64,000 nt of DNA from an uncultured Candidatus Saccharibacteria bacterium. Lineage in GTDB: Bacteria > Patescibacteriota > Minisyncoccia > Phycocordibacterales > CAIZLB01. Each line of letters starts with the position of its first letter. Position 1 is the stretch's first letter. The notes below the pieces were generated by a model. It was given only the letters and a program-made list of their open reading frames with translations. It was not told where the DNA came from and did not search any database. This document shows positions 1 through 64,000 of this stretch, one piece after another. The position numbers were made by a program, and so were the translations under genes. The stretch lies in NCBI GenBank assembly GCA_964627085.1, contig CAZVIP010000002.1, positions 4,416-68,415 on the forward strand. The letters run 5' to 3'.

Positions 1-25
1 CGCGTATGGAACAAAAAATCCACAC

Positions 26-328
26 ATGATTGCCTTTTTTCAAAAGTCACTCAGAGCTGCGGTCACGCAGTATCGCCGGAAACTACACAGTCCAAAAAAA
101 GGGCCAGCAAAAGTCACCCTGAAAAGAGTCCATCAATTCCCTGTCATCAAGGAAAGGATTCCGCTCTGGCGCCAAATGATAATCTGTTTCAGTCATCTTA
201 CTTCTGCTGGCGAGGATCTCTCACCAATTGAAAAAGAAGATTGGAATAGACATTCTGGTCAACCAATGAGTCACTTCTTAGACCCTGAATTCAGACAGGC
301 GCTGGAAGAAATGCGTTGGGCTTATTAG
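26..328 (+). CDS. hypothetical protein (100 aa)
   Basis: Intact ORF followed by a strong rho-independent terminator; local GC higher than most of the window. Confidence 0.3.
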   Translation: MIAFFQKSLRAAVTQYRRKLHSPKKGPAKVTLKRVHQFPVIKERIPLWRQMIICFSHLTSAGEDLSPIEKEDWNRHSGQPMSHFLDPEFRQALEEMRWAY

Positions 329-356
329 CACTAGTCTCAAGCAAAAAAACCACACG

Positions 357-399
357 GCCAACCTCACCCTCTTCTGGGTAAGGTTGGCCTGTTTTTTTA
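357..399 (+). terminator. rho-independent terminator (GC hairpin ggccaacc..ggttggcc followed by a T run)
   Basis: Perfect inverted repeat followed by ttttttt; an A run upstream makes it potentially bidirectional. Confidence 0.6.
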
Positions 400-429
400 T
401 TTATATTTTTTCACAATTAAAATTCAAAA

Positions 430-451
430 GGCGCGAGCTTGCGCTCGCGCC
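430..451 (-). terminator. terminator hairpin ggcgcgagc-ttgc-gctcgcgcc downstream of the HAAO-like gene
   Basis: 9-bp GC stem; T-rich tract follows on the minus strand. Confidence 0.5.
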
Positions 452-478
452 TTATATCAAAGTTTGCTCACAGCATTG

Positions 479-994
479 CTATGCTGATTCAAACAATTGA
501 ACCACATTCTGGATAAATGACGTCATCGTTCCAAGTAGCTGAACCAGCTCGGCAGGTCCGGTAAAATCAAGACCGGTATTTGATCCAGACAAATGGACAA
601 AGCGCTCTACCGGCAGCGACTTCCACTCGTCACCAGACTCCTTTTCTCCAGCCTGCCCATATGTGACATCACACAAGGGATGAGGATCGGCGCCTGGCGG
701 TAAATAAAACAACTGTATCCTGAGCAATCGCCCCACCAATTTGACACTGATAAGGTTGTGCTCTACGACACAATGGTCGGCTTGGGTTATTTGGATACCA
801 AAGCGCTCACCTTCAGTCATGTGATACACCTCACGTGCCGAACTTCCGAAAAATAAAGGCATCTTCTCATCCTCAAACCTTTGCGAAATCGCAGCGGACG
901 CAGGAATCTTGAATACACCAGTTGTGCAGTATTGCTGCATGAATCTAGGGAGTCTATTCAATACATCCTCCCAGCTATGCATTATTTTTGCCAT
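479..994 (-). CDS. nbaC: 3-hydroxyanthranilate 3,4-dioxygenase-like cupin (HAAO/NbaC family)
   Basis: Residues YHMTEGERFG..H..V and LFYLPPGADPHP match the HAAO cupin motifs YHIEEGEE and FLLPA.VPHSP; about 170 aa as expected; lies in a GC-rich block. Confidence 0.55.
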   Translation of the reverse strand: MAKIMHSWEDVLNRLPRFMQQYCTTGVFKIPASAAISQRFEDEKMPLFFGSSAREVYHMTEGERFGIQITQADHCVVEHNLISVKLVGRLLRIQLFYLPPGADPHPLCDVTYGQAGEKESGDEWKSLPVERFVHLSGSNTGLDFTGPAELVQLLGTMTSFIQNVVQLFESA

Positions 995-1189
995 AGTTTT
1001 TTTGTTTCTATTGTTGTGGGGATTAGCCCGATTTTGTTTTGTTCTAAGCGATATGTTCCAGTGTTAGAACAATGCATTTGAAACGAGAACTGAGTGTGCG
1101 TGCGGTAGTTAGCCTCAACTGCACCGACTACAGCAAAGCTGAATCTACAACAAGGTTATCATGCCAGTGACCATGTTTCAATATAAAAA

Positions 1190-1222
1190 AGAGGCACGAC
1201 CCTGCTTTGGGTGCGTGCCTCT
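1190..1222 (-). terminator. rho-independent terminator after the 1265..1945 gene
   Basis: Hairpin gaggcacg...cgtgcctc followed by a T run on the minus strand. Confidence 0.6.
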
Positions 1223-1264
1223 TCGAGATTAATTCTGCTTTGAACTGAACTTTGACACCGAATG

Positions 1265-1945
1265 TTAACCGAAATATTTTGACACATCGCCAACAAACTC
1301 CATGACGGAGTCCACAAAGGTTGCCAACTCATCAGGACCAAACTGATCCGAAAGTTGTAAGCCGTGAGGAAAACATGTCGCATACTTAGTCGTCGGCAAA
1401 CCGAAGCTCGGATGTTCTGATCCCGTATCAATGACTCGACCCTCCTTGTCCATATATTGCTTAGGGTCAGCTGAATACTTGTCGCTATATATGCAGATAT
1501 ATTTAGCACTAAATACGAGTATTGGGGCCATGCTTGCTGGTTTTTGCACCGCTATCACTGTATCAGCATTGGCCTGACCTTGTGCCACCTGTTCGCCCCT
1601 GTCATTGCTAAATGGCTTTATCTGGAATAATTCAATGGAAAGCAAAGCTCCGGCATCAACCGTATGGTGCTTGTGGCCTTCGGCGGATGCATCACCAAGA
1701 CAGATATGAAAAGCAAATTGCATATCAAACCTATAATACACTGGATCAAAAACCTTATAGCGATCCCTGCCGAAGCCAAGTGGGACACTACCACCCCTAT
1801 GATCGTGCGTCCCGTTTGTAGCAAAAGCAAAACCTGTCCGCACAGGTAATATCTCTCTACTGCAGACCCCAGACCCGTAATTGGCAAGGAATGAACTCGC
1901 CATTTTTTGGACATGTGCCCAGTTAAAATTCTGAAGCTGTTTCAT
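1265..1945 (-). CDS. hypothetical His-rich putative metal-dependent enzyme (226 aa)
   Basis: Long ORF with its own terminator; contains GTHDH and HKHH clusters; no confident family assignment from sequence alone. Confidence 0.4.
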   Translation of the reverse strand: MKQLQNFNWAHVQKMASSFLANYGSGVCSREILPVRTGFAFATNGTHDHRGGSVPLGFGRDRYKVFDPVYYRFDMQFAFHICLGDASAEGHKHHTVDAGALLSIELFQIKPFSNDRGEQVAQGQANADTVIAVQKPASMAPILVFSAKYICIYSDKYSADPKQYMDKEGRVIDTGSEHPSFGLPTTKYATCFPHGLQLSDQFGPDELATFVDSVMEFVGDVSKYFG

Positions 1946-2121
1946 CGTGTTTTATCTTTCTATGTTTGACGTTGTATGTAGATGGCAGTTGATGCGGTTT
2001 GCATAAACCAAGCCATATAAAGTGAATGAACTAGCAAGATTAAAGTACCATGAAGATTTCAACATGGCAATATGCCATATGCGCGCCTAAGACACAAAGT
2101 CAAAGTATTTTTGAAAATAAA

Positions 2122-2142
2122 AAGCCCTTTTGCGAAGGGCTC
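2122..2142 (-). terminator. terminator hairpin agccctt-ttgcg-aagggct
   Basis: Hairpin followed by a T run on the minus strand, downstream of the 2183..2584 gene. Confidence 0.5.
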
Positions 2143-2182
2143 TTTATCCTAAATAATTAACAATAGATTTAGCAAAAACAGA

Positions 2183-2584
2183 CTAACTATTCTTGATATA
2201 TTTCTTTGATGCAAAATAGAAAATGAGGACGACACCGACAAATGCAATCGATTCATATGTCAAAATTCCTGTTTGCAATAATTTCCAAAGTCTAAATCCC
2301 CCACCAATCAAGACCAAAATGATTGTCGACTGAGTTACCACCTTGTTCGCATCTTTGATGATGTAAGTCTTATTAACATATTTTGATGAATAAATAACAC
2401 CAAGCCAAATACTCACCAAACTGAGCAACATAAGTATTGGCATGAGTAGTTTTGGATTATCTGCAAAAGCCAATGTAAGCGGAGCACCGATAATAAGTGC
2501 GATCAAAAAAGGTACAGCAAAACCAGCGGTTAACCAATGTGTTGTAGCAATATACCAATCTGATGAATTCTTTTTTTGTTTCAT
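2183..2584 (-). CDS. integral membrane protein (4 predicted TM segments), unknown function
   Basis: Hydrophobic-segment pattern in the translation. Confidence 0.45.
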   Translation of the reverse strand: MKQKKNSSDWYIATTHWLTAGFAVPFLIALIIGAPLTLAFADNPKLLMPILMLLSLVSIWLGVIYSSKYVNKTYIIKDANKVVTQSTIILVLIGGGFRLWKLLQTGILTYESIAFVGVVLIFYFASKKYIKNS

Positions 2585-2700
2585 AATTTAATTATATATT
2601 ACTTGTTAAAAGATTTGAATACACAGCTTGACTCAAACTCTAGTGCATGGGACGATATCTTCGAAAGTTTCAAAGCAAATAAGGACTGCTTTGGAACAAT

Positions 2701-3480
2701 ATGTTCTTTGTCCTACAACCAATAATTAATATGAGTCAAGAAACTCCAAGTGCCACTAGTGCACCACCAGTAATAGGTCCAGTAACCACTGGTGCTACAG
2801 ACCCAGCCACTGACCACAGCCAAGAACCAGAACACGCATTCACCCTTCAGACCGAAACAGCTGTCTTGCCTGTGGACCCGGATGCTGAACTGCTTCAACA
2901 GCTACAACCAGAGGATATACTCAAGCAAATAAGAGCTGCTGTCACTGAATTTATCGAGAAAGCAAATAAGAGTTTACGCGAAGCAGAATCTAGGTCTAAC
3001 GAGCTACGCAGATTACTCGAGGTATACCCTCCTGGCGTAGTGAAAGCCTTACTCGAAAAATGCACAATGGGCACGGTTTTTTCTCCAATGATTACCGCAG
3101 CTATGCGAGATCACAACAGGAAAATAAAGTTACCGAGCACAGGCGATGAGCCAGCGTTCTTGACTGAAGTGGACTTTAAGAGGCTTCCGACACTGATTGC
3201 GCATTATCTGATACCAATACTCAATGAAACCTACGCAATCGGTGAGATGTTTAAAATAGCTGACATCAGAGCTTTGCTAAGAGCAAAATTCGGAAAGAAA
3301 GGTAATGGTAATTGGGCGGCCAGTGGCTACTTGGCAACCGCTCTAAACAACAGAACAGAGGGGCTTGTATTCACTCAAGGTGAGTTTACACCTACAACCA
3401 GGGTATCAACATCAACCTATCACCGAACCCAAGTGTTAACCTTGAAGGAAAAATGGCTCTCTCATCTTAATGATCTGTAA
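2701..3480 (+). CDS. hypothetical protein with Pro/Thr-rich N-terminus
   Basis: ORF followed by a terminator at 3493-3523; real start may be the internal Met (MSQET) at about 2731. Confidence 0.45.
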   Translation: MFFVLQPIINMSQETPSATSAPPVIGPVTTGATDPATDHSQEPEHAFTLQTETAVLPVDPDAELLQQLQPEDILKQIRAAVTEFIEKANKSLREAESRSNELRRLLEVYPPGVVKALLEKCTMGTVFSPMITAAMRDHNRKIKLPSTGDEPAFLTEVDFKRLPTLIAHYLIPILNETYAIGEMFKIADIRALLRAKFGKKGNGNWAASGYLATALNNRTEGLVFTQGEFTPTTRVSTSTYHRTQVLTLKEKWLSHLNDL

Positions 3481-3492
3481 GCTGAATAAATC

Positions 3493-3530
3493 GCGCACCC
3501 TTCCCTTTTTGGGACGGGTGCGATTTGTTT
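3493..3530 (+). terminator. rho-independent terminator
   Basis: Hairpin gcgcaccc...gggtgcg followed by tttgtttt. Confidence 0.6.
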
Positions 3531-3550
3531 TATGTGTATTTATGCGGTAG

Positions 3551-3964
3551 TTAAATTTCCAAACCCGCAAGCAAACCCTTGATTTCGTCTTTGATTCTTC
3601 TGGTTTCAATGAGGTCTTTGTTTTTTGGATCGAGCACAAACCATCGAATTAATTTTGGAGAATCAATTAAGTATTGTGGTAAATCTTCATCTTCAAGAAT
3701 TGCGATGACTTTATCAGAATTATTTACCATATCTTCAGTTACCTGCTTTCGTATTGCAGTGCTGATATCTAGACCCTCCTCTAACATGACATCAATGACA
3801 GCCTGTGTGAGTGGTACTAAATTTCCGATTGGTTCCTCGGGGCCACTTAATTTTGTGCCCGCGGATACTGCCTCGTATTTATTTGCATATAGTTTATGTA
3901 CCAAGAATTCAGCCATTTGACTTCTACCTACATTTCCTCGGCATAAGAATAGGATTTTTTTCAT
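3551..3964 (-). CDS. low-molecular-weight phosphatase family protein (LMW-PTP/ArsC fold)
   Basis: N-terminal P-loop LFLCRGNVGRSQMAE (CX5R(S) signature); no ArsC resolving cysteines, so a phosphatase is more likely than an arsenate reductase. Confidence 0.6.
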   Translation of the reverse strand: MKKILFLCRGNVGRSQMAEFLVHKLYANKYEAVSAGTKLSGPEEPIGNLVPLTQAVIDVMLEEGLDISTAIRKQVTEDMVNNSDKVIAILEDEDLPQYLIDSPKLIRWFVLDPKNKDLIETRRIKDEIKGLLAGLEI

Positions 3965-4081
3965 AGATGGATTGTATCATTTTTTTGTTTGGCTTTTATA
4001 TACAATTTAACCCCACGCAGACCAGTGCTGCGCGGGGCTTTGAAGTTAAGCGGGTTTAAGTGAGATTGAGCAGGTGTTTAA

Positions 4082-4738
4082 CTATTTATGTCGAAGCTCA
4101 ATAATATAGGTCTTACTCAATTCCCCACTTTTTTGTGCATGATAAGCATATGTGAGTTTTGAGCCATTTAAATAAGCTTCTGGTAGTGGGTCAAAATCCG
4201 CAAAACGAGAGCACATGACAAGTGCACGGCCATTCTTTGTCAAATACCTTGGAAGTTCATCGACAAACTTTTTGAGTAAAGTTGCATCATCACTCCAGAG
4301 TGACCACTTCCCTATTTTTGATTTAACGCGTTTTGGATGCGAAGCTGGTGCATTAAAAAGAATTAGATCATATTTTCCTTTTACTTCACTAAATACATTT
4401 GATTGTTTAATTTTTATTGCCGCATTATTTTGTCTAAAGTTTTCTTGTGCATTTACGACTGCATCTTCTGTGATATCAGTTGCATAGATATTGCTTACGC
4501 CTTTTTTCCATACAAGTAGCGCTAGTATGCCACACCCTGTGCCAAGGTCGAGCACTTTTTCATCTTGAGCGATGGGATATTTTTTTAAAAGAGAAATAAA
4601 CATTTTTGTAGACTTTCCATTTTTCGGGTTCCAAATGCCTGCTCCACTCTTGAGGGTGAGTCCTGCGATACGAATTTTTGCTGGAGCATTATCCGGTGCT
4701 CGAGAGTCGATAAATGAGAGGTGTTCTCTGATATTCAT
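4082..4738 (-). CDS. class I SAM-dependent methyltransferase (small-domain, HemK/RsmC-like)
   Basis: Motif I VLDLGTGCGILAL and a post-motif NAPAS variant of the NPPY/F motif; the listed ORF begins with TTG overlapping the GNAT stop, so the internal ATG (MNIREHL) is the likelier start. Confidence 0.6.
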   Translation of the reverse strand: MNIREHLSFIDSRAPDNAPAKIRIAGLTLKSGAGIWNPKNGKSTKMFISLLKKYPIAQDEKVLDLGTGCGILALLVWKKGVSNIYATDITEDAVVNAQENFRQNNAAIKIKQSNVFSEVKGKYDLILFNAPASHPKRVKSKIGKWSLWSDDATLLKKFVDELPRYLTKNGRALVMCSRFADFDPLPEAYLNGSKLTYAYHAQKSGELSKTYIIELRHK

Positions 4739-4803
4739 ATGGTTGTGTGTTGTGTGACTAAGGTGTTGTGTGTGAATAATAATATAGACATATAACACAT
4801 CTT

Positions 4804-5307
4804 TCAAGTTATATAGTGATTCGGTTTTTTAAGACTTACTTGCTCTTTTATATTCGTGAACACGACAAACGATATCTTTGAATTTATTTGAACGATGTTT
4901 ACTGTAAAGTTTTTTTTGTATGACTCAATCAGATGTTTATTATCATTATCTACTATACCCACAAACTTTCGCTCAGTTGATTTAACTTCTAATATTGCTT
5001 GTTTAAGCAATTCATATCCATATCCGTGATTTCTATATTCTGGTTTTGTGAATAAGCATGATGCGAATATAAAATCATCGAATAATGCTTTTGCTTTTTC
5101 AGTTATCTCAGAGTCTTCAGGACAAATATCGAACAAAGCAATACCTGAGACAAAATTTGATTCTTTGTATAAAAATAATAGTTTGGAATAAAGAGTTTCA
5201 ATGCCATTAATCCAGGGTATTTCTTTGAAATTTTGTTGTATTAATCTAATGTATTCAAAGTAATCAGAATCTTTTTTGGAGTTTTGTGTGATAGTGTTTA
5301 TGTTCAT
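4804..5307 (-). CDS. GNAT family N-acetyltransferase
   Basis: Motif A RNHGYGYELLKQAI (R/Q-x-x-G-x-G/A). Confidence 0.65.
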   Translation of the reverse strand: MNINTITQNSKKDSDYFEYIRLIQQNFKEIPWINGIETLYSKLLFLYKESNFVSGIALFDICPEDSEITEKAKALFDDFIFASCLFTKPEYRNHGYGYELLKQAILEVKSTERKFVGIVDNDNKHLIESYKKNFTVNIVQINSKISFVVFTNIKEQVSLKKPNHYIT

Positions 5308-5345
5308 TTCATTGGTGATTATCTATTTATCAATCAACCACGATG

Positions 5346-5705
5346 CTATGAAATAATCTGAATGTAGTTAAATATAAAATAACTTGCAATCAGAATCGCA
5401 ACACCTATAGCTATAAGCAACCAAAATAATTTACGTCGGTTGCTTGTATATAATTTCTTTAACAGAAAAATATAGCTTGTTACAACAAATAGTGAAATGA
5501 AGGTAATCACCATCGCAATATACGATAGAGTGGCATCGTCTCCTTTAAACATGTATTCAGACAATGAACACGAATTGTCAACAGAAATTGAACATTGATA
5601 TTTACCCTCTATGCCTACCAGATTAATTTTTTTGAGCACATCGATGGTTCTCAAAAAGATAATGATAATTGGTGCAATGAGGCTAATCAGTGTAATTTTT
5701 TTCAT
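5346..5705 (-). CDS. small membrane protein (3 TM segments), unknown function
   Basis: Hydrophobic segments; same strand within the KMO operon. Confidence 0.4.
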   Translation of the reverse strand: MKKITLISLIAPIIIIFLRTIDVLKKINLVGIEGKYQCSISVDNSCSLSEYMFKGDDATLSYIAMVITFISLFVVTSYIFLLKKLYTSNRRKLFWLLIAIGVAILIASYFIFNYIQIIS

Positions 5706-5775
5706 TTGTTAATTATACCATACAGACCCTTATCCGAATTGTAAGTAAAATTTAGTCGCATATTTGTAAAGTGGC

Positions 5776-6324
5776 TTACCTACTATCACGTAATGTTTCC
5801 TTTAGAGGATCGAAATTTACAAACTGGATACCACCTGAAACGGCATCATCGAGATTTAAATGACCTCTAACATGTGCTTCTTCATGCTGATATAGACGAG
5901 CTTTAAATCCATCAATTTTTTCAGAACGATTAATTCCTGTGCCATCTGTCCACTCCATCACTATCCATTCAGGTCGTTCAACATCGGCAGCGAGGATACC
6001 TGCACTCATGCAGAGCTCTTTATAAAAATTAGTCGTGGTAGATTTTTCTATAATTCTTGGATTAATAAACACTTCCGTCTTGTCATCCAGAAAGGTTATG
6101 AAAACAGATTTACCCATTCCAATTTGTGGCGCTGCGAGACCTCTGCCATAGCCGGTAATTTCACGATACTTGAGTAATACCTTTTCGAGCTTCTTTGCAA
6201 TTTCTAGTCCATCTTCCAAAGATGTTTCTTCGGTCTTTTCACGTAGCACAGCATTACCTGCATAATGTATCTCGGGTATCTCTTTTAGGATGATTTTGAA
6301 GATTTCTATCTTGTCGATATTCAT
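5776..6324 (-). CDS. divergent peptide deformylase-like metallohydrolase (PDF paralog)
   Basis: PDF motif 1 GRGLAAPQIG; motif 2 variant ELCMS (canonical EGCLS); motif 3 QHEEAHVRG (HExxH); immediately downstream of the KMO-like gene. Confidence 0.6.
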   Translation of the reverse strand: MNIDKIEIFKIILKEIPEIHYAGNAVLREKTEETSLEDGLEIAKKLEKVLLKYREITGYGRGLAAPQIGMGKSVFITFLDDKTEVFINPRIIEKSTTTNFYKELCMSAGILAADVERPEWIVMEWTDGTGINRSEKIDGFKARLYQHEEAHVRGHLNLDDAVSGGIQFVNFDPLKETLRDSR

Positions 6325-6342
6325 GGGGTTATTGTAGCATTG

Positions 6343-7548
6343 TTAATCTTTGAACCTTAATTTACTTTCATCCACCAAACTACTATGGGGCACACCTTCA
6401 AAATCAAGCCTTATTACTGCAATCGGTGTTTCATTTCTAAATATACCCTTAATAAATCCTGCTAACTTATTCCAAACCGTTGGTGGTTTTTGATAACTAG
6501 AATTAATAATAGTTACATAATGTTCAGCTGAAAGCACTGATGCAGCTAATCCTTGTTTTACCCTTTCTTTTGAAAATTCATTCAAGTCTTTATTTTTAAT
6601 AATATACTCATACAAAACGCCAACATCTTCCAGTCCGAGGTTTACTCCTTGCCCCATAAATGGAAGTATCGTGTGAGCGGCATCACCAATAAGAACAGTG
6701 TTACTTTTTTCATCATAATACGTATTCATTTCTATGATATTTAAATCTGCAAAACGAAGCGACTTTAAATCATTTTCAGTGTTTAGATTTTCATATATGT
6801 GAGGAAAAGATTCTTGTACAAAATTAATTACACTATCAGAATTTTCTGTTACATCTTTTGGAAGTATAAGTGTACATTTTAGTGATTTTTTTGAATTAGG
6901 CATGCCTACCATGCAATGATCTTTACGTGGCCATATATTGATAGCATGTAGGGCTTGTTTTGGTACATGATCCATCCCGAGTGATACTTGCGTGTATCTG
7001 TGTGAAAACTTTTCTTTGTGAATTTGTATTGATAGATCAGATACATTCACTAACTCTCGGACTTTTGAATTTGCACCATCTGCGCCGACAAGTAAATCTC
7101 CTTTTTCAAAAGTTTTAATTTCGCCGTTTACATCAAAAGTTAATGTATCTGAAGTACTGTTTACGAGTTGGTGGTTTGAATACAAAGATATATTTGGTGT
7201 ATTTTTTGCTTCAGTAAAAATTATGTCCGCAAGAGTGTTTCTGTCTACTGCATAATTTACCCATTCTTTTTTTCCATATGGCATAAAAACAGAATCCCAT
7301 GTCGGTAGGTGTCGAAATCGACCTGTAAGAGGAAAAGCTTTTTGTAAGAATATGTCCCATAGTCCCAGATCCTTCACTATCTTTTGACCTCGAGGTGAGA
7401 TAAGTAGTGATATAGATGGAAAACCCTCAGATGTTTGACCGACTTCTGACCTTTTTTCAAATAGGTTTATTTTGTAACCTGCTCGAGCAAGGAGTATGGC
7501 GAGGCCTGAGCCGACTGGTCCGGAACCGATGATTGAGATGGTTTGCAT
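6343..7548 (-). CDS. kmo: kynurenine 3-monooxygenase-like FAD-dependent monooxygenase
   Basis: N-terminal GSGPVGSG Rossmann motif; HAINIWPRKDHCMVGMPNSKKSLKCTLILP matches the KMO signature HAMHIWPR..MMIALPN.D.SFTCTLF.P; GDAAH..PF.GQG.N.G.ED motif present; likely start at the MQTIS Met. Confidence 0.7.
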   Translation of the reverse strand: MQTISIIGSGPVGSGLAILLARAGYKINLFEKRSEVGQTSEGFPSISLLISPRGQKIVKDLGLWDIFLQKAFPLTGRFRHLPTWDSVFMPYGKKEWVNYAVDRNTLADIIFTEAKNTPNISLYSNHQLVNSTSDTLTFDVNGEIKTFEKGDLLVGADGANSKVRELVNVSDLSIQIHKEKFSHRYTQVSLGMDHVPKQALHAINIWPRKDHCMVGMPNSKKSLKCTLILPKDVTENSDSVINFVQESFPHIYENLNTENDLKSLRFADLNIIEMNTYYDEKSNTVLIGDAAHTILPFMGQGVNLGLEDVGVLYEYIIKNKDLNEFSKERVKQGLAASVLSAEHYVTIINSSYQKPPTVWNKLAGFIKGIFRNETPIAVIRLDFEGVPHSSLVDESKLRFKD

Positions 7549-7670
7549 AGATAGAGTATAGCAATTGGTATGACACTTGTACCAGACGTTAAGTTTATGC
7601 ATTGCTCGCGCAAAGGAATATCTATCATTTTATATCACTTCTCAATGGATACTACAAACGTAGGCAAAAG

Positions 7671-7706
7671 ACGAGGCCGGTGCAAAAAAATGGTTTGCAC
7701 CGGCCT
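7671..7706 (-). terminator. strong 12-bp-stem hairpin (ggccggtgcaaa...tttgcaccggcc) followed by a U-rich tract on the minus strand
   Basis: Perfect inverted repeat; sits upstream of the KMO operon and about 480 nt downstream of the 8189 gene. Confidence 0.4.
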
Positions 7707-8188
7707 GTGTATGAAACCTCATTGAGGTGGAACAACTGTTGCGTTTGGGATCTGTGAGCGACGAATCCTGTTCCATGTTTTGCATGGTATACAAGAAATC
7801 TTGTACGCATACCCGGTGACTTACCTATTCCTCACCATTGATTACTCTTTGGCTACTTTTCGACGCAGTAGTATATTCTTTATCTTTTCTTACATCCTCT
7901 TTTGAAGGCTGTTTTCTTCCGAATTTCTTCGGTGCAGAATTGGGATTTCCCTTGGTCTGCTATTGTGGTGTACCACCCGTTGGCATATTACGGGGCTACT
8001 ACAGAGTCTTGTACTCGGCGTTTGGCATGGCATATTTATACACCAGATATAAATCTGGTCAACCCTTCTCGAACACTCTAATCCACTCTCTCAATGAGGG
8101 CCCACTTGCATATCTCTCAGGTCCACTGAATAACCCCCCTTCGAACAAGAAGCCGTATTCACGGATTGATAACCTCGATTAATCATCT

Positions 8189-8707
8189 CTAACTTAATAT
8201 ACCAACCCTAACCAGTGCATCTTCTAAATATTCACCATGCTTAAGAATTATTTTCTCATTTGGTTGTTTTAAGAAATCTTCAAAATCTGTTTCAATTGAA
8301 TTTGCAACCCTGTTAACAAATTCTTCATTTGCACCCCTATTTCTCGCACGGGTTTTATACTCTTCCTTGCAAATGGGATCTGGATACGCTAGTAAAAAAT
8401 TAATTCCATAATCTCTCATCTCTTTAAAAGGCATGCAAGGTGCGATGAGTATTATTGCGTGTTCGTTATTTTTACTTTCTTTAATGATCGCATCGTAATA
8501 GTTAGTTGGCCACTCTGGATTAATATCACGTTTTGTTGACTTGAGAGATTCTTTGTTTTTCACAGTTTTTTGCTCATCTGTCAAAATGTACTTATGGTCA
8601 CCGCTTGGCAGTTCTATTATCTCCTTATGTTTTTTTGTTAAATATGTTTTACCTGTACAAATCCAGGCGCTGATTATGATTGGTTTTTTATTGACCTCTT
8701 TTTTCAT
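8189..8707 (-). CDS. P-loop NTPase/kinase-like protein
   Basis: Walker A-like ISAWICTGKTY; the listed ORF start is a TTG inside the 81-bp repeat, so the real start is probably ATG (MKKEVNKKPIII). Confidence 0.5.
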   Translation of the reverse strand: MKKEVNKKPIIISAWICTGKTYLTKKHKEIIELPSGDHKYILTDEQKTVKNKESLKSTKRDINPEWPTNYYDAIIKESKNNEHAIILIAPCMPFKEMRDYGINFLLAYPDPICKEEYKTRARNRGANEEFVNRVANSIETDFEDFLKQPNEKIILKHGEYLEDALVRVGILS

Positions 8708-8747
8708 ATGTTTAATGTAATTATGATTTTTGTGCCTGTTGTTGAAG

Positions 8748-8828
8748 TGTGCGTCGCTCGCACAAGTGTATTTTGCTCCAAGTTTTCGCAAAATACTGAG
8801 TGCGCCGACATCACGATTTTATAGTCGC
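8748..8828. repeat. 81-bp perfect direct repeat, copy 1 (second copy at 10319..10399)
   Basis: Identical 81-nt strings at both positions with two internal hairpins (ttgtgcg-tcgct-cgcacaa; gtattttgc..gcaaaatac) and a TATAAAAT box on the minus strand; flanks diverge with residual similarity. Confidence 0.85.
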
Positions 8829-9137
8829 TCGCTTTGCTCCTTCCCTTTTTAAACTCTTGCGCGCAGCTGGTACTAACATATTTTCTTCGTAAAGCTCGAA
8901 AACATGAAGTACCCCTGCCTCACAAATTTATGGTCGCTCTGCTCTCTAAATTCTGTGATATCAAATCGACCTTTCTCATGCGTATTTCTGGAAGCTTTTC
9001 ATTTGTGGTGTATGACATATACATAACTTAAATGACAGGGTGGTCACAAGCTATTGAACCATTACGGTCCATTGACATAAACTAATAAATATTATATCGT
9101 CTATTTAGAAAACAGACAACCCCAACCCCAACCAACA

Positions 9138-9623
9138 ATGATCCCACCAATTCCGAGCGATTTGATCCAATTTGGACTTTTTAAAGACTTCAAGGTCCAG
9201 ATACCCTTTCTTGACCAATGGGCCTTCCTCCTAAACAACTTTCACATGCACTTTCCGACAGTTGATGGAGTGTGTGATGGAGAGACAGTAGAAGGACGCG
9301 AGGCTGTCAGTGTAGCTATAAATAAGTTGATAGGTCAATGGGAGAATCCTTTACGTGCATATCTCATCATATACCCTGATCAATTTAACCCACTCGATTG
9401 CTACAGCGACCTTAGACTCTCGCAAAGTTCAAAAGAATTCCATGAAGTCCTCTATGTTGTAGCAGAGAAAGAAGGATTTTCTCGACAGCAACTAAGTGAC
9501 GCCACCGCGCGACGGTATTCTTGGACTATGGAGAGTGACACTAGTAAATGGGTGGAAGTTTTAGCCCCCATCTATATCGCTATGCGCGAGAAGGGTTACT
9601 CACACCGTGACCTGACTGGCTAA
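9138..9623 (+). CDS. hypothetical protein (161 aa)
   Basis: ORF followed by a palindromic terminator; GC elevated. Confidence 0.4.
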   Translation: MIPPIPSDLIQFGLFKDFKVQIPFLDQWAFLLNNFHMHFPTVDGVCDGETVEGREAVSVAINKLIGQWENPLRAYLIIYPDQFNPLDCYSDLRLSQSSKEFHEVLYVVAEKEGFSRQQLSDATARRYSWTMESDTSKWVEVLAPIYIAMREKGYSHRDLTG

Positions 9624-9635
9624 CCAACAAACTAC

Positions 9636-9664
9636 GACCGCCGTTTTTTTTAAAACGGCGGTCT
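9636..9664. terminator. bidirectional terminator (gaccgccgtttttttttaaaacggcggtc)
   Basis: Perfect palindrome with a central T/A run. Confidence 0.6.
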
Positions 9665-10318
9665 AACCATTTTATGAAGTCGAGTTATTTGTAATAATCT
9701 AATCCATGTGTGCGCCACCCCACATCTCTATCCTAGCACCATACACAGCCTCAATTGAAGTATTTTTTGTCTTGTTGATTGAACTATTCCCAAATGACAG
9801 TTTTGTTGCAACCGACTATGCCATCGTTACGCCATTTTCTCCGTAAATATTTGCCCTCTCTATTTTAATGTCGCCGTTTTGAGCCAAAAAGCTAATTATT
9901 TTAGCAGATGTATTTGTATTATTAATATTCAACTCACTATTTAATTTTGTTATAGCATTAATATATTTATATTTAATGTTTTTAAATAGTTCAACCATCC
10001 TTCTTGAAAGATATATCTTGCTAATTACCACCTAATTAATCCAATAATAGCAGTTACTACATAAAAAACTGCAATACCGAAAAAGACCATCTTTTATCGA
10101 TTATTGCCCAACCAGCGAAAAGTAGTGCTGATATTAAAAGCAATGTAAAACCTAATATTTCATTTCTTGTATTTGATGCAAGTAAGAGTGCATATATTAT
10201 ATGCAAGAAAAGAACCGATGAATTCAAATATGGTAGTTATCTTGTTTTTGTTCATATTGTATTATGAGTATAAAAAACTTTAACCCTTCTCGAGTGCTCG
10301 AACTATCAATCTAAATTT

Positions 10319-10399
10319 TGTGCGTCGCTCGCACAAGTGTATTTTGCTCCAAGTTTTCGCAAAATACTGAGTGCGCCGACATCACGATTTTATAGTCGC
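10319..10399. repeat. 81-bp perfect direct repeat, copy 2
   Basis: Identical to 8748..8828. Confidence 0.85.
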
Positions 10400-10535
10400 A
10401 TCGCGGAGCTATGCTCCTTAAAATCTGTGAGCCTTCTCGAGATAGAACCAAATGGTTCATTGCTGGGTAAGGTTATTTTTAATGTTTTCATATATCACGA
10501 CGACCCTTCTCGTGCGTACCTTATCTAATACCTAA

Positions 10536-10958
10536 TCAAACTCCAACTACCCACCCATCAGGCTTACCAATATCACCACAGAGCTCAACAAGTGTTTGTT
10601 GAAATTCAATCACAGCTTCATATGTAGGTATCATAGTGTGACTAATAGTAACTGTCCAACTATTCCAAAAGTCTTTATTTTCTACTGATATAACCTCACC
10701 TTCTTTATACCCACCATTATGTTTAATATTTAGTGTATCAGCTAAATTTACCGCTTTTAATTTTTCAGCAATAACTTTTGCATTCTCATCATCTTTTACC
10801 AAGATGGAAAACTCAAACTCTATAGGATTGGCCATATCAACACCGTCGTCTGCAATTCTTCTCAAAGCATCTCCATCAGCATCATTTGGGTATTGAAATT
10901 TACCAACAAAAACCGGAGGTGTTACTGTTTTTTTCTTAAAAAAATTAAATATAGACAT
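10536..10958 (-). CDS. hypothetical protein (140 aa)
   Basis: Intact ORF; no recognised motif. Confidence 0.45.
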   Translation of the reverse strand: MSIFNFFKKKTVTPPVFVGKFQYPNDADGDALRRIADDGVDMANPIEFEFSILVKDDENAKVIAEKLKAVNLADTLNIKHNGGYKEGEVISVENKDFWNSWTVTISHTMIPTYEAVIEFQQTLVELCGDIGKPDGWVVGV

Positions 10959-11026
10959 GTTGTATATACACTATATCATAACTTTTTGATTCCACCCTTA
11001 TCGAGTGCTCACACCACATCTTCTCT

Positions 11027-11101
11027 TGGTGACCCTACCGGGAGTCGAACCCGGCTTTAAGCATTGAGAACGCTTCGTCCTAACCGATAGACGATAGGGC
11101 C
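11027..11101 (-). tRNA. tRNA-Glu (anticodon CUC)
   Basis: Minus-strand sequence GGCCCTATCGTCTATCGGTTAGGACGAAGCGTTCTCAATGCTTAAAGCCGGGTTCGACTCCCGGTAGGGTCACCA folds as a cloverleaf: 7-bp acceptor stem, D-loop AUCGGUUAG typical of tRNA-Glu, anticodon loop UUCUCAA, T-arm CCGGG-TTCGACT-CCCGG, encoded CCA. Confidence 0.8.
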
Positions 11102-11162
11102 ATATACACAGCAAATCTACATGTGTATGCAAGTATTGTACTGATTTTATGGAAAAAATAAA

Positions 11163-11187
11163 GGCCGTGTACGACATGTACATGGCC
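11163..11187 (-). terminator. terminator hairpin ggccgtgtac..gtacatggcc followed by a T run on the minus strand
   Basis: Imperfect 10-bp inverted repeat; T-rich 3' flank on the minus strand, downstream of the 11253 gene. Confidence 0.45.
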
Positions 11188-11252
11188 AATATTACTAATC
11201 TATAGACCCTGGTGATAGACAGTGTGATCGGAGTGCTCGGGGTCCTTGCTCT

Positions 11253-11462
11253 TTAACCCAAATAATACTTCTTCACATCAAGTAAAATCTTTGACTCATC
11301 ACCTGTTCCCTGTTTTTGCATAATGTCTATGAGTTCGTTGATTTCGAGCCATCTAATTTCACTCACCGACTCAGGACATGTGAGGTCTCTCACTTCATCA
11401 ATAGATAATAAATCGCAGACGAGGTATGGGAAGGTTTTTTGAACCATTTCGCGTCTACGCAC
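11253..11462 (-). CDS. small hypothetical protein (69 aa)
   Basis: ORF with a downstream terminator; could be a gene fragment. Confidence 0.3.
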   Translation of the reverse strand: MRRREMVQKTFPYLVCDLLSIDEVRDLTCPESVSEIRWLEINELIDIMQKQGTGDESKILLDVKKYYLG

Positions 11463-11659
11463 AAATGCATTAGCACATCTACACCCATCTATTTACAAAA
11501 CTGAATTATATGGCAATATATCAGCAGAAGTACTTTGCCAGCATTGTGAAAAACACTTTTCGCAAATAGTACAGACAACCAACAAAAACAATATAAATAG
11601 TCATTTCAGGTTTTCGTCCGCTGGCATGCGGATAACTTTGAGTGATAGGAGGACAAAAT

Positions 11660-12253
11660 ATGAGTGAAAAAGTTGATAGAAATGAGGCAAGGATTGCCGC
11701 TCAAAATGCAGCAGATGGCATCACAGATGACGGCTCGCAAGGAGATGTTGTTGATTTTGGCACTGATGCAGCTTTTGAGAAGGAATTAGCTTATGAGGAC
11801 GCACCAGACACTGAGGACGTTGCTGACTCTATGCCATTCACCGGCAAATGCATACAAAACATCTGTATTGCCTCAACTGCGCCACAGCAGACAGCTGATT
11901 GGATTATCGAAAACTTTGATGGTCGCACAGTGCGTGCCGCAAAAGGTTTTACCCCAATCATTGTGCAGCCCGCACTGGGGGCCATGTTTACACTTGAAAT
12001 TATCAAGGCAGGACCCTTTGGTAATGTTGAACCCCAACACAACTACTTCGGGCTCAATTTCACTAAAAAGGAAGAGTTCGACAATGCGTGCAAATGGCTT
12101 GTCAGTCGTCGCGATACCACAGAGGAACACTCAGTATCAGATGCTGCTGGCAATATCTTTACACTTTACAGAATCCCCGGTGAAGCAGGGGTTTGCGTAA
12201 GGTTTTGGGTAAAGCCATTTGCAGTGTTGCCGATCTTTGTGCCACCGGCTTAA
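11660..12253 (+). CDS. hypothetical protein with acidic N-terminus, GC-rich
   Basis: GGAGG RBS 7 nt upstream of ATG (MSEKV); GC markedly above window average; weak VOC-like beta-strand pattern only. Confidence 0.45.
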   Translation: MSEKVDRNEARIAAQNAADGITDDGSQGDVVDFGTDAAFEKELAYEDAPDTEDVADSMPFTGKCIQNICIASTAPQQTADWIIENFDGRTVRAAKGFTPIIVQPALGAMFTLEIIKAGPFGNVEPQHNYFGLNFTKKEEFDNACKWLVSRRDTTEEHSVSDAAGNIFTLYRIPGEAGVCVRFWVKPFAVLPIFVPPA

Positions 12254-12396
12254 GGAATTTCCAAGGAGATATATATACAGAGACTTTGGCAGATCCAAAA
12301 TGCAGCATCACCATTTAAAAAACCACACCCCTCGCGGAGCAACTGCTTCTGCGAGGGGTTTACCATTTACTGCTTACAGTGATTTTGTTTCTAGGT

Positions 12397-14112
12397 CTAT
12401 CTATCCGGTGGTAATTCAAAATGATTTATCAAAAACTTTGTGAGTTCGATAAATGGCTTTGCCAAAGTCTCAGAGGCATAACTGACACCCTTTGGGTTGA
12501 TTGTATAAATAAATATGAGGAATCTTGGATTATATGCAGGGAGAAAGCCGACAAATGAATGCTGTACGCGACTTTCATCATATGTCCCCTGTGCAGTTAC
12601 TGTCTGTGCAGTTCCTGTTTTTGCACCTACTGCATATCTGTCATTTTTTGCTTTGCCATCTAGGAGTGAATTGTCGACATTGTAGACCATCATATCTGTG
12701 ACTGCTCGCGCCGTTTCGGGCTTGATAATTTGCGCGCCGAAATCAGGCTTCACTTCCTTACTACTACCAATTTTGTAATTTATCTTTTTGACGACACGTG
12801 GATTAACCAGTTTTCCATTGTTTGCAATTGCTGTGTATGCACGCACAAGCTCAACTGGAGACATGGCAATTCCTTGTCCAAAAGATGCTGTCGCATATTC
12901 AATATCTCTATCTGTGAGAAGATTTTTGACAAGACCCGACGCTTCATTCGGTAAATCGATATTTGTTTTTTCACCAATACCGTATTTAAGGAAATAATCT
13001 CGCATGGCATCATTACCTACTTGCTGTGCTACATAGATGAAACCTGTGTTAAGAGACTTTGAAAGTGCGTACTGAAGTGTAATCACACCACGACCCTTCT
13101 TATCAAAGTTATACATGGTTTTATTATTGAGGGTCACTGAACCGGCATCGTTATATTTTGTATTTGCATTCACCTTCCCGGTATCGATACCGACTGACAA
13201 TGTGAGAGGCTTCACCACAGACCCCATTTCGTATACATCTTCCACGAGACTATTTGAAAATACCGCAGGGTCTTTAACATCCTTTAAATTATTTGGATCA
13301 AATGTTGGATATAGTCCCATGGCAATAATTTCGCCAGTTTTTGGGTCCATAATTATGGCACCGGTCTTTTCTGAACTATATTGCTTATTGATTTGAGCAA
13401 GCATTTGCTCAAGATATTGCTCAGTGTCAGGCTCGATAGTTGTGATGATGTCCCCTTCAAATTTTTCATCACTCAAGACTGTCTTTTTAATATTAGAAAA
13501 AATCTCTGCAAAAAAGTTCACATATGCCCCCTCAGTGTTTCGTGCAAGTGTTCCATCAAATGATCGCTCAAGACCATATCTACCGCCAAACTGATTTTCT
13601 TTGTCATATCCCATGAGCCCAAGGACATGTGCCGCAAGGCTTCCTCCTGGATAAAAGCGCCATTTATCCTTAAAGACACTCACACCTGGGATTTTTGCAG
13701 CGGCGACTTTTTCTCCAATTTTTTCATCGATCTTGCGTCGCACTTCCTCATATGTGTCATTTTGTTTATTTGCACGCATAGAAAAATCTTCATAGCTCAA
13801 GTTTGGGATTTGCTCAGCGAGTTTTGAATAAACAAAATCAGTACCAGCTTTTTGAACCAGTTTTGGATTGATTGAAATTATAAAACCCGTCTTGACTGTT
13901 GCAGCTGAAACAAGACCTCCACTTTTTTCAGTAAAATAGATGGTCCCACGATTAAAAATATTTCCACTTGGACTTTGATATTGTCTGTCTGCTCTTTCTG
14001 CAAAATCTCCCCCATTTACAATCTGTACCATGTAGAGCTTAATCACAAGGACAAAAGCGACACATAAAATCATCACAGACAAAATCCTAATTCGACCTTT
14101 TGAGGCATTCAT
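12397..14112 (-). CDS. ftsI: penicillin-binding protein / peptidoglycan D,D-transpeptidase FtsI-like
   Basis: N-terminal TM anchor, SxxK (GSVVKP) and KTG (GAKTGTAQ) motifs; position in the mraZ-rsmH-ftsL-ftsI order. Confidence 0.8.
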   Translation of the reverse strand: MNASKGRIRILSVMILCVAFVLVIKLYMVQIVNGGDFAERADRQYQSPSGNIFNRGTIYFTEKSGGLVSAATVKTGFIISINPKLVQKAGTDFVYSKLAEQIPNLSYEDFSMRANKQNDTYEEVRRKIDEKIGEKVAAAKIPGVSVFKDKWRFYPGGSLAAHVLGLMGYDKENQFGGRYGLERSFDGTLARNTEGAYVNFFAEIFSNIKKTVLSDEKFEGDIITTIEPDTEQYLEQMLAQINKQYSSEKTGAIIMDPKTGEIIAMGLYPTFDPNNLKDVKDPAVFSNSLVEDVYEMGSVVKPLTLSVGIDTGKVNANTKYNDAGSVTLNNKTMYNFDKKGRGVITLQYALSKSLNTGFIYVAQQVGNDAMRDYFLKYGIGEKTNIDLPNEASGLVKNLLTDRDIEYATASFGQGIAMSPVELVRAYTAIANNGKLVNPRVVKKINYKIGSSKEVKPDFGAQIIKPETARAVTDMMVYNVDNSLLDGKAKNDRYAVGAKTGTAQTVTAQGTYDESRVQHSFVGFLPAYNPRFLIFIYTINPKGVSYASETLAKPFIELTKFLINHFELPPDR

Positions 14113-14229
14113 ATCAGACTATTTTAGCATAATTTTAAAATATTTTTATCACCAAATTTAAATCAAATAAAGATAAATTCGTGCTTTGTGCTCTTTTTCA
14201 TTTTCTACTATATAATTGATAATTATATT

Positions 14230-14724
14230 ATGAAAACTTCACATCAATTCCTCACTGCTTTTATAGTGCTTATCATTATGTTTGTATTTGGGCTCTTTCA
14301 ATCAAAAAAAGATGCGAATATCGGACTTGATGATGTGGTCACAGTTGCAAAAAGTTCACAGCTCAAGGCGGTTCAAGACAAAATCTCTGAAATGAAAAAA
14401 AGTATTGTAGTCGACAATCTAGAACCCCTCAATGAAATCACACTCCCTCTTACCATCAACGGCAAGGCAGTCGGAGGTTGGTATTCAGGTGGTAATTTTG
14501 ATATTTTAATTTTGGATGAAAGCGGCCACCAGCTCGCGACCTCAACCGCCACCGCAGAATCTGAATGGCTCACAACCGACTTCGTCAATTTCAAGGCAGT
14601 GATCGAATTTGTTCCACATGACCCCACACTTTCTACAGTAGACAACAAAACACCCATGATTATTGTCTTCAAAGGAGCAAATCAGGAATCAATCGAGATA
14701 CCCCTATTCCTTATATCAAAATAA
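14230..14724 (+). CDS. membrane-anchored protein with Ig-like (Gmad2-type) domain
   Basis: N-terminal TM segment and a beta-rich C-terminal domain with GGWYSGGNFDILILDESGHQL; opposite strand inside the dcw cluster. Confidence 0.4.
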   Translation: MKTSHQFLTAFIVLIIMFVFGLFQSKKDANIGLDDVVTVAKSSQLKAVQDKISEMKKSIVVDNLEPLNEITLPLTINGKAVGGWYSGGNFDILILDESGHQLATSTATAESEWLTTDFVNFKAVIEFVPHDPTLSTVDNKTPMIIVFKGANQESIEIPLFLISK

Positions 14725-14779
14725 TTCGGCTGTCGTAGTTGAGACAAACACCAAAACATCTCAAGATTTTTTCGCAAGA

Positions 14780-15103
14780 CTATCGAATAGCAACGTTTGG
14801 TGCAGGCTTCGCGAGAGTGACGAAGTGTGTCTTTTGAGATGCAGTTACGAATCCGAGATTACTGGCGAGCTCTAGAGTTACCGCTCCTTTTGCACTGATA
14901 TATTCAAATTCTTTTTCACTGAGTTCAGAACTGAGAGTTGCAATTTGTGTTTCAATTTTTTCTTTTGCCACAGCATTCATCACAGTCTTATATACAAGGC
15001 CCACATACAAAGAAGCAAAGATGGCACAAAGCACTGCGAGTGTATAAAAAATTGTTTTTGATTTGTCTTCTACTTTTCGTACTATGTGTGATGCGTGGTT
15101 CAT
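14780..15103 (-). CDS. ftsL: FtsL-like cell division protein (single TM plus coiled coil)
   Basis: About 107 aa, one TM, coiled-coil periplasmic part; lies between rsmH and ftsI. Confidence 0.45.
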   Translation of the reverse strand: MNHASHIVRKVEDKSKTIFYTLAVLCAIFASLYVGLVYKTVMNAVAKEKIETQIATLSSELSEKEFEYISAKGAVTLELASNLGFVTASQKTHFVTLAKPAPNVAIR

Positions 15104-15124
15104 GTTTTTGTGTGTAATAATGTG

Positions 15125-16102
15125 CTAATTTTTTGTGATGATTCGAAGTTTGGCGCTTCGTGATCGTGGGTTATCCCTTTGCTCGTCTTCGGTTGGGATC
15201 GTCGGTTTTTTTGTGATTTCTGTGATTTTGTCCTCTTTGCTCCACTGCTTAAAATATTGTTTGACGATTCGATCTTCGAGGCTGTGATATGAGATGACAA
15301 TCAATTTTCCTCCTGGCTTCAACAATGGATATGATTTTTCAATTGCGATTCGCAAATGTTCTAATTCATTGTTTACTGCGATTCGGAGTGCTTGGAATGT
15401 CTTTGTGGCAGGATGTGTCTTATGCTTTGGTCCATTTTTGGTAAAGCGCAATCCACCCTTACCCAACTTCCCTTCAATGACTTCTGCAAGTGCGCGACTT
15501 GTCATAATTGGTGCTTTGTCTCTTGCTTCGACAATCGCTTTTGCAATTTTTCGAGCCAGAGTATCTTCACCGTATGCATAGATGACATTTGCAATATCCT
15601 CTTCATCCCATCCATTGACTATGTCGCTGGCATTGAAGGCATAATCGGTGTTGGCACCGAATGTCATATGAAGAGGCTCGTCCTCTCGGAAAGTAAATCC
15701 TTTACCTGAACCAATTAGGTCATACGTACTGAGTCCGAGGTCAAATAATATGACATCGATGCTCTCGCTTCCGTAGCCTCTTTTCTCCAGTTCTATATCC
15801 ATAGCGCTAAAATTCGCATGAATTGGAACCAAGACACTGAGTTCAGATTCAGAAAGTGATTCTCGAAGATAATTTTTTGTTCTCTCTATCGCATCACTAT
15901 CAAGATCGAATCCGAATATGGTGATATCCTTGCCATATTTTTTGATGATGGCTTCGCTGTGGCCACCATCGCCAAGATTACAGTCCACCACGACTGCACC
16001 CTTTTGTAGGTCAAGAATATCTACTATTTCATGTAAAAGTACTGGTTTATGCCGTTCGCCGATGTGATGGATATTTTCAGTATTTCTGGTTGTATCTGTC
16101 AT
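15125..16102 (-). CDS. rsmH: 16S rRNA (cytosine1402-N4)-methyltransferase RsmH (MraW)
   Basis: HKPVLLHEIVDIL..VVDCNLGDGGHS N-terminal signature; follows mraZ. Confidence 0.85.
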   Translation of the reverse strand: MTDTTRNTENIHHIGERHKPVLLHEIVDILDLQKGAVVVDCNLGDGGHSEAIIKKYGKDITIFGFDLDSDAIERTKNYLRESLSESELSVLVPIHANFSAMDIELEKRGYGSESIDVILFDLGLSTYDLIGSGKGFTFREDEPLHMTFGANTDYAFNASDIVNGWDEEDIANVIYAYGEDTLARKIAKAIVEARDKAPIMTSRALAEVIEGKLGKGGLRFTKNGPKHKTHPATKTFQALRIAVNNELEHLRIAIEKSYPLLKPGGKLIVISYHSLEDRIVKQYFKQWSKEDKITEITKKPTIPTEDEQRDNPRSRSAKLRIITKN

Positions 16103-16129
16103 AAATTTCTGTATTAGCCTGCAATTGGA

Positions 16130-16564
16130 TTAGATAACACCGATTTCACCGAGCTTCTCAGCAAGCTGATCAGCAGATTTGAGGATGCGAGTTTTGTACT
16201 CTTTCCACTTATCTTCATTCCACACTTCGACTCTGCTATGAACTCCTGCAAACACCACTTTGCCCTGAAGCCCTGCATATTCCCGCAAAAATTCTGGGAT
16301 AAGAATTCTACCATTTGAATCGATTTCAAGTTCCACCGCTCCGGCTAACATGATTCGATTGAAACCTCTAGAATCCGCTGCACCCATTGATAACCCACCA
16401 AGCTTGCCTGCAATGACCGCCCATTCCTTCATTGTGTAAAGAAAAAGACAATTATCGAGACCGTGTGTAATCACCACTTGTTTACCAAGCTCTTTTCGGA
16501 ATTTTGCTGGAAGCGAAATTCTTTTTTTCTCATCTTGTGTATGTGTATATTCTCCGATGAGCAT
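16130..16564 (-). CDS. mraZ: transcriptional regulator MraZ
   Basis: Duplicated MraZ domain, about 144 aa, directly upstream of rsmH. Confidence 0.85.
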   Translation of the reverse strand: MLIGEYTHTQDEKKRISLPAKFRKELGKQVVITHGLDNCLFLYTMKEWAVIAGKLGGLSMGAADSRGFNRIMLAGAVELEIDSNGRILIPEFLREYAGLQGKVVFAGVHSRVEVWNEDKWKEYKTRILKSADQLAEKLGEIGVI

Positions 16565-16881
16565 AAGCTTGATAATATGGCTAATTTAAAGGGTAAATCT
16601 GAATCTTTGCTTTATTGTTTCGCACTATTTTTGCGCGATTTTGCACGATTCTGGCGAAATTTTTCACTATCTTCGTGCAAATTTCGGCGAGAGTATTGTG
16701 TTTTTTCTCAGTTTTTTGAAAAAAGAGAATTTACCACTTCATCCCACCTATAAACATTTTATACCACTCTACTACCCTTTGCAAACACATTTATGCACAC
16801 CTAAAAATAAAAAACCTTTTTCACGTTGCGAGTACGCAAAAGAAAAGGGCTTTTTTGTTTTTAGGTGTGAATATAGCAAAT

Positions 16882-16915
16882 CCCCCCCGCACAGCTTGCG
16901 CTGTGCGGGGGGGGG
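16882..16915 (-). terminator. very GC-rich hairpin (c7gcacagc-ttgc-gctgtgcg7) terminating the 17000..17665 gene
   Basis: 14-bp perfect stem; A/T-rich flank on the minus strand. Confidence 0.55.
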
Positions 16916-16999
16916 TGAAGATTACTCAATCGAAACGTGAATTGCGATTGATCGTATGAAAGCTACCGGTAATGGCACTGCAGTATCCATCATGGTGCG

Positions 17000-17665
17000 T
17001 TATGCTGCACACTGAGAGACCCAGAGACTTGTTCCGGCCGGCCAAAAGTTCTCAGGACATTCCCCGTGAGTTGTGCGATGGTAAGTGATCGCCCACCCAG
17101 GTTGATTCGCGTCCGTGCAATCCTCGATCACAGAGATAATTCCACTTAACCGTATCGGGATCGAGTTTGCTTTTGCAGAACTCGATGCCTTAGGCGGTGG
17201 TTCTTGGACATAAAAAATGTTCGGCATCCCCACCTCGAGGACCGAACCTTGCACGGGGCGAGGCTGGATCTTTAGACATTGCCATACATGATAGAGAGTA
17301 ACAAAGCTTTCATTCCGCTGAGTAGCAGGAATGATACCGTTACCTCCGCAATCAATAGCGGGCTTTGTTGTGCGATAGCGGGCGCAGTGTAAATAATCTG
17401 CACCTGTCAATTTGTAAACATCACGAGGGCATACCCTGTGCAAATACTCGACAAATTCAGGGCTCATATATGTGATACAAACCCCGGACTGGCCGATACC
17501 AACTTTGAAGCAATCGCCAGGGTTAAAGATACCTGGCCCGACACCGATGCTTCCTGGGTCAATTTTGACACCCATGACACTGAGCAGCGGGACCTGTGCG
17601 ATTACCTCTTGCGATACTGTCGGAGGTGCTTCCATGCGGAAGTAATGACTTTTACTTTTGCTCAT
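17000..17665 (-). CDS. hypothetical Cys-rich protein (221 aa), GC-rich compositional outlier
   Basis: Long ORF with a strong terminator; roughly 55% GC against a ~37% background; 10 Cys residues. Confidence 0.45.
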   Translation of the reverse strand: MSKSKSHYFRMEAPPTVSQEVIAQVPLLSVMGVKIDPGSIGVGPGIFNPGDCFKVGIGQSGVCITYMSPEFVEYLHRVCPRDVYKLTGADYLHCARYRTTKPAIDCGGNGIIPATQRNESFVTLYHVWQCLKIQPRPVQGSVLEVGMPNIFYVQEPPPKASSSAKANSIPIRLSGIISVIEDCTDANQPGWAITYHRTTHGECPENFWPAGTSLWVSQCAA

Positions 17666-17910
17666 TTTGAGCCTTTCTTTCTATTTTTGTTGATGTGAAT
17701 ACAGCTGGTAGGTATTACCGGGCTGTTGTTGGAACTGAATTTTCACAGGAAAAGAATGACTTACCCATTGAATTCTGTTTAGATTATGTAGATACAAGCG
17801 TGTATTGTCAATACCCCGTAATGGTTCAACACCTTGGAATCACCCCATTGATTTAAGATATGAACATTGGATATCCCCGACAATTAGACGTTCCCTTCTC
17901 TATTTCTGCA

Positions 17911-18582
17911 CTATTTCTGTGCTTTCACGAAAGCTGGAGCGATTTCGCCGGCCTCTGACACATGCTTTGAAACTGCAAGATTAGCAATGGTTGCATAGCT
18001 GATTGCGATAGCGCCACAAACTACATATGTGAAAAATAAATCACCGAAAAATGAATTTCTGAGGAATGGTAGTCCTGCAATATATGATGCGCCAAGTCCG
18101 TTTATATTTTTTGGATAAAGAGTTCCGAAAAACCACACAGCCCAATTAGTGAGGACAAAAAATGAGATTGTACTTAGTGTTGATGCGATAGTTGTTTTTG
18201 CAAAGAAAGCCATTAAGGTGTTTTTTGTATTTTTTCCTGAGATATTTCTTTTGCTTACTGGTTCGTTTGACAATGCATCTGCTGGCTGACCAGACACTCT
18301 ATTGGCGATATGACTTGATATATATACAGCAAGAACCATCCCGACATATACACTTGTCATAATAAATGGATTATAAAATCCGATAAAAATGTCACTAAGG
18401 AGCATGGCGATCAAAGGCACAATAATTGCTAATTTACCACGTAGATACATTCCTGAGGCAATCGCAACAGCGCCCGCTGCTGTGACATTCCATACATGTG
18501 GCATGAGCCTTGTCACAAATGCAACAATAATTAATGCGAGTGATGTGATTATTTCTTTTCTGTATTTCATCATGTAGTTCAT
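17911..18582 (-). CDS. polytopic membrane protein, ECF-transporter S-component-like (candidate cobalamin-specific)
   Basis: 6 hydrophobic segments, about 220 aa, MPHVWNVTAAGAVAIASG motif resembling S-component N-termini; 32 bp downstream of the surface protein gene on the same strand. Confidence 0.45.
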   Translation of the reverse strand: MNYMMKYRKEIITSLALIIVAFVTRLMPHVWNVTAAGAVAIASGMYLRGKLAIIVPLIAMLLSDIFIGFYNPFIMTSVYVGMVLAVYISSHIANRVSGQPADALSNEPVSKRNISGKNTKNTLMAFFAKTTIASTLSTISFFVLTNWAVWFFGTLYPKNINGLGASYIAGLPFLRNSFFGDLFFTYVVCGAIAISYATIANLAVSKHVSEAGEIAPAFVKAQK

Positions 18583-18614
18583 AGTGTTTTTCTGTAATAT
18601 TCTCTTTATACCAT

Positions 18615-21104
18615 TTAATTTCGACTCTTATTATAACCTATATAACCCAAGCCCAAAAGCGCCAAAAACATTATAAATAACAAGGCTTTTGCAGCGCTAT
18701 TTCTAGCAATAAAGTCCAGGATACTTGAGCTTTCAGCGATTTGATTAATTTGACCCAAACCAGTTGCATCACCGCGCTCCACAAGATCACTGCTCTGAGG
18801 ACCGACACCCTGATTTAAGTTTGAACCATCCCGCTGATCTGAAGTCCGAGCGAGCTGTCTGTTATTTGATTCGCTGTTTACACCCGCAGTATCAAATTGA
18901 CCCGAAACTTCAGAACCTCTTGTGCCTGTTGTGCGCAAAGGTGTTGTAGTAGATGCACCAGTTTGTGCATTGCCGTTAAACAATGACGGACTTGTTGATG
19001 CTGTAGTTGTCGCGGACGAAGGACTTGATGTACCCGTTCCATTTGAACTGTTTTGGACACCAGCCTCAACGCCGTTATTCGCTGAATTTGCTGATTCATT
19101 CGTACCTGTTTGCTTGGCAAATGGGACCATAATACTTCCCCATGTTTTACCTAAATACCCCGGGACCGCATATGAAGTGGCCCAAAGTCTTGAATTATTA
19201 TCAAGTGAACTTTCGAGACCTCCGTCATTTGTTGATTGTTTTGCACCGAGATAATCATTTGGATTTTTTCCTGACACCGTCCAATTACGTGGTGATTCTC
19301 CGAGTGCTGAAATAGCCTGCATCACCCATGCTGTTGCAAAAGTATTTTGCCATCCGCCGTCTGATTCTTGCGTCGACTTGAGATATTGTTTTGCGCGGGC
19401 AAGTGCAGACGATACATTTGTTTCATTCGCGAAAGGAGCGAGCACGGATATTGCAGCTGCTGTCACGTCGACGCTTTCGAAGGCACCTGAGCTTTGCTGT
19501 TTTGACAAAATATATGAAATTGATTTTGAGATTTCAGGATCCGAAGTAGTGTATCCGGCTTTTGACAATACGAGCACACTGAATATGTCATCATTTACAA
19601 GCTCTGTACTACCGAATTGATTTCCATCAAAACTTTTTTTAATTTGTTCTATATAATTTTTTGATGTTCCATTATATGGATTCACTCCGAGCGACATGAG
19701 CGACATGGCTCGACGTGCATAATCGAGTGGATTTGAACTATTTATTTGATTATTGATTAAATAATTTTTAACAGGGTTTGTGCCAATACCACCGATGCCT
19801 CCATATGATGCAAAAGCAATTGCTGCCCAGTCCGCATAGAGTGCTGATGTATATGCGCCGCCATTTTCTTTTGTCAGGATAAAAGAGATTGCATTCTCCA
19901 CACTAAATTGATTTCCAATAACCCCACTACCCTGGCCTGCACCTCCGGAATTATTACCAGTACCTGACATATCTGTCGTGCTTGTCGCTGTTGATGTTGC
20001 TAAATAGCCTTCTGGTGCCTCGCTTATATCGACAACTGCAAAGTCATATAGTGGATAGTAATATTCTTCACTAATGCCGATGCCGTATGCGCCAGATGTA
20101 GCCACTGTCAGCGAAGCATATCCATCGGAAGAAGTTGTTGTAGCATTCACAATTTCTGGACTCCATGGATTTGATGGATCTGGTCTTGTTGCACCAACTG
20201 TTACACCAGCAAGCGGTGACCATGCATTTGTTCTATATTCATAATTCTCGGCTCTGACCAGAAAAGGAATTGTTGTATATGCAGTCTCGGTTGGAAGGAC
20301 GATGCGACTCTTTGTCCCAAAATATAAATACACATCATCGCCATCATGGAGAATATAATCATCAACGCCAACAAATGGATATGTATCATTAACTACAAAC
20401 TGCCAATTATAGCAAGCATTTACCGTTGTACTTGTTGCAATATTTTGAGTCTGAATATTTAGACAATTGATAATATATGAATCAAATGAATCGAAATACG
20501 AAAGATCGGTCAGCTCAAAATTATCTGACAATTTATCAGCTTCGATAATAGCCGCAAGCGTTGACGAACCCTGTATTTTTCGCACAACTGAAGCATTATC
20601 AATTACATCAATATCCCTCTGTGCGATTGTCACCTGTCTCTCAAAGACAATGTCATTGTTATAGCGGACATGGACCATTACCTTTTGTTCTGTTTGCTCT
20701 GCACTTGATGATGCAGTGCTTGTTGCAGTGTTTTCTTCTTGGATAAGGTTTGTTTGGACACTTTGCTGTGCCACAGGAGCAGGTTGTTCTTCTTGTGTCG
20801 ATGTTGACGTTTCTGTGTCCGTACCAGTTTGTATTTCAGTTTGTGTTTGTGTTTGTGTTTGTGTTTCTTCGCCCGGACCAGCTGTTACCTCAGTTGGCGT
20901 TTCAGTGACCACCATCGGCAGACTTTCGTCAGTTACCTCATCTGCAAATGCAATGTGTGCACTTTTTGTTGCCAAGACATTTCCGAAGGTAAAAACTAAG
21001 ACATAAAATAATAATAGTGAACTTGCTGTAATTTTCTTGAGAAATATTTGATATTTTTCACCTGCATATTTTTCTGATTTTGTTGGCGCGCTATTCTTTC
21101 TCAT
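18615..21104 (-). CDS. large cell-surface protein with a DUF4430-like module and a prenyltransferase/squalene-cyclase-type alpha/alpha-toroid repeat domain
   Basis: N-terminal signal/TM; TQTQTQ linker; W.FVVND..PFVGVDDYILHDGDDVYLYFG (DUF4430-like); repeats SKQQSSGAFES and STQESDGGWQNTFATAWVMQAI (QxxxGGW); C-terminal hydrophobic anchor. Confidence 0.7.
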   Translation of the reverse strand: MRKNSAPTKSEKYAGEKYQIFLKKITASSLLLFYVLVFTFGNVLATKSAHIAFADEVTDESLPMVVTETPTEVTAGPGEETQTQTQTQTEIQTGTDTETSTSTQEEQPAPVAQQSVQTNLIQEENTATSTASSSAEQTEQKVMVHVRYNNDIVFERQVTIAQRDIDVIDNASVVRKIQGSSTLAAIIEADKLSDNFELTDLSYFDSFDSYIINCLNIQTQNIATSTTVNACYNWQFVVNDTYPFVGVDDYILHDGDDVYLYFGTKSRIVLPTETAYTTIPFLVRAENYEYRTNAWSPLAGVTVGATRPDPSNPWSPEIVNATTTSSDGYASLTVATSGAYGIGISEEYYYPLYDFAVVDISEAPEGYLATSTATSTTDMSGTGNNSGGAGQGSGVIGNQFSVENAISFILTKENGGAYTSALYADWAAIAFASYGGIGGIGTNPVKNYLINNQINSSNPLDYARRAMSLMSLGVNPYNGTSKNYIEQIKKSFDGNQFGSTELVNDDIFSVLVLSKAGYTTSDPEISKSISYILSKQQSSGAFESVDVTAAAISVLAPFANETNVSSALARAKQYLKSTQESDGGWQNTFATAWVMQAISALGESPRNWTVSGKNPNDYLGAKQSTNDGGLESSLDNNSRLWATSYAVPGYLGKTWGSIMVPFAKQTGTNESANSANNGVEAGVQNSSNGTGTSSPSSATTTASTSPSLFNGNAQTGASTTTPLRTTGTRGSEVSGQFDTAGVNSESNNRQLARTSDQRDGSNLNQGVGPQSSDLVERGDATGLGQINQIAESSSILDFIARNSAAKALLFIMFLALLGLGYIGYNKSRN
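20824..20867. repeat. hexanucleotide microsatellite (GTTTGT)n inside the surface-protein CDS
   Basis: gtttgtgtttgtgtttgtgtttgtgttt encodes the (TQ)n linker on the minus strand. Confidence 0.8.
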
Positions 21105-21105
21105 G

Positions 21106-21834
21106 CTATTCGTTTGTTAATTCAAATCTGATAATGTCTCCGCTTTTTGGAATATAGTTAGAAATTCCAACATTTCCCCTTTGACTGTTCACACGATAAA
21201 ACCAATATAGATTATTTTTTGGCGATTCTTTTATGCCATTTATTGAGTCTATATAGTAACCAAGTCCATCAAATTCTTTTTGGGTAAAAGAGAGCACACC
21301 TTCATCGCTTAGTTTTTTTGTGAGATCATATACAGTTCCACCTATCTTGAGTTTTGTATCTATGCGCAAGGCGATTGTTTTTGTATTCGGACCAGCTGTC
21401 GAGACTCCTATTTTTTGCGCATTTTCAGCACTGACGAAAACCTCAAAAGAAACCGGCATTTGCTCAGCCACCTGGCCCCCTTGAACCCCAGCTGTATTTG
21501 CATTCATCTGTGCGATAGAGGTTGCGGTATAGGTCGCACTTCCCGGCGCATTCAAGTACATATCCATTTCCGCAGACCTATCTTTTGATACTTGTTTTGA
21601 GCGTAGGCTACTTAGAGATTTTGATTCACTCTGACCAGTCTGACCACTTTCACTAATCTGACTTAGGATTTCCTTGTCGAAAGAATTATTGTCTCTCACC
21701 TCCCTAACATTTCGTGAATATTCAGAATATAAAGATGCGAATACAGTCAGTGCAACACAAAAAGCAATAAGGAAAATATACTTAGCACTTTTTTTGATCG
21801 ACAGCCCTATAGATGATTGTATTTTTTGATTCAT
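21106..21834 (-). CDS. secreted DUF4430 domain protein (transcobalamin beta-domain-like)
   Basis: Signal peptide/TM; C-terminal SINGIKESPKNNLYWFYRVNSQRGNVGISNYIPKSGDIIRFELT matches the DUF4430 pattern SGW.Y.VNG...L.dGD.I.f.Y; stop overlaps the next gene start; true start is the ATG 6 nt inside the listed TTG. Confidence 0.65.
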   Translation of the reverse strand: MNQKIQSSIGLSIKKSAKYIFLIAFCVALTVFASLYSEYSRNVREVRDNNSFDKEILSQISESGQTGQSESKSLSSLRSKQVSKDRSAEMDMYLNAPGSATYTATSIAQMNANTAGVQGGQVAEQMPVSFEVFVSAENAQKIGVSTAGPNTKTIALRIDTKLKIGGTVYDLTKKLSDEGVLSFTQKEFDGLGYYIDSINGIKESPKNNLYWFYRVNSQRGNVGISNYIPKSGDIIRFELTNE

Positions 21835-21840
21835 AAACAA

Positions 21841-21863
21841 AAAAACTTCTGCGAGTCAGAAGG
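21841..21863 (-). terminator. intrinsic terminator/attenuator hairpin 7 nt upstream of the DUF4430 start codon
   Basis: Minus strand ccttctgac-tcg-cagaag followed by a 7-T run; candidate expression platform of the upstream riboswitch. Confidence 0.5.
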
Positions 21864-21989
21864 TTGTCGTGCTTTATTCATGTTGTATAGTTTTCACTTA
21901 AACATGTGTATGGATTTCTGTACCACATGCGCTCGGCCTTGAATATAATACCTGAAAAGATATTTGATTCACCGATTCGGAAACTATAT

Positions 21990-22160
21990 GTATGTATATA
22001 AAGACGTTCTGCTCGAAACTTACAAGTCATTTAAAGATCGGACTTATCATCTGCAATAATTGCGATGCATTACCGTTGCGGCACAGCGAAGGATTTTCAC
22101 CTTACTTCCACATTCAGCATTCTTTGTTCTGCTGACGCTCATTTCCCGCCCAAGAATCTG
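21990..22160 (-). promoter_or_regulatory. cobalamin (B12) riboswitch-like leader
   Basis: Minus strand GGAAGUAAGGUGAAAAUCCUUCGCUGUGCCGCAACGGUAAUG matches the conserved core GGGAAnnnGGUGnAAnUCCnnnGCnGnCCCGCaACgGUAA; a partial B12-box-like AAGUCCGAUC lies downstream; sits in the 5' leader of the DUF4430 operon. Confidence 0.5.
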
Positions 22161-22322
22161 TTCAAGATCTTGCAGTACAAGGGAAATAAGTAAATGACCT
22201 TCGCATATTCTATGCAAAGGTCATTTACTTGTAAACATATACAATTGGTTTTTTTGTGTTGCGATGAGGTCTTCTTGTGTGTATTTCAGCAAAACCAACT
22301 TCTCCATCCTCAATCCGCCAGA

Positions 22323-22787
22323 TTACTCAATATTTGCAACTGTGTATTCGATATCTGCAGTTGGAGTCTTTACTGTGAAATCTTCACCCTTCTTCTTTCC
22401 AAGTACAGCGGCACCAAATGGTGACTTGAATGAAACCTTTCCATTAGCTGTATCAATTTCTTCTGATCCTACAATAGTGAAGATTCGGACATCTTTTGAA
22501 CCCTTCTTTTGTGCGTGAACTTTTGATCCGATTTCTACGACATTGCTGTGGTGAACAGCGACAATCTCAGCTGAGGCAAGAATAGTTTCGAGCTGTGAGA
22601 TTCTATCTTCGAGTGCAGCCTGATCCTCTCGAGCCTCGTGATATTCGGCGTTTTCTGAAAGGTCTCCAAGTGATTTTGCAAATTCAAGTTCGTCAGCGAT
22701 TTGTTTTCGCTTCTCAGTTTTAAGGAGTGCAAGTTCTTTTTGTAATTCTTCGAACTTTTCTTTTGTGAGATATTCTTTATTAGCCAT
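22323..22787 (-). CDS. greA: transcription elongation factor GreA
   Basis: N-terminal coiled coil (KEKFEELQKEL, DLSENAEYH) plus C-terminal FKBP-like domain; 154 aa. Confidence 0.85.
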   Translation of the reverse strand: MANKEYLTKEKFEELQKELALLKTEKRKQIADELEFAKSLGDLSENAEYHEAREDQAALEDRISQLETILASAEIVAVHHSNVVEIGSKVHAQKKGSKDVRIFTIVGSEEIDTANGKVSFKSPFGAAVLGKKKGEDFTVKTPTADIEYTVANIE

Positions 22788-22899
22788 GAATTCTTGTTTT
22801 GAGTTAATTAATAGCGATATGCTGTATTATGCTTTATTAAAGCCCTGTTTTCGATTATGGCTGAAATTATAGCTTATTTTGAGTATTTTGGCAATCGGC

Positions 22900-23832
22900 C
22901 TACTTGCCTGTGGTGACTTTTGCTGGGTCAAATTTATTACCCTCGAAAACCACAGTTTCAACTGATCCATCAAATTCCGTGGTGCGCAGCACTACATCAT
23001 CATTTGCATCAGTGGTGATTTCTATCAGACTATTTCCGTCCTTATAATCCTTTGCTGAACTGTCATATAGCCCGATGACATCTTTCTTGTCATTATTCAA
23101 AACTAGAGCGATTATTGTCTTTCCGTTTTCTGTGAAGTTAACAATTTTGAAATTCTTCTTTTCCATTTCCACTTTTGCGCCGGCTGAGATTTTGATTGTC
23201 GGCTCTGGTGCGACAATTTTCTCTGAGACTTTATCTCCATCGACAGCGATGCCATGTGACTTTAATTCCGTGAGCATGTCTTTCAAAAAATGACCTTCAT
23301 TTATATAGCCTGTAGTTGGAACACCTTCAATTTCAAAAGCATGCTTATCTTTATAATATACTGCATAATGAAAATTAATTGATCGTAATATTACTTTTGA
23401 TTCACGAATAGAAATGTCTGGGTTACCGAGATCTTTTACCCATACATTTAGTTGAGCCACAAATTCATGGACACGCTCTTCATATGTCATATTTTTTTCA
23501 CTTCCTTTATGAGCATTCATTGTGGCATGTTCCTTGTCTCTACCTGCATCTGCCTTCAGGTCGCGCGCAGGTTGTTCGCCGGCAGTGGCAGTAGACATCA
23601 TAGTGGCCGCAGTCAATACCTGCCAAATCCGCTGTAGAGATTTTCCATGTGTTGCGCTGGGCGCCTTGCTATTTGTTTTTACTTCTGGCGACCCTACTTC
23701 CTCTTGGATGACAATTGGTGTATTAAAACTACTATCAACGTTTTCAATAGTACCGTCTATTGGCTGTCCTTCAACTGGTAAAGGCACAGACATTGAATCA
23801 GTATTAAATTCTTGTGGATTTCTTTCGAGCAT
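22900..23832 (-). CDS. hypothetical protein (310 aa)
   Basis: Intact ORF; disordered N-terminus; no motif recognised. Confidence 0.45.
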   Translation of the reverse strand: MLERNPQEFNTDSMSVPLPVEGQPIDGTIENVDSSFNTPIVIQEEVGSPEVKTNSKAPSATHGKSLQRIWQVLTAATMMSTATAGEQPARDLKADAGRDKEHATMNAHKGSEKNMTYEERVHEFVAQLNVWVKDLGNPDISIRESKVILRSINFHYAVYYKDKHAFEIEGVPTTGYINEGHFLKDMLTELKSHGIAVDGDKVSEKIVAPEPTIKISAGAKVEMEKKNFKIVNFTENGKTIIALVLNNDKKDVIGLYDSSAKDYKDGNSLIEITTDANDDVVLRTTEFDGSVETVVFEGNKFDPAKVTTGK

Positions 23833-23844
23833 ATAAATATATTA

Positions 23845-25767
23845 TCACAAATCCGCTCTAAAATACTCAGGCATATACAGCGCCATCTTGCCCATGAGCT
23901 CAGCAAATGCAGCTGTCGCGCCGAAAATTGCATTTGATGGCCCTTTTTCCATCATGATGACAAAAGCATACTTCGGTTTATCGTATGGAAAAAACCCTGT
24001 GGCCCAAGAGTTGATAAATTCATTATTTATACCAGTCTGCGCAGTCCCTGTCTTCCCAGCAATTTTAATACCCGGTAAATTAAGAGCCTTCATTGTTCCA
24101 TCAGTTACAGTCATTCTCATACCCTCTTGAACAATTTTAAAATACGAATTACTGGATATAGGTAATTTTTTATTTTCTTCTATCGGCTCAATCTCTTGTG
24201 GTGAAAGCTGTGATTGATTTGTACCAAGAGATGATATCGTTGATGAACTGACAGTGTTTGTCGATCCGAACTTAGAGTTGATATCCTCTGATTTTATTTT
24301 ACTCTCATCCAATCCAACTGTTTTGAAAATCCTTGGATCAACAAGTGTGCCGTTGTTCGCAATTGCTGCAATAGCACGAATAGCCTGTGTCGGAGTGATT
24401 TGATATCCATACTGACCAATTATAGTGTTGTAGGTGTCTCCCACTCTCCAGATATCACCATTGAAATTTTTTGCCTTCCATTCTGGTGTTGGGATAATAC
24501 CTGATTTACCTTTGAAAAAACCACTGGAAATAGCCTCACCTAGTCCAAACATTTTTGAGTATTGATCAATTTTCGTAATACCAAGACCTTTTTGCTGATC
24601 AAGGAAACCGCCACCAATTTGATAAAAATAAACATCTGATGAAACAGCGATTGCTTCACGCATGTCTGTGTACCCATGTGCTTTCCAGTCTCTGAAAATT
24701 GTATACTCACCAGGTTTATAAGGGTTTGGGAACCTGAGCTCACCAGTACTTTCAATTTGTTTATCAGGGGAAATAATTTGCTCCTGAAGTGCTGCAAGGG
24801 CAAAAATTGGCTTCACGATAGAACCTGGTGTGTATAGACCCTGTGAAATTCTATCAAGAAAAGGTTTTCGCTTATCAGTCAGATATTCTTTAATTGCCAC
24901 TGTATTTGATGCCGCCGTCATTATATTTGAGTCGTACTCTGGATATGAGACACTGGCAATTACTTCACCAGTATATATATCCATAATCATACCAGCCCCA
25001 TCCAAGAACCCTGATCTGTGACTAATTTCTTTGATTGATTCATACATTGACTCTTGAACTCGTGCATCAAGCGTTAATGTTATATTCGTTCCTTTTTGTG
25101 GTGGACGCATCACACTCTCTGAAATAACATTACCTTGTACATCCGTCTCTGTGAGTTTCAGTCCTGGTCCACCCTTGAGGACTTTATCGAAATATGACTC
25201 AACACCATCAGCACCAGAGTATTCGGTATTGTAGTAAAAGCCGGACTTATCTTTCTTTGGATATTTTACATAGCCAACTAAATTGTGAGTACCGGGTGTT
25301 TGCCTGTATTTGCGAATTGGAAAATCCTTTTGTTTATCATCCAACTGATTCCAGGCAAGTAAAATCCCATTTCTGTCTTGAATAACTCCTCTTTCTGAAA
25401 AAATAAGACTTTTGTTTAATCTGTTATTTTCCGCAAGGCCGACCCATTTTGCAGATTCAAAAAATTGTAGCTTGAGTGATTGTCCTAAATATATAATTCC
25501 AACAAGCAAAAAGATTCCTGCCGTCACATAAATAGTTGTCGCTGAAATTGGTTTTTCAATTCTCCCTTCAAATTGATTTGTGTCAAAATCTGGCAGGTTT
25601 GAAGAGTCGATAAATATTTCGTCAGGATCGACATCTTTATTCATGCGTCCTATGCTTTTTCTAAAAATAAGACCTGAGAAAAACAAACCAATTCTTTTTG
25701 TAAAAGAATATCTTCGAGATGGAATTTGATTGCTTTTGAGCAATGTTTGTTTTCTTGAAAAAAACAT
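23845..25767 (-). CDS. mrdA: penicillin-binding protein 2 (elongasome transpeptidase)
   Basis: TM anchor, SxxK (GSIVKP), KTGTAQ; immediately downstream of mreBCD. Confidence 0.8.
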   Translation of the reverse strand: MFFSRKQTLLKSNQIPSRRYSFTKRIGLFFSGLIFRKSIGRMNKDVDPDEIFIDSSNLPDFDTNQFEGRIEKPISATTIYVTAGIFLLVGIIYLGQSLKLQFFESAKWVGLAENNRLNKSLIFSERGVIQDRNGILLAWNQLDDKQKDFPIRKYRQTPGTHNLVGYVKYPKKDKSGFYYNTEYSGADGVESYFDKVLKGGPGLKLTETDVQGNVISESVMRPPQKGTNITLTLDARVQESMYESIKEISHRSGFLDGAGMIMDIYTGEVIASVSYPEYDSNIMTAASNTVAIKEYLTDKRKPFLDRISQGLYTPGSIVKPIFALAALQEQIISPDKQIESTGELRFPNPYKPGEYTIFRDWKAHGYTDMREAIAVSSDVYFYQIGGGFLDQQKGLGITKIDQYSKMFGLGEAISSGFFKGKSGIIPTPEWKAKNFNGDIWRVGDTYNTIIGQYGYQITPTQAIRAIAAIANNGTLVDPRIFKTVGLDESKIKSEDINSKFGSTNTVSSSTISSLGTNQSQLSPQEIEPIEENKKLPISSNSYFKIVQEGMRMTVTDGTMKALNLPGIKIAGKTGTAQTGINNEFINSWATGFFPYDKPKYAFVIMMEKGPSNAIFGATAAFAELMGKMALYMPEYFRADL

Positions 25768-25772
25768 ATTAA

Positions 25773-26048
25773 TTATGAATAAAATCTAATGCGTCTTTTT
25801 GTGACATAAATAATAACCATCAATATAGCAGCGCAATATGTGTATGTGAGCATAGGCATATGACTACTTGTACCTGACCACTCGGCTGATGAATAAAAAA
25901 TATCAGCCAAGAAACCCCAAATCAACACCTCGTGTAATTCATATTTCCAGATAATCAATGCGCTGTATACAAAAACAATATACCAAGGCAAAAAGATCAG
26001 GGCGAATAAAAAGAATATATTAATTAGTACTCTTTTTAATAAGGACAT
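25773..26048 (-). CDS. mreD: rod shape-determining protein MreD-like (small polytopic membrane protein)
   Basis: 91 aa, 3 TM, positioned between mreC and mrdA. Confidence 0.5.
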   Translation of the reverse strand: MSLLKRVLINIFFLFALIFLPWYIVFVYSALIIWKYELHEVLIWGFLADIFYSSAEWSGTSSHMPMLTYTYCAAILMVIIYVTKRRIRFYS

Positions 26049-26973
26049 AAATAAGTGAGTTTAAATTAATTGGCAATTTAAAATATGCGTAGATATATGC
26101 TTCGCCATCTTCTGAATCGACCGATTCAATTGCAGAGAAAACCTCTGGCTTCAAGAAATTTCTAGCGACCAAATCACCTTTGTGTATCTCTGTGACCTTT
26201 GGTAATTTGAGGAAAAAATTCCCACCACCCTTGCCTTCTGCTGTAAATGCCATTGTTGTAGTTCCAATCAGTACATCAATTTTTGATCCTGGCGCTGAGA
26301 GCAATTTGACTGTCGTGCGATGTTCTTTGACATCAACAACCTCACCAATTGGAAACCCTCTGAAAGCATATACCTGGTCGCCCAAAGTGACACCGTCTGC
26401 ACTTCCAACATTTACCACAAGGGCATCATATGGACTCTGCGGAGGCCGTACAAGGACACTAGCGAGTACTTCGTCCTTGCGGAGGGTATTATCAACCGCA
26501 GCAATACGCCCCGCTCCTGTAGTCATCTGTGGACTCAGAGTGCTGGTCGCGAGACTACTCTTTGTACTAGTTGCCGTGGTTGACGCGACACTTAGTGCGG
26601 TTGCCTGAGCTGGACTTTCCTCGCCTGTATCTTGATTTACTTTTTCAAGAGCCATTGGATCTGTGGCGATACCACTTGGTATTCGAACGCCGGCTTTTTT
26701 GATTAACTGGAGCAAAGCATCATTTTCTACTTCGAGTGCTTGTATCTTTGAATCATATGCAGATGGCAAGAGAGATATTTGTCCATTTGTATTTGGGACA
26801 AAGAGACTCTTTATTCCAAATAAAATATTTCCTATAAAACTACCGAGCACAAAATATAAAACCACGAGGATAATCAGAGTCACAATGATAAGCAAAAAAC
26901 CAACCGGCTTCTTGCTACCAGAAAGACTATGAGAAGAGCTTATATGTTTACTGGCGTGATGGAGGTAACTCAT
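26020..26973 (-). CDS. mreC: rod shape-determining protein MreC
   Basis: N-terminal TM, coiled coil, beta-rich C-terminal domain; follows mreB. Confidence 0.7.
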   Translation of the reverse strand: MSYLHHASKHISSSHSLSGSKKPVGFLLIIVTLIILVVLYFVLGSFIGNILFGIKSLFVPNTNGQISLLPSAYDSKIQALEVENDALLQLIKKAGVRIPSGIATDPMALEKVNQDTGEESPAQATALSVASTTATSTKSSLATSTLSPQMTTGAGRIAAVDNTLRKDEVLASVLVRPPQSPYDALVVNVGSADGVTLGDQVYAFRGFPIGEVVDVKEHRTTVKLLSAPGSKIDVLIGTTTMAFTAEGKGGGNFFLKLPKVTEIHKGDLVARNFLKPEVFSAIESVDSEDGEAYIYAYFKLPINLNSLIYVLIKKSTN

Positions 26974-28015
26974 CTTCGTTTTGAATTAGTATATCAGCAA
27001 AACGAATTAAATCCTCTAAAATAATCCCCGCCCCTCGCGCAACAGCTGTTAGTGGATCATCCGCAACATGAACCGGAATACCAACATATTCATTGAGTAC
27101 TTCTGGAAGGCCGTGAATCAAAGCCCCACCCCCTGCAAGATAAATACCATTTTTCATAATATCTGAAAGAATTTCTGGTGGAGTTGTTTCGAGAACTTCT
27201 TTGACCGCATCGAGAATGGTATCAACAGAAGCACCAATCGCACTTCGTACATCAGCATCAGTGACAACCACTTCACGTGGTAGACCAGTTACTAAATCTC
27301 GCCCTCTGATTGTTGCTTCGAGCGGTGGATTTGTTGGAATAACACTTGCGATAGCAACCTTAACTTCTTCGGCTGTTTTTTCTCCAATCAGAATTTTAAA
27401 TTCATTTCGGATGTATGAGACTATGTCTGTATTTAATTTATCACCTGCGACTTTGAGATTTTTTGCTCGTACAATTCCTCCGAGTGAGATCACTGCAATA
27501 TCAGTTGTACCACCACCGATATCAATAATCATACTTCCAGAAGCGTCATGGATCGGCAATCGAATACCAATCGCAGCTGACATAGGCTCTTCAACAATAT
27601 GCACTTCGCGAGCACCGGCATTTTTTGCGGCGTCACGAACGGCACGTCTCTCTACATTTGTGACACCATAAGGGACACCGACGACGACTTTTGGACCAAA
27701 CATTTTCTTTGAGATGCCTTCTGCTTTTTTAATCAAATATGAAAGCATTTCCTGTGTGACTTCGAAATCTGAAATCACTCCGTCAACAAGTGGTCTCACC
27801 GCAACAATGTGCGCAGGTGTGCGTCCAAGCATGTCTTTTGCAGTTTTCCCTACAGCGACAACACGACCAGTCTTTTGATTGACGGCCACAACTGAGGGTT
27901 CATTGATAACCACACCGCGCCCACGCACGTATACAAGCGTATTTGCAGTCCCTAAATCGATACCGATTTCATTAGAGGTGAGCGTATGGAATTTTTGTTT
28001 GAGTTTTTTGAGCAT
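26948..28015 (-). CDS. mreB: rod shape-determining protein MreB
   Basis: Actin-fold motifs IGIDLGTANT, IIDIGGGTTD, LAGGGALI. Confidence 0.9.
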   Translation of the reverse strand: MLKKLKQKFHTLTSNEIGIDLGTANTLVYVRGRGVVINEPSVVAVNQKTGRVVAVGKTAKDMLGRTPAHIVAVRPLVDGVISDFEVTQEMLSYLIKKAEGISKKMFGPKVVVGVPYGVTNVERRAVRDAAKNAGAREVHIVEEPMSAAIGIRLPIHDASGSMIIDIGGGTTDIAVISLGGIVRAKNLKVAGDKLNTDIVSYIRNEFKILIGEKTAEEVKVAIASVIPTNPPLEATIRGRDLVTGLPREVVVTDADVRSAIGASVDTILDAVKEVLETTPPEILSDIMKNGIYLAGGGALIHGLPEVLNEYVGIPVHVADDPLTAVARGAGIILEDLIRFADILIQNEDELPPSRQ

Positions 28016-28211
28016 AGGTTCTGAATTGCGCTTATTCTATAGGAAAAAAGCATATATGGCGAATTTGACTAAATATGGCAAATGTATGGTGGTTTTTGCC
28101 AATTTTTATGTGAAATTTTAGGTGAAAAGAGACACGCAAAACAGGGCTCTGCACCAAGCTTTCAGGGCCGAACAAACTGTTTAGATTGAAACCTACATCC
28201 TGACTGACAAA

Positions 28212-29666
28212 CTAATAAGACTTCGCAAATAACACTCTCTGAGCTGATGGTTTACCTGATTTGATACAGACACCGTCTTCTTTTACTTGATCGAAAGGTA
28301 GACAACGGATAGTTGCACCAGTCTCATCTTTTATTTGTTTTTCTACGTCTGCATCGCCTGACCAATGTGCAAGTACGAATTTGCCATCATTGATTGCTGA
28401 TTCAAAATCAGACCATGTGTCAGCAGTTACTGTATTTGCCACCCTCCTATTCAAAGCTGCGTCGAAGAGACTTTTTTGTATAAGGTCTAATGTATTTTTG
28501 ATTTCAACTTCAATTCCTGAAATTGTTACTTGTGACTTAACTGCAGTATCGCGTCTCACGAGCATTGCTGCATCATTTGCAATATCTTTTGGTCCAAGCT
28601 CGATTCGAACTGGCACACCTTTCTTTTCCCATTCGAAATATTTTTCACCTGGGCGCATATCTCTACTATCGACATGAACTCTAATACCATTTGCCTTAAG
28701 GATATCTGCAATTTCTTTTGCTTTTTGAATAACTGAATCTTTTGTTTCGGCGCTAGGAGTAATGGTTGTAATGACAACTTGGATAGAAGCGATTTTCGGA
28801 GGAAGAACGAGACCTTTGTCATCACTATGAGTCATAATCAAACCACCGATTGTTCGGGTACTCAGACCCCAACTTGTTTGCCAACCAAATTGTTCGACAT
28901 TCTCTTTGTCCAAAAACTTCACATCAAAAGCCTTAGCGAAATTTTGTCCGAGATTATGTGATGTCGCAAACTGAAGAGCCTTGCCATCTTGCATCATGGC
29001 TTCACATGCATATGTGCAATATGCACCTGCGAATTTCTCTGACTCAGATTTCATACCTGGCACAACTGGAATCGCCATATAATTCTCGGCAAAATCTCGA
29101 TAGATATCAAGCATCTCTCTCGCCCTCTTGTCTGCATCATCAAAAGTTTCGTGCACAGTGTGTCCCTCTTGCCACAAAAATTCTGTAGTACGGAGAAATA
29201 GTCTTGTACGCATTTCCCATCTAACAACATTTGTCCACTGATTGATGAGAAGTGGTAAATCTCGATATGATCTTACCCACTTTGAAAAAACCTCATACAT
29301 AATAGTTTCTGAAGTTGGTCTTACGACAAGTGGTTCATCGAGCTTTTTGCCTCCTGCATGTGTGACAACTGCTACCTCTGGTGCAAATCCTTCTACATGA
29401 CTTTCCTCTCTCTTGAGCAATTTCTCAGGGATAAGCATTGGGAAATAAGCATTTTGTACGCCAGTTTCCTTGAATTTTTCATCAAGAATTTTTTGTGTTG
29501 ATTCCCAAATAGCATAACCATATGGTTTGATAACCATAGTTCCCTTGACTGGACCGTAGTCCGCAAGATCAGCAGCATCGATTACATCTAAATACCACTG
29601 CGAATAATCCTCGCTCCGTGGGGTAATTTTCTTTTCTATGTTTTTTTCGTTTGGATTTGAAGTCAT
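28212..29666 (-). CDS. proS: proline--tRNA ligase (archaeal/eukaryotic-type class II)
   Basis: N-terminal YSQWY..ADLADYGPVKG, class II motifs, C-terminal zinc-binding-like tail; start chosen at MTSNPNEK. Confidence 0.85.
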   Translation of the reverse strand: MTSNPNEKNIEKKITPRSEDYSQWYLDVIDAADLADYGPVKGTMVIKPYGYAIWESTQKILDEKFKETGVQNAYFPMLIPEKLLKREESHVEGFAPEVAVVTHAGGKKLDEPLVVRPTSETIMYEVFSKWVRSYRDLPLLINQWTNVVRWEMRTRLFLRTTEFLWQEGHTVHETFDDADKRAREMLDIYRDFAENYMAIPVVPGMKSESEKFAGAYCTYACEAMMQDGKALQFATSHNLGQNFAKAFDVKFLDKENVEQFGWQTSWGLSTRTIGGLIMTHSDDKGLVLPPKIASIQVVITTITPSAETKDSVIQKAKEIADILKANGIRVHVDSRDMRPGEKYFEWEKKGVPVRIELGPKDIANDAAMLVRRDTAVKSQVTISGIEVEIKNTLDLIQKSLFDAALNRRVANTVTADTWSDFESAINDGKFVLAHWSGDADVEKQIKDETGATIRCLPFDQVKEDGVCIKSGKPSAQRVLFAKSY

Positions 29667-29746
29667 ATCTTTTTGTATAAAGCCATAATAGTACAAAGAG
29701 GGCGATAACTCAACAATATTTTCTGCCTTAAAATTTTAAAATTAAA

Positions 29747-30880
29747 CTAAAACAGCGCGAAAATATCTTTGAATGTCACCACAATCATGAGTCCGATGAG
29801 GAGCAAGAAACCAATTGCATTGACCCATCCGACAATTTTTGGATTGAGTCTTCGTCTAATTGTTCCTTCGATAGCGACGATAAGCAATCGTCCACCATCA
29901 AGTGCTGGGAAAGGCACAAGGTTAAGCACAGCAAGGTTTGCAGAAATAATTGCTGTGATAACAAGAAGCGCTGAGAACCCTTGTCTTGCAGATGAACCGA
30001 CAATAGAAGCAATTCCAACTGGACCACTGACACTATTGAGGGCGGCTTTTGCCCCACTGTCAGATGTAAATATTTTTACAATAAAATCATATAGTCCGAC
30101 TGCAACGTTTTGTAGGAGGTTCCATGAACTCTTTGCTCCATATGTAAATGATTCAAAGAAACCAAGTTTAACTGTTCCGACATCTTGCATCGAAATACCA
30201 ACTGCTTTTTTACCTGGGACCACGCCGTCTTTTGGTGTGACTTCATAGATTTTATATGCTCCATCTTTTGCATTATTCCCACTTGTTTGTGTACTTGCTT
30301 TTTCAACAGTAAACATGACTGTACCACTCGCGCTTGAGATGACATTCTGTACCGCAGCAACAGTGAGTGAAGATGATGCGACTGATAGACTTGCGACACT
30401 GCTTTCAACTGCAACTACCGTATCCCCTGCTTCAAGGCCTGCAACCGCTGCAGGACTTCCAGGTGTAGCAAGCATTAAGACGACTGCTTTGTCAGTTACT
30501 TTTTCTGCAGGAAAGCCTTCCACAGCAGATCGTGTACCAAACATAAAAGCAAGTGACAACAAAAGCCATGTCGCAATGACATTAAATGTCACACCAGCAA
30601 TAAGGACAACAGCTTGTTGCCATCTTGGTTTTGACAAAATACTGTCTGGAGTTAATTCATCATTTTCGCTCTCTCCGTGGATTTTCACGTAGCCACCTAG
30701 TGGAATGATGTTGAGCGCGAAGCGTGTGCCTCTTTTTACAAAACTAAAAACTCGTGGCGGGAAACCAATGGCAAATTCATCGACACGAATTTTGAATGAT
30801 TTCGCAGCGAGAAAATGTCCAAGCTCATGAATAAAGACAAGGAAAGTAAGTACAAGTAAAAATATTATTGTTGTTATCAT
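29747..30880 (-). CDS. rseP: RIP metalloprotease RseP (site-2 protease, M50)
   Basis: HELGHFLAAK HExxH in TM1, a PDZ-like insert, and LDGG motif in the C-terminal TM. Confidence 0.8.
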   Translation of the reverse strand: MITTIIFLLVLTFLVFIHELGHFLAAKSFKIRVDEFAIGFPPRVFSFVKRGTRFALNIIPLGGYVKIHGESENDELTPDSILSKPRWQQAVVLIAGVTFNVIATWLLLSLAFMFGTRSAVEGFPAEKVTDKAVVLMLATPGSPAAVAGLEAGDTVVAVESSVASLSVASSSLTVAAVQNVISSASGTVMFTVEKASTQTSGNNAKDGAYKIYEVTPKDGVVPGKKAVGISMQDVGTVKLGFFESFTYGAKSSWNLLQNVAVGLYDFIVKIFTSDSGAKAALNSVSGPVGIASIVGSSARQGFSALLVITAIISANLAVLNLVPFPALDGGRLLIVAIEGTIRRRLNPKIVGWVNAIGFLLLIGLMIVVTFKDIFALF

Positions 30881-30937
30881 GAGCTGGTTTTATTATTAGT
30901 TTTTATTCCGACAGTTTATTTACCGCTTATTGGATAG

Positions 30938-31489
30938 CTAGTTTGCAATTTCAGTTTCTTTTTTTGTGAAAAGAGTCTCCAACTTTTCTGAGCCTTCTTT
31001 TATCTTTTTTTCAACTTCGGCTTTGTTTCGCTCTGCTTCATCTTCACCCATCTCACCTGCCTTTTTCTGAGAGTTGATATCGTCCATCACTTCATTTCTT
31101 TCACGGCGGAGTGCAACACGCGCATCCTCTAATTTGTCCTTTGCAACTTTGACGAGCTGAATTCTTCTCTCGCCTGTGAGCTCTGGGAAAATCACTCGAA
31201 TACCTGATCCATCTGTAACAACTGAGACACCGAGGTTACTGACCGTGAGCGCTTTCTCAATTGATTTAATCTGAGAGTTATCCCATGGACTGATTCTGAT
31301 TGTCTTAGAATCTTCATTTGAAATAGTTGCAAGTGAAGAGATTGGCATTTCACTTCCATATGATTCTACTCGCACACCATCGAGAAAAGAAATAGACGCT
31401 CGGCCTGTTCGGATACCAGAAAGTTCCTTTGCAAGCCATTCTTCTGTGCCTTTAATTTTGTTCTGTAAATTTGTGAAGTTATAAGCCAT
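30938..31489 (-). CDS. frr: ribosome recycling factor
   Basis: 183 aa; conserved RRF pattern ..VRIxFPELTGERRIQLVKVAK..EDARVALR. Confidence 0.85.
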   Translation of the reverse strand: MAYNFTNLQNKIKGTEEWLAKELSGIRTGRASISFLDGVRVESYGSEMPISSLATISNEDSKTIRISPWDNSQIKSIEKALTVSNLGVSVVTDGSGIRVIFPELTGERRIQLVKVAKDKLEDARVALRRERNEVMDDINSQKKAGEMGEDEAERNKAEVEKKIKEGSEKLETLFTKKETEIAN

Positions 31490-31598
31490 AAATGTAGATA
31501 TCTATATGTATTAATTCTGTGTTTTTCTATAATTCTTAAATATAGGTGCATTTTAGCACAATTTTACTTTTTTTCATCTTGGACAGGTTCTTAGAGTC

Positions 31599-32360
31599 TT
31601 AGAGTCGGACCGCTAAATACTCGAGGAGCATCTTTATTGAATTGCCGGGTGCGTGCATATATTTTGATACAGTGGCACAAATTTCGAGGGTCTGTGCTCT
31701 TTCTGAAATTGACTGCTTATTTACTGCGGTCTTTGATGCGGTCTTTTGGTCACCCTGGTCACCAGCGACAACAGCCTCCATTTCATTTATAAAATTCCAT
31801 ACTTCGCTGATTGATATTGTTTCTTTGTCGAGCGCTGTGTGTATGTCTTTGACAGTCGCAAGTCGTGAGTCAATTCCTGAAATCAAGAAATTTTCTGCAT
31901 TCAGTAATTTATTTTTTTCTTTCGAACCTGCATTTGTTGAAATACCATTTGATATGTCATTTTCTGAGCCTGCACTATCTAGATCAAAAGCTGTATGCAA
32001 TACAGAGAATCTTGAACGAAGCGTTGGTATAAGGTGCGGTAAAAAGTCTGTGACCAAAATAATATGCGAACCCTGTGGTGGCTCTTCAGAGATTTTGAGA
32101 AGTGCATTTTGTGCCTGCTCTGTAATAGTTGTTGCATATACAACCACAATCACCTTATCGCCTTTTACAGGTTTTCGAAGGAGTGCATCGTGTATGAGGT
32201 GTGCTTCATCAACACCAAGCTTTTCTGCTACATATGAAAAAGTCATCAAATCTGGATGTGTTTTTGGAAAACCAAGAGTTGTCTCCAGGTGCGAAAGTAT
32301 TGATTTAAATTTTTGCAGATTACCCTCAATCAATTCTGCATGATGCGTGAGTATAGACAT
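31599..32360 (-). CDS. holB: DNA polymerase III delta-prime subunit-like (HolB), N-terminally reduced
   Basis: LLKISEEPP and TLRSRF (sensor-2/SRC) motifs; lacks a recognisable Walker A. Confidence 0.65.
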   Translation of the reverse strand: MSILTHHAELIEGNLQKFKSILSHLETTLGFPKTHPDLMTFSYVAEKLGVDEAHLIHDALLRKPVKGDKVIVVVYATTITEQAQNALLKISEEPPQGSHIILVTDFLPHLIPTLRSRFSVLHTAFDLDSAGSENDISNGISTNAGSKEKNKLLNAENFLISGIDSRLATVKDIHTALDKETISISEVWNFINEMEAVVAGDQGDQKTASKTAVNKQSISERAQTLEICATVSKYMHAPGNSIKMLLEYLAVRL

Positions 32361-32406
32361 GTATAACTATTATTGCCTAAATATTTGTTTTAGCAATATT
32401 ACTCTG

Positions 32407-33420
32407 TTATCTCTTACTAATAATAGTCTTTTTATATGTATCGAGGTGATTGAGTGCCTCGCCTGTACCCTTTACGACGCAATACAATGGGTCATTTGCG
32501 AGAATAGCCTTTACACCAGTCCGTCTATATACGAGCTCTGTGAGATTACGGAGCTGTGATGATCCACCAGTCATTATGATGCCGTTGTCAATAATGTCAG
32601 ACGCAAGTTCTGGTGGAGTCTCCTGTAATACATCTTTAATAGCCATAATCATTTCGCGCAATTCTTTTGCAATCGCTTTTACAATTTCATTTGTTTTGAC
32701 GTCTACAGAGCGTGGAAGTCCGGTGAGAAAGTCACGTCCTTTGATTGTGAGTACGAGTTCTTCTTCGAGTGGAATAGCTGAGCCGACATGGATCTTGATA
32801 TCCTCCGCTGTTCTATCACCGATGGCGAGGTTATAGGTTTTCTTAATGTAATCTGTGATAGCTGCATCAATTCTATTTCCCGCACATTTAACTGAAGTAC
32901 ATGCAACAATACCTCCAAGTGAAATAACGGCAACATCTGTTGTGCCACCGCCAATATCAACAATCATATGCCCCACTGCTTCTTGAATTGAAATACCAGC
33001 TCCGATTGCAGCAAGGATTGGTTCTTTGACGACATAGGCTTGTTTTGCTCCGGCCTTGATTGCGGCTTCGATAACTGCACGTCTCTCGGTCGATGTCACA
33101 CCAGCTGGTACTGAAATCATTACCTCTGGTTTCCAGATATTCCATTTGCCGAGCGCTTTGTTTATAAAATATCTAAGCATCGCCTCAGTCACACGATAAT
33201 CTGCAATAACACCATCACGCATCGGTCTGTACGCGATGATACTGTCAGGAGTTTTACCAATCATATCCTTTGCATCGAGACCCACTGCGAGGATGCGATT
33301 GTCTTGCTCTGAAACAGCCACAACTGAAGGTTCATTGAGAATAATTCCTTTGCCAGGAAAAAATACGAGTGTGTTTGCAGTTCCGAGGTCAATGCCTAAT
33401 TTTTTTGAGAAAATACCCAT
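32407..33420 (-). CDS. MreB/Mbl-family actin-like protein (second paralog)
   Basis: LGIDLGTANT, MIVDIGGGTTD, MTGGSSQL motifs; separate from the mreBCD cluster. Confidence 0.8.
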   Translation of the reverse strand: MGIFSKKLGIDLGTANTLVFFPGKGIILNEPSVVAVSEQDNRILAVGLDAKDMIGKTPDSIIAYRPMRDGVIADYRVTEAMLRYFINKALGKWNIWKPEVMISVPAGVTSTERRAVIEAAIKAGAKQAYVVKEPILAAIGAGISIQEAVGHMIVDIGGGTTDVAVISLGGIVACTSVKCAGNRIDAAITDYIKKTYNLAIGDRTAEDIKIHVGSAIPLEEELVLTIKGRDFLTGLPRSVDVKTNEIVKAIAKELREMIMAIKDVLQETPPELASDIIDNGIIMTGGSSQLRNLTELVYRRTGVKAILANDPLYCVVKGTGEALNHLDTYKKTIISKR

Positions 33421-33541
33421 GCGGTTATATTACCTTCTTTTGCCCCATGTCACAATCTTGACTATTTTAGCCAGAGTAACATATTTATGATAAAGAGCCG
33501 TGGACTTTGGTGTCCACGGCTCTTTTGAAGCCGGAGTTAAA

Positions 33542-33835
33542 TCAGCTGGGATGAATTGAAGAGAACTGATTAATCGCCATTGCAAATACCATTACTTCAA
33601 ATGGTGAAGGTCTACTTGCAATCCAGCCAATCTGTTTTTGCACCTCCTTATACTGTTCCTTACTCATTTCTGCGTTCTCATTTAGTAAATTGATGACAGA
33701 TTGAACAAAAGCATGCCGGAAGGGTGGTAATTGCTTGTCTGAAGGATCGAGAGTGCCGGCAATGTCACTTAGAGCTTTTTTAGCATTCATTTTTTTATAG
33801 GTTTGGGTTGTTTGACTACATCTTTTGAAACTCAT
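33542..33835 (-). CDS. hypothetical protein
   Basis: ORF only. Confidence 0.35.
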   Translation of the reverse strand: MSFKRCSQTTQTYKKMNAKKALSDIAGTLDPSDKQLPPFRHAFVQSVINLLNENAEMSKEQYKEVQKQIGWIASRPSPFEVMVFAMAINQFSSIHPS

Positions 33836-34147
33836 AAAGTTCTAAAAGATGTAGTCAAGACATTACTCTCAAAAAAGATAAGTCTATTAAAGGAATGCAA
33901 CCTAAAGAGTCAGGTGTTTCTGATTGCCACAATAACACAGTTATTAATATATGTAAATAATTATACCCAAATATCTTACAAAGAGTTTTTTGAGAAAAAT
34001 AAACCTTCTTCTCTCGCTCTATGTCCCGTTTTTTCGAACAACTCACGTGCCATTACCTGTAATTCATTTTTATCTTTTTTTGATATGAATTTAATGGTGT
34101 GTCCAGTAGACTTTGCACATATATATAAATAAAATATTTAGATAATC

Positions 34148-34456
34148 ATGAAAAAAGTTAATTCAAGTATGAGCAAATCAATTCCACTACCTATAGATAG
34201 ACCAGAGAGTGCACAGAGCCCGTCTTCGAGCCCATCTTCAGAAAGATTTGATGATAAATTAAATCAATTTGGTGAAAATTTGTACAGCAAAATCATGTCA
34301 GATATGCGGAGTGTACTCTTTGATACAATGGAATTGCAGAGAAATTATTTTGATAAAAAATTCAAAGACCTCACACAGCGCATCGACTTACTTATTTCAG
34401 ATACCGCAGTTAGACAGAATTTAATCGAAGCAAGAGTCACAACACTCGAATCCTAA
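34148..34456 (+). CDS. hypothetical coiled-coil protein (102 aa)
   Basis: ORF only. Confidence 0.4.
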   Translation: MKKVNSSMSKSIPLPIDRPESAQSPSSSPSSERFDDKLNQFGENLYSKIMSDMRSVLFDTMELQRNYFDKKFKDLTQRIDLLISDTAVRQNLIEARVTTLES

Positions 34457-34945
34457 AGTAAAAGTCACCAAAGGAAAAGTCCGGACCCCCTTGCGAGGAT
34501 CCGGACTGGATAGATGTTCTAGGTATATCTCACGTGAGTCAAGGTCACGGAAACTGATTACAGCGATTGGTTTTGTATCCACACAACGATGCACCAACAA
34601 CAGTGCGACGCGGTTAGTTACAGGCAGCAAACCTTTTGTCTGGAATTTTTTCCATCGAACACCCGTCCTGGGTTTGAGGCGCTAGTTATCGCCGCTGTCG
34701 CCCAGGATCGAACGGGATACCAGGAGTGAAGCCGGGGTTGTCCCGCATGAGCGCGAGCGCTGCCGCACTCAATGCTGAATGTTCATGGCTTCCATTGCTG
34801 TTACTGAGAGGCTGGTTTGCCTTCATAGTCAATGTTCCTTTCATTTTGGGCTTGTTGTTTACTGAGGACATTCCTTGGTGTGAATTAGCCGAAGCTCAAA
34901 AGGGTGATATATACTGCTTGGAATTTGCCAAGACAATTGAGTCAC

Positions 34946-34970
34946 CTCCTAAACCTCAACCGAGGTTTTT
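34946..34970 (+). terminator. terminator hairpin aacctc-aacc-gaggtt followed by a T7 run
   Basis: 6-bp stem and tetraloop followed by ttttttt, at the end of a GC-rich noncoding block. Confidence 0.4.
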
Positions 34971-35138
34971 TTCTACAGAGACAAAGAACTGTCACTTATA
35001 TAATTACACATTTTCCCACTTTGTAAACAAGGCGCAGACTTTTACACCTACAATACACACAACGTAGTATGCCTGGTATATTATTTACAAAAAACAAAAA
35101 CCCTTGTCCTTAGGCGTATTTTCTGACAATATACAGAT

Positions 35139-37058
35139 GTGTATCTCATTGGACTATACCCTATTGTCAAAGGTGGTTGGACAGAAGAATTACAGTACTG
35201 GTCAAAAGACCCAATCCCTCCAGGATCAATCATAGAAGCCCCACTCCGGAACAAGCAAATATCTGGTCTAGTTTTTAAATGCGTACCTGTACAAGAGGCC
35301 AAAGGAGAAATTAAATATGCGGATTTCAAAACTAAAAAAATAGAATCAGCAACACCTATTGATATTGTCCGACCTGAATTTATCCAAGCATCGCTCAAGA
35401 CAAGTACTTTTTTTGTACAAAATATTGGCAGTCTACTCAAGGCAGTCATACCTGCATGCGCTTTTGCTGATTTTGAAAAAAATAAAAAGGATAAAAAAAC
35501 TGAGGCACGCGAAGCACAGCAAACAGAAAAGCATGACAAGAAAGCAAATATCGAAGCAATTTCAACTAACACCGAAGACAGACACAGCACATACAGAAGC
35601 CTCATCCGCGAAGAACTAGCACGCAAAAAATCAATACTCCTCATCGCACCGACGACAAGAATCGCAGATCAATTATATGAGTCAATAAAAAAAGGTATTG
35701 AGCATGTCACATATTTGGTACATAGCTCGCTTTCAAAAAAGAAAATTGCCGAGGTGTGGGCTGAAGCAATACAAAATGAACGAAGTGTGGTCATTATCAC
35801 TACCCCACATTTTATGTCTATACCAAGACATGATATTGAAACATTAATTGTAGAAAGCGAATCCTCACGAGGCTACCGCACTTTCAATTCACCCTTGTTC
35901 GACTGGAAAAAACTTATCGAGAATTATTCAAAAGAACTCGGAGCAAGACTTGTCTACGGCGATACTTTCCTTAGTCTCGACACTATATATCGCGTCCATA
36001 ATCATGAGATATATGAGATATTTCCTCTTTCGTACAGAATACAGCAAGATGCCGAGGTTATATTGATAGACATGGTTGAAGCAAAACAAAAGACTGGAAA
36101 ATATTCAGTCCTCAGTGAAGAGCTTGTCTCAATGATTGAATATGCACAGAAAAAGAATCAACAAATATTTATTTTTGCATCACGCCGTGGACTATCACCA
36201 CAAACCATCTGTTCGGACTGTGGCAAAACAGTTATCTGTAAAGTCTGCAAAGCCCCTGTTGTACTACATAAAACAAATAAAGGTGAAAGATATTTCCTTT
36301 GCCATCATTGCGGAAAAGACAGAAGTGCACTCGAGGCATGTAGTAAATGTGCGAGTTGGAATTTGACCACTATTGGAATAGGAAGCGATACAGTGTATGA
36401 AGAAGTTAGAAGACTATTTCCGGAGACACCACTCTTTCGCCTAGATAAAGATAGTGCAAAAGGCGATAAAGAAGCCAAGAAAATTGCCAAAGAATTCTCA
36501 GAATCCAAAGGCGGTGTACTCATCGGAACAGAGACCGCACTCTCATATATTGAGAAAGTGAAATTGGTTGCAGTCGCATCGATGGATAATCTTTTCTCTA
36601 TCCCTGATTTTCGAATCAATGAAAGAATCGCGCATATCTGTATGCGATTATTTGAAATTGCAGAATCATATTTACTGATCCAAAGCAGAAAAACCGATTC
36701 AGAAATCTTGCGCGCCATGAACTCAAAGACACTTGCAGATTTCGTCAAAGAAGAGCTTGCTATGCGTGAAATGCTTTCATACCCACCCTACACATTAATG
36801 GGCAAAGTAGAACTCTCGGGTGACCTCGACACCATCACAAAACAAGCCAAGAAAATCGAAACTCTACTCGCAGAACAAGATCCACTCATTTTCCCTGCTG
36901 TTATCCCAAACAAAAAAGGTAGTGCACTTCACCTCTTGTTCACACTTCCAAAAGACATCTGGGAAAAAGAGACCCGTATACACACTGAGCTCTATCAAAA
37001 ACTAGTATTGATATCAAAGATCTCACCAGTCCTCATAAATCCAGAATCATTTTTGTAA
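35139..37058 (+). CDS. priA: primosomal protein N' (PriA) with degenerate helicase motifs
   Basis: PriA architecture with the Cys4-Cys4 zinc module (CSDCGKT..CKVC..CHHCG..CSKC); Walker A, Walker B (DEEH replaced by ESESS) and the motif VI arginines are not recognisable; GTG start. Confidence 0.75.
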   Translation: MYLIGLYPIVKGGWTEELQYWSKDPIPPGSIIEAPLRNKQISGLVFKCVPVQEAKGEIKYADFKTKKIESATPIDIVRPEFIQASLKTSTFFVQNIGSLLKAVIPACAFADFEKNKKDKKTEAREAQQTEKHDKKANIEAISTNTEDRHSTYRSLIREELARKKSILLIAPTTRIADQLYESIKKGIEHVTYLVHSSLSKKKIAEVWAEAIQNERSVVIITTPHFMSIPRHDIETLIVESESSRGYRTFNSPLFDWKKLIENYSKELGARLVYGDTFLSLDTIYRVHNHEIYEIFPLSYRIQQDAEVILIDMVEAKQKTGKYSVLSEELVSMIEYAQKKNQQIFIFASRRGLSPQTICSDCGKTVICKVCKAPVVLHKTNKGERYFLCHHCGKDRSALEACSKCASWNLTTIGIGSDTVYEEVRRLFPETPLFRLDKDSAKGDKEAKKIAKEFSESKGGVLIGTETALSYIEKVKLVAVASMDNLFSIPDFRINERIAHICMRLFEIAESYLLIQSRKTDSEILRAMNSKTLADFVKEELAMREMLSYPPYTLMGKVELSGDLDTITKQAKKIETLLAEQDPLIFPAVIPNKKGSALHLLFTLPKDIWEKETRIHTELYQKLVLISKISPVLINPESFL

Positions 37059-37149
37059 TTTTTTTCTAGCTACAGGACTTCTGACCGCGAGCCCGCAATT
37101 TTACCTGCCTTTATTTTTTAATTTACTTTTTTTATTCACGTTGGGCAAT

Positions 37150-37713
37150 TTACTTTTTCTCAACAACGCGCACGGCCTCTTTCATTATTTCTCTTGGTAG
37201 TACTATAAAAGAATACAAACCAACAATAATCGCGAGAATTGAAAACTCCAAACCTTTCAGCGGTAAGACACCGATAATAAACTGAAGTCCAAAAAGACTA
37301 AATAAAGAATATGAAAAAGCGGACCCACATGCGGCGCAACCATATCCAATAAAAGCCAATATGGCTGTCCACAAACCACCACCGCTCCACTGATATACCA
37401 CCGAAGCTTTTTTACCCCTGACCCTAAGAAGCTCAAAGAACAAGATCAGATCGGCAACAAAAACCAATGCAGAGATTATCAACAAGACATACTGTGTTAG
37501 TCCCACAAACTGATAACCATGGATACCCAGACTAAACAAATCACAGACTGAATTCCAGATCCCATACCCTTCACCGCGAATAGTTCGCACCAAAGGTAAG
37601 ACCTGAATCAATATCGTACCCCAAAACAATACACACCCAGCAAGTATCGCAATTAATACTGTGCTAGGTGTTCGTATTGATTTGATGTATATTTTTGAAA
37701 AGTCTCTAATCAC
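37150..37713 (-). CDS. VKOR-family membrane protein (candidate disulfide-bond-forming partner of the adjacent DsbA)
   Basis: Polytopic, with CAAC (CxxC) at a TM boundary and additional loop cysteines; adjacent to the DsbA-like gene. Confidence 0.45.
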   Translation of the reverse strand: MIRDFSKIYIKSIRTPSTVLIAILAGCVLFWGTILIQVLPLVRTIRGEGYGIWNSVCDLFSLGIHGYQFVGLTQYVLLIISALVFVADLILFFELLRVRGKKASVVYQWSGGGLWTAILAFIGYGCAACGSAFSYSLFSLFGLQFIIGVLPLKGLEFSILAIIVGLYSFIVLPREIMKEAVRVVEKK

Positions 37714-37767
37714 AATTGATTACACTTATTCCCTATATACGATATACAGGGCGCCGACTACGAAAGA

Positions 37768-38475
37768 TTATCTTGAATCTCTAATTGCCTTATCGATGAT
37801 TTTCTTAACTTGTTCATATGGATATGCACCACCGATGACGAACTTGTTCCCTTTTGTTGAGATAACAATTGTATACGGTGTACCCTGCGCTCCAGCATCT
37901 GCACCAGATTTTACCATTGAGGCAACAATTCCAGCTGTCTCCTTTGATGTGTAACAGTTGTTGAAAGCTTTGATATCCTTAACACCAGCTGCAGCAGCAA
38001 GCGCTGGAAGTGTCTTTAAATCGAGTCCATCATTTGATTTTGTTGTTGAAAAGATTCCATCAATGAAACTCCAAAAAGCTTCATTGCCTGCAACCTTAGC
38101 CACACATTCTGAAGCTATTGCCTCATCTGTTGCTTGTTCGTGGAGTTGTGTCAGTGGAAAATGTCTGTAGGCCCAAGCGATTTTTCCAGCAGGACCATAC
38201 TCAGCAAAAATCTGATTCATAGTCTCATGAAAATCTTTACAGAAAGGACATTCGAGATCTGAATATTCAATAACCTGTACTTTCATTTTGAAATCATCTC
38301 CACCTCGAAGATGATCTGCTGAAGTAATCGGTGGAACTTCAATATCTGATGTACCTGCAGGTCTTGCACTTGTTTGGATAATGATAGCAACCACAATAAC
38401 GGCAATTGCAATTATTGCACCAATAAATGATCCTGGCTTATTTGACTTAGTCGATGTAATATCATGTGTATTCAT
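37768..38475 (-). CDS. DsbA-like thioredoxin-fold thiol:disulfide oxidoreductase, membrane-anchored
   Basis: N-terminal TM; CPFC active site (DLECPFCKDFH); about 230 aa. Confidence 0.65.
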   Translation of the reverse strand: MNTHDITSTKSNKPGSFIGAIIAIAVIVVAIIIQTSARPAGTSDIEVPPITSADHLRGGDDFKMKVQVIEYSDLECPFCKDFHETMNQIFAEYGPAGKIAWAYRHFPLTQLHEQATDEAIASECVAKVAGNEAFWSFIDGIFSTTKSNDGLDLKTLPALAAAAGVKDIKAFNNCYTSKETAGIVASMVKSGADAGAQGTPYTIVISTKGNKFVIGGAYPYEQVKKIIDKAIRDSR

Positions 38476-38510
38476 GGCTGTAATTATGCCATAATTGAAG
38501 CTAACGTACA

Positions 38511-39221
38511 GTGGATATATCAAAAAAACATCAAAACACCAATAAAATGCATAATTTAGGCCCTAAAACTAAATCTAAAAAACAAGTTCCTGAGATTGTC
38601 CAGGTTGGCCACCCTGCCCTGCACAAACCCGCCAAAGAAGTACCTGTGGAAGAAATTGGCACAGCAAAAATAAATGACGTCATCGAGCAGATGATTCTTG
38701 CTCTTGAATCGCAAAGAGATGGCGTAGGTATCGCCGCTCCACAAATCGGAGTGAGTCTACAAATTTTTATTGTTGCTGGTTTTGTCTATGACCGAATTAA
38801 AATTGCAGACATCAAAAAGAAATACAGCAATATGATCGGTGTCCTTTCTTCAGAAGAAATCAAAGAAAAAATCAAGGCGGAAGTAAAATTGCTCAAGAAA
38901 AACCCGCATCATATTTTCATCAACCCTGTCATCACAAAAGAATCGAAAGAAAAAAAATGGATGGACGGCGAAGGATGTCTCTCAGTAAGATGGCTCTATG
39001 GTAAAGTGTATCGCTCAACAAAAGTAAGTATCAAGGCATATGACAAAAAAGGTAAACAAACTGAGAGAGGTGCGAGTGGCTTCCTTGCCCATATTTTCCA
39101 ACACGAAGTCGATCACCTTGCCGGTATTCTATTTATAGACAAAGCAAAAGACCTCGAAGAATTCGATCCTGAAGACATTAAAAAAGAGCAAAAGAAAAAA
39201 GACAAAAACGATGAACTCTAA
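38511..39221 (+). CDS. def: peptide deformylase (canonical)
   Basis: GVGIAAPQIG, EGCLS, QHEVDHLAG motifs; carries an internal insertion and a Lys-rich C-terminal tail. Confidence 0.85.
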   Translation: MDISKKHQNTNKMHNLGPKTKSKKQVPEIVQVGHPALHKPAKEVPVEEIGTAKINDVIEQMILALESQRDGVGIAAPQIGVSLQIFIVAGFVYDRIKIADIKKKYSNMIGVLSSEEIKEKIKAEVKLLKKNPHHIFINPVITKESKEKKWMDGEGCLSVRWLYGKVYRSTKVSIKAYDKKGKQTERGASGFLAHIFQHEVDHLAGILFIDKAKDLEEFDPEDIKKEQKKKDKNDEL

Positions 39222-40179
39222 TTCAAATTTGCATTCAATAGATGGTGTCCAGCCGACACAAGTCAGCGCGCTTGCACCAACAAAAACAGAAGAGATTCCA
39301 GAATGTCGTTTTGTATTTTTTGGGACATCAGAGCTTTCAGTTATTGTCCTCAAAAAGCTTCAGTCAGTTGGCCTTATACCCTCTGCAATAATTACAACAC
39401 CTGATAAACCAAAAGGGAGAAAACTTGTCCTCACACCACCTGACTCGAAGGTGTTTGGCATGGAGCATAATATACCCGTACTTCAATTTGCAAAACTAGA
39501 CGAAGATGCGATTGCGGAAATCAAAAAAATAGAATGTGATTTTTACCTTGTCGCCTCATATGGGCTGATTATTCCCCAGTCGATTCTCGATATTCCAAAA
39601 CTCGGTGTCCTCAATATTCACCCGTCACTTCTACCTATGTATAGAGGCGCGTCCCCTATTCAACAAGCAATACTTGATGATAGACATGCTACTGGCATAA
39701 CAATTATGAAGATGGACGCCAAAATGGACCACGGCCCGATACTCTATCAAGCAAAAAGACAAAACCAATTAGATTGGCCAAAGACATATACCGAACTTGA
39801 ACATGAACTTGCGATACAGGCAACAAATGCGCTTTTGCACATACTTCCCTCTTTTCTCAAAAAACAAATTATTGAGATCGAGCAAAATCACGGTGATGCG
39901 ACATTCACCAAAAAAATCCAAAAGGTTGATGGTCTAATTGATACAGAAAAACTAACAGGTGAAATCGGTCGCGCACAATTCCTCAAATTTTGTGCATATG
40001 AAGTCTGGCCTACGACATATTTTATAATCAAGAAACAAGGTGTCGATACAAGAATCAAAATCACAAAAGCACATTGGGATCGCGAATCTGCAAGTATGAT
40101 GATTGACAGAGTTATACCTGAAGGACAAAAAGAAACTGACTACGGCGATTTTCTTGAGCGAGTGAAATTATATTATTAA
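39211..40179 (+). CDS. fmt: methionyl-tRNA formyltransferase
   Basis: FVFFGTSE, SLLPMYRGASPIQ motifs; overlaps def (def-fmt operon). Confidence 0.85.
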   Translation: MNSNSNLHSIDGVQPTQVSALAPTKTEEIPECRFVFFGTSELSVIVLKKLQSVGLIPSAIITTPDKPKGRKLVLTPPDSKVFGMEHNIPVLQFAKLDEDAIAEIKKIECDFYLVASYGLIIPQSILDIPKLGVLNIHPSLLPMYRGASPIQQAILDDRHATGITIMKMDAKMDHGPILYQAKRQNQLDWPKTYTELEHELAIQATNALLHILPSFLKKQIIEIEQNHGDATFTKKIQKVDGLIDTEKLTGEIGRAQFLKFCAYEVWPTTYFIIKKQGVDTRIKITKAHWDRESASMMIDRVIPEGQKETDYGDFLERVKLYY

Positions 40180-40198
40180 ATTATAGAATCAACATAAA

Positions 40199-40230
40199 AA
40201 CACCCGAGCTTGGCCCAGGTGTTTTTATGT
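40199..40230. terminator. bidirectional terminator between fmt and hpf
   Basis: A run - acacc..ggtgt hairpin - T run. Confidence 0.55.
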
Positions 40231-40289
40231 TGATTGTTCTAAGCCTGATATTTGGCCACCTAAAACACAGTCTCGGCACAGACACACGT

Positions 40290-40643
40290 CTACACACCAA
40301 ACTTAAATATGTGTTTGATTTTTATCGCCCCTTTTTTGAAGAGGGATTGTCTTTTATCTTTTTTTGAACTCAATACCTCTTTTGCTTCGTCCCGAACCAT
40401 GTCTATAGCTTTGTATAAATCTGATTCTTCACATTCAACCCGAGTATACTGTCCACCGTTGGTAATATTAAGCTCTGCCCTAAAGATATCTCCATGTTTA
40501 TGATGGTTTGATACCTTACCTAAATCTGCCTCGATCATTGCACCCACTGAAAGAAATTTTTCGAGTGTCATTACCCGTCTGACGAGGTAATCGTGAATAG
40601 CACTTGTAATTTCAATATGCGATCCTTTTACAATTATGTTCAT
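40290..40643 (-). CDS. hpf: ribosome hibernation promoting factor (HPF/RaiA, short form)
   Basis: MNI.VKGSHIEITSAIHDYLVRRV..FRAELNI N-terminal signature. Confidence 0.85.
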   Translation of the reverse strand: MNIIVKGSHIEITSAIHDYLVRRVMTLEKFLSVGAMIEADLGKVSNHHKHGDIFRAELNITNGGQYTRVECEESDLYKAIDMVRDEAKEVLSSKKDKRQSLFKKGAIKIKHIFKFGV

Positions 40644-40804
40644 TGCTTATGTTATTACCAAACCGAACATTATGTGCACATCCAAAACCGAATCGGTTTG
40701 TATATTGCTTGTAACACAATAATTATACTATGACTTTTGATTTGTAAACAATGAATGTTTCGTGGCTAAATACAGCCCTACATCACATAGGATATGTAAG
40801 TGAG

Positions 40805-42703
40805 CTAGAGCGAATATCTAAATTTGAATTGCCAGATGTCCCCCAAATTAACAATAAAAGTCTTACCAAAAATTCTCACAATTCGCACCTGAATCTTATT
40901 GTTCTCCGGGTTTTTGTCTAAATATTCACGCACAGCTTCTGGGTTATCTGTAATAATTCCAGTGATACCAAGCCTTTGCAGATGATTGATTTTTTGCAAA
41001 TCATTTATTGTCCACATATACACAGGTTTTTGCTCATCGATAAATCTCCGAATAACATCGCTTGCCCGAAGACCCTCCTCAACACTAATGGCATCCATAG
41101 ATAAAATATCTGCATCGTCTGTTTTGCTATTCGGGAGACTGTATATATATAGATTTGTTTTTATATCTGAATAAAGAGACTTCACATCAAGCAACAAAGG
41201 GAGGTCAAATGAACCAACATATGAACAAGTGAGCATGTTATGTGAAATTAACTTTTCACGAAGTTGATGAGCAATTTCGATCGAATCATTTTTCGTACCA
41301 TAGTTTTTGATTTCAAAGAGCCATGTCTTTTTACAGTCGAAGTTCCTGTTATCAAAAAAACCATCGAGTGTAGTGAGATTTATTCCACTTTCTTGTAGCT
41401 CAGCAAGTGTGAGTTCTTTTAATTTATCACCGCGACCGAAGCTCTGTAAACTTTCGTCATGAAAGAATACAATGGTGCCATCTTTGAGCATTTGTAAATC
41501 TGTCTCTATACCATCTGCGCTACCAATTGTAATTGCACCTTGAAATGCGCTTGTAGTATTTTCTTCAGCTTTTGAAAGACTGGCACTTGCATACTGCCCC
41601 CTATGCGAGATGACCTCTGGTGATTTACCCGAACTCGGTGGTATAAACACATTCATGAATATATTTACGGAGAAAATAAAAAGAACGAAGACAATAACAC
41701 CGAATGTCAGTATTCTTTTTTTCTGTGCAAAAAGCCAAACGACATGACGATTCTTCAAAAGTGCGAGTGCATGTTCATGCTCCGCCTCAGTTTCTATACC
41801 AAGTGCAATTGGATTTCGCACCTCGAGGTATGCAGTTAGCGCAGTTACCACGCTCGGTGCGACAAGGATAGATAAAAGAGCAGTACTAATAAATACCCAG
41901 CTACTATAAAATAATATGTACACGCTCGCAGGTAATACACTAAAGAATAACCCCACCAAACCATTTAACAGCGAAACGAAAACAAGCAAAGACACTGCCG
42001 TCCCTGCGATGAGTAATAAAGAAATCAAAGCCGGCCACAATACACCAAAAGTCAAAAAATGCCTGAGACTCTTTCTCTTAAATGTAATTAACCAAGATGC
42101 TCGAAGCGATCCAAACAGACTAATTCTCCTTGTTGCAAAAATATGAAATGTAAAAACAGATCGATAGAAAATAAATGCAAATACAACAAGCGCACATTGA
42201 TATAGTGTATGGAGCGCACCAGATTTCAAAAGCTCTCCCGTCACAAAATCAGGCAAAGCAAAATTTCTAAACACCGAGGGTCCAATTTGGAAAACAGGAA
42301 ATAGAATAAATGCAAAGAAAATAATCAATACACTTGTCAGTCCATATGCATGAAAAAGCCCCAAAGCTTTTTTTGCAGAATACCTTAGGGTCGCAAGCTG
42401 GCTCGGCCTCTCCGCCCTTGTATATGAATGACTAATGTGAACAAGTCCAACAATTTCGGTAATTGATGTGAATAGAAGTATAAGCGTACAAAGTGAAAGC
42501 AAAACTAAATATGTACCATCCACAAAACCAAATAAATCACCGTTAATTGGTGTATATCCAGTTTTGATTTGAGCAACGGTACTAAGGACAATAGCAGCAA
42601 CCGTACCAACAATGACATTGATACCTCTCATCAAAATTTCAAACAATAAAAGATCTTCGCCTCTATGTCTTAGTATATTTAAAAAGCGCTTATACACATT
42701 CAT
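40805..42703 (-). CDS. polytopic membrane protein with C-terminal glycerophosphodiester phosphodiesterase (GDPD) domain
   Basis: About 10 TM segments followed by ISHRGQ...ETDLQMLKDGTIVFFHDESL (the HR..E.D..H GDPD catalytic motifs). Confidence 0.7.
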   Translation of the reverse strand: MNVYKRFLNILRHRGEDLLLFEILMRGINVIVGTVAAIVLSTVAQIKTGYTPINGDLFGFVDGTYLVLLSLCTLILLFTSITEIVGLVHISHSYTRAERPSQLATLRYSAKKALGLFHAYGLTSVLIIFFAFILFPVFQIGPSVFRNFALPDFVTGELLKSGALHTLYQCALVVFAFIFYRSVFTFHIFATRRISLFGSLRASWLITFKRKSLRHFLTFGVLWPALISLLLIAGTAVSLLVFVSLLNGLVGLFFSVLPASVYILFYSSWVFISTALLSILVAPSVVTALTAYLEVRNPIALGIETEAEHEHALALLKNRHVVWLFAQKKRILTFGVIVFVLFIFSVNIFMNVFIPPSSGKSPEVISHRGQYASASLSKAEENTTSAFQGAITIGSADGIETDLQMLKDGTIVFFHDESLQSFGRGDKLKELTLAELQESGINLTTLDGFFDNRNFDCKKTWLFEIKNYGTKNDSIEIAHQLREKLISHNMLTCSYVGSFDLPLLLDVKSLYSDIKTNLYIYSLPNSKTDDADILSMDAISVEEGLRASDVIRRFIDEQKPVYMWTINDLQKINHLQRLGITGIITDNPEAVREYLDKNPENNKIQVRIVRIFGKTFIVNLGDIWQFKFRYSL

Positions 42704-42804
42704 TACGCTCTATCATACCAAATTTAATTTCATTTTATCTACAAAACAAAAAACACACGGTGTATCCTGTGTGTTTTTTGTCGAAAAGTTTACTTATGCT
42801 TTCT

Positions 42805-43185
42805 TTATGCTTTTTTACCGAGTGAAAGCTTGATTGAACCTGTGTCGAGACAGAAAATTGCAGCAGAGACAAAGAGGAGTACCACATCAAGTTCCGCTTT
42901 TTTGAAATCACCACCTTTTACTTTAAATATAGCAACAAGCATGATGACTGCAAAAAGCGAAGCGACTACACGCGGGAATATACCTAGGATAAGCAAAAGC
43001 CCACCAAGAGTCTCAATTGTTGCAACTAGATATGCAAGAAATGGTGCAAATCCGAGTGTCTGGAAAAAACCAATAACACCTTCCATGCTTCCAAACTTAG
43101 TAATACCGTGGTACATGAATACCGCACCTACGATTAATCTAATAATGAAAAGCCCTGTATTTGGGCAAGTTTTGATTGATTTCAT
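42805..43185 (-). CDS. DoxX family membrane protein
   Basis: 126 aa, 4 TM, LIIRLIVGAVFMYHGITKF DoxX signature. Confidence 0.7.
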   Translation of the reverse strand: MKSIKTCPNTGLFIIRLIVGAVFMYHGITKFGSMEGVIGFFQTLGFAPFLAYLVATIETLGGLLLILGIFPRVVASLFAVIMLVAIFKVKGGDFKKAELDVVLLFVSAAIFCLDTGSIKLSLGKKA

Positions 43186-43356
43186 TTATGTATTTTATAA
43201 GTAATTAATGTCAACAATTTACACAGTGATTATATCAGCATTTTGAAGTCAGAAAAAGGCTGTACCATAGACATACATACCCCCACCTTTGTCTGTGCAC
43301 CAGAATGGATTATACTAATAGGTAATTAAAATTTAAGCTAAATTTAGCAAACACAT

Positions 43357-43602
43357 ATGAATATATTAGTATGGATTATTTTTGGAGGAATTTCAGGTTG
43401 GATTGCATCAATCTTTATGGGTACAAATGCAAGCCAGGGTTTTATCGGTAATGTGATTACAGGAATACTCGGTGCGATTATCGGAGGATTTTTGATGACT
43501 CATTTTGGTAAAGTGGGAGTCACAGGATTCAATGTATATAGTTTCGTGGTTGCAGTCATTGGTGCGATTGTACTTATCGGTATCGCAAGATTGATTTTTT
43601 AA
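43357..43602 (+). CDS. GlsB/YeaQ/YmgE (transglycosylase-associated) family stress membrane protein
   Basis: 81 aa, GGISGWIAS...GILGAIIGGFL Gly-zipper TMs. Confidence 0.7.
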   Translation: MNILVWIIFGGISGWIASIFMGTNASQGFIGNVITGILGAIIGGFLMTHFGKVGVTGFNVYSFVVAVIGAIVLIGIARLIF

Positions 43603-43691
43603 TTTAATTCATTTGGATTAAAGAGTGCTCTCGACACACCATCGACACAACTCGCACTACATGAAGATCATTTCTGAATATACAAATAAAA

Positions 43692-43718
43692 CACCCGCTA
43701 TAACTAGCGGGTGTTTTA
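43692..43718. terminator. bidirectional terminator (aacacccgc-tataacta-gcgggtgtt)
   Basis: Hairpin flanked by A and T runs between convergent genes. Confidence 0.6.
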
Positions 43719-43785
43719 TTTAAGTGTCCAGATGATTAAATACTATTTCAAAAGAAAGTTATTTAATGTGATCCGAAGCGCTGGA

Positions 43786-44181
43786 TTACCAACTACTTCG
43801 TCGATCGCCACCACCGAAGCCACCTCGATCGCCACCGCCAAAGCCTCCTCGGCCTCCTCGGTCACCACCGAAACCACCTCGTGATCCACCACGGTCACCA
43901 CCACCGAAAGATCGACGTGGAGCGCCTTCTTCTTTTGGTCGTGCAACGTTAACAGTAAGAGTTCGTCCTTCGAAGTCATTGCCATGGAACATGGCAATAG
44001 CCTTCTGAGCATCATCAGCTGATGCCATTTCTACGAAACCGAAACCTTTTGATCGGCCAGTCATTTTATCCATGATAATCTGAGCTGCGTCTACTGTTCC
44101 AGCCTGTGAAAAGGCTGCTCGTAATGCATCTTCAGTGGTTGAGTAAGGCAAACCACCGACATATAACTTTTTTTCTTCCAT
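43786..44181 (-). CDS. RRM-domain RNA-binding protein with Gly/Arg-rich (RGG) tail
   Basis: RNP2 LYVGGL, RNP1 KGFGFVEM; C-terminal (GGDRGG)n. Confidence 0.8.
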   Translation of the reverse strand: MEEKKLYVGGLPYSTTEDALRAAFSQAGTVDAAQIIMDKMTGRSKGFGFVEMASADDAQKAIAMFHGNDFEGRTLTVNVARPKEEGAPRRSFGGGDRGGSRGGFGGDRGGRGGFGGGDRGGFGGGDRRSSW

Positions 44182-44735
44182 TGAATTTTCTACTTAATTT
44201 AATGCGTACAGGGTAGATAATTGCTCTAAATGGCCAGAACCTACCTTGTATCGCAAGGGAAACCGAAACATTACTCATCTTAAGAACGACTCTCTAGCAC
44301 CGAAATAAGTACTCTATATCGCACTCCACGAATCTATAACTCGAAATACCCTTATTGGTACAATAGCACACATTGACAGTGTTTACAAATAGTTAGTTAA
44401 TTTGGTTTTTGTCATTTATGAGGCGAATCTACCTACAATAATTAGGGTTATCTATTTAACTGTGTCATAGAACACAATTTAACTTGCTATATGTCAATAT
44501 GAGCACATACTAACTATGTGGTAACAGATATCACCGATGCGGTGCACACACAATCTCGTTCATAGAATTCACATTTGAAGACTTCTCCTCCTCCGCATTT
44601 CCCCGACAAGGAAATACCGCACTACATTAAAATCAGATATGCATATAAACCCTCCCAGGTTTCGTGACAAAAAATCACATGTAAATAAACTTAGATTAGA
44701 TATTTCTTACTTCATAATTAATTATCACAACAAAT

Positions 44736-45401
44736 ATGAAAAATATCACAATGAAAAAATTAGGCACAAAGATTCTAGCGATCACAAGTCTTTCACTTGC
44801 ACTTGCAATCACATTAGCTATTCCAGCTGTTGCGAGCGCTGACGCACTTTACAGACAATTACAAACTGGCATGAGAGGAGATGATGTTTCATCACTCCAA
44901 AGCTTCCTTGCAAAGGATGCAACTCTTTACCCACAAGGACTTGTTACAGGATACTTCGGTTACCTTACAAAGTCTGCGGTTTCTAACTTCCAGACAAGAA
45001 ATGGTATTGCATCTGTAGGCCGAGTAGGACCAGCAACACTCCCAATTATTAATGCCCAGCTGGCAAATGGTACAGGAGTAGTTACAGGTGGACGTTCAGC
45101 GTCAATTGTAAATGTAAATATCTACACATCTCGTAACTCAGCACAGGTTAACTGGAATACGGACGAGCTTGCAAAAGGTGTAGTCTACTACAGTACAACA
45201 CCACTTGATACATACGAACGAACAAACTCAGTTGACGTTAGTGGTATGTCAGCAATGCTTGATACAAACCTACGAAGTGTCCAGACAGTTGCTCTTCCAA
45301 ACTTACAGGCAAACACTACTTACTACTACCTTATCTACACAACAGATCAGGATGGAAATGTAAGTGTCACTTGGCCATCAAGTTTCCAGACAACAAACTA
45401 G
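44736..45401 (+). CDS. secreted protein with peptidoglycan-binding (PG_binding_1-like) and FN3-like domains
   Basis: Signal peptide; LYRQLQTGMRGDDVSSLQSFLA..YFGYLTKSAVSNFQ; VNWNTDELAKGVVYYSTTP module shared with the 1341-aa protein. Confidence 0.6.
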   Translation: MKNITMKKLGTKILAITSLSLALAITLAIPAVASADALYRQLQTGMRGDDVSSLQSFLAKDATLYPQGLVTGYFGYLTKSAVSNFQTRNGIASVGRVGPATLPIINAQLANGTGVVTGGRSASIVNVNIYTSRNSAQVNWNTDELAKGVVYYSTTPLDTYERTNSVDVSGMSAMLDTNLRSVQTVALPNLQANTTYYYLIYTTDQDGNVSVTWPSSFQTTN

Positions 45402-45564
45402 TTTCTGTTAATACAGCAAACTAATTGGAAGACAACTTGCATTGGGTACATAAAGGTTGTTATTCCAAACGGGTTACATTGTAGCTAGTCATATGACAAA
45501 ATTACCGGTGTAATCATATACAAACCTACAAACATAAAAGCGCCAGTGATGGCGCTTTTATGTT

Positions 45565-46752
45565 TTATTCCTTACCATACACCCCATCAAATGGATGTGA
45601 ATTTTTCTTCAACAAAACATGAACTAAATACCTCGCCATAACCATCGAGGTGAGCTGAAGCCCTGCACCGCAAATGCGACTCATATTCCCTTTCTGTGAG
45701 AAATGCGGAATACCCTTTTTCGAGAGACCATACATACCTGTCCATGCATATTCAAAATCAATATCCAAGGTTGGGAAAATCCTTTTGATGAAAGAGGTCA
45801 TACTTTTAAAATGCACCTTATTTAAGGTTCTGTCTTTTTCAATACTTTTCGTTTGTTCATCACCAGATCCAACGAGCAGCCTCTTATCTTTTGTGACTTT
45901 GAAATAATGATAATTTACCAATTCATTTTCTATCATCATGTCATTGTCTTCGAGCTTCAAGAATTTGAGCTCTGCTGGGGTGAGTGTTCGCGTGATACCA
46001 ATTGTAGTCCGAAAATGATTGATTGGATTTTTTTCATCATAACTATCGGTCGTGAAAATAATATGTTTGTATGAAATATTTGCACCAGATGAAGTTTGAG
46101 CGACTGATTTTTTGACTGTGCCAGTTTTTGTAATTCCTGAATTTTCGAAAATTGCTGCACCATGTTTGACTGCAAGCAATGCAAGTTCCTGTACGAGTGC
46201 AAGCGGATTAACCGATAGGCCTTTGTGAACTTTTTCTCCGAATACATAACCTTCAATGTTGATATCTTTTTTGATTTCAGATCGATTCACAGCGCTGACC
46301 CATTTGTTCACTTTCTGCCTAATGATTAAATCTTTTGTTACCGCCTCAGCACCCTTGATATCATGTGCAAGTACATAGACATCTGTCTCTTCTAAGTCGC
46401 ACCTAAGTTTTTCTTCGATAATTATTTTTTTGATGAAAGAGTACATTTCATCGTGCGCTGTCCAGTATGACTTTGTAAACTCTTCGCCATATTTTTTGAT
46501 GAGCATTTCGGAATTTGTTCCCTCGAGTTCTGTCAAAATCATTCCTGCAGAAAAGCCTGTAGCACCACTTCCGATGGTGTCTTTTTCGACAAGGATAATT
46601 TTGCCAGCATTCTCTTTTGCCAACAAATAGGCCGTCATGATACCCGATATCCCGCCACCAACAATTAAATAATCGCAATCTAAACTCCCCTCTGCGGCTG
46701 GAAATTCAGTGCTATGTGGATTTGTCCAAAATGAATTTTGCATAGAATACAA
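45565..46752 (-). CDS. FAD-dependent oxidoreductase (DAO/glycine oxidase family)
   Basis: DYLIVGGGISGIMTAY Rossmann motif, ..VEKDTIGSGATGFSAGMI. Confidence 0.7.
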   Translation of the reverse strand: MYSMQNSFWTNPHSTEFPAAEGSLDCDYLIVGGGISGIMTAYLLAKENAGKIILVEKDTIGSGATGFSAGMILTELEGTNSEMLIKKYGEEFTKSYWTAHDEMYSFIKKIIIEEKLRCDLEETDVYVLAHDIKGAEAVTKDLIIRQKVNKWVSAVNRSEIKKDINIEGYVFGEKVHKGLSVNPLALVQELALLAVKHGAAIFENSGITKTGTVKKSVAQTSSGANISYKHIIFTTDSYDEKNPINHFRTTIGITRTLTPAELKFLKLEDNDMMIENELVNYHYFKVTKDKRLLVGSGDEQTKSIEKDRTLNKVHFKSMTSFIKRIFPTLDIDFEYAWTGMYGLSKKGIPHFSQKGNMSRICGAGLQLTSMVMARYLVHVLLKKNSHPFDGVYGKE

Positions 46753-46866
46753 GCAATTATAGTTTAGAAAGGTACCTAAGAAAAGTAGTGTGAAAAATAA
46801 ACAAAAAACCGCCCGGTTGCAAAGATGAGACTTGATAGTCCCACCTTTGCAACAAAGACGATTACC

Positions 46867-47406
46867 TTACACAAACACTGGAACAACAGTTGCCACAAGT
46901 CTTATGCCCGGACCCGGGAGTATCCCTTTGGTATCACAAGGTTCCAGCACGCCGTCTATCAATCTAAATTCAGTAACTCTGCTCCAGTCAAAGCCCGTCT
47001 CATGCGGAAACTGACCGCCACATAATTGTCTGACTTGGTTTGGAGTAAAAGAGTTTGGATTGTTGCCAGCAGGATGATGAACAATAACAGGTTCATCTTT
47101 CACAGATGACTTAGGTGCATTTTGCAACCAGATTGGCGCTGTGCGCAACCAATCAAAGCCACTGTGCTTTTCTGAGTATCGTCGCCGTTGTTCAATACTT
47201 ACTGTCCCAAGCAGGCAGACTTTGTCCGGCTCCTGAAACGAATGATACAAAGTCTGGACCTGGTGCCATGCTTCTTCTTCCGTTCTCCCTCTTCCGATCA
47301 TTGTTTTGAAGAAGCTTTCCTCACAACTAGGCACAGTCTTATAACCAAACTGCCAGAGCGGGAAGATATCGCCTGGTTTGATGGGTGCGAATCTGGGTGT
47401 GCTCAC
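46867..47406 (-). CDS. hypothetical protein (179 aa), GC-rich
   Basis: ORF overlapping (ATGA) the upstream membrane-protein gene. Confidence 0.4.
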   Translation of the reverse strand: MSTPRFAPIKPGDIFPLWQFGYKTVPSCEESFFKTMIGRGRTEEEAWHQVQTLYHSFQEPDKVCLLGTVSIEQRRRYSEKHSGFDWLRTAPIWLQNAPKSSVKDEPVIVHHPAGNNPNSFTPNQVRQLCGGQFPHETGFDWSRVTEFRLIDGVLEPCDTKGILPGPGIRLVATVVPVFV

Positions 47407-47786
47407 TTTGCACCTCCATTTCCATCTTGGGTCACAACGGGTTGCTGGTATGCCAGCAATGCCGATTTCAACCAGTTATTGATGTAGATCAGAATTGCAC
47501 CAAGGGCAATTGTTAGGAGTATTATCATTGTGATAACGAATGGGATGTCTCGTGGTTCTGCCAGCCTTGCGTCACCGTTAAGTGCCATCTTGGCGAGGCA
47601 GACTGCTGAAACAGGGCACCCAAGAGCAATCACCCAAATAAGTGTTAATACCGCTGCGCGCATTAGCTTCAGAAACGCCATATCCATTTCTAGTGTCATT
47701 TTCATTTTATGAAAGATTTGAAGGTTCAATTGCCGGACAGGCGAATAGTTTACATCCAGTGTGAATGTTCTAGTCCAAAAAGACAA
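47403..47786 (-). CDS. hypothetical membrane protein
   Basis: 2-3 TM; translationally coupled to the 46867 gene. Confidence 0.35.
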   Translation of the reverse strand: MSFWTRTFTLDVNYSPVRQLNLQIFHKMKMTLEMDMAFLKLMRAAVLTLIWVIALGCPVSAVCLAKMALNGDARLAEPRDIPFVITMIILLTIALGAILIYINNWLKSALLAYQQPVVTQDGNGGAK

Positions 47787-47918
47787 TACAATATATCTGA
47801 CTTAGTGTCTAGTTATCCAGTTATTTTGCAATCGCTTCAATGTGCGCAAATATATTTCTCTTTCCACATATAAAATTCAAAAAAAACAAAATCTAAAAAT
47901 CTGATAAAATATATTCAT

Positions 47919-48194
47919 ATGCAAAAAAGTTCCAATACTGAGCCCGCTATACAACAAAAGATTTCAAGCGGTACCGTGCACAATACCCCAAAGGACATGA
48001 AAGATGCGTTAGCTTCAAAGACCTTATCTACGACTTGGAATGGTTTGACTCCCCTTGCCCGAAACGAATGGATCTGCTGGGCGACTTCAGCAAAAAAATC
48101 TGAGACCCGCGAGCGCCGAATTAGAATCATGTCAGAGAATTTAGCCAAAGGAAAAAGAAGACCATGTTGCTGGGCTGGTTGCATACATAGATAG
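47919..48194 (+). CDS. YdeI/OmpD-associated family protein (small)
   Basis: W.GLTPLARNEWICWATSAKKSETRERRI pattern. Confidence 0.45.
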   Translation: MQKSSNTEPAIQQKISSGTVHNTPKDMKDALASKTLSTTWNGLTPLARNEWICWATSAKKSETRERRIRIMSENLAKGKRRPCCWAGCIHR

Positions 48195-48237
48195 CATGGA
48201 GGGTAATTATTATTGTTAAACAAATAATTAAAGAAAA

Positions 48238-48270
48238 AACCACCAGCGAACCGGTGGCCTTTCCCGATTA
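48238..48270. terminator. bidirectional terminator (ccaccagcgaaccggtgg)
   Basis: Hairpin flanked by A and T runs. Confidence 0.5.
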
Positions 48271-48279
48271 GTTGGTGGA

Positions 48280-49188
48280 TTATTTCGCGGCAACCGCGTG
48301 AGTGTGAATGATTTTACTTACTTTAAAGTCTAACGCGTCGCCACCATCCTTGTAGAAGCGATTCTCAATCGGGGCAGACTTCACATTTTTAAACCCTGCG
48401 GACTCCAAGTCTGCCGAGATTAGCATGGGATAGAAATCTCTTTTTACAAGTTCGAGATAGCCTTGCGTCATCGACTCGATAAAAGACACTTCCTTACCCG
48501 GCTTCAGTATTCTGAAAAACTCTCTCAACACTTTTAAGATATCTATTGGATATTTGTATCCAAAACAGACAGAGACAGCATCGAAAGAATTGTCTGGAAA
48601 AAAATCCAGCTCACAGCCATCGGCCAATTGATCCAAATTACAGCAAATTCTTCTTGCATTCGGATAATCATATCGAAGCAAAGACTCTTCGCACCCATCG
48701 ATTGCCACCAGACTTCTTGCGGTTGAATGTCGGAAATATGTTCGGTGACCAGATAAGGCCTCAAGAACTGTCCCCACACTATACCTACTCGACAGCAAGT
48801 TTCTCACTGCATTTGTGTTGTAGGGGTCAAGATATTCTTTCATCGTCTGCGCCCCTTGAATCCATAACGCCCCTGGGGAGCGATAATCAACTTCTGGCAT
48901 TTGCAATATCTTTAGCTGATCAAGTATCTGCAGAACCGTCGGATGCTTAGAGTCCTTGTGGGTCAAATATGCTTCATGCAAGTTCAATGCCAATTGTTTT
49001 GCCGCAGGGACATCATCCAAGTGAACACTGAAATTGAAGAGCATGGGGTTTTCGATCATCCAATCAACATAATCGAAGTTGCGTGGGTCTAGTTCTGTGA
49101 GACTAGGTAGGAAAACATTCCTCCTTTTATATTCTACAGGCACAGGTGCTACAGAGTCTGTGACTTCATGATATGTAACCATGTTCAA
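48280..49188 (-). CDS. SAM-dependent methyltransferase-domain protein (Methyltransf_11-like)
   Basis: C-terminal FDAVSVCFGYKYPIDILKVLREFFRILKPG; GC-rich. Confidence 0.5.
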   Translation of the reverse strand: MNMVTYHEVTDSVAPVPVEYKRRNVFLPSLTELDPRNFDYVDWMIENPMLFNFSVHLDDVPAAKQLALNLHEAYLTHKDSKHPTVLQILDQLKILQMPEVDYRSPGALWIQGAQTMKEYLDPYNTNAVRNLLSSRYSVGTVLEALSGHRTYFRHSTARSLVAIDGCEESLLRYDYPNARRICCNLDQLADGCELDFFPDNSFDAVSVCFGYKYPIDILKVLREFFRILKPGKEVSFIESMTQGYLELVKRDFYPMLISADLESAGFKNVKSAPIENRFYKDGGDALDFKVSKIIHTHAVAAK

Positions 49189-49402
49189 ATCTCCTTTCTA
49201 TTGATTGAGTTAATGGTTTTACGAAAAAGAACAACGGTAACTTTATATCATAAAAAATAGATGTTGTCCAATGTTTTAAACCCTTTAAGCAAGAAATATG
49301 CAGACAGATTAAAGTCAGAAAATAATTGCATTGAATGTAAAATTATAGCACCACATATAAATTGCATCTTTTTGCACAGACCCTACCTACAATAAATTGT
49401 AA

Positions 49403-50395
49403 TTGATGTATACTGTTTCGATTATGATTATGACAATATTTTTACTTATTATTGGTTTTGTTTTTCTTATCAAAGGTGCAGACCTGCTTGTTGATGGATC
49501 TTCATCGGTTGCCAAACGGTTTGGAATCTCAGACTTAGTAATTGGCCTCACAGTTGTTGCATTTGGTACCTCAGCACCAGAGCTGATCGTCAATCTTGTC
49601 TCTGCCATACAAGGTAATTCAGAAATTGCAATCGGAAATATTCTGGGGAGTAATATCGCAAACATCCTCCTTATACTTGGTGTCACTGCAATAATCTTTC
49701 CACTCGCTGTCCAAAAAACAACAATATGGAAAGAGATACCTTTTGCCCTATTGGCAGTCCTCGTGCTCGGCGTTATGTCAAATGACATTCTCTTCAGTGC
49801 CCAAAGTGAATCCTTTGTTTCTCTAGGCGACGGACTAATACTTATCGGTTTATTTATAGTATTCATGTACTATATTTTTGGATCGGCAAAAAATGGAGAC
49901 AACACCGAGGACGACGAAGGTGCAGACGCAGTCAAAAGCCTAAGCACAGGAAAATCATTCTTCTATATAATTGGAGGACTTACAGCGCTGGTAATTGGTG
50001 GAAAATGGGTTGTGGATAGTGCTGTCATTCTCGCAAGCCTTGTTGGTATGAGTCAATCTGTCATCGGGCTCACAGTTGTAGCTGTAGGTACCTCGCTACC
50101 AGAATTTGCAACTTCTATCGCAGCTGCCTTTAAGAAAAAAGCTGACATCGCAATTGGAAATGTAGTCGGATCAAATATATTCAATATTTTCTTTATCCTT
50201 GGTGTAACCTCGGTCATCTCACCTCTCCCGTTTTTACCTGCAAGTAACTTTGACGTCATAGCAACAATCATCACAACAACACTCTTGTTTGCATGGATGT
50301 TTATTGGAAAAAAACACAAACTCGAGAGATGGCAAGGCGTCGTATTTGTTCTCCTTTATGTCGTATATGTCATCCTATTGCTCACACAACGATAG
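49403..50395 (+). CDS. CaCA family Na+/Ca2+ exchanger (YrbG-like)
   Basis: Two alpha-repeats GTSAPELIVN..GNILGSNIANILLILG and GTSLPEFATS..GNVVGSNIFNIFFILG. Confidence 0.8.
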   Translation: MMYTVSIMIMTIFLLIIGFVFLIKGADLLVDGSSSVAKRFGISDLVIGLTVVAFGTSAPELIVNLVSAIQGNSEIAIGNILGSNIANILLILGVTAIIFPLAVQKTTIWKEIPFALLAVLVLGVMSNDILFSAQSESFVSLGDGLILIGLFIVFMYYIFGSAKNGDNTEDDEGADAVKSLSTGKSFFYIIGGLTALVIGGKWVVDSAVILASLVGMSQSVIGLTVVAVGTSLPEFATSIAAAFKKKADIAIGNVVGSNIFNIFFILGVTSVISPLPFLPASNFDVIATIITTTLLFAWMFIGKKHKLERWQGVVFVLLYVVYVILLLTQR

Positions 50396-50686
50396 GTCAT
50401 TACATACTAAATTGGCAAACTCTACTCAATAAACCCACAAACATCCAACTGCAATATTCTTAGATCACGAGCTGTATTAAATTTTCTTGTATAAAAATTA
50501 CTATTTGTCTTGGTGGTTAGACAAATCATACCATCAGTGTCCTTCAATAAAATTTTGACAGTTGGTCGATCAGAGAGTTGTTTGGTCTCATGTATTTCTC
50601 TATTCGGAAATACATCCTTATGTTGGATTTCAAAATTAAGTTCGGTCATATATCTATATTGTAGCAGACATCAAGTATTAACCAGA

Positions 50687-51121
50687 CTAATTTGAAGCTT
50701 CGACCGCTTTCTTAAAATTATTCAAAATGCTTTGCCAGCCATCTTTCTGCATTTCTTCGGGGTTTTGATTTTCCGGATCAAATATTTCTGTGACCTTGAC
50801 CTTACCATCTCCTATGTCACTGAATAATACTTCGCAGGCTCGCGCTTCTGTTTCATTTATATCTTTTGACATGACATAACTTATTTTTTCAAATTCTTTG
50901 ACTTCCGTATAAGTTCCAGAAAAATCAAAAGAAAAACTCTTATCTTTCGCTGACATTCGTGTGACAAATTTTCCGCCAACAACCAAATTATTTTCAGCAT
51001 GCGGACATTCCCAGTCATCACTCGCAAATGCCCATAATGTTATTAATTCAGGTTCATTCCAAAATTTCCACGCTTTTTCTAAACTGCAGTTAACAATAAC
51101 TTCTACTTGGATTTTATTCAT
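50687..51121 (-). CDS. SRPBCC superfamily protein (Aha1/activator-of-Hsp90-ATPase-like)
   Basis: 144 aa; VNCSLEKAWKFWNEPELITLW..KFVTRMSAKD pattern. Confidence 0.55.
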   Translation of the reverse strand: MNKIQVEVIVNCSLEKAWKFWNEPELITLWAFASDDWECPHAENNLVVGGKFVTRMSAKDKSFSFDFSGTYTEVKEFEKISYVMSKDINETEARACEVLFSDIGDGKVKVTEIFDPENQNPEEMQKDGWQSILNNFKKAVEASN

Positions 51122-51175
51122 TATATTATTTTATATATTAATAGTGGGATAAAGGCACGTCTTTGGTGTTGTGAG

Positions 51176-51247
51176 GTGTCTTTAGACGACGATTTGTGTC
51201 CCTTGTTTTTAAGTGTCTTTAGGTACCGATTTGTGTCCCTTTTTTTA
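51176..51247. repeat. tandem direct repeat, 2 x ~37 bp (gtgtctttag..cgatttgtgtccctt(g)ttttt)
   Basis: Two adjacent near-identical units in the intergenic region between the VOC and SRPBCC genes. Confidence 0.75.
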
Positions 51248-51673
51248 TTTTTCGGGAGCGAATTCAATTATCCATTCAATGCCGTATTTATCTCGAAGCA
51301 TTCCACTATATGTACCCCACGGACTATCACCCATTGGACCTTCTACTGCACCGCCCGCTGATAGACCATTGAATATTCTTTCTGCCTCTTCTTTAGTCTC
51401 AGTATTTATCAAAATTTTACTTCTATTTTCATTTTCATTCACACGTCCCATGAATTCAGGCACATCGTTTGCGATGAGCATATTGTTTTTTCCTAGGGGC
51501 AAAGAGATATACATAATTTTGTCTTCCTCTTTTTCAGGAACCGTAAATTCATCACTCGCTAAATCTTTGAAGCGCACAATCTTTGTAAACTCCCCACCGA
51601 AAATTGATTTATAAAACGTAAAAGCCTCCTCCGCATTTCCATTAAAGTTGATCCAAGGGTGTATCGTTGTCAT
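51245..51673 (-). CDS. VOC/glyoxalase-family protein (PhnB-like)
   Basis: 142 aa; IHPWINFNGNAEEAFTFYKSIFG...GIEWII. Confidence 0.6.
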   Translation of the reverse strand: MTTIHPWINFNGNAEEAFTFYKSIFGGEFTKIVRFKDLASDEFTVPEKEEDKIMYISLPLGKNNMLIANDVPEFMGRVNENENRSKILINTETKEEAERIFNGLSAGGAVEGPMGDSPWGTYSGMLRDKYGIEWIIEFAPEK

Positions 51674-51726
51674 GTATGTACGATATCAAATTCGAGGGGT
51701 TTGATAAAGGGGTTGTTTTTACAATT

Positions 51727-52188
51727 TTATTTCAGAGCATTAACCAAATTTTTTGACTGTTGAGCCAGCTCAAATGACTGAACATCTGTTTCAGGGATAA
51801 ATTCTTCACAAGAGTAATATTTTGCTTGCTCATTTCGCGGGGCTGTTTCATCAATTACAACTTCATACACAAGAACAAGAGCGTAAAACCATTCAATACC
51901 TCTGGTATTTTCAAACTTATGCGTCCAGGCAAACGAAGGGTTTGCTGCAACCTGCACAACTTTGTACCCAAGTTCTTCCCAGACCTCCCTTATTAGACCA
52001 GCTCTAATGTCCTCCCCAAAATCAAGTCCTCCACCTGGAAGCTCGTGCGCGCCCGATGGTTTTTTAATAAATAAAATTTTTCCATCTTTCTTATAAAACG
52101 CTTTTACAGCAACTCGATAGAAACTATCAGGAAAATCCTTTGATGCAGCAACTTTGTGTTCTTCTGGATTGGTATTACCATCTTTCAT
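51727..52188 (-). CDS. NUDIX hydrolase
   Basis: NUDIX box GGGLDFGEDIRAGLIREVWEELGY. Confidence 0.75.
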   Translation of the reverse strand: MKDGNTNPEEHKVAASKDFPDSFYRVAVKAFYKKDGKILFIKKPSGAHELPGGGLDFGEDIRAGLIREVWEELGYKVVQVAANPSFAWTHKFENTRGIEWFYALVLVYEVVIDETAPRNEQAKYYSCEEFIPETDVQSFELAQQSKNLVNALK

Positions 52189-52345
52189 GTATTTATCATA
52201 GCATAATACTTATTGTGCCCGATAGAAAAGACTTTGCATGCCTTAGCTTAGAAAACCACGGGGGTATTTCTTGCTTCTTAGGACAAGCAACAATGAGGAG
52301 AGTAAAAAAGTGGCAAAATGAGTTTGAAGAGTGTGAATCTCAAAA

Positions 52346-55300
52346 CTACAACACTTTCTTTGCTAAAAGCTCATTTATCTTTAATCGTGTTTTTGGACCA
52401 ACTATTCCATATCCTTGTTCTCTTGGACTCTTGACTACACCAAATTTTAGCTGGAATTTCTGAATAGCGCCCTTGGTTGCAGGGCCGAAGAAATCTGTCT
52501 CCTTTCCTGGTGACCCTACTCCTGCCGAAGCAATCTTTAGATCAGGAAAAGCATTAAGAAGTCTTTGTATAATCTTAATTTCTGGTGAATTCTTCCCTTG
52601 TGACTGGAGACTTGTGATGACGGCTCCAGATCCGATAATATTTCCAATACCACCTTGGTTCTGTCCGTTGTTCGCAGCTGTTGGATTTTGCGGAGACACC
52701 ACAGCCTTATTACCAAATATAGCCTGTAACTCTGAACTTGAAAGAGTTGATGCAGAAACCGCACTTCGTGATCCTGGTACAGGTGTATTAACGACTGGAT
52801 CCGTAGACACACTACCTGGTAATGCAGCAGTTGTGAAAACAGCATCACTTGTTGTCGAAATATTTTGAAGAAGTCTCGAAGCGAGTATACGATAATGATA
52901 TGTAGTCGAAGGAGAAAGACCAGAAAGCGATACAGAGTGAGTAGTATGACCAGTCGAAGTAGAAACAGTGCCATATGAAGTTGTCAGACCATATGCAATT
53001 GATGATGACGCATTGATATCAGTAGTCCAATTGATAGTAGCTGTTGTTGTACTTACATCAATACTTCCTCCAGTGATCATCGGGAGAATACCGTCGACAA
53101 CCAAGTTTTTACTCGCAGCAAGATTTGTGGCCGGTGCAAAGTTCGACATACTATTTCCATTTTGGTCTGAAATAGTACCTGATATTGATAGTGTAGTCAG
53201 ATCTGCTGATGTGTCCCCTCCTTGGACCACATAGTCGCATGTCGCGGTAGTAGAATTAGATACCGTAAATACACATGTCCGATCAGTAGTACCAGTCTCA
53301 AGTGTCACTGTGACATCACCTGTCGATGTCACTGCCTCAGAAAATCCTATGTCAATATCAATTGTATCCCCAATCTTATAGGTACCATTCGTAGCACTAG
53401 ATGAGACCGTGCTAATTGTCGGGGCAGTAAAATCTGTATTTATAGTAAATGTACGAGCTGTTGATGTAGAAGTATTACCCAATGAATCAGTTACACTCAC
53501 ATACATATTGTATGTACCATCAGAAAGACCGCTAAATGTATTACGTACACCATATGAAGTAGTTCGCCATACAGACCAATAATCAGCTTCGGTTGCTACA
53601 TATAGATAATCTCCAGTACCATCCCATGTTATACCTTCTGGCATTTCAAACAAGAAGTTACTACCACTATCTGCACGGGCATAAACTTTCTTTTCTCTCA
53701 AAACAGAACACGATGATGTACTTGTAACATCGATTTCAAACATTTTATCTGCTATATGAGAAAGAACATAGAGATGATTGTTGGTAGGTTCAAAATACAA
53801 ACCAGATATGTCGGAATATCCAGGACTCGCTGGGAATAGTGATGCATCATTCAATGTAAGTGTTGCAAAATTAATATTAGTACATATTTGTGTACTAGCT
53901 GCACTGTTGGTAGAAATGTTACCTGGTACAACTTCGTACAATTTTGGAGTTCCAGGCACACCTGCACTACTCTCTTGTCCTTCTGCAGCAGCAAAGAAAT
54001 ATCCATTATTTGAATTATACGCCACACCTTCCAATCCACTATTTGTGACAGCTCCACTACTAATACCAGTTGAATAATATTTAGTTCGGTTTACAGTCGC
54101 AGCACCTGTCGAGTGAATAACAACTTGAAATACCTGATGATTCAATGTGTTGACGTCCTCAGTCGAAATCAAGAATGTATGATCATATCCTCCAACTGTA
54201 GTAGAAGCCACACTTGAAACCAATGTTATATCTTCGGCATCATTACAAGCAGAACAGGTTATTGTTCTCACATTCACACCGGCTCGCGTCACTTCATGGA
54301 TTACGTTTTGATTATTGTGAATTGTGAACAATGTATCTGTAGTTGGCACATATGCAACACCAGATAAGTCCCCGGTTATAGAAAGATTTTGTTTGTTTGT
54401 AGTTGTAGAGAGCGCAGAGATATCATAGTTACCATATCTTGTTGATGTGGTTGCTTGCGAAACAAGAGTACCACCCGATGTCTCAAGTCGAAATGTAAAA
54501 TATGAAGGCGTTATTGATGAACCAAGTGTCGTAGAAGCATACCCTGTAACAGATCCAGATGTTGTAGAAAAACCATTACCGATCATCGGACTTGTGAAGG
54601 TCATCAAGTACGACGGTGTCGTAGTCGCCTGACTAGAGGTAGTACTTTCACTGACACCATTCAAACCAGCCACTCTAAAGTTATACACAGAACTGTTTGT
54701 AAGACCTGTCACCATAGTAGTTGTTCCAGTCGACACACCATCTGCAAATGTAGTCCAAGATGAATCCGACGAGAGCTTGTATTCTATTTTATAATCCGTA
54801 ACATCTCCTGAAGAAGCAGTCCATTGTAGGTAGGCTCGATTCTCATACGGCAAAGCTGTCAATCCGGTAGGTTGACCCGGAGCAGTCGGAGCACCTGTAG
54901 TGAGGGTCAAGTTAGACGACGTTGCGATATTTCCCAAAGTATCACGAGATACGATTTGAAAATTATATGTTATTCCACCAGTAAGACCTGTCAGAACTAC
55001 ACTGTGGCTCGTTGTCGCTGCGGCCAATGATGTTGAAGCCGACCCGTAACTTGTAGTGAGTCCGTAATTGATAGATGAGGTCGCCAATTCATCTGTCGTC
55101 CATGTTATGGTCGCAGTAGTTTGTGACGTAGAAGATGCAATTGCTGATATAACAGGAGATGTTACATCTGGCTGGCTCTCTACAGTTCCGTAGGTATTAA
55201 ATGTATCTTGTCCAGAACTATATGATGCACTAATCCAATCAGCAGATCGAGCAACATTGGATACACGCAATTCATCCATTTGCCCATCTAGAAAACCATT

Positions 55301-56371
55301 ATTTAAAGCATTGTTTCGTCCAATATTGAGATTAACTGCAGTTGACTCCATACCACAAGCAGTAGTACTCGCCGTTGCCTGTACCACACCATTAACATAG
55401 AGCTTCATAGCATTTGATGTATTGTCATCCCAAGTAGCTACGACGTGATACCACCCTGCTGCAGCACTGACAACAGAATCACTTCTAATAATCGGAGAAT
55501 TTGCAGAAGGAAGTGTACACTCAATCTGGTATGTTATTTTTTCAATATTTGTTGAACCCGAAGTAGTATCAACATATACACGAAGCTCTCCATCATTAGC
55601 ACCTGATTTTACTCTTGAGAATAAATATCTATTACTCGCTGACACCGCAACGGAATCTATGTCAAACCAAAATTCAGCCGACCCATCAGGCATAGTTGTA
55701 GTTGGCCCTTCTAGCCCCTCATCAACATACTGACTTGTACCATTAAAATCTAATCCGCTACCGAATTTCCCAGTAACTGAATTTCCTGAGGCCATGGTAG
55801 ATGTAGCTGTTCCGTCCTTGTTGTTTGCAGAACTGTCTTGAAATTGCGGAGCTGATCCTGCAGGATTTTCAGACAAGTGCTGAACCATAGAATAACTAGA
55901 ATCCCAAACCCCAGTCGTAGTCGCATTACTGACAGTTGCGGGATTGTTGTAATACATATAGATATAATCGGCATCTGACGCTGCGACATTTGGCACCTTT
56001 GCCCAAATTACAGAAGTGCCAGATGTATCCCATTTTTCAATTTCATGGCTCAAAACAGTAGATCCACCCACATCAACAAATCGGACATCAGCCCCAGCAG
56101 GAAGAAAATCGGCATATGTCACACGAGAAGAATTGAGACTGACTAATATAGGAAAATCAGTGAGCGATCCACGTGCGGCATTTGAAAAAGTAATCTTGAT
56201 TCTCTTTTGCCATGCAGAGTTCCACCACGCATCATCAGCGAGCGCTGTTTTAGGTGTAAACATTCCTGAGATAGATGCAAAACATATAACAAGCAACAAG
56301 AATGCTGCGGCTAATATATTTACTGAGGAAAGGATTTTGTGTGATGGATTGGAAAGGGTTTTTTTATTCAT
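52346..56371 (-). CDS. giant (1341 aa) secreted surface protein: LamG-like jelly-roll, multiple FN3-like repeats, C-terminal peptidoglycan-binding domain
   Basis: Signal/TM; LYVNGVVQATAS..LDGQMDELRVSNVARSADW (LamG-like); repeated ATITWTTDE..SINYGLTTSYG modules; C-terminal IKIIQRLLNAFPDL..FGPATKGAIQKFQ. Confidence 0.75.
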   Translation of the reverse strand: MNKKTLSNPSHKILSSVNILAAAFLLLVICFASISGMFTPKTALADDAWWNSAWQKRIKITFSNAARGSLTDFPILVSLNSSRVTYADFLPAGADVRFVDVGGSTVLSHEIEKWDTSGTSVIWAKVPNVAASDADYIYMYYNNPATVSNATTTGVWDSSYSMVQHLSENPAGSAPQFQDSSANNKDGTATSTMASGNSVTGKFGSGLDFNGTSQYVDEGLEGPTTTMPDGSAEFWFDIDSVAVSASNRYLFSRVKSGANDGELRVYVDTTSGSTNIEKITYQIECTLPSANSPIIRSDSVVSAAAGWYHVVATWDDNTSNAMKLYVNGVVQATASTTACGMESTAVNLNIGRNNALNNGFLDGQMDELRVSNVARSADWISASYSSGQDTFNTYGTVESQPDVTSPVISAIASSTSQTTATITWTTDELATSSINYGLTTSYGSASTSLAAATTSHSVVLTGLTGGITYNFQIVSRDTLGNIATSSNLTLTTGAPTAPGQPTGLTALPYENRAYLQWTASSGDVTDYKIEYKLSSDSSWTTFADGVSTGTTTMVTGLTNSSVYNFRVAGLNGVSESTTSSQATTTPSYLMTFTSPMIGNGFSTTSGSVTGYASTTLGSSITPSYFTFRLETSGGTLVSQATTSTRYGNYDISALSTTTNKQNLSITGDLSGVAYVPTTDTLFTIHNNQNVIHEVTRAGVNVRTITCSACNDAEDITLVSSVASTTVGGYDHTFLISTEDVNTLNHQVFQVVIHSTGAATVNRTKYYSTGISSGAVTNSGLEGVAYNSNNGYFFAAAEGQESSAGVPGTPKLYEVVPGNISTNSAASTQICTNINFATLTLNDASLFPASPGYSDISGLYFEPTNNHLYVLSHIADKMFEIDVTSTSSCSVLREKKVYARADSGSNFLFEMPEGITWDGTGDYLYVATEADYWSVWRTTSYGVRNTFSGLSDGTYNMYVSVTDSLGNTSTSTARTFTINTDFTAPTISTVSSSATNGTYKIGDTIDIDIGFSEAVTSTGDVTVTLETGTTDRTCVFTVSNSTTATCDYVVQGGDTSADLTTLSISGTISDQNGNSMSNFAPATNLAASKNLVVDGILPMITGGSIDVSTTTATINWTTDINASSSIAYGLTTSYGTVSTSTGHTTHSVSLSGLSPSTTYHYRILASRLLQNISTTSDAVFTTAALPGSVSTDPVVNTPVPGSRSAVSASTLSSSELQAIFGNKAVVSPQNPTAANNGQNQGGIGNIIGSGAVITSLQSQGKNSPEIKIIQRLLNAFPDLKIASAGVGSPGKETDFFGPATKGAIQKFQLKFGVVKSPREQGYGIVGPKTRLKINELLAKKVL

Positions 56372-56547
56372 ATATTATATATAGCGAACTAGCCGAATAT
56401 TCACTCAATTCTAGCATTTTTTGACTTATATTTCCATTTCGTTTTCCCCTATCATAGAATCGAAGCAAGAGATGGATATACGTAGTTGTATGGACACAAC
56501 CTCGCAAGCAGCTCGCGTAAAGTGAATTATTCAATTTTAAAACCAAG

Positions 56548-57138
56548 CTATATATTTAAAGGCGAAAACAACTCCTTCAGTACCTTGTATTTTTCAGTGT
56601 CCAGTAGTGCCTCATACAAATCTGGAATGATTTCTTTTTCCATGAACTTTTCATTACGACCTATCTGCAAGAACTCATCGAAAGTGACAGGTTTTAGAGA
56701 TATTCTTTCCCCGCCATCTAATTCTTGATCTTTAACTTTTGTACACCCTTTTGCGATAAAGAAATATACCACCCAATCAATTTTTGATGCAGGATGCATT
56801 GCTTTCCATAAAATATATTCGGTAGCTTCATAGCCTGTTTCTTCGAGGAATTCTCGTTTTGCAGATTCGAGGACGTCTTCTCCTTCTTCCATACGACCTC
56901 CGCATGCGCCGATAAAGGGATCCTTACCCGGCTGTTCCTGTTCAGTCAGAAGAATTGTCCCATTGTCCAAAACCGGAAAAACGACAACTGTATCTGGTCT
57001 TTTTAATTTTTCAAAAACCTTGGTACTACCATCATACATAGGCTGTTCCCATTGGTAGATGTCAAATATTTTTCCTTTAAATACTTTTTCTGCATTCTCA
57101 GGTGACCTTTGTGTTGATTCCGGGCGTTCAATTTTCAT
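56548..57138 (-). CDS. NUDIX hydrolase (second)
   Basis: NUDIX box GACGGRMEEGEDVLESAKREFLEETGY. Confidence 0.75.
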   Translation of the reverse strand: MKIERPESTQRSPENAEKVFKGKIFDIYQWEQPMYDGSTKVFEKLKRPDTVVVFPVLDNGTILLTEQEQPGKDPFIGACGGRMEEGEDVLESAKREFLEETGYEATEYILWKAMHPASKIDWVVYFFIAKGCTKVKDQELDGGERISLKPVTFDEFLQIGRNEKFMEKEIIPDLYEALLDTEKYKVLKELFSPLNI

Positions 57139-57221
57139 CCCTAGATTATATCAAATACCCTAAACTTACATAAGATGGACCAAAACCTGACCACAACTAC
57201 TTACATTCATGTCTGTACTCA

Positions 57222-57431
57222 CTATTTCGTACTTATAAAACCAAAATAGAAAGTTGTAATAAATAATGCAAAATGAACAAATCCTCTATATAACAAAAAA
57301 TCTGGCGTCATAGTTTCAAATCCAAAGAAAAGAAAAGGGACACTTATATCAAGCCATGAAAAATACCAACTCGCTCCAGCTGTTACAAAAAATGCACCTG
57401 ATAAAAATTTAGAAACGTTTTTGTATATCAT
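57222..57431 (-). CDS. small membrane protein (69 aa)
   Basis: 2 TM segments; ORF only. Confidence 0.3.
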   Translation of the reverse strand: MIYKNVSKFLSGAFFVTAGASWYFSWLDISVPFLFFGFETMTPDFLLYRGFVHFALFITTFYFGFISTK

Positions 57432-57562
57432 GTTTATGCTTTATAGAGTACATCAAAGGTTAGGGCTTCTATTAAGGTAAAAAACACCTCACTTGCGCTT
57501 GGTGCTTTTTCTTATTTCTATACTTCGAGCTCAGGACAACACCCGAACCTGTATCATACACA

Positions 57563-57967
57563 CTAAGACAAAATAGTTTTTTCTTCTTTAATTACATATC
57601 CTTGGGTCGCTTCAACAAATTTAGGCTCACTAAGCATTTCTACAACTTTGTCGCTCGCAGAATATTTCAAAAGTTCGTTCGAATATTGAGGAGGTACACC
57701 TCTTGCGCACGAAAGTGTGATGTGAGGGAATTCATTTTCAGATTCAGAATTTTCAACCATCAAGACATCGCATTTTGCGTCGTAAGTTCTGCCCACTATC
57801 TTAAGTAAGACTTTCTCTCCAACCCTCAAACCACTCAGCGAGTCTGGTTTATATTTAATTGTTAAATGATGGCCGTATAAATTCTTATGTTTTGGAGGAA
57901 ACACAGAGAATAATTTATTTGGTTCGTCTATAAAATACCCAGTATAGTAGATGTTTGAGGCACTCAT
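57563..57967 (-). CDS. 2H phosphoesterase-like protein (LigT/cyclic phosphodiesterase superfamily), short form
   Basis: Two H-x-T/S-x motifs (HHLTIKY and PHITLSCA) at appropriate spacing; 134 aa. Confidence 0.45.
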   Translation of the reverse strand: MSASNIYYTGYFIDEPNKLFSVFPPKHKNLYGHHLTIKYKPDSLSGLRVGEKVLLKIVGRTYDAKCDVLMVENSESENEFPHITLSCARGVPPQYSNELLKYSASDKVVEMLSEPKFVEATQGYVIKEEKTILS

Positions 57968-58173
57968 TGAGATAAATTATATCAAGAAGCGGGGTTGGGT
58001 TCAAACTTCTATTGGGATAATAAAAAATACCTTTACAAGATAGGGGTACCTTACTGCTCCGAGAGTTAAATGATGTTAGAACCAATTTGTGTTTAGCATG
58101 AAAAACAAAACTCCGCCCACATAGCAGACAGAGTTTGCTTGAGATGAGCGGAGAAAAGAATCTTGGTTGAGTT

Positions 58174-58686
58174 TTAGATGTGAAAAGAGAGAAAGAGTTC
58201 ATCTTCACCTAACCACTCACTCCTAGCCCACCCAATGTGGGAACACCATTCTCTGGTTCCACTTAACATACCTAGACTGGGCATGTGCACGTCCCCTTGA
58301 TGATTTGGCAGGCTTTCCAATAAGTCACAGGTAACGATTGGTAGCTCAGGAAGAGCCTCCCTCATTTCGTTATTCATCCAGACCAGGATGAGCCCCCTGA
58401 CTCCAGGGAAAACATTTTTTTCAAGAGTTTTCAGATACTCAATCCGATCTCTCATGAAATGCATTGGTTCAGTGGAAGTTTTTTGATGAATCCTGACTTC
58501 AATTGACATACCTGGTTCCATTATAAAACTTTGGCAAGCAAAATTCTGATCGCTCCAGTGCTGACTGAGAGGCCTGGAAAATCTATGGCCATAAGTAGAT
58601 CGAAACGAGTCGACACATCTATTGCCAACGTAACCCGCAGGGACCCTGAGTGTCCCTAAGGACTTGGTGCTATAATACTTATTCAT
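58174..58686 (-). CDS. hypothetical protein (170 aa), GC-elevated
   Basis: ORF only. Confidence 0.4.
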   Translation of the reverse strand: MNKYYSTKSLGTLRVPAGYVGNRCVDSFRSTYGHRFSRPLSQHWSDQNFACQSFIMEPGMSIEVRIHQKTSTEPMHFMRDRIEYLKTLEKNVFPGVRGLILVWMNNEMREALPELPIVTCDLLESLPNHQGDVHMPSLGMLSGTREWCSHIGWARSEWLGEDELFLSFHI

Positions 58687-58896
58687 GATGTTTTGGGTGG
58701 TTGAAATAAAAAGAACGTGACGTATTTATACCACGTTCTTTTTGATTTGTCGAACCCCAGTAGGGATCGGTCACAGGTTCTTTTTGCTACGCAAAAAGCC
58801 CTGCCACCCCGCCTCCTCGTTTTGCTTCGTCGCTTTGCTCCTCACTGCAAAACTTCGTCCGGCTTTCTCACCCATTCGGTAGATTAGGCAAAAGAA

Positions 58897-58930
58897 AAAA
58901 GCCGAGCACTGTGTGCTGGCTTTTTTCTTT
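58897..58930. terminator. hairpin gccgagcac-tgt-gtgctggc with a T run (bidirectional)
   Basis: Inverted repeat flanked by A and T runs, upstream of the RhuM-like gene. Confidence 0.45.
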
Positions 58931-59029
58931 TGCTGCTCCGGGTGTTGGATTATGTTAGAACCATATTACAACATATCCACTGAAATATTTAATATTGATT
59001 ACAGAATGAAGGGTGATAAAATTTTACTA

Positions 59030-60013
59030 ATGACAAAAGCAATACCAAAAAATAATATTGTTATTTACCAAGCAAAATCCGGTGCAATTGAGCTTAAGGG
59101 AGATTTTAAACATGAGACCGTATGGGCTACACAAGCACAGATTGCTGAGGCTTTTGATGTAAATGTTCGTACAATTAACGAGCACATTACAAATATTTAT
59201 AAAATAAACGAGCTTAACAAAGACTCAACTATCCGGAATTTCCGGATAGTTCAAAAAGAAGGCAAAAGAGAGGTAGAACGAGAGATTGGTCATTATAACC
59301 TAGACATGATTCTCTCTGTTGGATATCGAGTCAATTCAAAGAATGCTACAAAATTCCGACAATGGGCAACAAAAACTCTCAAATCACACATTGTAGACGG
59401 CTATACCATAAACCCGAACCGTATCGAAAAGAACTACGAAGCATTTTTATCTGCTGTTGAAAAAGTTAAACTACTCATTCCACAAGATACCATAGTCACA
59501 ACCAACGACACCCTTGAACTTGTTAAGCTCTTTGCAAACACTTGGTTTTCTCTTGATGCATATGACAAATCTGAATTCACTAAAAAGAACCTAACAAAAA
59601 AGCAGATTAAGATTAGTGGCCAAGAATTAACTTCAGCTATTCAAGAACTAAAGCAAGAGCTACTCGTAAAAGGTGAAGCTACAGACTTATTTGCAAACGA
59701 AAGACAAGCGGACAGTATTGAAGGAATAGTCGGAAATGTATTCCAATCATTTGGAGGTAAAAATGTCTATGAAAATATTGAGGAAAAAGCTGCTCACCTA
59801 CTTTACTTCATCGTAAAGAACCATCCATTTTCTGATGGAAATAAGAGAAGTGGAGCTTTTGCATTTGTGTGGTTCCTAAAGAAAGCGAAGATCCTTGATA
59901 CCAATAAAATAACACCTGAAGCACTAACTGCACTCACCTTGCTTGTTGCAGAAAGTGATCCGAAAGAAAAGGAACAGGTTACTGGGCTTATTGTAATGTT
60001 GTTGGGAAAGTAA
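59030..60013 (+). CDS. RhuM-family protein with C-terminal Fic/Doc-type domain
   Basis: N-terminal IVIYQAKSGAIELKGDFKHETVWATQAQIAEAFDV and HYNLDMILSVGYRVNSKNATKFRQWATK (RhuM signature); C-terminal HPFSDGNKRSGAF (Doc-type Fic motif HxFx(D/N)GNKR). Confidence 0.7.
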   Translation: MTKAIPKNNIVIYQAKSGAIELKGDFKHETVWATQAQIAEAFDVNVRTINEHITNIYKINELNKDSTIRNFRIVQKEGKREVEREIGHYNLDMILSVGYRVNSKNATKFRQWATKTLKSHIVDGYTINPNRIEKNYEAFLSAVEKVKLLIPQDTIVTTNDTLELVKLFANTWFSLDAYDKSEFTKKNLTKKQIKISGQELTSAIQELKQELLVKGEATDLFANERQADSIEGIVGNVFQSFGGKNVYENIEEKAAHLLYFIVKNHPFSDGNKRSGAFAFVWFLKKAKILDTNKITPEALTALTLLVAESDPKEKEQVTGLIVMLLGK

Positions 60014-60020
60014 CATAAGA

Positions 60021-60050
60021 AAAAGCACCGACTCTGGTTGGTGCTTTTTC
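60021..60050. terminator. bidirectional terminator gcaccgac-tctg-gttggtgc followed by a T run
   Basis: 8-bp stem; shares the 23-nt string ttggtgctttttcttatttctat with position 57509. Confidence 0.6.
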
Positions 60051-60192
60051 TTATTTCTATGTTCCGTATCGAGGACGAGTTCAGAACCGCAAATTGGACT
60101 AAGATTAAAAGCGATTTGGAGTTTAGCGGTATTCTTACACTATTTCCTCAGATGTCGCTTCAGAACTAACCGCACTTATTATAATTAAAGCT

Positions 60193-61509
60193 TTATAGAA
60201 AAATAACATCACCGCCAACTTCTTGTTTTAAAGCTTGGATATAGGACTCCTTTGTACCAGCAGGAACAATTTGTTCACTCCTGACCTCAATTTTCAACTC
60301 CTTATCAAGTCCTATCTCGCTATATAGATCGTGGACGAGCTTTCTTGCTTCTAGCTCGTCCTCTTTAATGGCTTCATTTATTGTATTCAATCTTTCCTTA
60401 TCAAAGTTAAATTCACCAATGAACTTTCCCTCGCAAGTAAGCTTTGCTGTGATGGTTCTTATTTCTTTTCTGTCTCCGTGATTTAGATATTTTAGTAAAC
60501 CAGATAAAAATCCAGTGCATCTATCTGCAAATGAGACTTTTTCAATACAGGCAAGAATATCATAACAACCATTACTGGTGTAAATTTCTCCAGCAGGATT
60601 ATGCTCTTGCTTTTTATTTTTAAGGTCTAATTTTAAGACACTGTCTTTCCATTCAAAATTAGATACTTCAATGACTTTTTCGTCGCCTGAGGCACATAAA
60701 GCTTCTACTTCTTTTTTTGTATAACCACTATAATACGCACCTGTTACATTGAAATTGACATTTTCTAAGTATGTAATAAAACCAGCTCTGAGAGACCATA
60801 AAGTTTTCTGAAATTCACTTAGCAGCTTCTCTAGTTCATTTTTGGTTAATATTACTTTCTCTTCTTGCCCAGAATTAATAGGTTGAAGCTCAATCTTGTC
60901 ATCGTCTAGTATCCTCCAACGTTCGTGAGCGATTGAATGTCTAATTCTTGGATCTATGTTCTCAATTAAAGTTTTTATATGGGCACTGGGTAATCCCTCA
61001 GCTTCCTCTATTCTTTGAAGCATTTTATCCGTTCCAACGTTTACAAACTCCTGAGCTGTTTTTTGTGGAACTCCTTTTTTAAGATAAGGAACAACAAAAA
61101 TGTATATTGGTGTTAGAAAATCACGCAGAAAAACCTCGAATAGTACTTTGTATTCTTCGATCATAATCAAAATCTCCTCATCACCATCATCTTCACTTTT
61201 TCTTGAAATAATCCTGTTTACTTTTTGTGGAGCGTTATGTTCTTGGTTTTTGAGAATTAAAGAAAAGACATCACCAATCAAGTCCTTGCTTTCGGCTTTT
61301 GTATATATTTCATCACAAATCGCTTGATAGAGTTTAGCTTTTTGTATGTCACTGGATTGAATGTTGTAGGAAAAAGCCCTACTCGCAAGATCTAACAAGA
61401 CATCATACGAATGAAATTTTATATGAGGAGACAGAAGTGGTTCTATGTAGTCCTTAAACAGAACTCTTTGCATATTTTTTCCAAGCATTGAATACATAAT
61501 ACTATTCAT
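60193..61509 (-). CDS. hypothetical protein (438 aa) with a possible HEPN-like R-x4-H motif (Abi-like?)
   Basis: RIRHSIAHERW segment; convergent with the RhuM/Doc gene; no confident family assignment. Confidence 0.45.
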   Translation of the reverse strand: MNSIMYSMLGKNMQRVLFKDYIEPLLSPHIKFHSYDVLLDLASRAFSYNIQSSDIQKAKLYQAICDEIYTKAESKDLIGDVFSLILKNQEHNAPQKVNRIISRKSEDDGDEEILIMIEEYKVLFEVFLRDFLTPIYIFVVPYLKKGVPQKTAQEFVNVGTDKMLQRIEEAEGLPSAHIKTLIENIDPRIRHSIAHERWRILDDDKIELQPINSGQEEKVILTKNELEKLLSEFQKTLWSLRAGFITYLENVNFNVTGAYYSGYTKKEVEALCASGDEKVIEVSNFEWKDSVLKLDLKNKKQEHNPAGEIYTSNGCYDILACIEKVSFADRCTGFLSGLLKYLNHGDRKEIRTITAKLTCEGKFIGEFNFDKERLNTINEAIKEDELEARKLVHDLYSEIGLDKELKIEVRSEQIVPAGTKESYIQALKQEVGGDVIFL

Positions 61510-61673
61510 TGATATGAAATGTAATCTAAAGTAAAGTATATATATGACCGACGAGTATTGTAAGAAGCAAAGAAACTCTCAAGCTTTTCTTAAGTTCATT
61601 AACTATACTGAGAACCTTAAAAACGATCCTGCATTCATTTCAGAATTAAGGTGGTTTCGTAATAATTATCACG

Positions 61674-61952
61674 TTGGATACGATACAAAGAAACCAACAC
61701 CTGAGAATTACTAAGGACGTCTATGACAAAAAGCATCAAGAGTATCAGGACAAGATGCAGACACTTGAAATTGAATTTTCTGAACATAGAAAAGCTGACT
61801 ACAATTACCAAACAACCCTTGCTACAGTGATTTCTGTAGCTCGCAGAGCAAAGACCATTTTTGAACTACATGCATCAGAACCCGACTGTAAACGGAAAAA
61901 AGCTATATTTTTCAATAGCTTCTCCGTTCAATTTAGTACTAGAACTAGCTAG
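61674..61952 (+). CDS. small hypothetical protein
   Basis: ORF only. Confidence 0.3.
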   Translation: MDTIQRNQHLRITKDVYDKKHQEYQDKMQTLEIEFSEHRKADYNYQTTLATVISVARRAKTIFELHASEPDCKRKKAIFFNSFSVQFSTRTS

Positions 61953-61984
61953 TAGCCCTAACTGGCTCCGAGCGTTGCATGAAG

Positions 61985-62245
61985 CTAGAACCTCTTTTTG
62001 TAACTTCTCCGTATAAAGTAAGTTGTGAGAATTGGTAAAAGGAGTGGAAAGAGGAAAAGCTGTAATCCTGGCAATTGGAGAAATCTTGGAAAATTATCGG
62101 CATGGATCGTGTGGAAACAAAGAATATATTGCAGACTACATACCTTCGTTGTTCCATTGCTGTATTCCACAGGGATAACGGGAAGCAGATTAAAAACAGC
62201 AAATGCTAAAATAAAGAAAAGAAATGTTATCAGGGATTTTTTCAT
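61985..62245 (-). CDS. small secreted/membrane protein (signal-peptide-like N-terminus)
   Basis: ORF only; tightly spaced upstream of the hydrolase gene. Confidence 0.3.
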   Translation of the reverse strand: MKKSLITFLFFILAFAVFNLLPVIPVEYSNGTTKVCSLQYILCFHTIHADNFPRFLQLPGLQLFLFPLLLPILTTYFIRRSYKKRF

Positions 62246-62247
62246 AA

Positions 62248-62814
62248 TTAAAATGTAATCTTCTCAATTTCATCTAACAACAACGGAAACTCTGCGTAAC
62301 CATCCTCGGTAGTTAGATGACCTCCATTTGAAATAACAATTTCTTTACTTCCAAGTTTTGAGAACTTTTCTTTATTTTCTTCATAACATCCAAATGGATC
62401 ATTGTCAGAAATTATCAAAGTTGAATTAGGTAATACAGATTTTACTTTTTCTAGATCAATTGGTGACTCGATCCAAGGCTTTGCAATCTCTGCAGTTTCT
62501 TCATCCTCAAGATTTTCTAGGTTGAACCAACCCGCCACAAACACAGCCCCACCGACAGTTGTGTCTATTGTCTCCAAATATCTCAAGATTGTTTGACACC
62601 CGATACTATGACCAACAAAATACGTGTTACTGTCTGGTGTTCCTACTACCTCTGATAATTTACCTACCCAAGCACCCATAACAGGGGTATCAATGTCTGG
62701 CATCTGAGGAATACAGACTTCAAAGCCTCGCTTTTCAAGCTCTGTCTTAATCCATGGTCTCCAGTCACCATTTGCATCATCCATCCATTGGTGAACAATT
62801 ATGATTCTTTTCAT
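62248..62814 (-). CDS. alpha/beta hydrolase, RBBP9/YdeN-like serine hydrolase
   Basis: IIIVHQW..GDWRPW and nucleophile elbow GHSIGC; 188 aa. Confidence 0.65.
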   Translation of the reverse strand: MKRIIIVHQWMDDANGDWRPWIKTELEKRGFEVCIPQMPDIDTPVMGAWVGKLSEVVGTPDSNTYFVGHSIGCQTILRYLETIDTTVGGAVFVAGWFNLENLEDEETAEIAKPWIESPIDLEKVKSVLPNSTLIISDNDPFGCYEENKEKFSKLGSKEIVISNGGHLTTEDGYAEFPLLLDEIEKITF

Positions 62815-63011
62815 GATTAAAGCTTAGCACATAAGCAAAACCTTGTCTGAGTAAAAACTTATATCAAAACCTGTATCTTGCATAGATTCCAGACTTATTT
62901 AAGATAGAAAAACGACTTATATTTATTTGTTAGTTTACACACATTACCAGTATAGATCGCCCCTCCTCCGTCGAAATTCGATCGCTGACTCTGAGTGATC
63001 AGACAAAATAC

Positions 63012-63045
63012 AAAACAGCACCGCTTGCGCTATGTGCTGTTTTGT
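63012..63045. terminator. bidirectional terminator (aaaacagcac..gtgctgtttt)
   Basis: Palindrome with flanking A and T runs. Confidence 0.55.
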
Positions 63046-63422
63046 ATTTTGATGCTCGCTTGGAGGGACGCATTTCGAACTTTCGATTGGGCTGGTTTAT
63101 ATAGTAATTTAAGTTTTCATTTAGAACAGACAGGTAAACTACTCTCACTGACACGTTAGCTCCGTGACAAAGCTGCTTATTTTTTTAATAAAACTTTTTT
63201 GTGTGTAAATCTAATGAAGGTAATAAAAAGGGAAAGGAAGGAAAATATATAATTTGCAAATATAATCTCATGCTTACATTTATTTTATTATGGTTAAATT
63301 ATGCCTAAAATACGAAACTGAATATTGTTATGTGCAAACAACGCTTAAACAGCAATGTTATCAACATTTTTTAATGCACAAATATTGCAATAATATTTGT
63401 AATTGTGCATAATATCATTAAT

Positions 63423-64000
63423 ATGATTAATTCATCTACTATTTTACGTTTAAGTGAGCTCGCGTTGAATGGAGAAAAAAAAGAATTAATTTCTTTTTTG
63501 GAAAACTTAGCAGCTGAAGCAGCTAACAACAATAAAAGGAGTTTATATAATAACTTGAAAGATTTAATTCATGACTATAAACAAGATCCAAGTATAGAGT
63601 ACAGCTCTGCAAATCCAGATAAAGTTATTGAGAACAAATCGATCTGGCTCCCAGATGTAATTTTAGCACGTGTAAATCAGTTTGTTGCCTTGAATTCTAT
63701 AAGTGGCCACCAAAAAACTACGCTATTAAGTCATACAAATAAACTATTATTGTTTGGCCCGCCAGGTACTGGTAAGACAACATTAGGTCTCCACATTGGG
63801 GAAAAACTTGGATTACCTGTGCGCTATGTAAAAATATCAGATGTCATATCTTCTAGGTTTGGAGAGACGCTGAAAAATATATCTCAACTATTCGATAATC
63901 AAATAAGAGAAGTTGTTTTTTTAGATGAGTTCGACGCTTTTGCAAAAAGTAGAAACGATACACAAGATATTGGTGAATTGAAAAGAATTGTTACCTCTAT
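63423..64000 (+). CDS. AAA+ ATPase (classic AAA clade), 5' partial - runs off the window end
   Basis: Walker A LLLFGPPGTGKTTL, Walker B VVFLDEFD; about 100-aa N-terminal domain of unknown function; not in the ORF table because no stop lies within the window. Confidence 0.7.
   Translation, partial: MINSSTILRLSELALNGEKKELISFLENLAAEAANNNKRSLYNNLKDLIHDYKQDPSIEYSSANPDKVIENKSIWLPDVILARVNQFVALNSISGHQKTTLLSHTNKLLLFGPPGTGKTTLGLHIGEKLGLPVRYVKISDVISSRFGETLKNISQLFDNQIREVVFLDEFDAFAKSRNDTQDIGELKRIVTS

Follow-up and report, generated by a model that had tools for sequence, protein, structure and literature searches.

A solitary, divergent member of the kynurenine 3-monooxygenase family in a Paceibacteria-type bacterium

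The minus-strand gene at 6343..7548 of the window (the whole 64-kb stretch of DNA analysed) encodes a member of the kynurenine 3-monooxygenase (KMO) family. The reading we prefer, to which we give about an even chance, is that the product is a working, stand-alone flavoprotein hydroxylase of KMO descent with a remodelled pocket, encoded by an accessory gene and acting outside the tryptophan-to-quinolinate pathway. A preliminary description of this DNA had paired the gene with a supposed 3-hydroxyanthranilate 3,4-dioxygenase (HAAO) at 479..994, and had read the two as a branch leading from tryptophan to quinolinate or 3-hydroxyanthranilate. Both open reading frames exist as described, on the minus strand, and the strings quoted for them can be read literally in the translations (HAINIWPRK, MVGMPN and KCTLILP in the KMO-like protein; YHMTEGE and LPPGADPHP in the other). 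Because the HAAO assignment fails every test, the two-enzyme pathway falls with it; no pathway partner is found in the ~84 kb inspected.

The features discussed are as follows:
356..453, minus strand: pair of strong terminator-like hairpins, with stems of 11 and 14 bp, immediately past the stop codon of 479..994
479..994, minus strand: strain-specific ORFan, 171 aa
1265..1945, minus strand: second ORFan, 226 aa, in a GC-richer block
3551..3964, minus strand: low-molecular-weight phosphatase (Pfam)
4082..4807, minus strand: MTS/PrmA-type methyltransferase (Pfam)
4804..5307, minus strand: GNAT acetyltransferase (Pfam)
5346..5705, minus strand: membrane protein, 119 aa
5776..6324, minus strand: peptide deformylase paralog, 182 aa (Pfam PF01327, 1e-28)
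6343..7548, minus strand: KMO-family gene, 401 aa, class A FAD-dependent aromatic hydroxylase
7555..7563, minus strand: extended -10-like element TGCTATACT, 6 nt 5' of the KMO-like ATG
7674..7706, minus strand: intrinsic-terminator-like hairpin (13-bp stem, T-rich tail), 5' of the KMO-like gene

Family membership, selection and host

The start of the KMO-like gene at the ATG at 7548 is backed by gene callers and by the homolog P0002; an alternative in-frame ATG upstream, at 7602, would give a protein of 419 aa. The 401-aa protein matches FAD_binding_3 (PF01494, 1e-23), and its best PDB sequence matches are KMOs throughout, from 3e-41 to 5e-25 (human 5x68, 3e-41; P. fluorescens, 1e-34; yeast, 5e-25; rat as well). 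Generic UbiH-type hydroxylases, which as best matches would by the preliminary description have refuted the KMO call, come only after these, the next family being TetX/UbiH at about 1e-14. The AF2 model (pLDDT 87.3, with low confidence of 52-59 in the last 50 residues) has KMOs as every one of its top 35 Foldseek matches against the PDB (E 7e-34, TMq 0.87) and then UbiH at 1e-23. The flavin motifs GxGxxG (residues 8-13), GADG (155-158) and GDAAH (288-292) are intact, and an IWPR...PN block lies at residues 205-218; this block, like the GD and DG motifs, does not vary in sets of 27 and 120 family members. The product is a KMO family member, and the earlier KMO-like call stands at this level.

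Comparison with the 86%-identical ortholog at locus L004 gives a dN/dS of 0.115 over 400 codons; the gene is under purifying selection and therefore functional. When 1.84 billion representatives are searched exhaustively with HMMER, one close cluster (P0002) is returned, followed by a match at 35% identity, and outside its own cluster the protein is at most 35% identical to any family member, so that by sequence its clade is an isolated, divergent lineage. A neighbour-joining (NJ) tree does not resolve the position of the Paceibacteria clade within the KMO family.

The prolyl-tRNA synthetase (ProRS) of the window is 72-77% identical to those of Paceibacterota, Parcubacteria, Nomurabacteria and Minisyncoccia MAGs, and its genes are in keeping with a CPR bacterium. 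The host is thereby confirmed, by proxy, as a CPR (Paceibacteria-type) bacterium, in agreement with the preliminary description. KMO-annotated genes in Paceibacteria have been on record since 2025, when KEGG-based annotation assigned KMO to two Paceibacteria and one Microgenomatia among 577 groundwater CPR MAGs (PMC12577380, Microbiome 2025).

The substrate pocket

Ten pocket positions of P. fluorescens KMO (PfKMO), taken from a review's list of residues that contact L-kynurenine (PMC6376250), were compared, and conservation at each was scored over 116 homologs, where it reaches at least 97%. Of the ten, only Arg84 and Tyr98 (Arg77 and Tyr91 in the window protein) are retained by the window protein and its two close relatives; the other eight differ (N369H, E372T, M373I, Y404V, F238I, L226M, I224V and L213I). 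Of the four ligands of the carboxylate, Asn369 has become His and Tyr404 has become Val, and each of the five hydrophobic contacts to the ring is altered; the human, rat and P. fluorescens structures retain Asn369 as well. Past the Tyr404 column the window protein has 23 residues versus 59 in a canonical operon KMO, its C-terminal domain being ~36 residues shorter, and its final 48 residues contain no tyrosine. Across family-conserved columns overall, 50% are matched by the window protein, so that the pocket is enriched in changes only at a borderline level (Fisher p = 0.055). A His stands in place of Asn369 in 19 of 154 diverse family representatives; two of these were looked at, both eukaryotic and neither informative.

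Because eight of the ten positions, two of them carboxylate ligands, differ from canonical KMOs, EC 1.14.13.9 would not be a safe assignment for this protein. By analogy with the family, NAD(P)H would reduce the bound FAD, O2 would add to the reduced flavin to form C4a-hydroperoxyflavin, and this intermediate would hydroxylate an electron-rich aromatic ring, with Arg77 and Tyr91 presumably clamping the carboxylate of the substrate. Given the remodelled pocket and the shorter C-terminal domain, the likeliest substrate is a compound of the aryl-amino-acid type, handled not exactly as L-kynurenine is by canonical KMOs; a different aromatic metabolite, taken up from the host or the environment, may be the one used.

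Genomic context and the supposed partner gene

The KMO-like gene would be driven by its own promoter, probably the extended -10-like element at 7555..7563: the upstream DNA common to the orthologous loci L004 and L005 is the ~60-nt stretch holding this element and no more, and the motif is seen again ahead of another L004 gene. Its mRNA would be leaderless or near-leaderless, and the hairpin at 7674..7706 would part it from the upstream transcript. The deformylase paralog, with intact GLAAPQ, ELCMS and HEEAH motifs, begins 18 nt downstream on the same strand; a canonical def-fmt pair lies separately at 38511..40179. The genes at 3551..5705 seem to serve housekeeping or modification rather than the kynurenine pathway, and a search for minus-strand terminators gave none between 6343 and 3551. 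The downstream neighbour of the KMO-like gene is different in all three related genomes: in L004 and L005, where the KMO-like gene is the only gene shared with the window locus, a recombinase follows it (serine recombinase and ParB-methylase genes adjoin it there), and on the P0003 contig an unrelated 218-aa gene follows on the opposite strand. On the preferred reading it is an accessory gene, present in few related Paceibacteria, each with a different neighbourhood.

The preliminary description had noted neither TDO nor kynureninase in the window; tblastn and Pfam agree, finding no TDO, kynureninase or HAAO in the window or in L001, L004 or L005. These genes and nadC, for which it had suggested a wider search, are likewise not found in ~84 kb (the 64-kb window plus ~10 kb past each end). 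A genuine bacterial locus carries HAAO, kynureninase (KYNU), KMO and TDO in one contiguous operon (seen in L088-L090). There is no sign of a tryptophan-to-NAD pathway in the sequence examined, because the supposed HAAO partner is an unrelated orphan gene.

The product of 479..994 matches nothing in Pfam or by PDB sequence search even at E<=10, nor in NCBIfam or PHROG, and a genuine 3-HAO tagged PF06052 finds nothing in the window by tblastn at E<=10. Compared directly with genuine 3-HAO it scores 1.1 bits (phmmer --max, all filters off) and 40 by Smith-Waterman (z = 2.4), in an alignment that leaves the claimed motifs unpaired; when these are forced into register, Arg64 occupies the metal-binding Glu position (His+6), the second His lies one residue out of place and the SPQR arginine is missing. 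No homologs beyond its own cluster occur among 5.8 billion protein clusters, and a low-confidence AF2 model (pLDDT 42.7) with a predicted beta-rich core gives no cupin match in Foldseek. The blank Pfam, NCBIfam and PDB searches, the 1.1-bit score and the ORFan status rule out HAAO identity. The frame is the best of six (GC3 0.49), and the ORF, foreign in composition, is probably a real gene.

It lies in what had been described as a distinctly GC-rich block at about 1-2000, suggestive of horizontal acquisition. The enrichment is real and modest: kilobases 1 and 2 have GC contents of 0.454 and 0.446 versus a window mean of 0.393 (sd 0.029), ranking second and third of 64 behind 17-18 kb, with GC3 of 0.40-0.49 versus 0.33 in native genes and atypical codon use. 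Horizontal acquisition is a reasonable reading of this composition, but the contents are ORFans, not HAAO; the second of them, 1265..1945, gives only a weak PD-(D/E)XK hint (E = 0.011).

Alternative readings and known systems

The protein might instead be a genuine L-kynurenine 3-monooxygenase (EC 1.14.13.9) that forms 3-hydroxykynurenine, either using kynurenine scavenged from a host or with the rest of the pathway encoded in another part of the genome. We consider this possible but doubtful. The exclusively KMO best matches in sequence and structure speak for it, as do the KMO annotation on many homologs at ~30% identity, the KEGG-based calls in groundwater MAGs (PMC12577380) and the conserved Arg84 and Tyr98; with these two residues kept, and with a His at 369 that can hydrogen-bond like Asn, L-kynurenine may still be a substrate. 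The loss of Asn369, Tyr404 and every ring contact argues the other way, together with the shortened C-terminal domain devoid of terminal tyrosine, the absence of TDO, kynureninase and HAAO from ~84 kb and the unconserved neighbourhood. Decay or contamination would make the gene a functionless relic or an assembly or binning artefact, as its rarity in CPR (3 of 577 MAGs; PMC12577380), its solitary state and the recombinase and methylase beside it in a relative might suggest. The low dN/dS, intact ORF, complete cofactor motifs and native-like codon use render this highly improbable, as does linkage to L21, RecR, DnaB and other CPR housekeeping genes, seen in separate assemblies of 12 or more samples.

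Two further readings give the KMO-like enzyme a partner. The deformylase paralog, an additional copy whose metal site is intact, closely follows the KMO-like gene on one strand without an intervening terminator, and could act in series with the enzyme, deformylating an N-formyl aryl amine (for example N-formylkynurenine, as a stand-in for kynurenine formamidase) before hydroxylation; this is unlikely in the extreme, since the adjacency is missing in both relatives (L004/L005 and the P0003 contig), TDO as a source of N-formylkynurenine is not present, and we know of no deformylase that acts on N-formylkynurenine. An aerobic kynurenine branch to quinolinate and NAD, or to 3-hydroxyanthranilate, built from 479..994 and 6343..7548 has in its favour a real KMO-family member and a short motif likeness (R-x-x-Y-H...E...F..Q and LPP....H.P), spaced roughly as in cupins. 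It is for practical purposes already refuted by the properties of 479..994 given above, and the two genes lie 5.3 kb and seven genes apart, in contrast to the contiguous real operon.

With HAAO (PF06052), 479..994 thus shares only short strings (R-x-x-Y-H and LPP...H.P) and a beta-rich predicted core; it differs in having no detectable sequence similarity, Arg at the iron-binding Glu position and, in a low-confidence model, no cupin match. The groundwater CPR genes (PMC12577380) resemble the KMO-like gene as rare KMO-annotated, O2-using genes in Paceibacteria; automated KEGG annotation is their sole basis, and the likeness is one of annotation. Characterized KMOs (P. fluorescens 5NAK/6FOX, human 5X68, yeast 4J36) are 26-29% identical to the window protein over nearly its full length and share its class A flavoprotein monooxygenase fold (TMq 0.87), FAD motifs, family-specific IWPR...PN block and Arg-Tyr carboxylate clamp, but not its eight pocket changes, its ~36 fewer C-terminal residues or its position outside any TDO/kynureninase/HAAO operon. 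Among its top-scoring relatives, at 30-35% identity, are uncharacterized KMO-like proteins with short C-termini (for example Endozoicomonas P0004; metagenomic P0134, P0136, P0139, P0144 and P0150). Most of these keep Asn369 and Glu372, unlike the Paceibacteria clade, which the NJ tree does not reliably group with them. They resemble the window protein in having no kynurenine-pathway neighbours where context is seen, in length (400-445 aa), in the 20-35 residues past the Tyr404 column, in the replacement of Tyr404 by Val, Ile, Pro or a gap, and in Met or Leu at the position of PfKMO His320.

A divergent member of the kynurenine 3-monooxygenase family

Two open reading frames were named in the preliminary description as genes of an aerobic kynurenine branch, one for kynurenine 3-monooxygenase (KMO) and one for 3-hydroxyanthranilate 3,4-dioxygenase (HAAO, or 3-HAO). 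Both are present, and the peptide strings quoted from them are literally there:

6343..7548, minus strand: KMO-like gene, 401 aa; class A FAD hydroxylase, KMO family
479..994, minus strand: HAAO-like ORF, 171 aa; ORFan

An in-frame ATG at 7602 would extend the KMO-like protein to 419 aa; the start at 7548 is the one used by gene callers and by its 86%-identical ortholog (P0002). Sequence homology and the predicted structure identify the protein as a true member of the KMO family, as had been proposed, and not a generic UbiH-type hydroxylase: Pfam PF01494 (FAD_binding_3) matches residues 22-332 of the 419-aa form at 1e-23; a single Rossmann-type FAD domain bears the GxGxxG, DG and GD fingerprints of class A flavoprotein aromatic hydroxylases, with GSGPVG, GADGANS and GDAAH in invariant or nearly invariant family columns; phmmer against the PDB retrieves the human (3e-41), rat (4e-36), P. 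fluorescens (1e-34) and yeast (5e-25) KMO enzymes, the next family (flavin monooxygenase, UbiH, TetX) following at about 1e-14 (3e-14 by phmmer); and the NCBIfam Ubi-OHases model scores 97 bits versus a cut-off of 225 bits, with UbiH-type models far below their cut-offs. An AF2 model based on a 120-sequence alignment (pLDDT 87.3, pTM 0.88) has KMO structures as all of its top 35 Foldseek matches in the PDB (E 7e-34, TMq 0.87), with UbiH first appearing at 9e-24. The family-specific HIWPR...ALPN...CTLF block, which had been noticed along with the FAD motifs, also occupies invariant columns (I205, W206, P207, R208, P217 and N218 in 27 sequences; W, P, R, P and N of IWPR...PN in 120). The gene is maintained and functional, with dN/dS of 0.115 over 400 codons in comparison with the 86%-identical ortholog and with native-like codon use.

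Close relatives are few. An exhaustive HMMER scan of 1.84 billion representatives returned P0002 as the sole close cluster, the next best protein being 35% identical; a word-indexed search added only a 71%-identical fragment (P0003), and a scan of GTDB species-representative genome contigs found no relative. In a neighbour-joining tree of 150 family representatives, the CPR clade is a long branch inside a 131-leaf group with an unreliable sister (P0135); the tree, of the kind envisaged for the KMO family, points to no donor lineage, whether Bacteroidetes or eukaryote. The loci of P0135 (a 1.4-kb contig) and of P0134, another KMO-like protein (among transposases), are not informative.

According to a review of the complex of the P. 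fluorescens enzyme (PfKMO) with kynurenine, the substrate carboxylate is bound by Arg84, Tyr98, Asn369 and Tyr404 and the ring pocket is formed by Leu213, Ile224, Leu226, Phe238 and Met373; the review also emphasizes that the C-terminal domain helps to close the site over the substrate (PMC6376250).

Table. Pocket positions of PfKMO and the corresponding residues of the window protein
PfKMO residue; window protein; state
Arg84; Arg77; kept
Tyr98; Tyr91; kept
Asn369; His343; changed
Glu372; Thr; changed
Met373; Ile; changed
Tyr404; Val378; changed
Leu213; Ile; changed
Ile224; Val; changed
Leu226; Met; changed
Phe238; Ile; changed

Only Arg77 and Tyr91 are retained of the four carboxylate ligands that would mark an enzyme of EC 1.14.13.9, Asn369 being replaced by His343 and Tyr404 by Val378; the ring-pocket positions used for the same assignment (Ile, Val, Met, Ile, Ile) are all hydrophobic, with 0/5 identical. 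At the ten checked positions the window protein and both close relatives have identical residues, and among 116 other homologs conservation reaches at least 97% at every one of these positions. As the protein matches just 50% of all family-conserved columns, its pocket is only borderline enriched in changes (Fisher p = 0.055). Two homologs with His at Asn369 (P0140, P0195) are eukaryotic genes lacking operon context and are uninformative on the compatibility of this residue with KMO function. The C-terminus is short, with 23 residues after the Tyr404 column versus 59 in a canonical operon KMO and 48-70 in most family representatives; the last 48 residues contain no Tyr, and the model has low confidence over its final 50 residues (pLDDT 52-59). 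By these comparisons the protein is an outlier in its family: together with P0002 and P0003 it forms a clade that is isolated and divergent and whose pocket has changed.

The ORF at 479..994 and its GC-rich surroundings

As judged from its sequence, ORF 479..994 is not an HAAO, and the call is an artefact of short-motif resemblance. HAAO identity is contradicted by the lack of any Pfam match (PF06052 and cupin profiles included) or PDB sequence match at E<=10, and hence of any Pfam family at E<=0.01; by a score of 1.1 bits in a phmmer comparison with all filters off (--max) to a genuine 3-HAO; and by Arg64 at His+6, where HAAO has an iron-binding Glu. There is likewise no NCBIfam or PHROG match, and the ORF's own cluster is its sole match among 5.8 billion protein clusters. 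The genuine enzyme, a PF06052-tagged 3-HAO encoded in a canonical operon (L088:8152-8712), was the positive control throughout: tblastn with it against the window yields nothing at E<=10, and its best Smith-Waterman alignment with ORF 479..994 (score 40, z = 2.4, matched by 2.5% of shuffles) leaves the claimed motifs unpaired. When the motifs are lined up by eye, which is also how Arg64 falls at His+6, the two proteins have R-x-x-Y-H in common and His58 is present; the second His is off register by one residue and the SPQR arginine is absent. In the control we take the iron site His-x5-Glu...His to be H50, E56 and H94, and the substrate arginines to be R46 and R98, on the pattern of the R. metallidurans structure. 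A single-sequence AF2 model of the ORF is of poor quality (pLDDT 42.7) and shows a core rich in beta structure over residues 27-113; searched with this low-confidence model, Foldseek finds nothing in the PDB below E = 0.03 and no cupin among the matches.

The GC-rich block at approximately 1-2000 is real, its elevation modest: the first two kilobases are at 45.4% and 44.6% GC, second and third highest among 64 bins with a mean of 39.3% (sd 2.9). ORF 479..994 has GC3 of 0.49 versus 0.33 in native genes and a codon score 3 sd under theirs. It is probably a real gene of foreign composition, because its reading frame clearly scores best among the six and its stop codon is directly followed by a pair of strong terminator hairpins. 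The ORFs at 26..328, 1265..1945 and 2701..3480 resemble it in composition, and 1265..1945 is likewise an ORFan. Horizontal acquisition of the block, suggested in the preliminary description, is therefore a reasonable reading of foreign GC3 and codon use shared by neighbouring ORFs; the HAAO that the block was thought to carry has fallen away. As to its origin, no phage DNA, plasmid protein, PHROG or homolog match was found.

With 9138..9623 added, these ORFs make up a set of foreign-composition ORFans (GC3 0.40-0.49 versus native 0.33) whose codon scores are low, yet whose frames are each the best of six; the two members searched have homologs only within their own clusters. The set flanks a native-looking row of genes that extends from the KMO-like gene to a phosphatase.

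Genomic setting and host

The KMO-like gene is preceded by two features:

7706-7674, minus strand: strong terminator
6 nt before the ATG of the KMO-like gene, minus strand: promoter-like, extended -10-like element TGCTATACT

Of the DNA upstream of the gene, only the short stretch with the extended -10-like element is conserved at the locus of the ortholog. Downstream follow, in order, a second copy of peptide deformylase, a small membrane protein, a GNAT protein, an MTS-type methyltransferase and a low-molecular-weight phosphatase. In the 71%-identical relative an unrelated opposite-strand gene comes next, and the 86%-identical ortholog, on a 618-kb contig, lies between tRNA-Gln and a serine recombinase/ParB-methylase module. 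The KMO-like gene itself is the sole item shared between the window and the ortholog's loci (L004/L005); they have no housekeeping gene in common that could serve to calibrate horizontal transfer against vertical descent. No TDO or kynureninase was detected in the window, in agreement with the initial reading, and none of TDO, kynureninase, HAAO, formamidase or nadC was found in the 64 kb or in approximately 10 kb past each end; the relatives' loci also lack TDO, kynureninase, HAAO and nadC. The genomic association with TDO, kynureninase, HAAO and/or nadC that would favour EC 1.14.13.9 is thus absent from the stretches examined.

Several further observations concern these loci. In L004 (9846..12591; ERZ4208449 NODE_1, 618 kb) the gene has tRNA-Gln on one side and, on the other, a large serine recombinase accompanied by a ParB-N6 methylase, an arrangement typical of an integrated element's edge; att-like repeats of this tRNA were not found, only the promoter-like motif being repeated. 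The window has two peptide deformylases, a canonical def paired with fmt (38511..40179, plus strand) and a lower-scoring paralog directly downstream of the KMO-like gene (5776..6324, minus strand) with GLAAPQ, ELCMS and HEEAH intact. Between the stop of a phrog_4182-like gene and the strong terminator, approximately 515 nt (7674..8188, minus strand) are ORF-free on that strand and have a minimum free energy of -157 kcal/mol (z = -4.0 versus 100 shuffles); this could be either a structured ncRNA or an extended 3' UTR. Rfam has no match to it even at E<=1, nor to any part of the 590 ORF-free nucleotides that precede the KMO-like gene, and 7674..8188 has no conserved counterpart before the ortholog in L004/L005.

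The view that the genome is CPR-like is borne out, specifically as Paceibacteria-type Patescibacteria, because the window's archaeal/eukaryote-type ProRS is 72-77% identical to MAG proteins labelled Candidatus Paceibacterota, Parcubacteria, Nomurabacteria and Minisyncoccia. The window also codes for two MreB, MreC, two PBP2-type transpeptidases, RsmH, RRF, RseP, GreA, large surface proteins and the def-fmt pair. The region's linkage to L21, RecR, DnaB and CysRS recurs in assemblies made independently from at least 12 sequencing runs, which speaks against chimerism of the contig. Many runs (SRR134440xx; L001, L002, L097, L098) give Logan contigs that all end at one point, window position ~8780, inside the phrog_4182-like gene (ORF 8189..8791, E 1.6e-20), which suggests a strain-variable boundary or repeat. 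Elsewhere in the window is a DAO-family FAD-dependent oxidoreductase (45565..46752, minus strand; PF01266, 2e-36), a second potentially O2-using flavoenzyme. Signs of a defence or mobile region are a RhuM/Fic protein (58913..60013, plus strand) and, just past the window's right end (L099 1901..9410), an AAA/nSTAND3 ATPase, an S8 peptidase and a serine recombinase.

Candidate function and comparison with known loci

The best-supported interpretation is that an accessory hydroxylase, built on the KMO scaffold, stands alone here under a promoter of its own. By homology with the class A cycle, NAD(P)H would reduce the FAD, a C4a-hydroperoxyflavin would form and an aromatic ring would be hydroxylated, with Arg77 and Tyr91 predicted to grip the substrate carboxylate. 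Because the pocket is remodelled and the C-terminus short, a non-canonical aromatic compound is somewhat likelier as substrate than L-kynurenine, a choice to which we would give about an even chance; L-kynurenine itself, the substrate of the family's PfKMO complex, is on balance doubtful. The two-enzyme pathway of HAAO and KMO is scarcely credible: the KMO family assignment holds, and with no HAAO in the stretches examined there is one orphaned KMO-family hydroxylase, not a pathway. That the gene is a relic or contaminant is just as improbable, being contradicted by dN/dS and by repeated assembly. Coupling of the adjacent deformylase paralog to the KMO-like enzyme finds no support from conservation and is very unlikely.

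Beyond the stand-alone hydroxylase, we tentatively propose that the clade formed in Paceibacteria by the window protein, P0002 and P0003 represents a new substrate specificity arising from the KMO scaffold, in a solitary, mobile, O2- and NAD(P)H-dependent enzyme that would act on a host- or environment-derived aromatic carboxylate and not on L-kynurenine; in a rarer variant, the clade enzyme and the adjacent deformylase paralog would act together on an N-formylated aryl amine. Such a specificity would mean direct oxygen use by an otherwise fermentative episymbiont.

A KMO-annotated gene in CPR bacteria is not new, because a 2025 study of 577 groundwater CPR MAGs (PMC12577380) lists, along with further enzymes that use O2, such genes in three of them, two from Paceibacteria and one from Microgenomatia; literature searches for kynurenine together with Patescibacteria returned only gut-microbiome correlation papers. 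What is added here is that the gene is alone, that its clade is isolated and divergent, with changes in the pocket, and that its "HAAO" neighbour is a motif artefact. A minimal CPR bacterium with an aerobic de novo NAD branch would have been a real surprise, and the evidence removes that reading. The gene is a small, concrete case of an O2-using enzyme under selection in Paceibacteria, which fits recent reports of CPR bacteria adapted to oxic conditions (PMC12577380), and its remodelled pocket is a reasonable candidate for a new specificity in a medically important enzyme family. The case is also a caution: where partner genes are missing, a KEGG-style "KMO" call from a CPR MAG is no evidence of tryptophan catabolism or NAD synthesis.

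In the canonical gammaproteobacterial locus (L088-L090) the genes for 3-HAO, kynureninase, KMO and TDO are contiguous in that order. In the Endozoicomonas locus of P0004, the nearest named non-CPR homolog (L086 9223..13999), the short-C-terminus KMO-like gene overlaps an HpcH/HpaI aldolase gene; next comes a radical-SAM, Memo and AMMECR1 trio, and kynurenine genes are absent. P0004 and P0134 are examples of a loose group of KMO-like proteins with a short C-terminus and no Tyr404, which are among the best-scoring relatives and, like the window gene, have no kynurenine-pathway neighbours.

Follow-up and report, generated by a model that had tools for sequence, protein, structure and literature searches.

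The window analysed here, a 64,000-nt (64-kb) stretch of DNA from a Paceibacteria/Parcubacteria-like Patescibacterium with a tiny genome, carries a leader followed by a three-gene operon (genes A, B, and C). All features of this locus lie on the minus strand, as a preliminary description of this DNA had proposed, and every feature named there was recovered in its place. Gene A (21106-21834) encodes a protein of 242 aa. An N-terminal transmembrane (TM) anchor is joined by a low-complexity linker to a DUF4430 domain at the C-terminus (residues 169-242), which resembles the β-domain of transcobalamin and matches the Pfam family with 52.9 bits (E=5e-14; cut-off 23.8). The product had been described as a secreted DUF4430 protein; the domain holds good, but the single N-terminal TM helix (residues 15-39) probably keeps the protein anchored in the membrane rather than freely secreted. 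The stop and start codons of genes A and B were said to overlap, yet they read TAG-C-ATG with a 1-nt spacer, whereas the 32-nt gap between genes B and C was given correctly. A search with the profile of the small DUF4430 family also finds the β-domains of three animal carriers, namely intrinsic factor (E=2.3e-7), haptocorrin (7e-7), and transcobalamin (1.4e-4), bearing out the suggested homology between DUF4430 and the transcobalamin/intrinsic factor β-domain.

Gene C (17911-18582) encodes a 223-aa membrane protein of the DUF6580 family (Pfam E=1.6e-34), assigned by Pfam and predicted fold and proposed to be the corrinoid transporter. The ten best PDB matches of its model (pLDDT 85.6) are all S-components, headed by the B12-binding BtuM, and the predicted fold thus agrees with the earlier view of gene C as resembling an ECF S-component.

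The toroid protein

Gene B (18615-21104) encodes an 829-aa surface protein, delineated by Pfam, structure modelling, TM prediction, and hhalign, in which a signal/TM segment is followed by a T/E/Q-rich spacer, a DUF4430 domain, an Ig-like β-domain, a Gly/Ser linker, an α/α toroid, an S/G/T-rich stalk, and a C-terminal TM helix. The DUF4430 β-domain (20310-20684, residues ~141-265), also seen in the model, exceeds its Pfam cut-off with 25.6 bits and is homologous to the small DUF4430 family with an hhalign probability of 97.5%. The toroid occupies 19131-19901 (residues ~402-658), and the C-terminal TM anchor (18630-18713, residues 798-825) ends in a basic tail, NKSRN. The anchored 829-aa surface protein with DUF4430 and α/α-toroid modules was accordingly recovered as first described. 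In Pfam, both the DUF4430 domain and the toroid repeats (SQHop_cyclase_C, 28.5 bits, above cut-off) were assigned, but Cobalamin_bind reached only 17.6 bits against a cut-off of 25.

The further claim of a transcobalamin-like counterpart is sustained for the β-domain and not for the toroid, which comes no nearer to transcobalamin than to terpene cyclases. In sequence the toroid most resembles squalene-hopene cyclase, and a search with its profile retrieved terpene cyclases and no cobalamin carriers, so that a B12-binding role for it would rest on context. The gene B order of β-domain, Ig-like domain, linker, and α-toroid is the reverse of that in transcobalamin, which counts against the likeness, and the gene B model (pTM 0.57) says nothing on domain pairing.

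It is conceivable, if unlikely, that B12 is handled by the DUF4430 and DUF6580 proteins only and that the toroid protein is co-transcribed for another role, such as that of an adhesin, a glycan or lipid binder, or an enzyme-like toroid. Such a role would accord with its presence in only 12 of the 80 species-level DUF6580 loci, with the terpene cyclases and the sub-threshold Cobalamin_bind match noted above, and with Foldseek, where complement/A2M TED domains rank first. Against it, the DxDD motif of the cyclases and the CGEQ thioester motif are both missing from the toroid, and 28 of the 38 gene B family members have a DUF4430 domain of their own, while Cobalamin_bind matches 22 of the 38 (best E=6e-8). 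Moreover, in every case with upstream sequence available, the toroid gene is either flanked by DUF4430 and DUF6580 within an operon under a B12 riboswitch or adjacent to DUF4430. We infer that gene B binds corrinoids, its long, low-complexity, membrane-anchored stalk displaying the DUF4430 domain and the toroid away from the cell to capture them.

The leader and its riboswitch

An aptamer core of the RF01482/AdoCbl type (22032-22112) was located in the leader from a permissive Rfam scan and conserved columns. At curated thresholds, the Rfam scan of the window's leader gave no match; the permissive scan returned RF01482 (AdoCbl) at 22112-22032 with 44.2 bits (E=7.9e-7), a local match confined to model positions 25-96 of 149 and short of the curated cut-off of 50 bits. 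The core motif GGTGAAAATCC...GCCGCAACGGTAA lies at 22101-22070 on the minus strand, and all 35 invariant core columns common to the window and the orthologous leaders above the Rfam cut-off are kept. The cobalamin-riboswitch core reported earlier is upheld by this sub-threshold match together with the leaders of orthologous operons, which exceed the RF01482 cut-off. The accompanying suggestion of a variant riboswitch class was rejected: the window core is almost identical to those leaders, and the region AAGUCCGAUCUUU fits the RF01482 consensus AAGUCAGGUCUUU. As judged from its sequence, the aptamer is of the AdoCbl type within Rfam clan CL00101, with RF01482 as the closest family; core sequence and structure fit the model over positions 25-96, and the leader also contains CGAGCA, the loop motif of the 3' hairpin. 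The orthologous leaders are full-length members, whereas the window leader is sub-threshold, with an insertion of ~80 nt on the 5' side of the core and another of 137 nt ahead of the terminator.

A P1 helix flush with the core is absent from the window's leader yet present in 8/8 relatives tested. A possible long-range P1 would join AGGUCAUUUA (22191-22200), where the transcript is predicted to begin, to UAAAUGACUU (22024-22033), which begins flush with the core end like the P1 3' strand of relatives; the resulting 10-bp duplex (-9.7 kcal/mol) is tentative because 21% of shuffles do as well. Transcription would start near 22200 if it began from the promoter-like site TTTACA, 17-nt spacer, TAGAAT (22207-22235), a consensus match only (10/12 positions) in a region where the number of such sites equals the shuffle expectation. 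Both this site and the possible P1 5' strand lie beyond 22160, the upper limit of the preliminary description.

The hairpin with a U-tract reported just ahead of the start codon was located by a terminator scan as an intrinsic terminator (21839-21865), comprising the stem CTTCTG-ACTCG-CAGAAG at 21862-21846 and T7 at 21845-21839. Four nucleotides separate the end of the U-run from the ATG of gene A at 21834, and an alternative TTG start (21840) falls within the run. Upstream lies the conserved 3' element UUUCGAGCAGAACGUC (22003-22018), equivalent to the loop of the RF01482 3' hairpin and proposed as the antiterminator strand, of which CGAGCAG(G)AA or CGAGCAAAG is kept in the 13 leaders examined. 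By its complementarity, this element can form a duplex of -11.9 kcal/mol with the terminator 5' arm and loop (21865-21847), and the U-run begins 1 nt past the target. In 12/12 leaders, the element finds its best partner downstream in the 5' arm/loop of a hairpin, and a U-run of at least five follows the hairpin arm within 1-14 nt in 11 of them, L025 having a shorter run. This complementarity indicates an antiterminator/terminator OFF switch, with B12 apparently turning expression off, to go by the leader. In the absence of ligand, the 3' element would pair with the terminator 5' arm and the three genes would be transcribed; with ligand bound, the aptamer would hold the 3' element, the terminator would form, and transcription would end 4 nt before gene A.

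That the riboswitch is decaying in this genome, its regulation lost and the operon constitutive or otherwise controlled, is improbable. The local, sub-threshold Rfam match and the missing flush P1 would fit such decay, as would the distance between 3' element and terminator (137 nt, vs 19-35 nt in relatives), which counts against the switch. The folding of the whole leader is likewise not distinguishable from shuffles (z=-1.45), and the window's own 3' element/terminator duplex surpasses shuffles by a moderate margin only (z=-1.7). Decay is countered by the 35/35 invariant columns, by an intact terminator directly ahead of the start codon, a position shared with relatives such as L088, and by a lineage-specific matching change that preserves the complementarity (element CAGAAC with terminator arm UUCUG, vs CAGGAA with UUCCUG or similar in relatives). 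Furthermore, at least five additional metagenome assemblies contain the locus together with its aptamer core motif.

Orthologous operons and the corrinoid reading

Full-length RF01482 aptamers above cut-off stand directly upstream of the orthologous operons of other Patescibacteria in L008, L009, L011, L013, L074, and L089, so the association of homologous loci with B12 riboswitches withstood checking; the core motif also occurs in L010, L020, L031, L053, L025, L036, and L088. Same-strand upstream aptamer evidence was found at at least 35 of 80 DUF6580 loci, and the Rfam scan, which covered 35 DUF6580 loci, gave matches at curated thresholds in 18/35. Diderm phyla show a riboswitch followed by a TonB-dependent receptor (BtuB-like) and then DUF6580. 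In L017 and L079 a B12 aptamer motif precedes DUF6580 and a PduO-type cobalamin adenosyltransferase, and it is in Levybacteria that DUF6580 adjoins PduO. These arrangements place DUF6580 in the B12 regulon across phyla. A small DUF4430 gene adjoins DUF6580 in 30/80 species-level loci, and one natural fusion (P0308) joins DUF6580, a seventh TM helix, and DUF4430. The two families probably form the conserved core of the system, a counterpart of the Lactobacillus cbrS-cbrT pair, with the toroid protein as an optional third component.

With a probability of roughly 78%, we consider that this Patescibacterium uses the operon to scavenge corrinoids (vitamin B12) and that B12 represses it by way of a riboswitch that terminates transcription; the ligand of the operon and its proteins would accordingly be B12. 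Genes for B12-dependent enzymes were not found within the 64-kb window, which counts against this reading. Corrinoid captured by gene B would be received, or independently bound, by the membrane-proximal gene A protein and handed over to gene C, an order that is likewise conjectural. Gene C would then move it across the membrane, alone, as proposed for BtuM, or with an ECF module encoded elsewhere. The earlier picture of a device feeding an energy-coupled transporter found no backing: neither an ABC ATPase nor ECF ATPase/T genes were detected in the window or adjoining any Patescibacterial DUF6580 gene.

In some genomes with DUF6580, such as L054, a BtuFCD-like system is also encoded and has a riboswitch of its own; acidobacterial loci possess such a separately controlled system in complete form besides BtuB-PF01902-DUF6580. 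The cargo of DUF6580 may therefore be another corrinoid or a precursor. That DUF6580 imports a precursor or fragment, namely cobinamide or a lower ligand like DMB, in place of intact B12, or serves in corrinoid trafficking rather than import, is nevertheless quite improbable here, even if CbrT also carries cobinamide (PMC5997447). PduO, the neighbour of DUF6580, acts on complete cobalamin. To our knowledge, corrinoid remodelling or completion is not to be expected in Patescibacteria, and in transcobalamin it is the nucleotide side of intact cobalamin that the DUF4430 domain contacts.

Comparison with known systems

The operon is real, and its B12-scavenging design has already been seen in lactobacilli. 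In L. delbrueckii, ECF-CbrT is a vitamin B12 transporter and cbrS adjoins cbrT (PMC5997447; PDB 6FNP); CbrS would be a DUF4430 protein, and in L. rhamnosus a DUF4430 gene adjoins rtpR/nrdJ. In the Lactobacillus pair as in the window locus, a small S-component-type B12 membrane protein is encoded beside an extracytoplasmic accessory gene, and clusters in relatives of the window locus run on into pduO, comparable to nrdJ-cbrS-cbrT-pduO (PMC5997447). The DUF6580 profile matches a 182-aa membrane-protein chain of 6FNP, presumably CbrT, with E=5.5e-4, a weak link limited to TM1-3, gene C belonging to a different Pfam family. The window locus also differs in its B12 riboswitch (none is mentioned in PMC5997447), its extra 829-aa toroid protein, and the lack of a detected ECF module.

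A further known system is the "ECF-like" operon lsa1836-1840 of L. sakei, with split transcobalamin-like β (Lsa1839) and α (Lsa1840) proteins (bioRxiv 10.1101/864751). There, exported β-domain and α-toroid proteins beside an S-component were proposed as an extracellular scavenger feeding the transporter, the same idea as in the preliminary description, which would thus be overstated if taken as new. That operon includes EcfAA' and EcfT, in contrast to the window locus, whose α protein adds its own β-domain, an Ig-like domain, and a membrane anchor at the C-terminus; the window locus belongs to a Patescibacterium, and the two systems are likened by description, not sequence. The L. sakei system was experimentally assigned to heme uptake (Lsa1839, Lsa1840, and EcfS/AA'/T being tied to heme content), which counts against the B12 reading, and its S-component is without known cobalamin-binding residues according to its authors (bioRxiv 10.1101/864751). 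Uptake of heme or another non-corrin tetrapyrrole, with the DUF4430 and toroid proteins as heme scavengers, is nonetheless very improbable for the window locus, since cobalamin riboswitches head the operon and its orthologues and point to corrinoids, DUF6580 co-occurs with BtuB-like receptors and the PduO adenosyltransferase, and hemin does not compete for CbrT (PMC5997447).

BtuM of Thiobacillus denitrificans (PDB 8C7P, 8OVV), a proposed B12 transporter that occurs alongside BtuB but lacks an ECF module (PMC6072759), shares the S-component fold and ranks first among the structural matches to the gene C model, and DUF6580 too adjoins BtuB-like genes in diderm phyla. Sequence similarity between BtuM and DUF6580 was not detectable, the cysteine axial ligand of BtuM has no conserved counterpart in DUF6580, and DUF6580 is common also in Patescibacteria, its partner there being DUF4430.

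With the animal carriers transcobalamin, intrinsic factor, and haptocorrin (PF01122 and PF14478), the window locus shares a homologous β-domain and an α6/α6 toroid, both within one extracellular system dedicated to B12. It differs in the reversed domain order with an Ig-like domain interposed, in a second, separate β-domain protein, in membrane anchoring, and in a toroid that falls under the PF01122 cut-off and is nearer in sequence to terpene cyclases. The Bacteroides proteins BtuG, a β-propeller, and BtuH, a DUF4465 protein, have folds unrelated to those of the window proteins and are outer-membrane lipoproteins that feed BtuB. They are nevertheless functional analogues, as riboswitch-controlled surface B12 binders placed ahead of a membrane transporter (PMC8941943, PMC10404256).

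The operon and its surroundings

The predicted B12-uptake operon is real and coherent, forming a single transcription unit on the minus strand (17911-22235) downstream of greA (22787-22323). A 366-nt leader (minus strand) precedes gene A (21834-21106, minus; 242 amino acids), which encodes a DUF4430 protein and is followed by gene B (21104-18615, minus; 829 amino acids), encoding a surface protein with DUF4430 and toroid domains, and by gene C (18582-17911, minus; 223 amino acids), encoding a DUF6580 protein. The observation of the locus as a whole in the preliminary description was confirmed, while its interpretation as a riboswitch-controlled, split transcobalamin-like capture system was partly supported, the riboswitch and the transcobalamin-type domains standing, the new riboswitch class falling and the energy-coupled transporter not being borne out. 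As for the gene boundaries, the 32-nt gap claimed between genes B and C was found, and the claimed overlap of the gene A stop with the gene B start was not, as the sequence reads TAG-C-ATG and gene B begins 1 nt past the stop.

A promoter-like site (TTTACA, 17-nt spacer, TAGAAT; 22235-22207, minus) overlaps the strong hairpin that terminates greA (22230-22188, minus), the two together covering 22188-22235. The 8-mer TAAATGAC in the 5' arm of this hairpin (22227-22220) occurs again at 22033-22026, the putative 3' strand of P1, the helix closing the aptamer. Directly downstream of the operon lies an ORF of 221 amino acids (17665-17000, minus) with its own promoter-like site and without a Pfam or NCBIfam match, followed by mraZ and rsmH. 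Its position is kept in metagenome copies of the locus, where gene calling gives it 211 or 221 amino acids. At least six metagenome assemblies contain the same locus, with an identical gene C translation in all six. The window has a G+C content of 39%, and its ProRS shares about 79% identity with proteins under the names Candidatus Paceibacterota, Paceibacter or Parcubacteria, which makes the host a Patescibacterium. Elsewhere in the window are a 1341-amino-acid surface protein with DUF2341, Laminin_G_3, fn3, SdiA-regulated and peptidoglycan-binding domains (52346-56371, minus) and a RhuM and Fic protein (58913-60013, plus).

The cobalamin riboswitch and its expression platform

The cobalamin riboswitch proposed for the leader went unreported at the Rfam curated thresholds, at which tRNA alone was detected in the window, and was recovered in a permissive scan as RF01482 (AdoCbl riboswitch, clan CL00101) at 22112-22032, with 44.2 bits and E = 7.9e-7. 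The model is matched only locally, over positions 25-96 of 149, and the score lies below the gathering threshold of 50 bits, so the window's copy does not qualify as a member by the full model. The identity of the riboswitch is settled by the orthologous operons, which carry full-length RF01482. Above cut-off, it stands directly upstream of the first gene in the comparison loci L008, L009, L011, L013 and L074 from other genomes (51.4-56.4 bits) and directly before the first gene of L089 (53.6 bits), and these six orthologous leaders dispose of the possibility that homologous loci are never associated with a B12 riboswitch. The conserved core, i.e. the central part of the aptamer, is present in the window (UGGAAG, the GGUGAAAAUCC hairpin, GCCGCAACGGU and AAGUCNGNUCUU), which has 35 invariant core columns in common with five orthologous leaders. 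The same core is found in the leaders of L010, L020, L031, L053, L025, L036 and L088, where it was missed by Rfam because of insertions. The variant riboswitch class suggested in the preliminary description hinged on a supposedly unusual stretch, AAGUCCGAUCUUU, which matches the RF01482 consensus AAGUCAGGUCUUU and thus leaves no case for a new class.

Since variable insertions broke the MAFFT alignment of 11 leaders, from which RNAalifold recovered only 8 pairs, P1 and the expression platform were analysed pairwise and without a custom covariance model. Whole-leader minimum free energy folding was no better than that of shuffles (z = -1.45) and was for that reason not taken as evidence. A P1 of 8-10 bp flush with the core was found in all eight relatives tested and not in the window. 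An attractive 10-bp long-range alternative in the window would join 22200-22191, where the transcript is predicted to start, to 22033-22024, but 21% of shuffles equal it and it does not reach significance.

Every leader compared carries, 3' of the aptamer, a conserved element, CGAGCAG(G)AA or CGAGCAAAG, corresponding to the loop of the 3' hairpin in RF01482. Its best downstream duplex partner is formed by the 5' arm and loop of a hairpin located just before the start codon, which is followed within 1-14 nt by a run of at least five U residues in 11 of the 12 leaders and by a shorter run in L025. The corresponding duplex in the window joins UUUCGAGCAGAACGUC (22018-22003) with AACCUUCUGACUCGCAGAA (21865-21847) at -11.9 kcal/mol, the terminator stem occupying 21862-21846 (minus) and its U7 run 21845-21839 (minus). 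The window's element reads CAGAAC against CAGGAA in its relatives and its terminator arm UUCUG against UUCCUG or similar, which amounts to matching changes in both partners. The z-scores of the individual duplexes are modest (-1.1 to -4.2), and the spacing between element and terminator is 137 nt in the window (21866-22002) as opposed to 19-35 nt in the relatives. Within this spacer are a CAUGUG...CACAUG hairpin and an ORF of 16 codons, the latter probably due to chance.

The complementarity between element and terminator arm, seen in 12 of 12 leaders with the window included, points to an expression platform that would be able to switch with the aptamer. We infer that the leader acts as a transcriptional OFF switch, in which the free 3' element would serve as the antiterminator and the ligand-bound aptamer would take up this element, allowing the terminator to form.

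The three gene products

Single-sequence searches of the PDB were uninformative, returning a non-significant transcobalamin beta-domain match for gene A (E = 0.57) and no match for gene C, and family profiles were therefore needed. Gene A encodes a single N-terminal transmembrane helix, joined by a low-complexity linker to a DUF4430 domain at the C terminus; in line with the initial description, Pfam (PF14478) recognises this domain at 52.9 bits against a cut-off of 23.8. The proposed correspondence of DUF4430 to the beta-domain of transcobalamin and intrinsic factor was borne out by a profile built from gene A together with 22 positional orthologues, which matched the beta-domains of intrinsic factor (E = 2.3e-7), haptocorrin (7e-7) and transcobalamin (1.4e-4), as well as structures of the isolated transcobalamin beta-domain and of a Ruminococcus DUF4430 protein. 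Bacteroides BtuH was rejected as a DUF4430 carrier, being a DUF4465 protein according to the literature.

The protein encoded by gene B starts with a signal or transmembrane segment and a T/E/Q-rich spacer and ends, after a stalk of about 140 residues rich in S, G, T and N, with a C-terminal transmembrane helix. In the core between them, modelled at a pLDDT of 90.7, the DUF4430 beta-domain comes first, followed by another all-beta domain of Ig-like type, a disordered Gly/Ser linker and finally the alpha/alpha toroid, unlike the alpha-then-beta order of the single transcobalamin chain; the pTM of 0.57 is uninformative on the pairing of the beta-domain with the toroid. The DUF4430-like module reported in this second gene was upheld by Pfam (25.6 bits, cut-off 23.8) and, at an hhalign probability of 97.5%, shares homology with the gene A family. 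Cobalamin_bind (PF01122) stays below cut-off (25 bits) in the window's gene B and is matched by 22 of the 38 members of the gene B family, with a best E-value of 6e-8.

The toroid is real but not diagnostic, its family profile retrieving squalene-hopene cyclase (9e-14) and no cobalamin carrier. Membership of the class II terpene cyclases, to which squalene-hopene cyclase belongs, was rejected on the catalytic DxDD motif: the family consensus 'svDlTAAA' aligns to the DVDDTA of the cyclase, the window has SVDVTA at this place, and the sole match to the DxDD pattern in gene B, DGDD, falls within the DUF4430 domain. Complement and alpha-2-macroglobulin proteins were ranked first by Foldseek for the three-domain model because they join Ig-like domains with a toroid, and membership of their thioester-domain family was rejected since the thioester motif CGEQ is absent from gene B, whose only two cysteines (positions 214 and 231) lie in the beta-domain.

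The sole Pfam family matched by gene C is DUF6580 (PF20221; E = 1.6e-34). The resemblance of the third gene to ECF S-components noted at the outset is reinforced by its structural model (pLDDT 85.6, pTM 0.80), which predicts a six-helix S-component fold: the top ten PDB matches are all ECF-type S-components, with target-normalised TM-scores of 0.55-0.69, and are led by two B12-bound BtuM structures. At the sequence level, the DUF6580 profile matches, over TM1-3 only, the 182-amino-acid membrane-protein chain of ECF-CbrT (6FNP; E = 5.5e-4), which is presumably CbrT itself, and one DUF6580 homologue matches ECF-ribofla_trS below cut-off (E = 0.003). No BtuM chain, and hence no sequence homology to BtuM, was found among the PDB sequence matches at E <= 10. 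DUF6580 has no invariant or near-invariant cysteine that might be a cobalt ligand as in BtuM; the only cysteine of gene C, C189, is not conserved, and H29 is nearly invariant. Between helices 3 and 4, gene C carries an insertion of about 40 residues (residues ~95-135, window 18180-18300; pLDDT 61-65) that is absent from all 22 aligned homologues.

The notion that the operon feeds an energy-coupled transporter was not sustained. The ABC signature motif LSGG[QE] occurs in no window ORF of at least 100 amino acids, and jackhmmer, used in place of a first regular expression that had missed BtuD-like ORFs, detected no ABC ATPase within 8 kb of DUF6580 in any Patescibacterial locus.

DUF6580 across genomes and in relation to known systems

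The DUF6580 family comprises about 4,900 clusters (50% identity) at E <= 1e-10, distributed over Patescibacteria, Bacteroidota, Ignavibacteria, Acidobacteriota, Verrucomicrobiota, Elusimicrobiota and others. Scanning one genome per species gave at least 585 DUF6580 loci, the best 80 of which were examined. Among these 80, a small DUF4430 gene adjoins DUF6580 in 30 and a toroid protein in 12, which makes DUF4430 and DUF6580 the constant pair and the toroid an add-on. Split forms, with a separate beta protein and a toroid protein lacking a beta-domain by the gene-B-derived DUF4430 profile, are found in L008, L010 and L013; forms like the window's gene B also exist in other loci. Evidence of an aptamer upstream on the same strand was obtained in at least 35 of the 80 loci, a lower bound because three of 11 motif-negative loci had Rfam matches and in nine loci the available upstream sequence is shorter than 1.5 kb; at curated thresholds, Rfam matches were found in 18 of 35 loci scanned.

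In two Levybacteria, a B12 aptamer motif and DUF6580 are followed by a PduO-type cobalamin adenosyltransferase. The operons of Acidobacteriota, Verrucomicrobiota and Ignavibacteria run in the order riboswitch, TonB-dependent receptor, PF01902 protein and DUF6580, with the PF01902 gene coming first in the Ignavibacterium locus L057. PF01902 (Diphthami_syn_2, ATP-pyrophosphatase-like; L054 7167-7862, L073 7295-8008, L057 4854-5642) is a regular member of these cobalamin-riboswitch operons with a BtuB-like receptor and DUF6580. A Bacteroidota MAG (L026, 7733-8631) has a cobalamin riboswitch on each side of DUF6580, the second leading into a TonB-dependent receptor gene.

In the protein P0308 (337 amino acids), DUF6580 is naturally fused to a seventh transmembrane helix and DUF4430; a single chain here unites the equivalents of genes C and A, its beta-domain lying on the outside of the cell. 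In P0228 (372 amino acids), the C-terminal end and stalk of the toroid protein are joined to DUF6580 in one ORF, which may represent a genuine fusion or an artefact of gene calling. In L087 and L088, the closest relatives, the toroid gene and DUF6580 are separated by an additional ORF of 125-130 amino acids (L087 2508-2885, L088 6024-6416), absent from the window and without a Pfam match. L089 (4267-7826) and L090 possess the riboswitch, DUF4430 and toroid operon without an adjoining DUF6580, the next gene being Sua5/YrdC-like, which indicates that the capture proteins can be encoded apart from the transporter. An unrelated feature was met in L022 (4303-4540), where, compared with the bacterial SSU model, 155 nt are inserted in a 16S rRNA gene of Shapirobacteria.

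These observations may be drawn together in a tentative reading, to which we would give somewhat under even odds (about 0.45): DUF6580 would be a large family of corrinoid importers of S-component fold that work without a dedicated ECF module and that, in bacteria without an outer membrane, are served by extracellular transcobalamin-type domains (the beta-domain always, the toroid sometimes). On this view, a modular capture relay in bacteria, with beta and alpha parts that are split, fused in reverse or fused to the transporter, would be either the ancestor or a mirror image of the two-domain design found in animal B12 carriers.

Vitamin B12 is needed by most bacteria, which cannot make it. 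The inner-membrane importer is still unknown for many lineages (PMC6072759). DUF6580 as a widespread candidate corrinoid transporter is the most valuable lead, a domain of unknown function gaining from the window locus and its relatives a directly testable B12 assignment and, with it, a suggested route by which the ultra-small symbiotic Patescibacteria obtain B12. Bacterial DUF4430 and toroid proteins are in turn tied to cobalamin through the riboswitch; to our knowledge, such proteins have been the subject of a single published experimental claim, that of heme uptake in L. sakei. Transcobalamin architectures that are naturally split, permuted or fused to the transporter are also of use for the evolution of the animal carriers and for establishing which domain suffices for binding.

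In the literature searched, no paper was found on DUF6580/PF20221, and nothing on PF14478, on transcobalamin-like proteins with a riboswitch, or on Patescibacteria with cobalamin and a riboswitch. The central idea of the preliminary description, a split transcobalamin coupled to a transporter, is already in print, lsa1836-1840 of L. sakei having been described as EcfS/AA'/T with exported proteins modelled as split transcobalamin beta and alpha subunits and assigned to heme uptake (bioRxiv 10.1101/864751). In Lactobacillus delbrueckii, CbrT is encoded in an nrdJ-cbrS-cbrT-pduO cluster (PMC5997447); CbrS is very likely a DUF4430 protein, judging by analogy with L. rhamnosus, where the gene adjoining rtpR encodes one. 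The window operon resembles lsa1836-1840 in architecture, with separate exported beta-like and alpha-like proteins beside an S-component. Unlike the L. sakei genes, it is headed by a cobalamin riboswitch, a point in favour of corrinoids over heme, and it departs from both the L. sakei and the Lactobacillus systems in its DUF6580 transporter, for which no ECF genes were found in the window operon, in its Patescibacterial host, and in its anchored gene B protein with the reverse order of beta, Ig-like and alpha domains.

Follow-up and report, generated by a model that had tools for sequence, protein, structure and literature searches.

The leader of a three-gene operon on the minus strand of the window, as we call the whole 64,000-nucleotide stretch of DNA analysed here, very probably contains a functional class-II cobalamin riboswitch of the Cbl-IIb/RF01482 type, which would control genes for corrinoid binding and uptake through a two-armed aptamer and an antiterminator/terminator platform. 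Judged by its sequence, the element is a Cbl-IIb-like aptamer (core, P6, J6/3 and P13) joined to a platform resembling that of metE. The observations that carry this reading are the homology of the core, the covariation of the helices, the recurrence of the arms in related leaders, the complementarities linking loops and terminator, and the relative energies of the competing folds. An earlier note on this DNA had recognised a cobalamin riboswitch variant with an insertion 5' of its core, and this is borne out by a covariance-model match to RF01482 (AdoCbl, clan CL00101, Cbl-IIb type) at 22112-22032 on the minus strand, with 44.2 bits and an E-value of 8.5e-7 for a 701-nt region, or 7.7e-5 when both strands of the whole window are searched against all 4227 families. 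The span proposed there, 21990-22160, has to be extended on both sides, as it omits the 5' strand of the closing helix (22200-22191), half of arm 1, and the terminator (21862-21839).

The match is local and covers model positions 25-96 of 149, corresponding to J3/4, P4, P5, P6 and J6/3, with the closing helix and the 3' hairpin (P13) of the model left unaligned. RF01482 outscores the other members of its clan at this site, and the posterior probabilities of the core alignment are mostly '*'. Because 44.2 bits falls below the curated gathering score of 50 bits, an Rfam scan of the window at gathering thresholds reports nothing at the riboswitch site and returns one tRNA only. The conserved four-way-junction core of the family is nonetheless present (UGGAA, GGUGAAAAUCC, P5, the base of P6, and a J6/3 of the form xUCUUU). 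The J3/4 strand (22113-22106) consists of AUG followed by the conserved UGGAA at 22110-22106, and aligns to model positions 26-31; the GGAAG within this region is invariant among the relatives. P4 (22105-22088; GUAAGG UGAAAAU CCUUC) carries an L4 of the T-loop type and is 100% paired, with two covarying pairs. P5 and its loop (22085-22077; UGU GCC GCA), placed by the covariance model and the relatives, contain the putative kissing-loop bases UGCCG (22083-22079), and the outer P5 pair is U-A in the window, whereas it is G-C in Firmicutes members. P6 (22075-22039; CGG ... CCG) is a short 37-nt hairpin on the evidence of the covariance model, the relatives and the minimum free energy (MFE) fold, and the J6/3 strand beyond it (22038-22034; AUCUU, against an RF01482 consensus of GUCUUU) is the class-specific counterpart of the 3' half of the 'B12 box'. 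All of the motifs quoted in the earlier note are found on the minus strand (GGGAAAU at 22147-22141, GGAAG at 22109-22105, GGUGAAAAUCC at 22101-22091, GCCGCAACGGUAA at 22082-22070, and AAGUCCGAUC at 22045-22036).

We compared the window with 13 related leaders, each upstream of a DUF4430 gene wherever this is checkable (the L093 contig stops 41 codons into its downstream ORF). A DUF4430 protein search of an indexed collection yielded only the query itself and one homologue with 79% identity, on contig L001, whose leader is 96% identical to that of the window, and relatives were therefore sought by DNA-pattern scans and through homologues of the DUF6580 protein. A degenerate core pattern applied to species-representative genomes identified Firmicutes RF01482 members (Streptococcus, Listeria, Paenibacillus, Vagococcus and others) together with L062, from the Candidatus Saccharibacteria MAG LH_M92; a metagenome scan with a Saccharibacteria-type L5 plus J6/3 pattern gave L090-L097, and DUF6580 homologues led to L100, L101/L102, L107 and L108. 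Relatives in Patescibacteria had been anticipated, and they include the L062 leader and a DUF6580 homologue labelled Candidatus Liptonbacteria; the probable assignment of the window to the Patescibacteria is drawn from such labelled relatives. Full-length RF01482 scores exceed the gathering score in L062 (62.3 bits), L100 (56.6 bits) and L091 (54.9 bits), and L095 passes too; the window, L001, L090, L093, four of the five leaders of the L092 group (L092 and L094-L097) and L108 lie below it, these arm-bearing relatives, apart from L108, scoring 43-48 bits. Two checks suggested along with the original identification both came out in its favour, in that P4, P5 and P6 form both in the covariance-model alignment and in every relative, and the block is conserved in the leaders of those relatives. 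Pairing in P4, P5, the base of P6, and P13 reaches 99.3% across the relatives, and P4 and P13 covary.

Among the described cobalamin riboswitches, Cbl-I has a P2 arm between P1 and P3 and a large P6 extension, Cbl-IIa has a bulged J1/3, and Cbl-IIb, an AdoCbl binder for which a structure is lacking, has a short mismatched or paired J1/3 and a short P6 hairpin, while yvrC of B. subtilis is a hybrid that combines a P2 arm with a short P6 (PMC7367189). Two Cbl-I/RF00174 traits, a P7-P11 extension of P6 and an RF00174-type B12 box (rAGYCMGgAgaCCkGCc, the consensus given in the earlier note), are absent from the window. RF01689 (AdoCbl-II, Cbl-IIa) is not the best clan model there, and takes first place only in the divergent L108, where it scores a sub-threshold 27.4 bits and no RF01482 match is listed. 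The J6/3 region had been taken for a degenerate B12 box, which is a misreading: AAGUCCGAUCUUUA fits the RF01482 consensus AAGUCAGGUCUUUu and is therefore a normal class-II(b) J6/3 and not a degraded RF00174 box, a box of that type being absent throughout the RF01482 class. GAUCUU is invariant among relatives that were themselves selected by sequence pattern; its equivalents are GUCAG in L108 and GUCGCU in L107. Since the match scores below the gathering threshold, and the continuous P1-J1/3-P3 helix that directly flanks J3/4 and J6/3 in RF01482 is interrupted, we file the element as a structural variant of a known riboswitch class.

The aptamer would be expected, by analogy with Cbl-IIb, to bind a corrinoid, presumably AdoCbl. 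A different effector, either methyl- or hydroxocobalamin or some other corrinoid, with the arms of the aptamer setting its selectivity, would be compatible with the switching proposed below, and we regard it as possible rather than probable. Selectivity in this family depends on peripheral elements around a conserved core and can be shifted by small changes in them, and the Cbl-IIb class lacks a structure, yet the family that best matches the window is the AdoCbl-binding one (PMC7367189). Corrinoid riboswitches are responsive to more than one corrinoid (PMC10327014, PMC9600662). The J6/3 of the window, AUCUU, also differs from the GUCUUU of AdoCbl-responsive Firmicutes members; against this, the homologous operon of L107 adjoins an adenosyltransferase gene.

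The 3' hairpin that the covariance model leaves unaligned is present in the window at 22019-22006, 4 nt (GUAA) after the closing helix, as a P13 stem GUUU/GAAC with the L13 loop CGAGCA (22015-22010). L5 (UGCCG) is complementary to L13 (CG(A)GCA) over five pairs with A22013 bulged, and a kissing loop is predicted between them. The L13 sequence CGAGCA is identical in L062, L090-L097, L100 and L108, and the P13 stem covaries among these relatives (UACC/GGUA, AUCC/GGGU, UUUC/GAAA and CUUC/GAAG). The pair that position 2 of L5 makes with L13 is G-C in the group to which the window belongs, U-A in L107 (AUCCG/CGAGAU) and C-G in Firmicutes (UCCCG/CGAGG); the statistics of this covariation, drawn from no more than five distinct rows, are modest (equalled in 18 of 500 shuffles). 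Published work gives UCCCG as the L5 consensus, functionally mapped kissing pairs join L5 CCG to L13 CGG, and bulged variants are known; the register in the window agrees with the mapped functional pairs of P. megaterium metE (PMC10327014). Downstream, a predicted intrinsic terminator lies at 21862-21839 (CUUCUG ACUCG CAGAAG followed by U7), with a weak 6-bp stem that includes three G-C pairs (-5.2 kcal/mol). Its U-tract ends at 21839, 5 nt upstream of the ATG at 21834, in agreement with the earlier claim of a terminator adjoining the start codon; that claim's companion, that there is no Shine-Dalgarno, also stands, as the 5-10 nt preceding the ATG contain no GGAGG-like sequence.

The 3' side of P13, together with L13 (CGAGCAGAA, 22015-22007), is complementary to UUCUG(A)CUCG at 21861-21852, such that the 5' half and loop of the terminator double as the 3' strand of an antiterminator. 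This pairing continues via GUC/GAC and UUUAU/AUAAA to 21998/21877, so that the putative antiterminator 5' strand (22015-21998) comprises L13, the P13 3' side, GUC and UUUAU and pairs with 21877-21852 to form a duplex of -15.5 kcal/mol. The MFE structure of 22028-21838 is the antiterminator form, at -39.1 kcal/mol compared with -34.9 kcal/mol for P13 plus terminator, a gap of 4 kcal/mol in calculations that leave out the kissing loop, and P13 alone is worth approximately 0 kcal/mol. Corresponding complementarities are found in relatives: in the L092 group GAGCAGAA pairs with UUCUGCUC, and L090 and L108 have matches of the CCCGAG/CUCGGG type within their terminators. Experiments on P. megaterium metE showed that its terminator prevails only if a weak P13 is stabilised by the kissing loop (PMC10327014). 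We propose that in the window, when a corrinoid is bound, L5 (UGCCG) would kiss L13 (CGaGCA) and keep the weak P13 closed, allowing the terminator at 21862-21839 to form and transcription to stop 5 nt upstream of the start codon; in the absence of ligand, 22015-21998 would instead pair with 21877-21852, a stretch comprising the 5' half of the terminator and the bases preceding it, and with this antiterminator formed the operon would be transcribed. The control mode had been called ambiguous in the earlier note, which was right in describing a terminator-type platform; the ambiguity is reduced by P13/L13 (22019-22006), which it overlooked, since the complementarity of L13 to both L5 and the terminator 5' half is that of the standard kissing-loop/antiterminator/terminator design (PMC10327014). 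The element is thus most likely a corrinoid-OFF, mainly transcriptional switch, with termination presumed to occur at the terminator-like hairpin. The distance between the end of P13 (22006) and the start of the terminator (21862) is 143 nt, which is beyond the range of 0-82 nt seen across 38 tested corrinoid riboswitches (PMC10327014). Apart from GUC at 22005-22003, this interval is a spacer (22002-21863) with local hairpins such as CCG AAU CGG at 21980-21972, and comparison with L001 reveals one compensatory change in it, from G-C to A-U at 21978/21974.

The env8 and btuB-type cobalamin switches provide a precedent for control of ribosome loading, and the same aptamer might act translationally, or in a dual manner, if the hairpin at 21862-21846 and its U-run affect loading near the AUG. 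The U-tract ends just 5 nt from the AUG and the terminator stem is weak, and in the L092 group the homologous hairpin (CUUCUG CUCAAA CAGGAG) holds a Shine-Dalgarno 8 nt upstream of the AUG and likewise has a U6 run after it. In the window, however, there is no Shine-Dalgarno to sequester, because the 3' arm of the hairpin reads CAGAAG, 12-17 nt away from the AUG, and the hairpin leaves the AUG itself uncovered; the stem with its U7 fits an intrinsic terminator, and the antiterminator logic fits the experimentally dissected transcriptional metE switch (PMC10327014). Translational or dual control is therefore unlikely for the window, and we favour the transcriptional switch.

The 5' strand of the closing helix (P1/P3), AGGUCAUUUA at 22200-22191, forms ten contiguous pairs with the 3' strand, UAAAUGACUU at 22033-22024, which is placed by homology and starts at the base immediately after the GAUCUU of J6/3. 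When the upstream 150 nt are shuffled with dinucleotide composition kept, 9 of 2000 replicates do as well in this register. As MAFFT applied to full-length leaders scattered the unconserved closing-helix strands over different columns, pair counts were taken from fixed-length mini-alignments (with one bulged U of L090 removed). Over 11 leaders the helix is 91.8% paired, all ten pairs have changed on both sides, and none of 500 shuffles equals this, with the proviso that the 5' strands in the arm-bearing leaders were chosen by complementarity and that the shuffle test controls for this choice only in part. The insertion-free leaders provide a further control, as the position of the strand there leaves no choice, and the covariation signal is lost once the partner strand is slid by a single column; an 8-row version of the alignment was also computed.

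Between the closing-helix 5' strand and J3/4 lies an insertion of 79 nt (22190-22112) that folds as two hairpins. An insertion of about 45 nt between GGGAAAU and GGAAG had been described, and while an insertion does exist, the gap between these two motifs is 31 nt and the interruption itself is considerably longer. Arm 1 (22190-22138) has a 10-bp basal stem (CUUAUUUCCC/GGGAAAUGAG), which was independently reported by an inverted-repeat search, an inner stem (CAAGAUCU/AGAUUCUUG) and a UGAAC loop. The GGGAAAU at 22147-22141, previously assigned to a canonical core arrangement, is part of the arm 1 3' strand, whose partner is 22190-22181, and pairs with AUUUCCC. Arm 2 (22135-22114) has the stem UCAGCA/UGCUGA and an A-rich loop, GAACAAAGAA. 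The unconstrained MFE structure of 22200-22003 recovers the closing helix, both arms, P6 and P13; the MFE values of the whole leader and of 22187-21990 are no better than those of shuffled sequences (z = -0.83 and +0.39). On inspection of the sequence for an RF00174-type P2 arm, two arms are present with no P3-like pairing behind them, and candidate pairings near J3/4 are not conserved. A P3-like pairing beside J3/4, for example of UGAA (22116-22113) with UUUA (22035-22032), was rejected because it competes with arm 2, draws on conserved bases of J6/3, and is absent from the relatives. The insertion was also considered as a repeat or mobile element and this was rejected, as it occurs once in the window and the arms of different lineages have unrelated sequences.

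Two arms are found at the equivalent site in five independent lineages, namely the window, L090, the L092 group, L093 and L108, and the four besides the window share the layout of helix strand, arm, arm and UGGAA with linkers of 0-3 nt. The sequences and lengths of the arms are unrelated between lineages, with total insertions of 31 to 52 nt in the relatives, and the arm-bearing insertions give fold z-scores of -2.4 to -5.8. In L062, L091 and L100, which are free of insertions, J3/4 and J6/3 directly adjoin a helix of 8-11 bp, as they do in RF01482; these leaders lack the two arms, and therefore pass the Rfam threshold. On these sequence comparisons the pair of arms appears to be a lineage-recurrent peripheral element that replaces the direct helix-J3/4 junction of the insertion-free members. 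The sub-threshold and merely local Rfam alignment, and the 79-nt interruption from the helix to J3/4, could instead be those of a decayed, non-functional remnant whose closing helix was broken by the insertion. We consider this most improbable, since the aptamer is 99.5% identical to that of L001 while the spacer is 89.3% and the coding sequence 84.7% identical, all helices and the antiterminator are intact, as is the complementarity of the kissing loop, and the interrupted architecture is kept in four other lineages. The sole aptamer substitution in L001, G22140A, changes a U.G pair of arm 1 to U-A. Least credible of all is a standard RF00174-like AdoCbl arrangement with its GGGAAAU core element displaced by some 45 nt and a mutated B12 box, for which it can be said that GGGAA resembles the class-I junction motif and that the quoted motifs are present, but GGGAAAU pairs with AUUUCCC in the stem of arm 1 and is replaced by unrelated sequences in the relatives, the aligned junction motif is UGGAA at 22110-22106, and J6/3 fits the RF01482 consensus.

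The class-II reading can be placed alongside several known systems. RF01482 comprises the eut-locus riboswitch of Enterococcus, Listeria and Streptococcus, and its Firmicutes members have an eut-locus sRNA context. The window shares with the family the J3/4 UGGAA, a P4 with GGUGAAAAUCC, a 3-bp P5, a short P6, a J6/3 of xUCUU(U), a P13 loop beginning CGAG, and an identical kissing-loop register. It differs in that two arms (79 nt) separate the closing helix from J3/4, in its L5 (UGCCG, compared with UCCCG) and L13 (CGAGCA, compared with CGAGG, CGAUG or CGUGG), and in a J6/3 that is one nucleotide shorter; moreover, it would be cis-regulatory, in front of B12-binding/uptake genes of a probable member of the Patescibacteria, whereas the RF01482 members retrieved are from Firmicutes except for L062. 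The insertion-free DUF4430 leaders of CPR type (Candidate Phyla Radiation/Patescibacteria), L062, L091 and L100, have identical L5 and L13 sequences, GAUCUU at J6/3, DUF4430 as the first gene and a terminator platform, but lack the two arms, and L091 and L100 have an extra hairpin between the helix 3' strand and P13. As in the B. subtilis yvrC hybrid and the Cbl-I P2 arm, a peripheral hairpin lies 5' of the core, combined with a short P6, and in yvrC the arm buttresses the binding pocket (PMC7367189). Those riboswitches, however, have one arm between P1 and P3 with P3 following it, while the window has two arms, no helix before J3/4, and a core that is RF01482-like and not RF00174-like. The platform resembles that of P. 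megaterium metE in that the kissing loop would stabilise P13, and in that P13 is weaker than the antiterminator, but the metE aptamer is of class I, its P13-terminator distance falls within 0-82 nt and not at 143 nt, and in the window L13 itself belongs to the antiterminator (PMC10327014).

As far as the sequence shows, two arms at the inner end of a closing helix, with no P3 behind them, match none of the class descriptions in PMC7367189. No account of cobalamin riboswitches in Patescibacteria turned up in the literature that could be searched, which is weak evidence of novelty. We tentatively suggest, as a speculation that may well prove wrong, that the arm-bearing leaders form an undescribed class-II subclass, so far of Patescibacteria-type DUF4430-DUF6580 leaders, in which arms at the P3/J3-4 boundary take over the pocket-buttressing of the P2 arm or the P6 extension and set which corrinoids are sensed by cofactor-scavenging episymbionts. 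Peripheral elements are thought to tune corrinoid selectivity (PMC7367189), and the variants seen here on one conserved core (an armless form and forms with a 3' hairpin, with an L4 insertion or with two 5' arms) constitute a natural series for comparative study of selectivity. As most arm-bearing members fall below the Rfam gathering score, B12 regulation in Patescibacteria is likely to be under-called by standard annotation; the general picture of cobalamin riboswitch function is unchanged by the element in the window.

A promoter-like site lies upstream of the closing helix at 22235-22207, with a -35 element TTTACA (22235-22230), a 17-nt spacer and a -10 element TAGAAT (22212-22207), giving 10 of 12 consensus matches, such sites in the region being no more frequent than chance. 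The -10 element ends 6 nt before the closing helix, and the spacing is identical in L092 and L093. This would put the transcription start near 22200, where the closing helix begins, and we infer rather than assign this start because matches in the promoter scan occur at chance rate. Its position matters because a 20-bp hairpin at 22230-22188 overlaps the closing-helix 5' strand, and would compete with the closing helix in transcripts started further upstream. The leader is flanked on its upstream side by greA (22787-22323, minus strand). A 50-aa ORF at 22030-21878 was considered as coding and ruled out by a 1-nt deletion at 21954 in L001, which shifts the frame.

The first gene downstream (21834-21106, minus strand, ATG at 21834) encodes a 242-aa DUF4430 protein, in keeping with the earlier description of this region as the leader of a DUF4430 operon. 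It is followed on the same strand by a gene for an 829-aa protein with DUF4430 and alpha/alpha-toroid domains (21104-18615), and by a gene for a DUF6580 membrane protein (18582-17911). In B12 binders of the transcobalamin type, DUF4430 forms the C-terminal domain (PMC4350170). Genes for a BtuR/CobA adenosyltransferase and a ribonucleotide reductase adjoin the L107 operon. Searching PDB sequences with the DUF6580 protein gave no match, and an NCBIfam search provided no names. The predicted switch marks these three genes as a corrinoid-responsive unit, and supports a role for them in B12 capture and uptake in organisms that scavenge cofactors from their hosts. The gene order DUF4430, large DUF4430-toroid and DUF6580 is repeated in L101/L102 and L108, and variant operons are found with L062, which has a shorter DUF4430-DUF6580 pair, with L100, which has four genes including an extra 75-aa ORF, and with L107.

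On the minus strand, P13 (the hairpin 3' of the riboswitch closing helix, whose loop can kiss L5) ends at 22006 and the terminator begins at 21862, leaving a spacer of 143 nt that exceeds the range in tested corrinoid riboswitches, where the two elements are 0–82 nt apart (PMC10327014). The portion of this spacer lying 3' of the GUC at 22005-22003 (21863-22002, minus strand) contains local hairpins, and no Rfam family was found to match it. In one spacer hairpin, CCG-AAU-CGG (21980-21972), a G-C pair is replaced by A-U through a compensatory change in L001, a contig with a closely related leader. A 50-codon ATG open reading frame (21878-22030, minus strand) shares sequence with the spacer, with P13 and with the 3' side of the closing helix; it was considered as a conserved coding sequence and rejected, since a 1-nt deletion in L001 disrupts its frame.

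A hairpin homologous to the window's terminator is present in a metagenome-scan leader, L092 (1304-1321, minus strand), with equivalent sites in L094-L097, a group with a G+C content of 29%. In this group CAGGAG, the Shine-Dalgarno sequence, falls inside the hairpin, and U6 and then the AUG come after the hairpin, so that one structure could stop transcription and also hide the ribosome-binding site. Other relatives carry peripheral variants on the same core. An additional hairpin separates P13 from the 3' closing-helix strand both in the scan leader L091 (4571-4690, minus strand) and in L100 (3136-3275, plus strand), which was reached through a DUF6580 homologue. L107 (3007-3184, plus strand), reached in the same way, carries an L4 lengthened by a hairpin insertion of about 20 nt and a different L5/L13 pair, AUCCG with CGAGAU.

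About 90 nt past the greA stop codon is a near-perfect inverted repeat of 20 bp with a 3-nt loop (22188-22230, both strands). It is followed by no U-tract on either strand, and may serve greA as an atypical terminator. L001 has A in place of G at 22202, which converts a U.G pair in the stem to U-A. The 3' arm of the repeat overlaps the closing-helix strand at 22200-22191, and in transcripts reading through from greA the hairpin would prevent closure of the aptamer. The spacer and -10 element of a promoter-like site also fall inside the repeat.

Within the operon, the 829-aa product of 18615-21104 (minus strand) joins a DUF4430 domain to a squalene-cyclase-like alpha/alpha-toroid region. This region gives a weak match to the eukaryotic Cobalamin_bind family as well, and the arrangement resembles the two-domain layout of transcobalamin. 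It has long low-complexity stretches rich in Thr, Ser and Gln, and a hydrophobic anchor at the C-terminus. It is probably a corrinoid-capture protein on the cell surface.

Downstream of the DUF6580 gene is a 221-aa open reading frame (17000-17665, minus strand) with no match in Pfam or NCBIfam. The DUF6580 membrane protein itself (17911-18582, minus strand) had no match in PDB or NCBIfam. Its gene is the conserved final gene of the riboswitch-controlled operon in the window, in L062, a Candidatus Saccharibacteria MAG (5878-6426), and in L107 (6001-6540), which makes its product a candidate corrinoid permease. The L107 operon adjoins BtuR/CobA adenosyltransferase genes and ribonucleotide reductase + TSCPD.
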